IMG/VR virus record: IMGVR_UViG_2778261087_000001
Coordinates: 1 to 30,286 of that record
Strand: one strand, 5' to 3'
DNA length: 30,286 nucleotides
Source of the DNA: a virus
Taxonomy: Duplodnaviria > Heunggongvirae > Uroviricota > Caudoviricetes
The notes under the pieces are model-generated. The model searched no databases. It saw only the letters and a program-made list of their open reading frames with translations, and was not told where the DNA came from. The translations under genes were made by a program, and so were the position numbers. This document shows positions 1 to 30,286 of this stretch, in pieces; the first letter of the stretch is position 1; every line of letters starts with the position of its first letter.

Positions 1-455
1 TGGCTACACAATAACAAGGGAAGACTCACTCGTGGCTGCAACCCTGCTTACTCAAAATCTATTCACACATGGTTACGCTTTGGGGAAATTATGAGGGGAT
101 CTCTCAGTGCTCAGCAGAATCCCCCACATCCTGAAGGAGGTGTATTCAGACAGGCATCCCACCTGACTTCGAATGATGATTATTCATCACTATAGAGAGC
201 ATTGATTCTAAGTGTCATATGAAAGTTCCAATTGATATATATCAAACAAAATAACCCTGATTAATGAATTATTACGTTTATCATGTTAATTCATCATTAT
301 TACATCATCATTGTAAATAATTAAATTAACTTCCATAACATTAAAATATGTATCCACTGACGCTTTTTTACATAACGAAGAATTGACCATTTTGTCCTGT
401 TGTGCCTTAATGTAAGTACCGTCCACAGCGTGGGACATACTTCAAGGAACCTTTT

Positions 456-647
456 GTGAGTCAGGCAACCAGTATGCGAAAACGACACCGATTTAACAGT
501 CGCATGACCCGTATCGTACTGCTCATCAGCTTTATCTTCTTCTTTGGCCGTTTTATCTACTCGTCCGTCGGTGCCTGGCAGCACCATCAGAGCAAAAAAG
601 AAGCTCAGCAATCCACACTCTCCGTCGAATCACCGGTACAACGTTAG
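456..647 (+). CDS. yfgG: small membrane protein, 63 aa (host)
   Basis: ORF with GTG start preceded by AAGGAA 6 nt upstream; one hydrophobic segment; length and position upstream of yfgH-yfgI match the E. coli yfgG locus as recalled from memory. Confidence 0.5.
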   Translation: MSQATSMRKRHRFNSRMTRIVLLISFIFFFGRFIYSSVGAWQHHQSKKEAQQSTLSVESPVQR

Positions 648-960
648 CGGTTACCTTCTCCACTTTCACAGAACCTAACGGCACTTCGCTGTCGGATGCT
701 TTTGCTCTTTGGAATTATCAAAGCGGCAGATATTCTTTCATCTTAAATTTTACGTCTTTGTCCTGACTGATGTTTATCCTGTTTGGCTGCGAAATAAATA
801 TAAAATTAATATATATGTTGTAATGATATATTTTTATAAATTATTCCCTGCGTGAATTTTAATAAATTTAATCTATCCCTTTATACGCAATACATTTACT
901 TTCCTCTTTTGATGATCTTAAATGTCTTATTTTTCGTAATGTGTATAACAAGGAATAGTG

Positions 961-1476
961 ATGAAATTTAAAAAATGTCTTCTGCCTGTGGCAATGTTAG
1001 CGTCATTCACTCTGGCAGGATGCCAGTCAAATGCTGACGATCATGCCGCCGATGTTTATCAAACCGATCAACTGAATACCAAACAAGAAACTAAAACCGT
1101 TAATATTATTTCCATTCTTCCCGCAAAAGTTGCCGTAGACAACTCCCAAAATAAACGGAACGCACAAGCCTTCGGCGCGCTTATTGGCGCAGTCGCTGGC
1201 GGTGTTATCGGCCACAACGTCGGTTCTGGCAGCAATTCCGGAACGACGGCAGGGGCAGTTGGCGGCGGAGCTGTAGGCGCGGCAGTGGGTTCTATGGTGA
1301 ATGATAAAACCTTAGTGGAAGGTGTTTCTTTAACATATAAGGAAGGCACCAAAGTGTATACCTCTACCCAGGTGGGTAAAGAGTGCCAGTTTACGACAGG
1401 TTTAGCCGTTGTTATTACCACAACGTATAACGAAACGCGTATTCAGCCAAATACTAAATGTCCTGAAAAGAGCTAA
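961..1476 (+). CDS. yfgH: outer-membrane lipoprotein with glycine-zipper region (host)
   Basis: Track ORF 958-1476 starts at GTG; the ATG at 961 has AAGGA 6 nt upstream. Signal peptide ending in lipobox LAGC, Gly/Ala-rich zipper segment; size (172 aa) and position match yfgH. Confidence 0.7.
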   Translation: MKFKKCLLPVAMLASFTLAGCQSNADDHAADVYQTDQLNTKQETKTVNIISILPAKVAVDNSQNKRNAQAFGALIGAVAGGVIGHNVGSGSNSGTTAGAVGGGAVGAAVGSMVNDKTLVEGVSLTYKEGTKVYTSTQVGKECQFTTGLAVVITTTYNETRIQPNTKCPEKS

Positions 1477-1491
1477 TAATCAGGAGGAGTC

Positions 1492-2031
1492 ATGAAGAAA
1501 GTTTTTCTTTGCGCCATCTTGGCCTCCTTAAGCTATCCGGCTATCGCCTCATCATTGCAGGATCAACTCTCTGCTGTAGCAGAAGCTGAACAGCAAGGTA
1601 AAAATGAAGAGCAAAGGCAGCATGACGAATGGGTCGCGGAGCGCAACAGGGAAATCCAGCAAGAGAAGCAACGTCGCGCAAATGCCCAGGCCGCCGCTAA
1701 CAAAAGAGCGGCAACGGCAGCGGCAAATAAGAAAGCTCGTCAGGATAAACTGGACGCCGAAGCCTCTGCGGACAAAAAACGCGATCAAAGTTATGAAGAT
1801 GAGCTACGCAGCTTAGAGATTCAGAAACAAAAACTGGCGCTGGCAAAAGAAGAAGCCCGCGTTAAGCGAGAAAACGAATTTATCGATCAGGAACTGAAGC
1901 ACAAAGCTGCGCAAACCGATGTGGTGCAATCTGAAGCTGACGCCAACAGAAATATGACTGAAGGCGGTCGCGATCTGATGAAAAGCGTGGGCAAAGCAGA
2001 AGAGAACAAATCGGACAGCTGGTTTAATTAA
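1492..2031 (+). CDS. yfgI: secreted coiled-coil protein (host)
   Basis: Strong RBS AGGAGG before ATG 1492; N-terminal signal peptide, charged Ala/Gln/Lys-rich helical body; 179 aa as expected for yfgI downstream of yfgH. Confidence 0.7.
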   Translation: MKKVFLCAILASLSYPAIASSLQDQLSAVAEAEQQGKNEEQRQHDEWVAERNREIQQEKQRRANAQAAANKRAATAAANKKARQDKLDAEASADKKRDQSYEDELRSLEIQKQKLALAKEEARVKRENEFIDQELKHKAAQTDVVQSEADANRNMTEGGRDLMKSVGKAEENKSDSWFN

Positions 2032-2070
2032 TCGATGTTAGTAACTTCAAGCCTATGATTCTTGAAGATA

Positions 2071-2102
2071 AAAAACCCTCTGTAGTAACAGAGGGTTTTG
2101 TT
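2071..2102. terminator. bidirectional rho-independent terminator
   Basis: A-run, stem CCCTCTG (2076-2082) / CAGAGGG (2089-2095), loop TAGTAA, then TTTTGTT; sits between convergent yfgI and the guaA remnant. Confidence 0.6.
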
Positions 2103-2125
2103 CATTCATAGTGCAGGGATTAAAA

Positions 2126-2146
2126 TCATTCCCACTCAATTATTTA
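2126..2146 (-). other. guaA 3'-end remnant / candidate att core at prophage boundary
   Basis: Minus strand reads ATT GAG TGG GAA TGA (IEWE-stop), the conserved GMP synthase C-terminus, preceded by an in-frame TAA two codons upstream, so only the last few codons are present. Confidence 0.4.
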
Positions 2147-2227
2147 CGACACGCATAACCAATTGACTGATAACAACTTTCTGCAACATGATTTTCACCG
2201 TACCGTTTTATATACCGTCACCGAAAA

Positions 2228-2725
2228 TCAGTACCACGATTTTTGCTTCTTCAGTGAATCGTATTGCTGTTCGCAGGATTCTCCTGCAATCCGATACTTT
2301 TCAGCCTCAGCTGCTGTTGCGTTGTAAACTCGATTGCTTTCTTCAAGCATGTCGGCGAGCACACCGATGACCTTGCTGGCTGGCGTGCCAGTGGGGAAAG
2401 ATCCGGTATAGTGTTCGGCGAGTCGCTTGGTTTTGTCAAGCTCGGCGCGCAGGCTGTCAGCAGCGGCATTAGCATGCTCAGCATCAACACGCGCCACATC
2501 GATACGGGATTGTGCTTCACGTTCAATTTGTGTTTTCTCCTGATCACGTTGTGACCTAGCCTTATCATTAGCCTGTTTCTGATCTTCCTGTGCCTGCGCA
2601 TACCCGGCGTCGTACTGACGACTGCCGTGTGCATTCCAGGCTACAACTCCTGATATGACCAGAACAGCAAGCATCGCCATGATAACCAACTGTTTCCAGT
2701 ATGCTTTTACGAATGCCCAGATCAT
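2228..2725 (-). CDS. i-spanin (Rz-like lysis protein)
   Basis: N-terminal transmembrane helix then charged coiled-coil region; ATGA overlap with endolysin stop; last gene of the lysis cassette. Confidence 0.6.
2251..2499 (-). CDS. o-spanin (Rz1-like lipoprotein) embedded in Rz in another frame
   Basis: Alternative frame inside Rz encodes [17 protein letters not shown] (lipobox LTAC) followed by a Pro/Ser-rich mature region; start codon ambiguous (ATG at 2499, 2484 or 2475), no clear RBS. Confidence 0.5.
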   Translation of the reverse strand: MWRVLMLSMLMPLLTACAPSLTKPSDSPNTIPDLSPLARQPARSSVCSPTCLKKAIEFTTQQQLRLKSIGLQENPANSNTIH

Positions 2726-3351
2726 ACCGCCAGCGCCTTACTGGCAGTGATGTACCGAGCGCGCCGGTCGTCGATGCCGTTCCTGCCACCATTGATAATC
2801 AGAGTTACACGTGCAATATCGCCGGTATACTTCATGCAACCTTTGCTGGAGAAGAACCACGCCGCGCTACGAGCCGCGTATTCGTCCTGCGCCAACAGTT
2901 CAGGATTCTCCAGCAGGTCCACTTTCAGGCCGTTTCCGCAATCACGATAGTTATTCAAACCGGTAATCTGGATAAGTCCGCGGCCACGGTAATTCCAGCC
3001 ATCACCAGAGGCATTGTTCCCCATGCGTTTGCTGTACACCAGATTGGCGATCGCTCTCTGGCGCTCGAGTGGCAATGGTGGTTCACCAGCACGGCGACCA
3101 AGTGCATTAGCCTGTCCCTGAGTGAGACGCCCAGCCCGAACGAAGTTAGCCAGTCCGGTGACGCTGTAGTTGAAATTTTCCTGCAACCGGGTGAATCCAC
3201 CAGACTCATGCCCGACCTGAGCAATAAACATTGCCTGATCTTCAGCTTTGCTGATACCAAACTCTTTCATCGCAGAAGTTATATGCGAGAACCAGCGTGC
3301 GGCCAGCGCCTCGCTAATACCAGCAGCTCGCTGGAATTGTTTAATCTCCAT
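2722..3351 (-). CDS. endolysin, glycoside hydrolase family 19 (chitinase-like) type
   Basis: 209 aa with [12 protein letters not shown]...GRGLIQITG motifs typical of GH19 phage endolysins; sits between holin-like genes and Rz. Confidence 0.8.
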
Positions 3352-3649
3352 GTTTAGACCTCGTTATTTTAAAAATCTGCACGACGTTACCGCGCGTTTT
3401 AATAACCGCAGCTAGCATGACAGCGTTGATAATGACCTCAGATAAATCCACAGCCATTGGCGTACGTAACCAGATTGCATAGGCGACACGAACAGGAATA
3501 CTGGCCGCAGCAACAATCAGGAAATAAGCAAGCCATCCTCCCCACCTTCGGTGTTGAGAGCCGTTACGCCGGAATGTGACAACGCGAATTGCTATGCCAG
3601 TGCAAATAACTGCATTGGTGATAAGCAAAAAAAACTCATGCGTTACCAT
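3341..3649 (-). CDS. holin-like / lysis-associated membrane protein
   Basis: 102 aa, about three predicted transmembrane segments, overlaps the endolysin start by 11 nt; GGAG 8 nt upstream of ATG. Confidence 0.5.
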
Positions 3650-4040
3650 CGTCTTTTCTCCCCGGAATTAACTCGCGTGGATTATCGGAACGGTGATAAA
3701 GCCATATACCAATTCGCACAGCGACAATTGACGACACAAATGCGCCAGCAGAGAAGACGATCCCTTTCTCGAAAGAGTCCTGCGTGATGGTAGGGATCAG
3801 GCTGGCTACACCGATAAGGATGGATGCTGTAGGTTTGTAAAAGAGAAGGCCGCAGAGGAAGCTGAGCATAGACAGGAGAACCCGGCGATGAATGGGATAC
3901 TCGATGGCTGAGGTAACAAAAATTACCGCCCCAGCCAAAGCTCCCAAAGCCACCTCTGGAGGAACCCCTGCTATCACCGCAGCAAGAGAACTCGCACTAA
4001 GCCACTGATTTAAAGACTCACTGGTTAGCTGAACTGACAT
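3636..4040 (-). CDS. holin-like membrane protein
   Basis: Multi-pass hydrophobic protein with charged C-terminus; track ORF begins at GTG 4049, but ATG at 4040 has GGTG 6 nt upstream and is preferred. Confidence 0.5.
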   Translation of the reverse strand: MSVQLTSESLNQWLSASSLAAVIAGVPPEVALGALAGAVIFVTSAIEYPIHRRVLLSMLSFLCGLLFYKPTASILIGVASLIPTITQDSFEKGIVFSAGAFVSSIVAVRIGIWLYHRSDNPRELIPGRKDDGNA

Positions 4041-4104
4041 AAAAAACACCGTTTAATGTGCATAAAGAATCCCCTTAGTTGGTTAGTTCATCATACACAA
4101 TAAA

Positions 4105-4160
4105 CCATATGTGGATTAAACTTGATCTGATAATTCTTAACGAAATTACCTTAAAGGTGA
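4105..4160 (+). promoter_or_regulatory. bipartite intergenic motif, copy A (CCATATGTGGAT ... ATTACCTTAAAGGTGA)
   Basis: CCATATGTGG at 4105-4114 and ATTACCTTAAAGGTGA at 4145-4160; same two elements recur at 6084-6150 and 24999-25077. Confidence 0.45.
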
Positions 4161-4261
4161 TATCATAAATATCCTTGTGTCATTTAAAATTAGAGTTAGG
4201 GCATGATAGCCAACATACAATATTTGCGTTTTCTCGCTGCATTCCTTGGTGATGACTTATC

Positions 4262-6031
4262 TTAAACAACAATTTTAAGGAAGTTTGAAGCATCCTTATA
4301 AATGGTGCCCGCGGGGGCGCCGTTTATCTCCTCAAGCGTTTTTACGTTCTTCAAAACCACCTTGCCATCTTCCAGAAATTCAATGCATGGTGCGTCGTTG
4401 TTCATTTTTATTTTCAACGAACCAACAGCACTATCTCCGTTTCCGCTTATCCATTCAAGTGACGCAATAGGAAGTGCATTGCCGTTGTGATCTGTCCCTT
4501 GTAGCAAGATCCTTCCAGTTCCTACCCCTGGTATTCTGATAGCTGCGCGACCCCCATCCTCTAAAACTACTTCCAAAATTTCTTTAGGATATTTTGTGTG
4601 CAGCCCTACACGCGACGTGCTCGACAGCCCACCACCACCAGGGACGACGGCAATACCTGGAATAAGCGATTCTGCAAAAAGCATCACTGAGTCTTTATGT
4701 GGATTGACTGCTGGGTTACCGTCATTAATGCCGCCCCCGATCGCAATCGAACCACCATAAGCCTGAATATTCTTACCTACAGCAAAAGAGCCATCTCCTG
4801 CCGCGCGAGTTTGATATCCAATGGCCGCCGCACCAATGCCATCACTTGCAACCCCGCCGGGGTCTGTAGTGTATCCCGGTCTGGCTTGCGTAAAATAACC
4901 TGTTGTAAAAGCCGCCCTTGAAAGCGCTTCCGTTTCTTCACAGAATGCGGCAGATTTTGCGCCAAGAGCAATGACATTTTTCCCAAATGCAAAAGAGCAG
5001 TACCCCTCAGCATTTGGTGAGGTAATATGATCTGGGTCCCCAGTGGCAGAACCAGCACCACCGGCAATAGATGCCACGCCGTACGTAACGCAGTCATGCC
5101 CGAAAGTTGTGGTGTATACCGCGAATGACGCACCGTTTCTGTTAAAAGATGCTGAGTAATCACCGATAAGAGCCGGGTTACACCATGAATTTCTCGGTGT
5201 AGGCAAGCCTCTCCAGAAGTTCTTTTCATCGTCAAGTGGTAGGAGATCGGCACCACCAATTCTCAGCCAACCTTTATCCTTATCAAAAGAAAAAGTGACG
5301 CCATCGGTTAAAGTAGATCCAACCGGTATACCGTAATTAACTTTTGTGCCAATCCTCTTAAGCCCGTCAGGTTGCGCCAGCAATAACAGAACATCTGCTG
5401 CACTACCGCTCTCAGGCAAGACCATAATGGACTCACCTGCATAATCATATGCATGGATCATATTTGCACGTTCTGCAGCAGGAGGGAGTTGCCGCGTAAA
5501 TGACTCTGGAACCCTTAACGTGTGCAGATAGTTGTTGTTACTAATCGTGTCTACATAATTTTTAGTGGCAGCATCCTGCGGGTCTCGTGGGTCGCGCAGG
5601 TTGCGAATGTAATTCCCCAGCGCGTCGTACCAGTTAGCGATGGTTGATGGCTTGCGCAGCGCCAAGGCAAACCAACTGCGAACCTGCTGGATCAGCATCG
5701 TCAGTTTATCGAATGCGTCTTCATGCACCTCAGCGAAGAACTTACCCTGGTTGCGCAGATCGGTATCCTGCGTAACCGGTAGCTCTCTTGATATAGAAAT
5801 CTGATAACCGTTAGCCAACGCCTTCGACAGAATTACATTGCCGCCGTTATACCCTCCCGCACCAGTGACTATGTAATCAGTATCAAGAATCAGCTCTGTG
5901 ATGTTCTCGTTCAGGTCAACAACCTGCACTACTAAATCAGATTTCTGGAAAATCCTGAAGGTATAAGGGAATGCCGTTGTAACACCGTTACCTGTGTATT
6001 CGTTGTGGTCAACTTCGGTTGAGACCGTCAT
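4262..6031 (-). CDS. tail fiber / tailspike protein with T7 gp17-like N-terminal adaptor domain
   Basis: 589 aa; N-terminus (YTGNGVTTAFPYTF...DLVVQVVDL...ITELILDTDY) resembles the conserved podovirus tail-fiber N-terminal domain; Gly/Ala-rich C-terminal part with lower GC at the 3' end; GGAG RBS. Confidence 0.7.
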   Translation of the reverse strand: MTVSTEVDHNEYTGNGVTTAFPYTFRIFQKSDLVVQVVDLNENITELILDTDYIVTGAGGYNGGNVILSKALANGYQISISRELPVTQDTDLRNQGKFFAEVHEDAFDKLTMLIQQVRSWFALALRKPSTIANWYDALGNYIRNLRDPRDPQDAATKNYVDTISNNNYLHTLRVPESFTRQLPPAAERANMIHAYDYAGESIMVLPESGSAADVLLLLAQPDGLKRIGTKVNYGIPVGSTLTDGVTFSFDKDKGWLRIGGADLLPLDDEKNFWRGLPTPRNSWCNPALIGDYSASFNRNGASFAVYTTTFGHDCVTYGVASIAGGAGSATGDPDHITSPNAEGYCSFAFGKNVIALGAKSAAFCEETEALSRAAFTTGYFTQARPGYTTDPGGVASDGIGAAAIGYQTRAAGDGSFAVGKNIQAYGGSIAIGGGINDGNPAVNPHKDSVMLFAESLIPGIAVVPGGGGLSSTSRVGLHTKYPKEILEVVLEDGGRAAIRIPGVGTGRILLQGTDHNGNALPIASLEWISGNGDSAVGSLKIKMNNDAPCIEFLEDGKVVLKNVKTLEEINGAPAGTIYKDASNFLKIVV

Positions 6032-6083
6032 GTTAAATCTCCAGATAGTCGCAGCACCCGTTGCGCCGCATATCCGGTTATTC

Positions 6084-6150
6084 TATTACCTTAAAAACCA
6101 CATATGGATAGATAACCCATAAATACGAACAGATATTACCTTTCAGGTGA
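6084..6150 (+). promoter_or_regulatory. bipartite intergenic motif, copy B (TATTACC-N7-CCACATATGGAT ... TATTACCTTTCAGGTGA)
   Basis: TATTACC at 6084-6090, CCACATATGG at 6098-6107, TATTACCTTTCAGGTGA at 6134-6150; about 75 bp upstream of the plus-strand ORF at 6227. Confidence 0.5.
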
Positions 6151-6226
6151 TTCGCAAAACGTGCTGGATAGCAAACAAATTATTTGATACTGTATATTTA
6201 TACAGTTATTGCATGGAGAAGATAAG

Positions 6227-6484
6227 ATGCAGCAGTATCACTATCCACTGGAAGACGGATTTACCGAAAGGATTCACACGCCGGGAGGCGTCAGGTCACT
6301 GGTGGAGGGATCGCACTTGATGAAATTACTACGGGATCTCGATAAGGATGGATTTAATGTCGATGGCCCACTTGCCGAACTGACTGCACTGATTAACTAC
6401 GTCACCAGCTCACAGATGTCTATGCAGGATCTGCAAACACATCTCGACTATTGTGCCGAACAATTACGAAAACAAACCAGATAA
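6227..6484 (+). CDS. hypothetical small protein, paralog of the Bro-N protein C-terminal domain
   Basis: Track ORF starts at TTG 6209; ATG 6227 has GGAG 8 nt upstream. Shares the pattern H-x-P-G-GV...L-E-S-LM-LL...DG-V-G-AELT...QTH with residues about 160-228 of the downstream Bro-N protein. Confidence 0.5.
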   Translation: MQQYHYPLEDGFTERIHTPGGVRSLVEGSHLMKLLRDLDKDGFNVDGPLAELTALINYVTSSQMSMQDLQTHLDYCAEQLRKQTR

Positions 6485-6796
6485 GGTTTGCAATTACCAA
6501 CTGGAGTGCTTATATTTACCTTTGCGGTAAATTTACATCGCACTCCTCTTGTGCCATAGTAATCGGGCACTGGCAAAATCCAGTGCCGGGATTGGCGTCC
6601 CGGGTTACTACAGAGGCACATATGCCGCATAAGCGGTTTTTTTATGTGTAAAGCGCACCTATTCTATGGTGGGCTGTGTGGGGGCACCGAAAGGTGCGCC
6701 GGGTCCTTTGTAGCCGGTTACGCCAACCCTGTACAGTTCACCACCAACCGATTGGCGTCGGTAGTGGTGATTAACCTAACTACAAAGGTGATCACT

Positions 6797-7483
6797 ATGA
6801 CTGCTAACGTAACCCCATCTGTTTTTCATTTTGAATCAGAAGCAACCATTCGAGCCATTGTTATTGATGGAAATCCTTGGTTTGTTGCCAAAGACGTTAT
6901 TAAAGCTCTTCAACTGACAAACCCCACTATGTCAATAAAATCTCTTGATGATGATGAAAGGGCTAAATTTAACTTAGGCCGTCAAGGCGAAACCAATATT
7001 ATCAACGAGTCAGGCCTCTACACACTGATCCTCCGCTGCCGCGACGCAGTGACACCAGGCACTATCCCCTACCGCTTTCGTAAATGGGTTACAGGTGAGG
7101 TTCTTCCTCAGATCCGCCGCACCGGAAGTTACATTAAAAACTCGCTCCCGCAGGAAGAACGCATAAAGATGGTTGCCGACCAGGTAGCCAGCGCCACAGC
7201 ATCAGCAGTGATGCAGGCAATGAAGGTAGAGAACAAAACCTACAGCGCCCCACTGAAGCCCGGCTACCGCAGCCTGATTCATTCGCCGTCTGGTGTTCTT
7301 GGACTGACGGAGAACTCACTGCTGATGAATCTGCTGAACCAGTTACAGGACGACGGGCATGACGTATCGGGCGCGGCGGCGGAGCTGACCACCATGTTCT
7401 GCTACATCGTCGGTGTGAGCAAATGCCTGCGTGATATCCAGACGCACGCGGAGTACATCAGCGACAAAGCAGGATTCTTCTGA
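6797..7483 (+). CDS. Bro-N domain protein (antirepressor-like)
   Basis: From ATG 6797 (AAGGTG 6 nt upstream): VFHFE...IRAIVIDGNPWFVAKDVIKAL...SLDDDERAKF is a typical Bro-N signature; the track extension upstream to 6644 has no RBS and is rejected. Confidence 0.7.
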   Translation: MTANVTPSVFHFESEATIRAIVIDGNPWFVAKDVIKALQLTNPTMSIKSLDDDERAKFNLGRQGETNIINESGLYTLILRCRDAVTPGTIPYRFRKWVTGEVLPQIRRTGSYIKNSLPQEERIKMVADQVASATASAVMQAMKVENKTYSAPLKPGYRSLIHSPSGVLGLTENSLLMNLLNQLQDDGHDVSGAAAELTTMFCYIVGVSKCLRDIQTHAEYISDKAGFF

Positions 7484-7491
7484 CGGGCGGC

Positions 7492-7510
7492 GGCACAGGG
7501 ATGTGCCTTT
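7492..7510 (+). terminator. terminator-like hairpin after the Bro-N gene
   Basis: GGCACA-GGGA-TGTGCC followed by TTTAAAA; short T tract, so weak. Confidence 0.35.
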
Positions 7511-7547
7511 AAAATAATCATTGGCGATGTGATGTAGATTCGCGTAA

Positions 7548-7564
7548 TATTACCTTAAAGGTAA
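7548..7564 (+). promoter_or_regulatory. TATTACCTTAAAGGTAA motif, copy D, abutting the RBS
   Basis: Near-perfect palindrome TTACCTTAAAGGTAA immediately 5' of AAGGAGG (7564-7570) and ATG 7577. Confidence 0.45.
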
Positions 7565-7576
7565 AGGAGGCGCGAT

Positions 7577-7744
7577 ATGACAGCGTTGAAAAATCGTACT
7601 CAGCACAATGAACAAGCCAAGCAATGCTGGGATGTCATTGGAAAAGTTATGCTTGGTCGCGCAAGCAAAGAGCGCGACAAGGATATGGTTTACCAGACAG
7701 GAACATCTTTTAGCGACTTCAAGGCGGCATTTCGCTCCAAATAG
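7577..7744 (+). CDS. hypothetical small basic protein (55 aa)
   Basis: Below the 60-aa track cutoff; ATG with consensus RBS AAGGAGG 6 nt upstream; stop 20 nt before the next gene start, suggesting a two-gene operon. Confidence 0.5.
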   Translation: MTALKNRTQHNEQAKQCWDVIGKVMLGRASKERDKDMVYQTGTSFSDFKAAFRSK

Positions 7745-7764
7745 AAGCACATCAGGAGTTTTCC

Positions 7765-8208
7765 TTGAAGTTTAACATTAGAATATCTAATAGTTTTCTA
7801 CATGGGGAAAGCAACACCCCTTTCGCTGTAGACGGACCTTTCCTTACTGATGATGAAATAAAAATCATACAAAGGTTTTTAGAGGATGTTGCCAATGGAA
7901 GGGCGCTTGTTGGAAAAAACAAGCCCTCGTGGGTTGATGATAACCATGATAAAATTCCCGGCTCAGACAATTATGAGCAAGAGAATTATTGGCATTATCA
8001 TTGTGGGCCAACATGGTATCCAAACACATTTAAGAATTATACCATTAACTTAAATTTCAACCCTGGCGGAATGCATTCTAATGAATGCATTCATTATGCA
8101 AAAAATGATAATGAAATTGTCATTGTTGGATTTTCAAGAGAACACATACCTTTCCTTTCATCAGATGGAAACAACAATCCGCTTTTTAATGATGAAGAAG
8201 AAGAATAA
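7765..8208 (+). CDS. hypothetical protein, AT-rich moron (147 aa, acidic C-terminus)
   Basis: TTG start with AGGAG 6 nt upstream; markedly AT-rich codon usage with rare AGA/AGG/ATA codons, unlike flanking GC-rich phage genes; followed by a strong terminator. Confidence 0.5.
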   Translation: MKFNIRISNSFLHGESNTPFAVDGPFLTDDEIKIIQRFLEDVANGRALVGKNKPSWVDDNHDKIPGSDNYEQENYWHYHCGPTWYPNTFKNYTINLNFNPGGMHSNECIHYAKNDNEIVIVGFSREHIPFLSSDGNNNPLFNDEEEE

Positions 8209-8229
8209 GCCCGCGCTGCGGGCTTTTTT
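8209..8229 (+). terminator. rho-independent terminator
   Basis: GCCCGC-GCT-GCGGGC hairpin followed by TTTTTT directly after the 147-aa ORF stop. Confidence 0.65.
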
Positions 8230-8301
8230 GTGGACGAAACAAAAGTCAGTGCTACACTCATTGACGCCACATTGAGGTGGCTTATAGATGGAAATTTCAC
8301 A

Positions 8302-8463
8302 ATGAAAAAAGCATTTGCTGCACTGTTCGTTTTGTTGTCTCTGGTAGCTTCAACTCAGGCCTTTGCCGGCCGTTGTCAGCACGACAGCGATACTGCCGCT
8401 GACGGCTCCCGCTGCGGTGGGCGTTCTGCGGATTCCCGTCCGGGCGGCGGTGGCATTCGTTAA
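8302..8463 (+). CDS. small secreted Cys/Gly-rich peptide (53-aa precursor)
   Basis: From ATG 8302: MKKAFAALFVLLSLVASTQAFA is a classic signal peptide (AFA-G cleavage), then a 31-aa Gly/Arg-rich region with two Cys; weak RBS. Confidence 0.4.
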   Translation: MKKAFAALFVLLSLVASTQAFAGRCQHDSDTAADGSRCGGRSADSRPGGGGIR

Positions 8464-8485
8464 AAACAAGGCCGCGAAAGCGGCC
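8461..8485 (-). terminator. rho-independent terminator (minus strand)
   Basis: GGCCGC-GAAA-GCGGCC hairpin (8470-8485); minus strand then reads TTGTTTTTA; lies just downstream of the 8495-8791 gene. Confidence 0.5.
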
Positions 8486-8486
8486 T

Positions 8487-8498
8487 GTGACATGTCAC
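8487..8498. repeat. 12-bp perfect palindrome GTGACATGTCAC (copy 1 of 3)
   Basis: Exact palindrome, also at 26060-26071 and 28511-28522, each at a gene or module junction. Confidence 0.6.
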
Positions 8499-8791
8499 GC
8501 TCTTTTTCTGAATGATAGCCATTCGAAAAATGATGACATTCCACCGCAGACAATAGCAAATATGATCCCACCAAAGAAGAGAAGGCCAGCCTGCCACCAC
8601 TCCCACCGCCATACATCCACAGCGCCAACCATACCAACAATCGCTCCAACAAATGGAATATAGCTCACGATGAAAGCAATGGGGGCTGCAATTATCCAGT
8701 GCAATCCCCACCATGATTCAAGCCCAGCCATAATTGCTGCCAACTGAAAAAGACCAACGACGATATAAACAATGAATCCTATAGCTTGCAT
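8495..8791 (-). CDS. hypothetical integral membrane protein
   Basis: 98 aa, very hydrophobic with Trp-rich loops, about three transmembrane helices; AGGTGA RBS. Confidence 0.55.
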   Translation of the reverse strand: MQAIGFIVYIVVGLFQLAAIMAGLESWWGLHWIIAAPIAFIVSYIPFVGAIVGMVGAVDVWRWEWWQAGLLFFGGIIFAIVCGGMSSFFEWLSFRKRA

Positions 8792-8803
8792 GTAGTCACC
8801 TAT

Positions 8804-8977
8804 TTACCCAGTAAAAATCAGAGGCCTCCCCTCAATAAGGCTTGCAACAAGAACTATTCCCTGCACAACAAAGATGAACCAGCAAATAGCTTGAGTCTGA
8901 GGGTTAAGAAAATATTTGTAGCGGTCAATAAATAACAACCCACCAGAAATTATCACACTCAAAATAATTAAAAACAC
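8804..8977 (-). CDS. hypothetical small membrane protein (57 aa)
   Basis: Below track cutoff; GTG start 4 nt after GGAAG, immediately downstream of the 824-aa gene stop; two hydrophobic helices; start uncertain. Confidence 0.3.
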   Translation of the reverse strand: MFLIILSVIISGGLLFIDRYKYFLNPQTQAICWFIFVVQGIVLVASLIEGRPLIFTG

Positions 8978-8986
8978 AACACTTCC

Positions 8987-11461
8987 TTATTGCGGAGTGA
9001 CATCCTGAGGTCGCCACCAGTATGTCTGGTTAAACTCTTTCTTCGAACGTTGCTCCATTTTACGCAAATAGCCTGGTGAAAAATACTCCTGCATCTGGTT
9101 AAAGATCATATGATCGAGAGCCGCCTTTAAGTACCAGAGATTCGCACCTGGCATCAAACCTTTCCCCAGCTTCACCAGATCACCACCAGTCTGCTCACTC
9201 TTCCCTTCCACAGCATTTAACGGTATGCCCTGAGCAATCTTCACTACGTCATCAACCAGACCAGCTACCGGGCCAAGCATCGACGCCAGCGCGCCGCTTC
9301 CGTACCTAGTGTGATCTGACAATAAAAAGTCACCGTAAAGGCCAAGACCACCACCTTTCAGTAGAGCACCAAGCCAGAATTTTGCGGCATCTTCTCCTGT
9401 CATATCTCGAGGATTACGACCAGACGCAAGGTCGTTAAGTTGCTGCGACAAAGCGCCAAGAATGGTCGTACTGGCAATAAACGTCGCAATATATGCCGCA
9501 CGCCCACCAGCAGACGGCATCCCCATAGCGCGTGACCAGTGACGCATAACCACCGAGATAGGGAACGATTTAAACAGGAAAACACTTCTCGTTAATTCAC
9601 CTTTCCATGTTCCACGCTGAATACCAGAACCGGTTATCAGTTGCTCACGTGCTCCCGGTGTAATAACAGCCATATCAACTTCTTCAGTTACAGCACCGAG
9701 CAGTTTACGCATTGCCTCAAATTTCACGCGTTCAGGCTCACCAATATGTTTAACTGCTGAATCAGGGATACGCATAATGCTTTCCGGTGTCAGCATCGTA
9801 TTATTACCGTTCCCCCAGTCCTCCTGTTGCGCCAGCTTCCATACGCTCCAGTCTGTGTCAGTAATCCCTTTGCTTTTCAGGATACGAAAATCAGAGTCAT
9901 CGAGGCTACGAAGGTCTGGTGTCCGTGACACTACTTCTCCCAGGCTTCCCATCATAGTTACGCCATAGGCGCGCTTGTGCGCATCTGACCATGCTGTAAG
10001 CCCACTGGCACGCATTACCGCAGTTGCCGCCCAACGAGACACAGACGGCCCCATATTATCCATCGCCCAGCGGTTAACGCTGCCAAGTAGAGATTCCATC
10101 GCCAGACCAGCTCGGCGCGCCCGCGCAAGCTCAGTACGGTTCGTTGGGTCCATAGCTTCAAGCTGGTTGCGGAATAACTGGTTCATTGGAAGGTTGGTAA
10201 CCTTCGCAGACAGATACATGGTTCCAAGATCAGAGAACGATGACAGCAACGCGGATCCGAGTCTGCTGGCAACCAGCCAGTTGCGGATATTGTCAGACCA
10301 TCGCGCGATGTGCGGATTCGCTACAGGCTGTGTCTTTCCGGAAATAAAGTTGTACAGATTCTCTGTGTTGTTCGCCAGCCGCTCGACTTTACCGGTTTTA
10401 CTCGGGTTAGCTGTTGCCGTTTCTGCCTTCACCTGATCAAGAAGAGAGCGGAAAACATGATCGGGGTTTGGGCCATATGTTTCCACCAATGCAATATCTT
10501 TACTGATACCTTCAAGGTGACCGACCATGATTTCCCATAGAGAGCGATCGCCATAAAGTTGCTGATATTGCAGATAGGAATCTGCATCTTTGAAATGTAT
10601 CTGTCGTGATGCATTACCACGGTTAGCACGTGCGCCGGAAATTCGCATTCCGGTATCAGTAAGCTTATTCAGCCCACCAGTAGCGATCGTGTTATAAGCC
10701 TCTCCAAGAAATGCAGACAACTCGGCATCGTTCATCAGTTGTCCATCGGCTCGGGTATAATATTTGCGATCCAGCTTACCTATAACATCGCTAACCCATT
10801 TATCTTTTGATACCGCCCCAACCTTTTCCATAGAATGATGTTGAGGGATCCCCCAGTTTTCGAGATAGCCAATGTCCCCACCAGCATCATTAAACCGGCG
10901 GCGCAGCAGCTCTGTAACTTCTCTCCACGCCTTAGCACCTTTTCTTGCTTTAGCATTGCCAGTATTTTGCCCCCGCATTTCATATATCAGGTCACGTACG
11001 CCCGCTTCATCTTCAAACAGACCAAAAAAGCGAGGATCAACTGCTTCGAATGCCTCCTGCAATTGACTCAATGCATAATCACGGGTGGCTTTTGTTCTGG
11101 ATTCAACAGAGAGGAAATTCGATTTACCGTCTGCATTAAAAGCAATAGTACGGTTAAGAGCGCCAAGTTTCCCATCAGCCCCTTGATAGCTATTGATAAA
11201 TTTATCCAATCTCTGACGTGCGGCTATAGTGAGGGCCACACGACGTTTCTTTAATGCCGCTTCTCGCTGTAATTCTTCAGATGCCAATTGTGCTGCACGA
11301 TACAACCGTTCTGATTCGGAAAGTTGTCGCCACGACATCGGGTCATCACGAGCAATGGAGCGCATATTTCGATAAATGCGGTCTTCAATGTTCTGTATTT
11401 CTCGCGCCGTTAACGTGCGCTGCGCCGCCTGCTGGACCGCTTGTATACATTCCTGTCTCAT
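8987..11461 (-). CDS. internal virion / ejection protein (large, 824 aa)
   Basis: Third of three consecutive very large proteins between the tail tube genes and the tail fiber, the position of T7 gp15/gp16-like core proteins; hydrophobic Gly-rich C-terminal segment. Confidence 0.6.
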   Translation of the reverse strand: MRQECIQAVQQAAQRTLTAREIQNIEDRIYRNMRSIARDDPMSWRQLSESERLYRAAQLASEELQREAALKKRRVALTIAARQRLDKFINSYQGADGKLGALNRTIAFNADGKSNFLSVESRTKATRDYALSQLQEAFEAVDPRFFGLFEDEAGVRDLIYEMRGQNTGNAKARKGAKAWREVTELLRRRFNDAGGDIGYLENWGIPQHHSMEKVGAVSKDKWVSDVIGKLDRKYYTRADGQLMNDAELSAFLGEAYNTIATGGLNKLTDTGMRISGARANRGNASRQIHFKDADSYLQYQQLYGDRSLWEIMVGHLEGISKDIALVETYGPNPDHVFRSLLDQVKAETATANPSKTGKVERLANNTENLYNFISGKTQPVANPHIARWSDNIRNWLVASRLGSALLSSFSDLGTMYLSAKVTNLPMNQLFRNQLEAMDPTNRTELARARRAGLAMESLLGSVNRWAMDNMGPSVSRWAATAVMRASGLTAWSDAHKRAYGVTMMGSLGEVVSRTPDLRSLDDSDFRILKSKGITDTDWSVWKLAQQEDWGNGNNTMLTPESIMRIPDSAVKHIGEPERVKFEAMRKLLGAVTEEVDMAVITPGAREQLITGSGIQRGTWKGELTRSVFLFKSFPISVVMRHWSRAMGMPSAGGRAAYIATFIASTTILGALSQQLNDLASGRNPRDMTGEDAAKFWLGALLKGGGLGLYGDFLLSDHTRYGSGALASMLGPVAGLVDDVVKIAQGIPLNAVEGKSEQTGGDLVKLGKGLMPGANLWYLKAALDHMIFNQMQEYFSPGYLRKMEQRSKKEFNQTYWWRPQDVTPQ

Positions 11462-11466
11462 TTAAT

Positions 11467-13269
11467 TTAACCTCTCAAGAAACACGCCACAGCAACATCA
11501 AACAGGCTGGAATCCTGTATTGCCTGCTCACTTTCCCTGTTCGCTTCATCCAGTACTTCACGCGCACTGCGCGATTGTGGATTACCATCATCATCCAGCA
11601 CGGTGATTATCATGTCAGGTGATTCAAGCAGCGAGTCTTCAGCTATGCGCAGATCAATATCTCCTGCCTGATCTGACATCATTTTTTGTTCTGCCTGTTG
11701 CAATATTTTATCAGGCTCAAAAGGAGCTACTTCGTCTGGCGTCCTGACCTCTGCTGTTTTATAGAATGAAACAGCCTGAGCATTAAGTTCACTTTCTGCC
11801 TGCTGTCTCCGAGCCAGTTCTGCTCGAGCTTCAAAAAACTGACCGCCAGGCTCGTGCGGTGCCAACGCGTTACGGGAAAATTCCAGGCGTTCTTGTGCCT
11901 GCCGGATTCGTTGATCAATATCGCGAAGTCTGGCCTGTTTATCTGATCGAGCACGAGACAAAGCTTTACCGCTACCGGTTGGCTCTTCTGCAAGAATTTG
12001 TGCACGCTGTTCAGTGAGATTTTCAATAATTCGTTGGCTATTAGCGATTTCAGACTGGTAAACCTGTCTATCTCCACGCGGCAAAAGATGCGCGGCCTGT
12101 TCTTCAAGCAACCGATTTTCTATAGCGCGCGCCGTTACTCCATCATCTACAGATGACAGAGCCTCATTAACTGCCTGAGACAGCAGACTCTTGCGCCCAG
12201 GAATTTCACTGAAAGATGCAGACTCAACAATGCTGGCAACGTCTACAGGTCTCCCCTGGCTAACATCAGACATAGCTTTTCGCAGAGCCTGAATGTGAGA
12301 ATTGCGCGAAAGCACGTTGATCGGCACGCCGGGCGCAATATCAATTTCAGCATGATGAGCGGCATTCGCCGCCAGTGCAGCATCGATATCAACTGGTGAA
12401 AAATTTGGTGCGTTTGTAGACTCGCCGCGAGAGTTAATAAATCTGCCGACACCACCAAACGCCACCCCAAGAACAGCATCAATAGCAATTGCCTGTCGAT
12501 CCAACACATCATACTGGTTAGCCATTTCGCTATAGCCACCATCACGAAGTGTTTTTGCAGTAAGCCCACGCTGTGCCATACCGAACGCAATATTTGTACC
12601 TGCGGCATAGGCAATATCTGGCGTTGCACGTACTGCTGTTGCTGCGGCGCGTCGCACTGAACTCTCACCCGTCCGCGCAAGCTGAGCCGCCACACCTTCC
12701 GCCAGCGCACCACCAGCACGTAACCCGAGGCTCATAGGGATCAGCGTTCCGGCACCAGCAGTAATGCCCTGCACTAATCCCGCTTCCTGCGCCGTCCTGA
12801 AATCAACACCCTGTGCTGTCAGCCGTTCAAACTCAGAAAAACCCTGTAGCGAAGTTACCGCCGCTGCACCTCCGACAGGACCACCGAGCGTTGTACCGAC
12901 AACAGCCTGCCCGCCCATATCGAACAACCCATAAAGAACCTGCCCAGCGGTTCCGGTTGTCGCGGCATCAGGCGTCAGCCGCTTAACCTGCTGCTCTGCT
13001 AGTTTTCTCTGCTCGGCAATGTATGAAACTGAAGTATCATTGAGCGAGGTGTTTTCGTTAACAAACTGAGCAATCGGGGATACGATTTTATCCATCCCTG
13101 CCCATAGCAACTGATCTGGCTTTGCCACCAGCCCGGAGTACAAACCAGACAATGCCGCTCCTACAGCATTGTCGAAAAAACCAACATCGCTGTTAAAGCC
13201 AGCTGGATTTGATGCTGCTTCGTCAAGCTGCTGATTCTGGTTTACTGGATTAAGGCCAAAGTAACTCAT
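11467..13269 (-). CDS. internal virion / ejection protein (600 aa)
   Basis: Gly/Ala-rich N-terminal half and charged coiled-coil C-terminal half; translationally coupled to flanking core genes. Confidence 0.55.
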   Translation of the reverse strand: MSYFGLNPVNQNQQLDEAASNPAGFNSDVGFFDNAVGAALSGLYSGLVAKPDQLLWAGMDKIVSPIAQFVNENTSLNDTSVSYIAEQRKLAEQQVKRLTPDAATTGTAGQVLYGLFDMGGQAVVGTTLGGPVGGAAAVTSLQGFSEFERLTAQGVDFRTAQEAGLVQGITAGAGTLIPMSLGLRAGGALAEGVAAQLARTGESSVRRAAATAVRATPDIAYAAGTNIAFGMAQRGLTAKTLRDGGYSEMANQYDVLDRQAIAIDAVLGVAFGGVGRFINSRGESTNAPNFSPVDIDAALAANAAHHAEIDIAPGVPINVLSRNSHIQALRKAMSDVSQGRPVDVASIVESASFSEIPGRKSLLSQAVNEALSSVDDGVTARAIENRLLEEQAAHLLPRGDRQVYQSEIANSQRIIENLTEQRAQILAEEPTGSGKALSRARSDKQARLRDIDQRIRQAQERLEFSRNALAPHEPGGQFFEARAELARRQQAESELNAQAVSFYKTAEVRTPDEVAPFEPDKILQQAEQKMMSDQAGDIDLRIAEDSLLESPDMIITVLDDDGNPQSRSAREVLDEANRESEQAIQDSSLFDVAVACFLRG

Positions 13270-15779
13270 TGCGGAATATCTCCGGAGAATCTCTGACGCT
13301 TCTGTGTCAGATTAAGAACAACGGGAGAACCATCATCTTTCAGCAGATAACCAGTACCAAGTTTCACCAGGTACTGACTATCGCCGTAACTTTGCAAACC
13401 ATACTGACCAGGCGGTGTTTTTATCCCAGAGCCGACAACTTGTTCATTCCAAGCCTGATTAACCTGCTTATCGAATTGCTCTGCAGACATTCCCCACGGC
13501 AAAAGGACATTCCCCATTCCGTTATAGTCATGCACGCCACCTGTAGCTACGTTAACAGCCTGTTTCCAGACATCATTGTCAATTTCGCCTGATACCACGC
13601 CTTTTTTCGCCATCACACCAGCGTAATAATCCTTTGCGATCTCGTATGCCATTGATGCCCCCTGAGCGTCACCAGCAAATGCATCCTTCACCATGTCAGA
13701 AAACTCAAGGCGAAGATCAGCATCTTTAGGCATCGGAATACCTTTCGCATCATCAGTACCTTTACGAGCCGCCGCGCCAGCAAGAATTGTCTGCGCAGCG
13801 GTTTCAGGAGACACGGAAACATCCGGATTAAACCAGTTTTTTTCTGCCAAAATACCACCAGGCTTATCCATCAGTATCCCGGCAACGGCAGCAGATGGAG
13901 CGTTGGCACTGATCTGCTGTAGTGCTGACATATACACCTGCCCACCACCAGTGCTCTGCCTGATGGTATCGAGATATGCTGCCTGTTGGGAAACGGGCGC
14001 ATCACGAAAGAAAACACCGATCTGATTGGCCTCGTCTTTGGAAAAGAACGTCAGTGGAGTGCCATATGACTTAGCAAGGTCACTGACCTGAGCGGCACGC
14101 AAGGCAACGCTCTGTCCAAAGTTATCCTTATTGCTCATGTCGATAGGCTTTGCCTGTCCGGAGGCAAGAGAGAACTGCACAGGATCCGACTGCCGCTGCT
14201 TTATCACCTGATTTGCAGCCGAAACAACGTTGTCATAAAGAGCTGCACGAGACGCATAACCCTCCCCTGTCTCACCAGTATCCGGACGTAATTGCTCAAC
14301 ATATGCGGTAATGCTGCTTGTCGGCATGTTGCGGAAAGAGCCTATATACTGTCCGGCGATCTGCGTATTTCTGAACTCGGTATATCGCAGGTTTCCTTCT
14401 CTGACGCCATAAGCTGCAATAAAATCAGCCTCACCAGGTGGATTAGGAAATTCAACGCCACGCATATACGCAGCCGTCGCATCGCGAACCTGGCTGTCAA
14501 TCATCGTTTTATATTCAGCCTGCTGCTGCCGACGCAGTTGATCCGCCTGTCGCATAAAACTTGCCTGCGCCTCAGGAGATGCCGCATCGAATGCTGCATT
14601 ACCGGTATAGCGTTTGGTGTTGGTTGGAATTGTTGATAAACCAAGTGCTGCACTGACACCAGCAGTTAACTGCTGATCACTGTATGGCTGGCTACCGTTC
14701 TCATGATGGATAATGGCTGCACAAAGCGCCTTCAGGGTATCAGGATTAGATGCATCGAGAGGATCATCAGCAGAAACGCCAAGTTGTTCGCACACTGCTT
14801 TGATATACGACATAGTATCATTTTTATCAGTAGGCGGTGCCCAGCGATTAATTATCTCGCTGACGGTATCAATACCCTGCCGCTGATACGACATCAGGTT
14901 TCGCCCTAATGCACGAATCCCGTGTTCAGGTGTTTCGAATTTAGCAAATCGACCATCATCACCGGTCTGGCCTACCCACGGATTAGTTTTGCTGTATTCG
15001 AGATTTCCTGGGTTATTGTTGCGTATGCCACGGGCACGCTCGGAAGAGTCACTATCTGCTACAGCACGGCGAGCTCCAGCAGCAGTATCACTTAACTCGC
15101 CATTACTTTGGATGAATGCGGTCGCATTGTTTGCCGACCACTGGGACAATGCGGCATCAGCAACCTTCTCTTTAAACTCGATTTTCTTGGCCTGGATTTG
15201 CTCGTCGCTCCAGCCATGCGCAATGCCGTAATCCTCAATTTGCTGGAAAGTTTGCTTATTAGCCAATACGTATGCGGCGTTGTCGCCATACAATGCTGCG
15301 GCATTTTTACCATTGTTCAGCAGCGTCGCCTGAAACTGGCCTTCTTCGTAGGCATTTATTTGCCCTATCTCGTGCCGCCCGGCCTGCGTAGTGAACTGAA
15401 TGCGCTGCTGCTGCGCCTGCTGCATGAAAGCATTACGAGCCTGTTCATCCGGCAGCGACATAGCCAGTTGCTCGACCTGGGCATCAAACTGCTGCGTATA
15501 CTCCTGACCTTTTCCAATAGCATTTTTCCCTTTCAGGTTAAGCAAACCTGTTTCAGGGTTATTCAGCAGATCGCTGCTTATCTGGCTTAAGCTAAGAGAA
15601 GCATCCTGAGCCATAGCAACATTCGCACGCTGTTTTGCCTGCGCAATAATACCTGCATATTGCTCTGCAACATCGCCAAGTACATCACCGACATTTGGTG
15701 TCTGAAACGATGAGAATCCCTGCGTCGAAATCCCTCTGCTCTGAACCTGACGGCCCGATGTTGTTGGTACAACTGGCAT
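13266..15779 (-). CDS. internal virion / ejection protein (837 aa)
   Basis: Large Gln/Ala-rich protein in the core-protein block; 4-nt overlap with the next gene. Confidence 0.55.
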   Translation of the reverse strand: MPVVPTTSGRQVQSRGISTQGFSSFQTPNVGDVLGDVAEQYAGIIAQAKQRANVAMAQDASLSLSQISSDLLNNPETGLLNLKGKNAIGKGQEYTQQFDAQVEQLAMSLPDEQARNAFMQQAQQQRIQFTTQAGRHEIGQINAYEEGQFQATLLNNGKNAAALYGDNAAYVLANKQTFQQIEDYGIAHGWSDEQIQAKKIEFKEKVADAALSQWSANNATAFIQSNGELSDTAAGARRAVADSDSSERARGIRNNNPGNLEYSKTNPWVGQTGDDGRFAKFETPEHGIRALGRNLMSYQRQGIDTVSEIINRWAPPTDKNDTMSYIKAVCEQLGVSADDPLDASNPDTLKALCAAIIHHENGSQPYSDQQLTAGVSAALGLSTIPTNTKRYTGNAAFDAASPEAQASFMRQADQLRRQQQAEYKTMIDSQVRDATAAYMRGVEFPNPPGEADFIAAYGVREGNLRYTEFRNTQIAGQYIGSFRNMPTSSITAYVEQLRPDTGETGEGYASRAALYDNVVSAANQVIKQRQSDPVQFSLASGQAKPIDMSNKDNFGQSVALRAAQVSDLAKSYGTPLTFFSKDEANQIGVFFRDAPVSQQAAYLDTIRQSTGGGQVYMSALQQISANAPSAAVAGILMDKPGGILAEKNWFNPDVSVSPETAAQTILAGAAARKGTDDAKGIPMPKDADLRLEFSDMVKDAFAGDAQGASMAYEIAKDYYAGVMAKKGVVSGEIDNDVWKQAVNVATGGVHDYNGMGNVLLPWGMSAEQFDKQVNQAWNEQVVGSGIKTPPGQYGLQSYGDSQYLVKLGTGYLLKDDGSPVVLNLTQKRQRFSGDIPQ

Positions 15780-15791
15780 CTTATTATCCCC

Positions 15792-16331
15792 TTATCGACC
15801 GGTTGGAGTGCCAACAGCAGCAGAAATCGGCGCAGCCTTCTGAGAGAATGGGCTCCACGTTCCTCCGCCCATCTGGTATGCACCGTATGCTTTTAGTGGT
15901 GCCGTTAACAAAGTGCTGGTCATCGATGATTTAGCAGCCGACTGAGCAGCATCCCCCTGTGCCTGAGCATTCATTCCCTGAACCTGATACCCATATGCCT
16001 CACGCTGAGCATTATTCACTGTCGTTAACGCATCAAGAGTGCCGAACTGAGCATTATCCGCAAAAACGTCAAGAGCTGTTCCGCTACTTAATTCCGCACC
16101 GGTAGCCCCCATAGTGGCCGCCGCAGTACCTGAGCGTTGACGCATTTCACGACGACGCTGATCCGCTTCAATATTCCCACGATTGATTGAATCCTGTGCC
16201 TGAGCTTCAGCAATTTCAGCATTCCGATCAGCTATGGCTGACTGGTATTTTGCCTGCTTGCTCTGGCTGTACATTGACGCGGCTGTGGATGCCACTGTGA
16301 CGGCAACCAAAGCGATGGCTGGGTTACACAT
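15792..16331 (-). CDS. internal virion protein with N-terminal membrane anchor (T7 gp14-like position)
   Basis: 179 aa; N-terminal hydrophobic helix, Ala/Gln-rich body; sits between the gp13-position and large core genes. Confidence 0.5.
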   Translation of the reverse strand: MCNPAIALVAVTVASTAASMYSQSKQAKYQSAIADRNAEIAEAQAQDSINRGNIEADQRRREMRQRSGTAAATMGATGAELSSGTALDVFADNAQFGTLDALTTVNNAQREAYGYQVQGMNAQAQGDAAQSAAKSSMTSTLLTAPLKAYGAYQMGGGTWSPFSQKAAPISAAVGTPTGR

Positions 16332-16795
16332 TATTTTCTCTCCATGTGAAATCTGTGGAAATTAAGACCAAGAGCACCATAAGGCGCGGCTTCTTCAAGC
16401 CTGAATCCAAGCCAGTGCAGCCATGCTTTGGCAACATGGTTTCGCTCGTCGACGTAGTTTTCCAGGCGCGGATAAACTGCCAGCATCTGCTGCAATACAG
16501 GGCGGCAGTGGCGCAGAAATGTCTTCTGATATTTTTCAATACGGCTGGTTCCGACCAGCCAGGGCGTACCATTGCCACCGATCATTGACGCCGGAGATAC
16601 GCCAAACATGGTTACCAGTTCTCCGTTCGCAAATCCTGACCAGGCCATAGTCGCAGTACGCAGACCAACGCGCAGCGCATCTTCGGTAGTCATCAGCGAT
16701 ACCGCATACAGTTCGTCAATATCAGCCTGACGAACATCCGGCAAAATCATCTGAAGATGCTCTTCGGTAGCGGGAACAATTTGAACATCGATCAT
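16331..16795 (-). CDS. virion assembly / internal protein (T7 gp13-like position)
   Basis: 154 aa; ATGA overlap with the upstream tail tubular B-like gene; assignment is by position. Confidence 0.45.
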   Translation of the reverse strand: MIDVQIVPATEEHLQMILPDVRQADIDELYAVSLMTTEDALRVGLRTATMAWSGFANGELVTMFGVSPASMIGGNGTPWLVGTSRIEKYQKTFLRHCRPVLQQMLAVYPRLENYVDERNHVAKAWLHWLGFRLEEAAPYGALGLNFHRFHMERK

Positions 16796-19266
16796 CAGAA
16801 TCCCCCAACAGTAAGGCGAGGAATAACGGCAAGAACAGACAGCGGCAACGGGTCAAGCTGACGGATTTTTACACGCCCGTTTTTGCCCCAGTTACTGTCC
16901 AGTTTCACTTCTACTTTTCCGGTAGCATCATCAACAGGATCATCGTAGAACTCGAATTCACGCTGTGGATATTCGTACCATTTACCGCCGGGCGTAGTCG
17001 CCCAGATGCCGCGACTGGCATTCACAACCAGAGTAACGGACGGGATCACCTGTTTTTTGTCCAGCAGCGTTTCCTGTCCGTTAATGTTGATATCCAGTGT
17101 TTCGAATTCAGCAGTTATTGGCAGGCCGATGTGCACAACAGCCCCCGGTGATTCCAGCGTGACGGCACCTCCGGAAACCACTTTTTGTGGTTCCACGTTC
17201 GCATCAGAGAGGATGTTTACGGTCTGGCCTTCAAGATGAGACAAGCCGCCAAATGTCCGGCGCGCCATCTGCCAGTTCGTGGTGGCCACATTCCTGAGGG
17301 ATGGCGGGACGTTCCTGTTAGCACGAACCACTACTGCGGTATTGCTGGTTACAGAAATAATGTCGCAACGTAATTCTTTTGACACTTCATAGCCAGTATC
17401 AGGAACAGCTCCGGTATAAGGGAACTGTAGTTGCGCACCAACATCACTACTGGTGAAGTACGCACCACCAGAAACACTGATTGTATATTCCGCGCGGTAA
17501 TCCCATTCGCCAGAACCACCAGTGATGGTCATCGTTCTGTCAGACGTGTTTCTTCCATCATAGCTAAGGCCAGAATCAACAAAGAAAGCATCTTCATCGC
17601 TGGTAAATAAACGGCTGGACAGTCGCTCGATGTATCTCACTGTTTGCCCGTTAACGGTTCGGTTAACGACGAAATACACCGCATCTTCATTTCCTTCGCT
17701 GATACTGCATGTGCTTTCATATTTTCCGGTACTGGATTGTGGTGCCCATGCAAAAACCTGCTGATCACGCAAATAGGTCATCACCAGTAATTTACCGTCA
17801 TCACGAATGCAGAAGGCGCTGGAGTAAGGGACAATAGAGAAGCACCAGTCAACAATGCTGTGCTTCTGAAAAAGATGATTGGCAAGGATGGTCAGGTCGT
17901 TCCCCTGATAGCCGTCAACATCGAATGAGTAGGCCAGATCACGGACAACGCTGCCTTTCTCCTGGACGAACAGAGCAATATTCGCCACAGCAATTGGTGG
18001 GACGTTGCTTGAGCCATTTGATCCCTGAGAGCTGAATGCAAATGATGATGGGGTTAACACTTTGTTCTGGTCGCCGGTGATGACGTACTCACCTCCGGAA
18101 GTCAGCGCCACCAGAGAACCAACATCAATCAGGTGACGGATCTCATTAACCTGACGCCCGGCATAGGTGTAGATAATTCTGTCGTCATCCTGCGTAGGAT
18201 TGCTTTTGCCAAAATCCTTATAATCCCCGGTACGGCTGGCCCAGATAGTCTGAGGGAACGCAGTCGATGCGGCGAAGTAAAGACGTTGTTGATAATAAAC
18301 AACAGTGCCAGGATAACCATTAACACTGTTCCAGGCATATTTAGCCCATTTATAGCTGGCATTATCCTCGCCAACGACCTGCGAAGGGATATAGGAAATC
18401 ACCTCGGCAGTTGCAGTAGTTCCATTTGCAGCAGTGATACGGGCAATGCCAAAACCACTGTGCAGATATTCCCACTCAATGCCAGTATCATCATCACCGG
18501 ATCCGCCCCAGCCATCCCATGATGTGCCTTCTGTATGCGAAGGGCGCAAAGTGCCTGTTTTGCCTGCTGTAACGGCGCGATAGTAGTTACTGTCTGCACG
18601 GCGAATATCGCCAATCGACGTACTCTTACTGGTTTCCCATACCGGCACAGAATCCACTGCAGGCTGTTCCAGATAGAACAATTTGCCTACCTGCTCCGCG
18701 CCAAAAATAGAGGCGCTTGCCGTTAACGTAATTGTCCCGGTGCTGGCGCTGGCATAAACCGTCACTGACTCATCAATATTGATATCTTCAAATGGCCCGT
18801 TCTTCGTTACCACATCAACCAGTTGCCAGTTGTCATGCGCATAGCGGCGCAGCTCTTTCGGCGGGTATGCCGGGTGAACCAGCGTAAGCACGTCGGCGCT
18901 TTGCGTGAATTTAATTCGGAACAGATCGGCTTCAGTATATGGCGTGGCAATTTCATAAATAACATTGCTGCTGTTCAGCACCAACGCACCATCTTTGATA
19001 ACGCGCATGTACTGGTGTCCGAACTCCAGAGCATAAGTCTGAGCCGTCGAGAACTGGAACGGGATCAGGCGGCATTTCCGATTTGGGTATTTGGCGACAC
19101 CGACAAAACGCGTACCAGGTCGATTCTCAACGCCGCCATACTGCCGCACGATAAAGTTATCGCACTTGCGCAATGCTACCTGGTACTTCGCCATGTCAAT
19201 ACGCCCGTACAACGACGGTCCAATCTCACCACCGGCAAAGCTGGGCTGGATCCAACTGATAGCCAT
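16795..19266 (-). CDS. tail tubular protein B-like (tail hub/nozzle)
   Basis: 823 aa, comparable in size and position to T7 gp12, directly after the gp11-like gene. Confidence 0.6.
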   Translation of the reverse strand: MAISWIQPSFAGGEIGPSLYGRIDMAKYQVALRKCDNFIVRQYGGVENRPGTRFVGVAKYPNRKCRLIPFQFSTAQTYALEFGHQYMRVIKDGALVLNSSNVIYEIATPYTEADLFRIKFTQSADVLTLVHPAYPPKELRRYAHDNWQLVDVVTKNGPFEDINIDESVTVYASASTGTITLTASASIFGAEQVGKLFYLEQPAVDSVPVWETSKSTSIGDIRRADSNYYRAVTAGKTGTLRPSHTEGTSWDGWGGSGDDDTGIEWEYLHSGFGIARITAANGTTATAEVISYIPSQVVGEDNASYKWAKYAWNSVNGYPGTVVYYQQRLYFAASTAFPQTIWASRTGDYKDFGKSNPTQDDDRIIYTYAGRQVNEIRHLIDVGSLVALTSGGEYVITGDQNKVLTPSSFAFSSQGSNGSSNVPPIAVANIALFVQEKGSVVRDLAYSFDVDGYQGNDLTILANHLFQKHSIVDWCFSIVPYSSAFCIRDDGKLLVMTYLRDQQVFAWAPQSSTGKYESTCSISEGNEDAVYFVVNRTVNGQTVRYIERLSSRLFTSDEDAFFVDSGLSYDGRNTSDRTMTITGGSGEWDYRAEYTISVSGGAYFTSSDVGAQLQFPYTGAVPDTGYEVSKELRCDIISVTSNTAVVVRANRNVPPSLRNVATTNWQMARRTFGGLSHLEGQTVNILSDANVEPQKVVSGGAVTLESPGAVVHIGLPITAEFETLDININGQETLLDKKQVIPSVTLVVNASRGIWATTPGGKWYEYPQREFEFYDDPVDDATGKVEVKLDSNWGKNGRVKIRQLDPLPLSVLAVIPRLTVGGF

Positions 19267-19874
19267 CAGGACAACCTCGCAATGGTAAACTCATCAACCG
19301 GTGGCTGTGGTTCCTGTGATTCATTCTGGCTATGCGAGCCAGCACTAAGAATCACGCGATTGTACATATTGAGGGCAAACGTACCGAGGTCTGCATTCCC
19401 AGTCAGCGCCATGTTAATGGCTGCCGCAAGACGCCAGGCCAGCGCCTCCATAAAAATGGCATCAAACATGTTTACATCTGAAACGCGAGAGACATACTTG
19501 AGCCATGCCTGCGGCTGGCCTGTGTAGATCAACTTTCCTGTTCCATTGGTGTCTGCACCCACTTCGTACTGGACGCGCATTGCTGCTGTTGGATTGCGTA
19601 CACCAGGAAGCATAATTTCAGTAATGCGCAGACAATCGGACGGGTACTGGTACGCATATTCCCAGTCAGGCGGTGGATTGTTCGTATCTGCAAGCGCCAC
19701 GCGTTTGGTAGCAAAGTTCCAGTCAAAATCAGAAAGCACAGCATCACGGCAGGCCTCAAAGTGCAGCGAACATTCCCCTGCTTCCTTGCTGGCTTCCGTC
19801 AGTCTGTTAATGCTGCGGCTGTTGCCAATATTGGACAGCGCACGATTACAGATCTCTACTACAGAGGCCATCAC
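19266..19874 (-). CDS. tail tubular protein A-like (gatekeeper/adaptor)
   Basis: 202 aa; N-terminal ICNRALSNIGNSRSINRL resembles the T7 gp11 N-terminus; position between head genes and the gp12-like gene. Confidence 0.55.
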   Translation of the reverse strand: MMASVVEICNRALSNIGNSRSINRLTEASKEAGECSLHFEACRDAVLSDFDWNFATKRVALADTNNPPPDWEYAYQYPSDCLRITEIMLPGVRNPTAAMRVQYEVGADTNGTGKLIYTGQPQAWLKYVSRVSDVNMFDAIFMEALAWRLAAAINMALTGNADLGTFALNMYNRVILSAGSHSQNESQEPQPPVDEFTIARLS

Positions 19875-20200
19875 TCACCCCCGTTACCGTAGAGGGTTTC
19901 AGCCGCTGATTTTTCTACATCACCGGAAACAGGAGCGATTGCCATATCAGTGATCTGCAGATCGGCGCTGCGATTAACACCATCGTCAGTTTCTCTGGCA
20001 GACAGGCCTCGAATAACAGCCTTTGCAGTTATCATCACTTCTGTTCCGACGCCCTGAGGTTGCGCCTTCAGCTTATTCAATGTGTCGTTATTCAGCGTGA
20101 TGCACAGCCCCCACGGGTATTCATCGCGAGTTCTGGTTTCTCCGCTCTCATCCTGGTAGCTGTCAGTGCCGGTTTTGAGGTTTACGAGTTCCATATACAC
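19871..20200 (-). CDS. hypothetical head/neck structural protein
   Basis: 109 aa ORF in the structural operon; stem-loop and GCAGGAG RBS upstream. Confidence 0.45.
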   Translation of the reverse strand: MYMELVNLKTGTDSYQDESGETRTRDEYPWGLCITLNNDTLNKLKAQPQGVGTEVMITAKAVIRGLSARETDDGVNRSADLQITDMAIAPVSGDVEKSAAETLYGNGGE

Positions 20201-20244
20201 TCCTGCAATAAAGGGGCCGAAGCCCCTTGTCTGATTCGCGAGGC

Positions 20245-20580
20245 TTACACGCCCAGTTCTTTACGCTTATCTGCGATCTTCTCGCGGAGCGTTTCGGCTT
20301 TGGCGTTATGGTGTGGCTTCTCGTTAAAGAGCAATTCGTACTCTTCACGGAGCTTATCCAGTTCACCATCATCTGACACATCGTTGATGATTTTGGTGCT
20401 GGTTGCTGCCATAGTCACCTTTCCTGCTACCTTTGCTTTTGCCTGTCTGGCTGCATCGTTAACAGGTTCCAGTGCGCTACCAGGCTCACCTTCGTATTCG
20501 ATTTCTGCCCCCTCCGGCCACAGTGTGTTATGGATATGAGAGAGGCGCAGAACGCGGTATCTTGGTTTCTCACCTGACAT
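20245..20580 (-). CDS. hypothetical structural protein (possible capsid decoration)
   Basis: Track ORF starts at GTG 20589; ATG 20580 with AAGGTGA 5 nt upstream preferred; charged, Lys/Glu-rich. Confidence 0.45.
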   Translation of the reverse strand: MSGEKPRYRVLRLSHIHNTLWPEGAEIEYEGEPGSALEPVNDAARQAKAKVAGKVTMAATSTKIINDVSDDGELDKLREEYELLFNEKPHHNAKAETLREKIADKRKELGV

Positions 20581-20590
20581 CGAAATCACC

Positions 20591-21028
20591 TTAACCAGTT
20601 AATTTTGAGCGGATCGGGTACGGTGTATTGGCATCAACATCCAGACTAATACCCGCAGTGAATTTGCCGGCCGTTAGTGGGCCAGTTGCGACGGAGTAGT
20701 TAACACGCAGATATCGCTGAACACCGGCAGGCACCTTTGCAGAAACAACTCGTTTACCTGCTGTCAGGGTAGCCTTTGCCAGTGCGCCACTATCATAAAT
20801 AGTGGACCATGAGCTGTTATTCTCACTCGTCTGCAACTGGATGTTTACAGTTGCCTCACCACTTGCCGTGGCGGCTTCGTTAACCAGCGCCCAAAACTCA
20901 AGCGGGTAACCCACGCCGATATCGCGACGATTTCCATCAATTGGACCTAGATCGATTACGTCAGTAGAAGCCGCGGTATCAGTTACCGCCTGTGCTTCGG
21001 AGAACATCAACAGTTTGTCGGTGATCAT
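20591..21028 (-). CDS. hypothetical structural protein (145 aa, likely beta-rich)
   Basis: GGAG RBS; Thr/Ala/Val-rich; immediately downstream of the major capsid gene. Confidence 0.45.
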   Translation of the reverse strand: MITDKLLMFSEAQAVTDTAASTDVIDLGPIDGNRRDIGVGYPLEFWALVNEAATASGEATVNIQLQTSENNSSWSTIYDSGALAKATLTAGKRVVSAKVPAGVQRYLRVNYSVATGPLTAGKFTAGISLDVDANTPYPIRSKLTG

Positions 21029-21042
21029 CTTCTTTCTCCATT

Positions 21043-21064
21043 AGTGGGTCTGTTACGACCCACT
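21043..21064 (-). other. stable stem-loop downstream of the major capsid gene
   Basis: AGTGGGTC-TGTTAC-GACCCACT perfect 8-bp stem, no T tract; possible attenuator or RNA-stability element. Confidence 0.35.
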
Positions 21065-21079
21065 GGTTAATAACAGGCG

Positions 21080-22072
21080 TTACACCACACGGGCTTCTGT
21101 TTCCAGAAGCGCATCAGTTTCACGGATTGGTACACCACGGAATGAAGTCCACCACTCGCCTTCTGTCTCTTTTACGCTGATCGCCAGAGATGTTTTCTCC
21201 AGAGATTGCAGATCAAGAGCCTGGCCTACAGTGCGGTTCATGTAGAACACCGGGCGACCCATTCCACGGTTTGGAATGCGATGCAGTGCTTTAACCATCA
21301 ACTTCGCAATATTTGCGGCAGAGGAAGGTTCTGAAAGATTGCTGACATCGATGTTTGCAATGCGAACAACATAACGCCAGTCACGCAGAGCAAGTCCGTT
21401 GTCCCATTTGTAATGGGTGCGATAGCCTTCGTACTTGCCGCCATTAGCATCTTCCAGTGTCACCTGGCCTTTATCTTCCATCTGGATGCCAGCCTTCTGC
21501 CCTTTCGGGAAGATGCCATGCACGGTGTTTTCGCCCCACACCACTAACCAGATTGAGGTGTTATCTGTACCCGTGCCACCAGCATCAATGATGTTCTGAG
21601 CATTACCCGCAGACAGGCTGGAATAGCGGGAGGACAGTCCCATAAACTGCTGAGGGTTAACGCTGGAATCACCATAAAACAGCGTCTGCGCCATCTGCTG
21701 ATTCATCGCTTCAATAAATGCGCGGTCTTCAGACAGGCGGAATTCAGCGGAATTGCCGTTCAGATCAGCCAGTGATTTATCGACTTCAGCATAGGTTTCC
21801 AGCATGCCAACGGAATCGGTTACCTGCACTGTGGTTGATTTGCTTGGCTGTACGCCATAGTTCAGCAAACGCCAGGTAGCTGAAGGTAAACCAGAACGAA
21901 TGGTGGTTCGGTGTCCGGTAGGAAGGTTCCCTTCGACAAAAGGCATATCCTGAAGGATCGGGTTAGTTTGACCGAGAAGCTCGATAATCTTATCGACTTT
22001 CCCGTTTGGATCGACGCGCTTACCCCAGTCAGCCAGCGTTAGCGCAGTTAAGCCTTTAACAGCCATTGTCAT
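21080..22072 (-). CDS. major capsid protein
   Basis: 330 aa, strong RBS (AGAGG), follows the acidic scaffold-like gene and portal; size and position typical of podovirus major capsid proteins. Confidence 0.75.
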   Translation of the reverse strand: MTMAVKGLTALTLADWGKRVDPNGKVDKIIELLGQTNPILQDMPFVEGNLPTGHRTTIRSGLPSATWRLLNYGVQPSKSTTVQVTDSVGMLETYAEVDKSLADLNGNSAEFRLSEDRAFIEAMNQQMAQTLFYGDSSVNPQQFMGLSSRYSSLSAGNAQNIIDAGGTGTDNTSIWLVVWGENTVHGIFPKGQKAGIQMEDKGQVTLEDANGGKYEGYRTHYKWDNGLALRDWRYVVRIANIDVSNLSEPSSAANIAKLMVKALHRIPNRGMGRPVFYMNRTVGQALDLQSLEKTSLAISVKETEGEWWTSFRGVPIRETDALLETEARVV

Positions 22073-22080
22073 TTCCTCTC

Positions 22081-22782
22081 TTATTTGCCATAGAGCACTT
22101 CGGCCGCACTACGCTGGCCTTCATTACCACCGGTGACCATGCCATCTTCAGACATCGCCTTTCCGATTTTCACGAACGTTTTGACCAGATCAGGGTGATT
22201 ACCCAGCCCGGTGGTGTTCAGATATTCTTTGAGTTCAGGTGTCCCGAACTGGTCAAGCGCACGCTGTGCGGCGCTAAGGTTAGAAATCAACTTGTCGCCA
22301 CCGATTTCTTTGTCAGCTTTTACATCCGCAGCCCACTGCTCGGTTGTTTTCTGCCAGGCTTCTGCCTGGCGCTGCTGAACACCTGCCAGAATCTTCGGAT
22401 AAGCATCAACCAGCTTTTGCGCTTGCTCGTTGGTCAGGTTAAGTTCTCGCGCCACCGGCTCGAATTCCTTCAACGCTTCTGTATCCAGCTCTACGCCTTC
22501 GGCTGCCTGAAACTCGTACTTCTCAGGCGCACCCTCTGGTTTATCGCCGTCCTTTTTTTCATCCTGCTTATCGTTTTCAGGCTTTTTGTCATCAGCAGGT
22601 TTATCGCCATCAGCAACAGGTTGTGGCTTATCACCTTCCTGTTGTGATGGATCACCAACTGGAGCAGGGTTATCACCTGCAGGCGCTGACGGTTCTGACG
22701 CAGCCGGAGCTGCTCCACCATCGACTGGTTGCTCATTGCAAAGACGGCGATACAGCAAACGCTCAAATAAATTCATGATCAC
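22081..22782 (-). CDS. scaffolding protein (putative)
   Basis: 233 aa, highly acidic Pro/Asp/Lys/Glu-rich N-terminal half and helical C-terminal half; between portal and capsid genes. Confidence 0.5.
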   Translation of the reverse strand: MIMNLFERLLYRRLCNEQPVDGGAAPAASEPSAPAGDNPAPVGDPSQQEGDKPQPVADGDKPADDKKPENDKQDEKKDGDKPEGAPEKYEFQAAEGVELDTEALKEFEPVARELNLTNEQAQKLVDAYPKILAGVQQRQAEAWQKTTEQWAADVKADKEIGGDKLISNLSAAQRALDQFGTPELKEYLNTTGLGNHPDLVKTFVKIGKAMSEDGMVTGGNEGQRSAAEVLYGK

Positions 22783-23075
22783 TCCTGTTCACTGGCCTCT
22801 TTGGCCATCTTCAAATACTGTTCAGGGCAATGCGCCATAACGCGCTGAAACAGTTCCAGCGCCAGATTGCGTTGCCCCTCATTAAATGCCATTGCCATAG
22901 CGTCCATCGGTGAGATAGCGGAAAACACACGGCCTTTCTCCAGCACCGACCAGACAACGCGACGCCCCTGTTCACTGCTCATGACAAAGCGAATGTCATC
23001 AATTTCACGCTGCGCCATGTCACGTTGCTTACGGGCGTTTTCTTCTTTCAGTTGATCGTCTTCGTAATCTGTCAT
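22779..23075 (-). CDS. hypothetical protein (98 aa)
   Basis: Charged helical ORF, ATGA-type overlaps with the portal and scaffold genes. Confidence 0.45.
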   Translation of the reverse strand: MTDYEDDQLKEENARKQRDMAQREIDDIRFVMSSEQGRRVVWSVLEKGRVFSAISPMDAMAMAFNEGQRNLALELFQRVMAHCPEQYLKMAKEASEQE

Positions 23076-24751
23076 TGTGATTGCCCACCCTGACCACTAA
23101 CTGCATTCGCCATAGCTGACAACACACTCGGATCCGAAGTTTTAGCTTCGCTTAGCGTCTTGGCCCCCTGTGCCGCCGCCATCCCCATCGCCATCATTTG
23201 TTGCTGCTGTTGTTGCTGTGCCCGTTGCTGGCGAGCCTGCTCAACCTGTTCCTGCGGAACAATGACGGTTGGAGACACTCCGGACATATCAGCGAATGCA
23301 TCGATCGCCTGATCAACGTTGAGTTTGTCGAGAGCTTCTGGTTTCGCTTGCGCAAGTTGACCAATGAAGTTGACCGTAGACGCCAGACTGGACAGGCCGA
23401 TAGACTTCTGCGCCTGAGCCATGACGGAAATGTATTCGACCTTCAGGGGCATACCTTCCATCGCGTCAGGCGGTGGCGGCAGCATGTTTTTACGCACCAT
23501 CATCGAGAAAGCGCGGTCAATGAGAGGATTAAGACATTCGTCGTTCAGACGCTCCAGAACCGGCCCCAACATCAGAAGTTTTTCTTCTTTCATTTCGATC
23601 ACTGCTTCAACAGGCATCGAGCGGGTATTGATGTTCTGCAACATCATGAACAGATCGACAAAGTAGGCGCTGTTAATGATTTGACGAGTGTCCTGAATGT
23701 CTGCTACCAGATCTGCTGTACTGGGGTTAACCAGATAAGCAGGCCTGAAGCCATCCTGACCAGTAATCTGATCGATATACGTGATGTCGCCAGGAAGAAG
23801 GGAGGCGCGCTGATTCTTGAGGGAAGTCGGAGCAACCATCGGCGGATTGGTGGCTTTATCAATCAACTGCGACTTGCGCTTCTGGAGAAGTTGCAATGCC
23901 TTAACAGGTCCAAGCGCCAGCATACCCGGGCATGATGATCCATAAACATCTTCGCCATTAACTTCCCAGCGCGGAGCCATAATTGGAAACTCATCAAATC
24001 CGGACTCACGCAACAACTTGTCGTTATCGCCACCAACCTCGTAATAAACCGATTTGAATGGCTTGTTCTTGCTATCCAGCTTCGATGTATCGCGGTCAAT
24101 GTTCGGGTAAACCGAATGCATCACTTCAATCCACTTCTCGTAGGTGCCGCTTTCCCACATGCTTTTTACGGATTCGCTGACGTTATTTAGTCCGAACTCC
24201 TGAACAAGCTGACGAACAGTCATAGAGAACTTGCGAAAACAGGTGTCCACACTGCCACGAGGTGAGTTAGCCAGGTAGTAACTGCCTATCGGGAATGGCA
24301 TTGTGCGAATGATGTCCTCATCATCCTCCAGCACTGCCATTGCACCAGTGCTGTATGTGCCTAGGCTTCCGTATAACTGCGGCAGTGACTGATAGAGATT
24401 CGACTTATTGAACATATCGTTCATGCGGTTCTGCACCGCCTCAAGCCACAACTTAACAGGGCCATAATCCATCATTTCAGGATCTGGCGTAGCCAGGCGA
24501 AACCACGGACGCGCGGGGCTTGTGATGCCTGACATCATGCCGCTGGCGAGAGTGCGCGCCGCTATAGTCCCGGTAGAATCAATAATGCGTGTATTGCGTC
24601 GATCGTTACGGTTGACCTCAGAAGTCAGAAAGCGGGAACCACGCGGGTTGATGTAATCACTCAACTCGCGCCAGTGCGGCTCGAACGACTGACGCTCGCT
24701 TTCAAGTTGTGCGAACTGTTTGTTCAATCGCTCTTTAGTTGTTTCCGCCAT
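23072..24751 (-). CDS. portal (head-to-tail connector) protein
   Basis: 559 aa, Gln-rich flexible C-terminus, first long gene of the head module after terminase. Confidence 0.7.
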   Translation of the reverse strand: MAETTKERLNKQFAQLESERQSFEPHWRELSDYINPRGSRFLTSEVNRNDRRNTRIIDSTGTIAARTLASGMMSGITSPARPWFRLATPDPEMMDYGPVKLWLEAVQNRMNDMFNKSNLYQSLPQLYGSLGTYSTGAMAVLEDDEDIIRTMPFPIGSYYLANSPRGSVDTCFRKFSMTVRQLVQEFGLNNVSESVKSMWESGTYEKWIEVMHSVYPNIDRDTSKLDSKNKPFKSVYYEVGGDNDKLLRESGFDEFPIMAPRWEVNGEDVYGSSCPGMLALGPVKALQLLQKRKSQLIDKATNPPMVAPTSLKNQRASLLPGDITYIDQITGQDGFRPAYLVNPSTADLVADIQDTRQIINSAYFVDLFMMLQNINTRSMPVEAVIEMKEEKLLMLGPVLERLNDECLNPLIDRAFSMMVRKNMLPPPPDAMEGMPLKVEYISVMAQAQKSIGLSSLASTVNFIGQLAQAKPEALDKLNVDQAIDAFADMSGVSPTVIVPQEQVEQARQQRAQQQQQQQMMAMGMAAAQGAKTLSEAKTSDPSVLSAMANAVSGQGGQSQ

Positions 24752-24765
24752 TTCAATGACTCCGG

Positions 24766-24972
24766 TTACTGACCAAGCAGCGTTTTACCGCTGGTATTAG
24801 CGGTTGATGTGTCGCCCTGAGAACCGGTAAGCAGCGTAGAACTACGACCAGCAGCAGCGCGACGGCGACGTGTTTCTTCGTCGCGGGCATCAACAACGGC
24901 GGCATCCTGCTCCTGTGGTGCTGCCTGAACTTCTGGTGTTGCAGGCACTGATGGTGAGCTACCCATGCACAT
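24766..24972 (-). CDS. hypothetical small protein (68 aa)
   Basis: ATG with GGAG 10 nt upstream; Ala/Thr/Arg-rich, low complexity; could be non-coding. Confidence 0.3.
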   Translation of the reverse strand: MCMGSSPSVPATPEVQAAPQEQDAAVVDARDEETRRRRAAAGRSSTLLTGSQGDTSTANTSGKTLLGQ

Positions 24973-24998
24973 ATCAATGACTCCGTACGCAATTAAAT

Positions 24999-25077
24999 TA
25001 TTACCAATTTAACCATATATGATTTATTTATCGTAGATAGTTGACATTTAACGCACGAATTATTACCTTTCAGGTAG
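24999..25077 (+). promoter_or_regulatory. bipartite intergenic motif, copy C, with TTGACA; candidate promoter of the tRNA unit
   Basis: TATTACC (24999-25005), CCATATATGA (25013-25022), TTGACA (25041-25046), TATTACCTTTCAGGTAG (25061-25077). Confidence 0.45.
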
Positions 25078-25399
25078 GTAAAGGGTTCATTACGGTTACT
25101 AACCTGACTGGCTTGTCGTTAAATTGAACAGGTGGAGTGAGCTTTTATTTTGAGCAGTACGGCGTATGGCACATGCGCCGATAGCGGTCTGGATACGTTT
25201 AAGGGGCACCCTCCCTTGCTCGGGCAAACGAACCAGGTAGCCGGAATGTGCAAGTCGAGCGGTTTTATTCCGCGCACGGGGATTCACCATCCCGGCGATT
25301 CGGTGTGACTCCTCGGAAGATACGAGGGTACAACGATGAGAGCATTTATGGAGCCGCGACAAAGTGTGGCGCCTTAACAGGCTAAGTGCTCTCAGCGTT

Positions 25400-25476
25400 G
25401 TGGCATTAGCTCAGTCGGACAGAGCAACCGCCTTCTAAGCGGTTGGTCGCAGGTTCGAATCCTGCATGCCACGCCA
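25400..25476 (+). tRNA. tRNA-Arg (anticodon TCT)
   Basis: 77 nt; 7-bp acceptor stem GTGGCAT/ATGCCAC, D arm GCTC...GAGC, anticodon stem ACCGC/GCGGT with loop CTTCTAA, T arm GCAGG-TTCGAAT-CCTGC, discriminator G, CCA end; acceptor stem differs from host argU as recalled. Confidence 0.85.
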
Positions 25477-25519
25477 GAATCACGCCTAAGGACCGTGATG
25501 CCAGAAGTTCCAGGTGCTT

Positions 25520-25561
25520 GGCGGTGATGGTTTCCCTTGAAGGACTATCACCGCCCTTTTT
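25520..25561 (+). terminator. terminator-like hairpin downstream of the tRNA
   Basis: 9-bp stem GGCGGTGAT (25520-25528) / ATCACCGCC (25547-25555), 18-nt loop, then CTTTTT. Confidence 0.45.
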
Positions 25562-25639
25562 ACAGCAGGACGCCATTGCGATGACTTCATGCTGTAAACC
25601 AGTACAGCCACGGAAGGCATAACTCATTGCTTCCAGTTC

Positions 25640-25663
25640 GCCCGGCGAACCGGGCATTTTTTT
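25640..25663 (+). terminator. rho-independent terminator just upstream of the gp49-like gene
   Basis: GCCCGG-CGAA-CCGGGC hairpin followed by ATTTTTTT, ending at the RBS of the next gene. Confidence 0.5.
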
Positions 25664-25674
25664 AAGGTGAGATT

Positions 25675-26055
25675 ATGAACGACCAGCAAATCGAAAAAGA
25701 AATCGTTGAGAAAGGCAAAACGGCACCGCGAATCACCCCGCAGCACATCGAAGATGTGATTAAAAGCGAGCATTACTTTACTGCTTATGATGGACGAAAT
25801 GGTGCCATTTCCAGCAACGAATATTGTGGCAGAGAAAAACCAGAAGAAGGCGATCGTGATTTATCACCATTGAAGTTGCTCACTTTCTGCGTACTGGTGC
25901 TGAAGAATGGCTTCACCGTCACCGGAGAGAGTGCCTGTGCAAGCCCGGAAAATTTTGATGCAGAAATTGGTCGGAAGATTGCCCGGCAGAATGCTGTAAA
26001 CAAAATCTGGATGCTCGAAGGTTACTTGCTGAAGCAGAAGTTAAGCGAGCAATAA
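25675..26055 (+). CDS. phage Gp49-like protein (function unknown)
   Basis: 126 aa, AAGGTGA RBS; segment LTFCVLVLKNGFTVTGESACASPENFD...IWMLEGYLLK matches the Gp49-like family as recalled. Confidence 0.55.
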   Translation: MNDQQIEKEIVEKGKTAPRITPQHIEDVIKSEHYFTAYDGRNGAISSNEYCGREKPEEGDRDLSPLKLLTFCVLVLKNGFTVTGESACASPENFDAEIGRKIARQNAVNKIWMLEGYLLKQKLSEQ

Positions 26056-26059
26056 CACC

Positions 26060-26071
26060 GTGACATGTCAC
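26060..26071. repeat. 12-bp perfect palindrome GTGACATGTCAC (copy 2 of 3)
   Basis: Exact palindrome 5 nt after the gp49-like stop codon and just before its terminator. Confidence 0.6.
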
Positions 26072-26075
26072 AAAC

Positions 26076-26102
26076 AGCCAGCCGATGAGCTGGCTTTGTT
26101 TT
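26076..26102 (+). terminator. rho-independent terminator
   Basis: AGCCAGC-CGATGA-GCTGGCT hairpin followed by TTGTTTT. Confidence 0.65.
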
Positions 26103-26145
26103 ATCCTCACCAGAGGATATCAGCAGTATTATCCCCACCAGCGGA

Positions 26146-27621
26146 TTAAGCATAAGGGTCATAATCCGTTATGGCCCTTCCCTGCTGGCTTTGCTGTCCT
26201 GGTATATTTATGCGTTTCGAGACCGGGAAAGCAAACGTCAGCAATAGCGCATCGCCTTTCCCCGGCGAACGCCCAAGTCGCTCCTTGATATCTTCCTTCG
26301 GTTCGATAACGATTTTACCGTCCACGCGAACTTTGTACTCTGCCGTCGACAGGTCGTCCGCTGTTTCTTGGTCATCCAGCATGCCGCCGAGCCTCAGCCA
26401 TGTCTTGCATGAGTTGAACATCTCCCCACGCTTGTTGAGCATCTGCGGGTCAGTAGACGCGCCACCGAACGGAACAAGTTGCCATGTACGACCCCAGCCG
26501 TCACCGATTGACTTCAAACCGGTTCCGTAACCGAAGTCGATGAACACCGCGTCAGCCTGATACTGGTCTTCAAAGTCAGCGATACGCTTCGCCATAATCA
26601 GATCGTCGGTAGTCTTGTTGCCAGTCCACAGCACCTTACTGTGTAGCCCCTGCCGCAGGTATATCACAGCGTCATCAACACCGGAGTATGCCGGGTCAAC
26701 GCCGATTATCACCGGAGCATGTGCAACCTGCGCAGCGGTTACCACCCGTTTCATTGCCTCGTCAGTAAGACCGGTAGGGATAAACTGCAATTCAGATGCA
26801 TCAGGGAATATGCCACGCACACGGATTTTAACGAAGTCGCTGTCTTCCCCGTAGTCATCAACCCATTTCTGCAACTGCTGTTTGTTGGTACCTTCCACCG
26901 TCCGACTGTCAATCTGCGCAGTTTTCCAGCGGTGTTTATACTTGCGGAAACATTCACGGAAACGTCCGGTATTACGAGTCGGGTTTCCGAACGCCACCCA
27001 GATGATTTCGGTGTCTTCGTCCGTCAGCGCACCCTCTGCTACCTCCCACACCAGATCGGCAATGTTCGACGCTTCATCGAATACCACGATGATGCGTTTG
27101 CGCTCGTTGTGTAGTCCGGCGAATGCCTCAGTGTTGTGCTCAGACCATGGGATTGCGTCAGCTCGCCACCGCTTGTCGTGCCCAGGGTCATTGCTGTACA
27201 TCGCGGTAGCGGTACAGGTAAACCAGTCTTTCGTGATAGCAAGGTTTGACCACTTGATAATTTCCGGCCAGGTCTTCGTTCGTAGCTGGTTGTCGGTGTT
27301 GGCGGTCACCACGACCTTACAATCCTCGCAAGTGGACATGCCCCAGTTGATCAGCATTGAGATGAATGCGGATTTACCAATACCGTGACCAGAAGCGCGT
27401 GCCAGCATAAGCGGCTGATAGCGCGTCTCTGGATTCTGCAGGTGATCACGTATCTCTCGGAACGCATCGGCCTGCCACTGACGTGGACCGGTGGCATGTG
27501 CCAGTTCAGTACCCTCTTCCCCCCACGGGAACGCATAGAGGGCATAGCCAAGCGGATCGTGAGTGAACCCTGCAATATCCTCGATTAACTGCTCTTCAGG
27601 AGATAACGCTGTATCTGTCAC
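26146..27621 (-). CDS. terminase large subunit
   Basis: 491 aa; Walker A-like GHGIGKS in the N-terminal ATPase region, acidic nuclease-like C-terminal half; 4-nt overlap with the upstream small-terminase ORF. Confidence 0.85.
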   Translation of the reverse strand: MTDTALSPEEQLIEDIAGFTHDPLGYALYAFPWGEEGTELAHATGPRQWQADAFREIRDHLQNPETRYQPLMLARASGHGIGKSAFISMLINWGMSTCEDCKVVVTANTDNQLRTKTWPEIIKWSNLAITKDWFTCTATAMYSNDPGHDKRWRADAIPWSEHNTEAFAGLHNERKRIIVVFDEASNIADLVWEVAEGALTDEDTEIIWVAFGNPTRNTGRFRECFRKYKHRWKTAQIDSRTVEGTNKQQLQKWVDDYGEDSDFVKIRVRGIFPDASELQFIPTGLTDEAMKRVVTAAQVAHAPVIIGVDPAYSGVDDAVIYLRQGLHSKVLWTGNKTTDDLIMAKRIADFEDQYQADAVFIDFGYGTGLKSIGDGWGRTWQLVPFGGASTDPQMLNKRGEMFNSCKTWLRLGGMLDDQETADDLSTAEYKVRVDGKIVIEPKEDIKERLGRSPGKGDALLLTFAFPVSKRINIPGQQSQQGRAITDYDPYA

Positions 27622-28214
27622 TGATTGCCATCCTGACGTTCTTTCAGTCTCTTCCTGGCTGCCGCTATGCGATCAGCAATTGTCACATTCACATTAACAT
27701 CCAGGCGTTCTTTGAATGCGTTGACGTCGACGTGCTTACCAATCAGTTCGAGGTTCTTCACCTTGTCAGGCCATTTAATTTTTTTGAGGATTGTCTCTAT
27801 CGAATCCTCGTTCATGTTCATGATGGTCGATGACAGATCAAAGCCACTAAGCGTAGTGCGCCAGATTTTCGGCCACTCGCGGATTGGCTTAAGGCTCCCA
27901 TCGTCGTTGAGGATGTCGATCACGTCCATCTGGTCGATCTCCACCAGACGCATGAGAACGTAATCAGCACTGACGCGCATTCGTTTGTTGCGCTCCTCCA
28001 TCAGCTCGGCAATCCGTTTTTGAATGCGTTCATCGCGCATCATGACACTGGCTTTAACTGCCGCTGTATTTGGGGAGAATCCTGCGTTAATCGCTGCCTG
28101 AGTCTGGTTTTCAGGCGTTTTGATGTATGACTGGCAATAAGCCTCCTGCATTGCTGTTAGTGGCTTAAATTGCGTTGATTTGCGTTTATAGGTTTTAGGT
28201 TCAGCAGGCATCAT
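27618..28214 (-). CDS. terminase small subunit
   Basis: Basic helical protein immediately upstream of the large terminase; track ORF extends to TTG 28292, but ATG 28214 lies after an upstream terminator and direct repeats and is preferred. Confidence 0.6.
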   Translation of the reverse strand: MMPAEPKTYKRKSTQFKPLTAMQEAYCQSYIKTPENQTQAAINAGFSPNTAAVKASVMMRDERIQKRIAELMEERNKRMRVSADYVLMRLVEIDQMDVIDILNDDGSLKPIREWPKIWRTTLSGFDLSSTIMNMNEDSIETILKKIKWPDKVKNLELIGKHVDVNAFKERLDVNVNVTIADRIAAARKRLKERQDGNQ

Positions 28215-28221
28215 AACCACC

Positions 28222-28250
28222 GTGGTAATAGTTACCGTTGTGGTAATAGT
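28222..28250 (-). repeat. two 11-bp direct repeats (ACTATTACCAC on the minus strand) upstream of terS
   Basis: GTGGTAATAGT on the plus strand at 28222-28232 and 28240-28250; contain the same TATTACC core as the plus-strand motifs. Confidence 0.5.
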
Positions 28251-28251
28251 A

Positions 28252-28283
28252 CCATGCAAAATAAAGCCGCCATAGTTGGCGGC
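28252..28283 (-). terminator. rho-independent terminator between the early-type genes and the packaging operon
   Basis: Minus strand GCCGCC-AACTAT-GGCGGC followed by TTTATTTTG. Confidence 0.5.
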
Positions 28284-28288
28284 AGTAT

Positions 28289-28522
28289 TCAAAGTCCATC
28301 AAATTCATCGTAAAAACTCTCGTCAAGATACCCTTCCCATTTACCGCGAATGAAAATTACATCCTCGCCGCAAGGGTGCTGACTGTCGATAACTATATCC
28401 CTCCTGGCGCAACCATACTTATGCATGAGAAATTTAACCTCTTTCGGAAAATTTGCTGAGTTATCTCTCATATCTTCAAGGTCGTAGCGTATTTTTGGCA
28501 TAACACCTTCGTGACATGTCAC
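28289..28522 (-). CDS. hypothetical protein
   Basis: Track ORF with GTG start inside the palindrome; alternative ATG at 28501 (MPKIRYD...) has AAGGTG only about 2 nt upstream; start uncertain. Confidence 0.45.
   Translation of the reverse strand: MTCHEGVMPKIRYDLEDMRDNSANFPKEVKFLMHKYGCARRDIVIDSQHPCGEDVIFIRGKWEGYLDESFYDEFDGL
28511..28522. repeat. 12-bp perfect palindrome GTGACATGTCAC (copy 3 of 3)
   Basis: Exact palindrome overlapping the stop codon of the 113-aa gene and the 5' end of the next gene. Confidence 0.6.
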
Positions 28523-28860
28523 ACTATTAATTTCGTTTCATGCCAGCCTTTAGTCACCCAGCATTGCGAGTCACCATTACACGGGCATGAATTCACAGGA
28601 ACTCTCTCGCCGCACTTACCGCAACGTTTTCTGCTGATCGATTTCATACGCCCGCGCACGCGTGCATCATCCTGGCGGATCAGTAACGCTATATACTCAC
28701 CAAATTCGTAAGGCGCACGCCCGGGGCGACGCGTGGCACAGTTACGCTCCAGCATTTCAATTTCCTGAGCATCAAGCACAATCTCCAGCTTACGTACACC
28801 GGATTCAGCTTGTCTGGCTCTCTGAGCGGCTTTGCGCTCTGCTGCTGATTTAGCCATCAA
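28519..28860 (-). CDS. hypothetical protein with C-terminal zinc-ribbon-like Cys cluster
   Basis: 113 aa; charged helical N-terminal part and CGKCG...CPCNGDSQC cluster. Confidence 0.45.
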   Translation of the reverse strand: MMAKSAAERKAAQRARQAESGVRKLEIVLDAQEIEMLERNCATRRPGRAPYEFGEYIALLIRQDDARVRGRMKSISRKRCGKCGERVPVNSCPCNGDSQCWVTKGWHETKLIV

Positions 28861-29131
28861 TATTCACCTTTATCGCGTAAACCTTTACCGGTTTATCGCC
28901 GAAGTGCGGATGTGTGATTGTCTTGATTTCATATCCGTCATACGGGACGTCAATTCTGCGGCTGGAATCGTCGCGCTTCGGATATCCCTTTGTGATAATC
29001 AGGCGGTCATACTCCAGGAACATAATTCGCTTATTCCAGTAGTCATTACACAGGCGATACTCTTCCGTTTTCTCTCCGCGAATCATGGCATCGAAGTATT
29101 CACCTTTGACGGCAAGTTGCAGGTTAGCCAT
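28850..29131 (-). CDS. ASCH/DUF3850-like domain protein
   Basis: From ATG 29131 (GGAGGAG RBS): LQLAVKGEYFDAMIRGEKTEEYRLND pattern resembles ASCH-fold phage proteins; track start 29152 rejected. Confidence 0.45.
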   Translation of the reverse strand: MANLQLAVKGEYFDAMIRGEKTEEYRLCNDYWNKRIMFLEYDRLIITKGYPKRDDSSRRIDVPYDGYEIKTITHPHFGDKPVKVYAIKVNIDG

Positions 29132-29388
29132 TACCGCTCCTCCAGTCTCCATACTGCCTGACCAATCCGGCTGGCGTGGGTATCTTTGGATACTGTTCCT
29201 TCATTAGCCATCTCCATAAGAATTTTGCGCAAATCTGCCGAACGCCATTCTTCATCAGGAAATTCCTTCTCCATTGCCAACCGCAGACTCCAGGTTGCCA
29301 TCCTGAATGGATATTCCCCGCCGAGAACTTTCTCTTGCAGGGCTGCACGGGAACGCATCACCTGCAAAACCTTCTCTTGAACATCCAT
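29131..29388 (-). CDS. hypothetical protein (85 aa)
   Basis: Track ORF, 1-nt stop/start overlaps with both neighbours. Confidence 0.45.
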   Translation of the reverse strand: MDVQEKVLQVMRSRAALQEKVLGGEYPFRMATWSLRLAMEKEFPDEEWRSADLRKILMEMANEGTVSKDTHASRIGQAVWRLEER

Positions 29389-30008
29389 TACGTCGCCTCC
29401 TGCGGCGGTTCCGGTAGCGGTATCCAGTGGGTTACATTGCGGCTCTGCGTTTCGAAGAACTCCTCACCATTGCGGACAACATCAAAAAACTCACCGTCTC
29501 GATATTGCGCATAAAGAACGAATGCGCCATCACATAAAATAATTACGTGCTGACCGTCCTCTGGCATTCGCTCACTACAGCTTATCCAACCATCCGGAAT
29601 TACCGGAGAGTTGCCATTTACATCGAAGTTTGGTTCTGCGTCCTGAACTAGGAGGATGTAACCATTCTTGGCTGTATCAAGTTCTAACGCCTCGGTTACG
29701 GTACCGAAATAGCGATTACCTAAATCCGCATCACAAGTGCTTACATCAATGGAAACCTCCATGCCTTCGATTAATTCTGGCAAGTTGTAAGTTTGGCTTA
29801 CAGGCTCTGCTTCCAGTGATGCCAGTGCAATTCGTGCCAGCTCACGCACAACTTCAGGGGGCGCGTAACGGTCATTCAGGTCATCCCACAGGCGTAGCAT
29901 GTTATCGCTACCAGGGTGAACATCATCGTTAGTTCCGGCAAGCGCACTAATAACCTCATCGGCTGCTTCAATAATTTTCTGTGCCTGTTCTCTGGTAATA
30001 GTGGTCAT
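29388..30008 (-). CDS. DUF551-like domain protein
   Basis: 206 aa; acidic N-terminal half; C-terminus ...VTHWIPLPEPP is the characteristic DUF551 ending as recalled. Confidence 0.55.
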   Translation of the reverse strand: MTTITREQAQKIIEAADEVISALAGTNDDVHPGSDNMLRLWDDLNDRYAPPEVVRELARIALASLEAEPVSQTYNLPELIEGMEVSIDVSTCDADLGNRYFGTVTEALELDTAKNGYILLVQDAEPNFDVNGNSPVIPDGWISCSERMPEDGQHVIILCDGAFVLYAQYRDGEFFDVVRNGEEFFETQSRNVTHWIPLPEPPQEAT

Positions 30009-30214
30009 TTGTTAATCCTTAAAACTTTATGCCCTGGCGCAAAAGCACGTGTTTTGTCTTTGCTTATTCGCCAGCCATCCTTACGTGCCTCTTTTGCACA
30101 GCCAGCCCATGACGTACCGATATATTCACCGAAGTCTGGTACTGGATATACACCTTCCGTACACTGGCGGCAGTCACAATAGAGATGCATGGTGTAACTT
30201 GCAGCGATAGCCAT
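30005..30214 (-). CDS. hypothetical small Cys-containing protein
   Basis: 69 aa ORF, ATGA overlap with the downstream gene. Confidence 0.4.
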   Translation of the reverse strand: MAIAASYTMHLYCDCRQCTEGVYPVPDFGEYIGTSWAGCAKEARKDGWRISKDKTRAFAPGHKVLRINK

Positions 30215-30286
30215 ATCACTCTCCTTTGATGCGAATGCCAGTGGTACTCATTCTCCTGATTTCCCAGAGCACACGAGGAACACCAC

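Follow-up and report, generated by a model that had tools for sequence, protein, structure and literature searches.

Where does the small terminase gene (terS) of this phage begin, and what is the role of the DNA directly in front of it? The window, the whole stretch of DNA that we analysed, comprises 30,286 nucleotides, and sequence comparison identifies its source as an epsilon15/phiV10-like (Uetakevirus) prophage, a temperate podovirus. The region shares 97-98% identity with phiV10, TL-2011b and the O157 typing phages 9 and 10, and the terS region of the epsilon15-like phage SPC32H is 82.6% identical to the window. A reading frame of 224 aa for TerS opens at a TTG (28292-28290) that overlaps the TGA stop codon (28291-28289) of an upstream 77-aa ORF, and this frame runs through a hairpin and a pair of direct repeats before it reaches recognisable terminase sequence. 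A sequence-only reading of the locus had described the TTG/TGA overlap, an intrinsic terminator and two 11-bp direct repeats inside the ORF, and had proposed that the first 26 codons are probably not translated as TerS. We verified all of these elements on the minus strand, in the positions assigned to them, and the comparison of relatives agreed with the proposal. Since the terminator and the core of the repeat region are conserved across at least nine genera, the elements are more than chance. Our main reading, to which we assign a probability of roughly 70%, is that the 80 nt before terS are a non-coding control region of the terS-terL packaging operon, consisting of a terminator, a promoter and two operators (O1 and O2) that lead to a start codon at ATG 28211 (Table 1).

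Table 1 Features of the terS upstream region in the window (positions count from the first nucleotide of the window)
Feature	Positions	Strand	Sequence and basis
terS, small terminase, 197 aa	27618..28211	-	Conserved ATG 28211; Pfam, phrog_51, synonymous variants
Shine-Dalgarno sequence	28217..28221	-	GGTGG; 5 nt before ATG 28211, 2 nt before ATG 28214
27-codon "N-terminal extension" of the 224-aa ORF, judged non-coding	28212..28292	-	Comparison of relatives
Operator O1 (putative)	28231..28247	-	ATTACC-ACAAC-GGTAAC; 17-bp palindrome, one mismatch to ATTACC-N5-GGTAAT
Operator O2 (putative), weaker	28213..28229	-	ATTACC-ACGGT-GGTTAT; one mismatch; overlaps Shine-Dalgarno sequence and ATG 28214
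Putative extended -10 (TGn + TACTAT) of the terS operon	28246..28254	-	TGGTACTAT; conserved across relatives
Terminator T-tract	28257..28265	-	TTTATTTTG; TTT(A/G)TTTTG common to relatives with the hairpin
Intrinsic-terminator hairpin	28266..28283	-	GCCGCCAACTATGGCGGC, GCCGCC-AACTAT-GGCGGC; top-scoring in terminator scan

The start codon was resolved by comparison. Of the two adjacent ATG codons, 28214 and 28211, the relatives conserve the second. The sequence-only reading had preferred ATG 28214; several close relatives have ACG or ATT in its place, and in other genera most relatives have a codon other than ATG there, such as ACA or ACC. The GGTGG sequence keeps its 5-nt spacing to the conserved ATG in most relatives, and phage Tyrion annotates a ribosome-binding site there. 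In five phages, a conserved N-terminus (MPAEPK..KRKSTQ) begins at the ATG equivalent to 28211. Profile searches with Pfam and PHROG found nothing in the extension, and the matches begin after it: Terminase_2 (PF03592) covers residues 45-200 of the long form (1.4e-29; 103.9 bits against a gathering cut-off of 26.1), and phrog_51 matches from residue 29 (8e-58). The 27 codons themselves read LNTAANYGGFILHGTITTTVTITTVVM. They include a peptide stretch, NTAANYGGFILHGTITTTVTITTVV, that is expected only if the long form is made.

The pattern of variation separates the extension from the rest of the gene. Among 57 haplotypes from 78 close loci, all 74 codon variants in the body downstream of 28211 were synonymous, with third positions accounting for 65 of 69 variable sites, although the zero non-synonymous count is partly by construction, the loci having been chosen by identity to the 197-aa protein; the extension in the same set carried 12 non-synonymous and 4 synonymous variants. 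Free of this selection bias are the five-phage N-terminus, the comparisons of diverged loci and the 13 members of a 90% protein cluster, in which the extension varies in 11-12 of 27 columns and gains a 5-aa insertion against 9 of 197 variable columns in the body. The extension is interrupted by an in-frame TAA in the Klebsiella phage and by a TAG in BUCT554, and relatives carry indels of 1-2 nt within it. The gap between O1 and O2 is 1, 2 or 3 nt, and therefore the reading frame is not kept. Alignment with TerS homologs, the comparison named by the sequence-only reading, thus revealed no protein-level conservation of the extension. The short form is annotated in typing phage 9, TL-2011b, Tyrion, BUCT554 and epsilon15; a 224-aa TerS stands in RefSeq for phiV10 (YP_512255.2) and among PGAP proteins (e.g. 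WP_064262073.1), and 198-aa and 197-aa forms coexist in the databases. Collectively, these comparisons indicate that TerS most likely starts at ATG 28211 and that the long reading frame is most likely an annotation artefact.

We then considered what the non-coding stretch contains. Its upstream part is a hairpin that begins 6 nt past the upstream TGA, with 7 bp counting the flanking A-U pair (6 G-C pairs) and a 4-nt loop. The predicted fold of -13.8 kcal/mol (z = -5.1) was equalled by 0 of 200 shuffles. The hairpin is rich in G+C, lies past a stop codon on the transcribed strand and runs straight into a U-tract, as intrinsic terminators do, and the orthologous stem-loop of epsilon15 (NC_004775.2, 39646-39672) is annotated as a rho-independent terminator. 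Among 14 diverged loci, the terminator is present in 11 and missing in three; its core stem is invariant, and two G-U-compatible changes in Buttiauxella are the only ones observed, with no real covariation. These observations support a terminator-type structure that probably closes the early-right transcription unit upstream.

Between this terminator and terS lie the two exact 11-nt direct repeats (ACTATTACCAC; 28250-28240 and 28232-28222 on the minus strand, 18 nt apart), both crossed by the 224-aa ORF. The sequence-only reading had seen in the region a possible control point. The repeats are indeed present, but the conserved units are instead two tandem 17-bp palindromes of the form ATTACC-N5-GGTAAT, and the epsilon15 ortholog of one of them is annotated as repressor-binding. 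On this comparison, the direct repeats are a lineage-specific by-product, because the left halves and flanks of O1 and O2 happen to be identical in the phiV10 lineage. In epsilon15 the two copies agree at 8 of 11 positions, and the exact 11-nt repeat is therefore specific to the phiV10 lineage.

The operator consensus was drawn from seven annotated epsilon15 sites, all of which read ATTACC-N5-GGTAAT, and a motif search of the window returned eight matches where 0.79 were expected. O1 aligns with, and is orthologous to, the epsilon15 RefSeq feature "protein_bind repressor" (12-27) beside the terminator. Across the 14 loci, the half-sites hardly vary (minor cells: 3 of 168) and the spacer is free (22 of 70), which is the signature of a site bound by a dimer; close relatives display the same constrained half-sites and free spacer. 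O2 is recognisable in 11 of the 14 diverged loci, with one or two mismatches and at 18-20 bp from O1, and is degenerate in the Klebsiella phage, Scandinavium and Kluyvera loci. A second recurrent motif, CATATGTGGTTT, occurs about 30 nt downstream of the late operators and is weakly enriched (seven matches against 2.84 expected; 4 of 100 shuffles as high). The terS sequence GGTGGTTAT was rejected as a copy of it on account of its spacing and a mismatched left half.

Immediately upstream of O1 lies a promoter-like element. In the pattern TGnTAsTAT, 14 of 14 loci, drawn from at least nine genera, agree without exception in the columns T, G, T, A, T, A and T, while n is G, T or A and the third base of the hexamer is C or G; the element is retained in the loci without the terminator. 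It presents a TG at -15/-14, one intervening base and a hexamer with A at -11 and T at -7, the arrangement of an extended -10. The last two nucleotides of the element are shared with O1, and the -10 of the PL-like promoter of phiV10 (TTGACA-17-AATTAT), which was called by a promoter scan, overlaps an operator in the same register. The terS hexamer, TACTAT, agrees with the consensus at four of six positions and is not accompanied by a -35. Because of this, the consensus promoter scan, which requires a -35, called no -35/-10 promoter between 27400 and 29400, and the extended -10 was recognised solely through comparison of relatives. We infer from its conservation that TGGTACTAT has promoter activity, with a predicted transcription start near 28239 that is derived from spacing only.

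The arrangement has a close precedent in epsilon15, whose orthologous region aligns base for base with that of the window. It likewise contains a terminator, TGnTACTAT, ATTACC-N5-GGTAAT, a weaker second palindrome, GGTGG and an ATG (terS start at 47), and the palindromic motif recurs elsewhere in its genome. The epsilon15 record marks O1 only, and neither O2 nor the promoter. The two loci differ in that epsilon15 has a single ATG (ACAATG) where the window has ATGATG, and in that the window carries the extra 77-aa gene before the terminator. By this comparison, the stretch upstream of terS would be ordinary non-coding control DNA of a kind already annotated in epsilon15.

To which protein do O1 and O2 belong? 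The window ends before the immunity region and contains no rep, and the repressor Rep with its flanking motifs was read in relatives. In epsilon15, phiV10, TL-2011b, BUCT554, the Klebsiella phage and eight further genomes, the motif flanks rep and precedes the replication, terS and portal operons; where the locus extends that far, the tail-fibre and lysis operons are preceded by it as well. Related genomes carry 9-18 copies, at promoters throughout, and the repressor gene has two to three of them on either flank. Among IMG/VR and phage loci sharing the TerS of the window, every one of sufficient length (54 of 54) encodes a phiV10-type Rep (98-100% identity). The diverged loci of sufficient length, 12 in number, likewise all encode a Rep homolog flanked by the motif, and the N-terminal helix (N/T)LV(N/S)RW is conserved across them. 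The phiV10 Rep matches the SPC32H repressor structure (PDB 5D50, 5D50_A) with E = 4e-42. SPC32H Rep is described as binding palindromic sites as a tetramer (PMC9638917), and its tetramerization domain as being of the looping type (PMC9986798). When Rep is overexpressed in ZX5, a close relative, holin and endolysin mRNA falls by 99.97-99.99% (PMC9782041). The likeliest binder of O1 and O2 would thus be the phage Rep, a helix-turn-helix repressor homologous to the tetrameric SPC32H Rep, an attribution based on GenBank annotation, genomic position and secondary citations. The Rep of this phage group is thereby a homolog of that in the SPC32H Rep/Ant immunity system (PDB 5D50, 5D4Z), and its binding at the terS sites, in a window that itself lacks rep, is putative.

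The Rep proteins of phiV10 and epsilon15 share 42% identity, yet their motif type is identical. No heteroimmune relative was present among those found; in all of them the Rep N-terminal domain is related and the half-sites are identical, and a Rep-operator covariation test is therefore without power. A gp49-like or a Cro-like protein could alternatively bind the same sites. The former is a 113-aa, Cys-rich "transcriptional regulator" encoded at 28519-28860 (phrog_536, 3.3e-54), which lies directly upstream of terS in every relative, at 60-100% identity. Searches of NCBIfam and Pfam returned zero matches for two small upstream proteins.

What the sequences show directly is the set of elements, the way in which these are conserved, the non-coding character of the extension and the conserved start; from this we infer the following sequence of events, in which promoter activity, start site and Rep binding are predicted. 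The intrinsic terminator would end the early-right transcription unit, after which the extended -10-type promoter would initiate a new transcript near 28239. O1 would span about -8 to +9 and O2 about +11 to +27, the latter taking in the Shine-Dalgarno sequence and ATG 28214, and translation of terS would begin at ATG 28211. In the lysogen, Rep occupying O1 and O2 would keep the terS promoter from initiating, and transcripts escaping the terminator could meet it as a roadblock as well. Upon inactivation of Rep by its antirepressor, the packaging operon would be expressed. One observation fits this model less well: by sequence reading, the lysis-promoter palindrome is separated by about 26 nt from the predicted -35 and lies upstream of it, a position that is not typical of simple occlusion. 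The sequence-only reading had suspected a late-operon control point acting through terminator read-through or activators; control of the packaging operon is retained in our model, whereas antitermination or read-through is not, the terminator lying upstream of the promoter-like element.

The layout resembles lambda OR/OL with PR/PL, sharing a 17-bp palindromic operator over the -10 and +1 of a sigma-70 promoter (here a predicted one), tandem pairs of sites and a helix-turn-helix repressor. Lambda CI operators, however, stand only at two early promoters, with late genes silenced indirectly, whereas here the sites are also found before the packaging, portal, tail-fibre and lysis operons. A broader model, which we consider doubtful at present, would have the immunity repressor silence every operon directly through about 10-18 dispersed operators; at terS, a DNA block, a roadblock and an RNA hairpin on read-through transcripts would then act together, and TerS would be made only from the derepressed local promoter. 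Direct, genome-wide silencing of the lysogen occurs in mycobacteriophages L5 and Bxb1, with their "stoperators", and in Streptomyces phage phiC31, with its conserved inverted repeats; many copies of the repressor site lie in short intergenic regions of these phages, including before late genes. The L5 sites are asymmetric, orientation-dependent 13-mers that act on elongation. Those described here are, in contrast, symmetric 17-mers located mostly at promoters, about 10-18 per genome, and a roadblock role is putative. If the broader model is true, epsilon15/phiV10-like podoviruses would be the enterobacterial counterpart of the mycobacteriophage stoperator network.

Among the competing explanations, the one that survives best, although we judge it unlikely, holds that the palindromes are activator sites for late genes (for example, for the gp49-like protein) or that terS expression depends on early-right transcripts passing the terminator in a regulated way. 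The conserved position of the gp49-like regulator, the lysis-promoter palindrome (roughly -70 from the predicted start, which suits an activator) and the weak terS -10 without a -35, as in an activator-dependent promoter, are all compatible with activation. The terS palindromes, however, lie downstream of the -10 and over the start site and ribosome-binding site, which is a repressing position; the repressor gene has two to three copies of the motif on either flank, a copy also overlaps the PL-like -10, and the epsilon15 curators attributed the sites to the repressor. As for read-through, three of 14 relatives lack the terminator, which stands ahead of the promoter-like element, and regulated read-through therefore cannot be the conserved mechanism.

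Improbable, in our estimation, is a mechanism at the RNA level, in which read-through transcripts fold the tandem palindromes into a long hairpin that hides the Shine-Dalgarno sequence and both AUGs, so that only promoter-proximal transcripts are translated. The 63-nt read-through leader is predicted to fold at -20.7 kcal/mol (z -3.4; equalled by 0 of 200 shuffles), pairing GGUGG and both AUGs, while the leader from the predicted start reaches only -9.3 kcal/mol (z -1.3), and similar nested folds are predicted in about seven of 11 relatives. Such a fold is, however, an automatic outcome of two adjacent DNA palindromes. Its topology and stability are not conserved (z from +0.3 to -4.4), it is missing in the Klebsiella phage and the Superficieibacter locus, and an Rfam search found nothing at E <= 1. 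The paired positions are the invariant half-sites, and therefore no covariation can back an RNA structure.

In headful phages, the pac site often lies in or beside terS, and the sequence-only reading had raised the possibility of a packaging-related site. The repeats would then be TerS recognition boxes of pac, like pacL upstream of SPP1 gene 1, which we consider very improbable. The TerS of the window belongs to Terminase_2 (PF03592), the family of the SPP1/SF6 G1P proteins (Pfam; HHpred note in the epsilon15 record), and the pac site of this phage group is unannotated in the records examined; the literature checked contained no packaging information on the group. SPP1 pac, whose pacL and pacR surround the 5' end of gene 1, also shares with this locus the repeated boxes at the terS promoter and 5' end. 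The motif, however, is not unique, with eight matches in the 30-kb window, recurrence at every operon start in relatives and copies around the repressor gene, and O2 is dispensable in three relatives. Unlike those of SPP1, the boxes here, known from sequence, are thus copies of a genome-wide motif. Database records begin at the terS region by convention.

Hardly credible is a genuine 224-aa isoform, made at least partly from TTG 28292 by translational coupling to the upstream ORF, given that, despite a TTG/TGA overlap of the coupling type, a frame that is open in the window and in close relatives, the 675-nt form annotated by phiV10 RefSeq and PGAP, and the frequency of the 224-aa form in databases, this reading appears largely refuted already by the comparison with relatives: the extension varies in a neutral-like manner and has stops, frame-breaking indels and no profile match, a terminator hairpin and T-tract would lie inside the coding sequence, epsilon15 and Tyrion have (by sequence reading) ATT at the TTG position right after an in-frame TAA, and the upstream 77-aa ORF is missing in phiV10 and typing phage 9.

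In summary, our comparison favours a non-coding control region ahead of the terS-terL operon, with TerS most likely starting at ATG 28211. This is known biology, and the finding raises no new question by itself; its chief practical value lies in annotation, namely the correction of the terS start codon to 28211. The orthologous control module, in which an extended -10-like element is followed by O1 and then by a weaker O2 across the ribosome-binding site, is conserved in at least nine enterobacterial genera, and may thereby offer a clean target for phage engineering (for example, of phiV10 reporter phages) or for studies of late-operon silencing by Rep.

The genes around terS, the small-terminase gene, lie on the minus strand of the window, and the surrounding 1.3 kb is 97-98% identical to the E. 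coli Uetakevirus phages phiV10, TL-2011b, O157 typing phages 9 and 10, ZX5 and PAS61, and 79-86% identical to Salmonella phage epsilon15, SPN1S, SPC32H and Enterobacter phage Tyrion. The ORF at 27618-28292 carries a Pfam Terminase_2 domain (1.4e-29) beginning only at residue 45, and the large terminase gene is the next downstream. The gp49-like protein has a Cys-rich C-terminus (CGKCG...CPCNGDSQC), and every relative encodes it immediately ahead of terS (60-100% identity); it had no match in Pfam or NCBIfam and is a candidate late regulator. The 77-aa ORF represents an indel, present in the window and roughly one third of close relatives and missing from phiV10, typing phage 9 and TL-2011b, where only its last ~25 nt remain.

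Positions of features around terS and of related motifs (window coordinates unless a locus is named; L005, epsilon15; L006, phiV10; L088, Klebsiella phage ST512-KPC3phi13.3; L089, a further relative)
Feature	Position	Strand	Sequence or context
113-aa "transcriptional regulator" (phrog_536, homolog of epsilon15 gp49)	28519-28860	-	upstream of terS
77-aa protein, unknown function (phrog_1541)	28289-28522	-	between regulator gene and terminator
Terminator	28283-28266		GCCGCCAACTATGGCGGC, then TTTATTTTG
Direct repeats, two exact 11-nt copies	28250-28240, 28232-28222		
O1, putative operator	28247-28231	-	ATTACC-ACAAC-GGTAAC
O2, putative operator	28229-28213	-	ATTACC-ACGGT-GGTTAT
Further palindrome copies, 1-2 mismatches	25062-25078, 7549-7565, 6515-6531, 6135-6151, 4145-4161		intergenic, ahead of portal, tail-fibre/divergent, lysis operons
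Further palindrome copy, 1-2 mismatches	3681-3697		inside an ORF
Second motif	6095-6106, 4102-4117, 25010-25025; L006 24735-24752, 20921-20937		CATATGTGGTTT
Operator over ribosome-binding site	L006 35131-35147; L005 35968-35984; L088 4737-4753; L089 6011-6027		ATTACCTTAGAGGTAAAtcATG
Terminator-like hairpin and T-run	28095-28117	+	TGCCTGAGTCTGGTTTTCAGGCG TTTTGATG; inside terS, antisense

The sequence-only reading had noted that the long ORF opens at a TTG overlapping the upstream stop, and had doubted that the codons ahead of ATG 28214 are translated. TTG 28292 does share bases with the TGA of the upstream ORF, and variation, reading frame, profiles and the conserved N-terminus agree that the 27-codon extension is not translated as TerS. 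Among 80 IMG/VR loci encoding the identical 197-aa protein, together with phage records, 78 loci were usable and gave 57 haplotypes; downstream of ATG 28211 these held 74 codon variants, all synonymous, with 65 of 69 variable sites at third codon positions, a count biased by the choice of loci for identity to that protein. The 27 upstream codons held 16 variants, of which 12 were non-synonymous; second positions accounted for half of the variable sites. The same contrast was obtained with the 13 members of the 90%-identity protein cluster, which were not chosen by 197-aa identity: 11-12 of 27 extension columns vary, versus 9 of 197 in the body, and a 5-residue insertion lies within the extension. 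Alignment with TerS homologs, close and distant, likewise revealed no conservation of the extension at the protein level. An in-frame TAA interrupts it in Klebsiella phage ST512-KPC3phi13.3, BUCT554 carries a 2-nt indel besides an in-frame TAG, and in the aligned sequences of epsilon15 and Tyrion an ATT occupies the position of the TTG, right after an in-frame TAA. PHROG and Pfam profiles align to the long form only from residue 29 or 45, and the extension alone matched none of them. Translation of the long form is thus essentially excluded by variants, in-frame stops, indels and profile silence.

GGTGG (28221-28217) is followed after 2 and 5 nt by the neighbouring ATGs 28214 and 28211, respectively. 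The former had been preferred from the sequence alone; three close haplotypes have ACG or ATT there, and most other-genus relatives have ACA, ACC or some other non-ATG codon, whereas MPAEPK..KRKSTQ(F/Y)KPLT is conserved from the equivalent of 28211 in every relative. On this comparative evidence, terS therefore starts at ATG 28211, one codon downstream. The 675-nt form is annotated in the phiV10 RefSeq record and by PGAP, the short form in typing phage 9, TL-2011b, Tyrion, BUCT554 and epsilon15, and three TerS lengths are all common in protein databases; the alignments demonstrate that the 224-aa TerS, though widely propagated, is called from the wrong start. A mis-call in the opposite direction was seen in ST512-KPC3phi13.3, whose terS (9073-9657) has its annotated start at an internal Met (MQEAY..., 9124), with the conserved ATG and MPKDPKRKSTQYKP lying 51 nt upstream of that codon.

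The terminator was recovered as the top terminator-like site of the region in a terminator scan, and its hairpin, GCCGCCAACTATGGCGGC, folds at -13.8 kcal/mol (z = -5.1). The scan also called the plus-strand hairpin inside terS, which may be due to chance. Both exact repeats were present as proposed. The epsilon15 RefSeq record places a rho-independent terminator at its extreme end, a "protein_bind, repressor, lysogeny" feature at 12-27 and terS from an ATG at 47; all seven epsilon15 sites annotated as repressor-binding are of the form ATTACC-N5-GGTAAT. Aligned base for base with this annotated stretch, the repeat region holds two such 17-mers, O1 and O2. The window contains 8 matches to the palindrome pattern versus 0.79 expected (0 of 100 shuffles reached 8), and five of the six further sites are intergenic, ahead of late operons, at positions syntenic with phiV10 and epsilon15 sites. 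Across 14 diverged loci, the 12 half-site columns of O1 show 3 minority bases in 168 cells and the 5 spacer columns 22 in 70, and microvariation among close relatives falls in the spacers, a single base between O1 and O2, and positions outside the sites. The epsilon15 repeat copies match at only 8 of 11 positions. With half-sites fixed and spacers variable, comparison indicates that the exact 11-nt repeat is a phiV10-lineage feature and that the conserved unit is the palindrome. O1-O2 spacing is 18, 19 or 20 bp (14 loci, at least nine genera), which does not preserve one reading frame through the extension, and O2 is degenerate in three relatives. A second recurrent motif, CATATGTGGTTT, lies ~28-31 nt downstream of late-operon operators, within the -35/spacer portion of predicted promoters, and takes a palindromic form, AACCATATATGGTT, at the phiV10 lysis promoter; it is weakly enriched (7 matches versus 2.84 expected; 4 of 100 shuffles as high) and may be the site of another regulator.

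Directly upstream of O1, TGnTA(C/G)TAT occurs in 14 of 14 diverged loci, including three without the terminator, with its T, G, T, A, T, A and T columns invariant and n being G, T or A. With TG at -15/-14, an A at -11 and a T at -7, the element has the pattern of an extended -10 promoter, suggesting promoter activity, and the last two hexamer bases are the first two of O1. In the phiV10 early-left promoter called by promoter scan, TTGACA-17-AATTAT, the -10 and the operator share the same two bases in the same register; the consensus scan called nothing at terS because there is no -35. At usual spacing, transcription would start near 28239, and O1 (~-8 to +9) and O2 (~+11 to +27) would occupy repressing positions.

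A syntenic survey of epsilon15, phiV10, TL-2011b, BUCT554, the Klebsiella phage and eight prophages of other genera found two or three motif copies at the early-left promoter downstream of the repressor gene, with a recurring 62-bp spacing; one to three in the interval separating the repressor gene from the divergent early-right genes; a pair 62 bp apart before the gene following the replication genes; a pair ahead of terS; and a single copy ahead of the portal operon. In complete genomes, the motif also precedes the tail-fibre and lysis operons and int. The 62-bp centre-to-centre spacing at the early-left promoter and after the replication genes is kept across genera (L005, L006, L007, L088, L089, L091-L100), which fits a tetrameric, looping repressor. 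The ATTACCTTAGAGGTAAAtcATG operator, whose partner is always 62 bp upstream, overlaps a ribosome-binding site in the same layout as O2 at terS. Every locus extending far enough encodes a homolog of the epsilon15/phiV10 repressor Rep, with overall identity of only 41-75% and a conserved N-terminal HTH region, including (N/T)LV(N/S)RW. phiV10 Rep matches the SPC32H repressor (PDB 5D50) at E = 4e-42; papers citing the work on the latter report that it binds palindromic sites as a tetramer (PMC9638917) and that its tetramerization domain belongs to a type linked to DNA looping (PMC9986798). In ZX5, 97.5% identical in this region, Rep overexpression lowered holin and endolysin mRNA by 99.97-99.99% (PMC9782041). 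No heteroimmune relative allowing a Rep-operator covariation test was found among the relatives, for which reason Rep is named by inference, as the most likely binder of O1 and O2.

We propose that the terminator would end early-right transcripts and that the packaging operon would be driven from a weak, extended -10 promoter of its own. Rep bound at O1 and O2 would, in the lysogen, prevent initiation and could block polymerases leaking past the terminator; once the antirepressor inactivates Rep, the operon would be transcribed and TerS translated from ATG 28211 with GGTGG as Shine-Dalgarno sequence. Activator or antitermination control, suggested earlier, could draw on the conserved gp49-like regulator next door and on the motif lying upstream of the predicted -35 at the lysis promoter, but has a low probability: the site positions at terS do not fit an activator, and neither the order of terminator then promoter nor the absence of the terminator from three relatives fits antitermination. 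For read-through transcripts of the window, an RNA hairpin that hides the Shine-Dalgarno sequence is predicted (-20.7 kcal/mol, z -3.4), although the prediction is inconsistent among relatives and such a fold is an automatic by-product of DNA palindromes. The dispersal of the motif makes it unlikely that the repeats form a packaging-related (pac) site.

In epsilon15, annotation already covered the orthologous terminator, repressor site and ATG start, and structural work exists on the Rep/Ant (antirepressor) system of a sister phage. The additions made here are modest: a second putative operator over the ribosome-binding site, an invariant extended -10 element, and the mis-call of the 224-aa TerS. 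As in lambda-type overlap, the operator lies over the promoter, whereas here late operons carry operators too. Mycobacteriophage L5 and phiC31 have dispersed repressor sites, which the operators at late operons here resemble.
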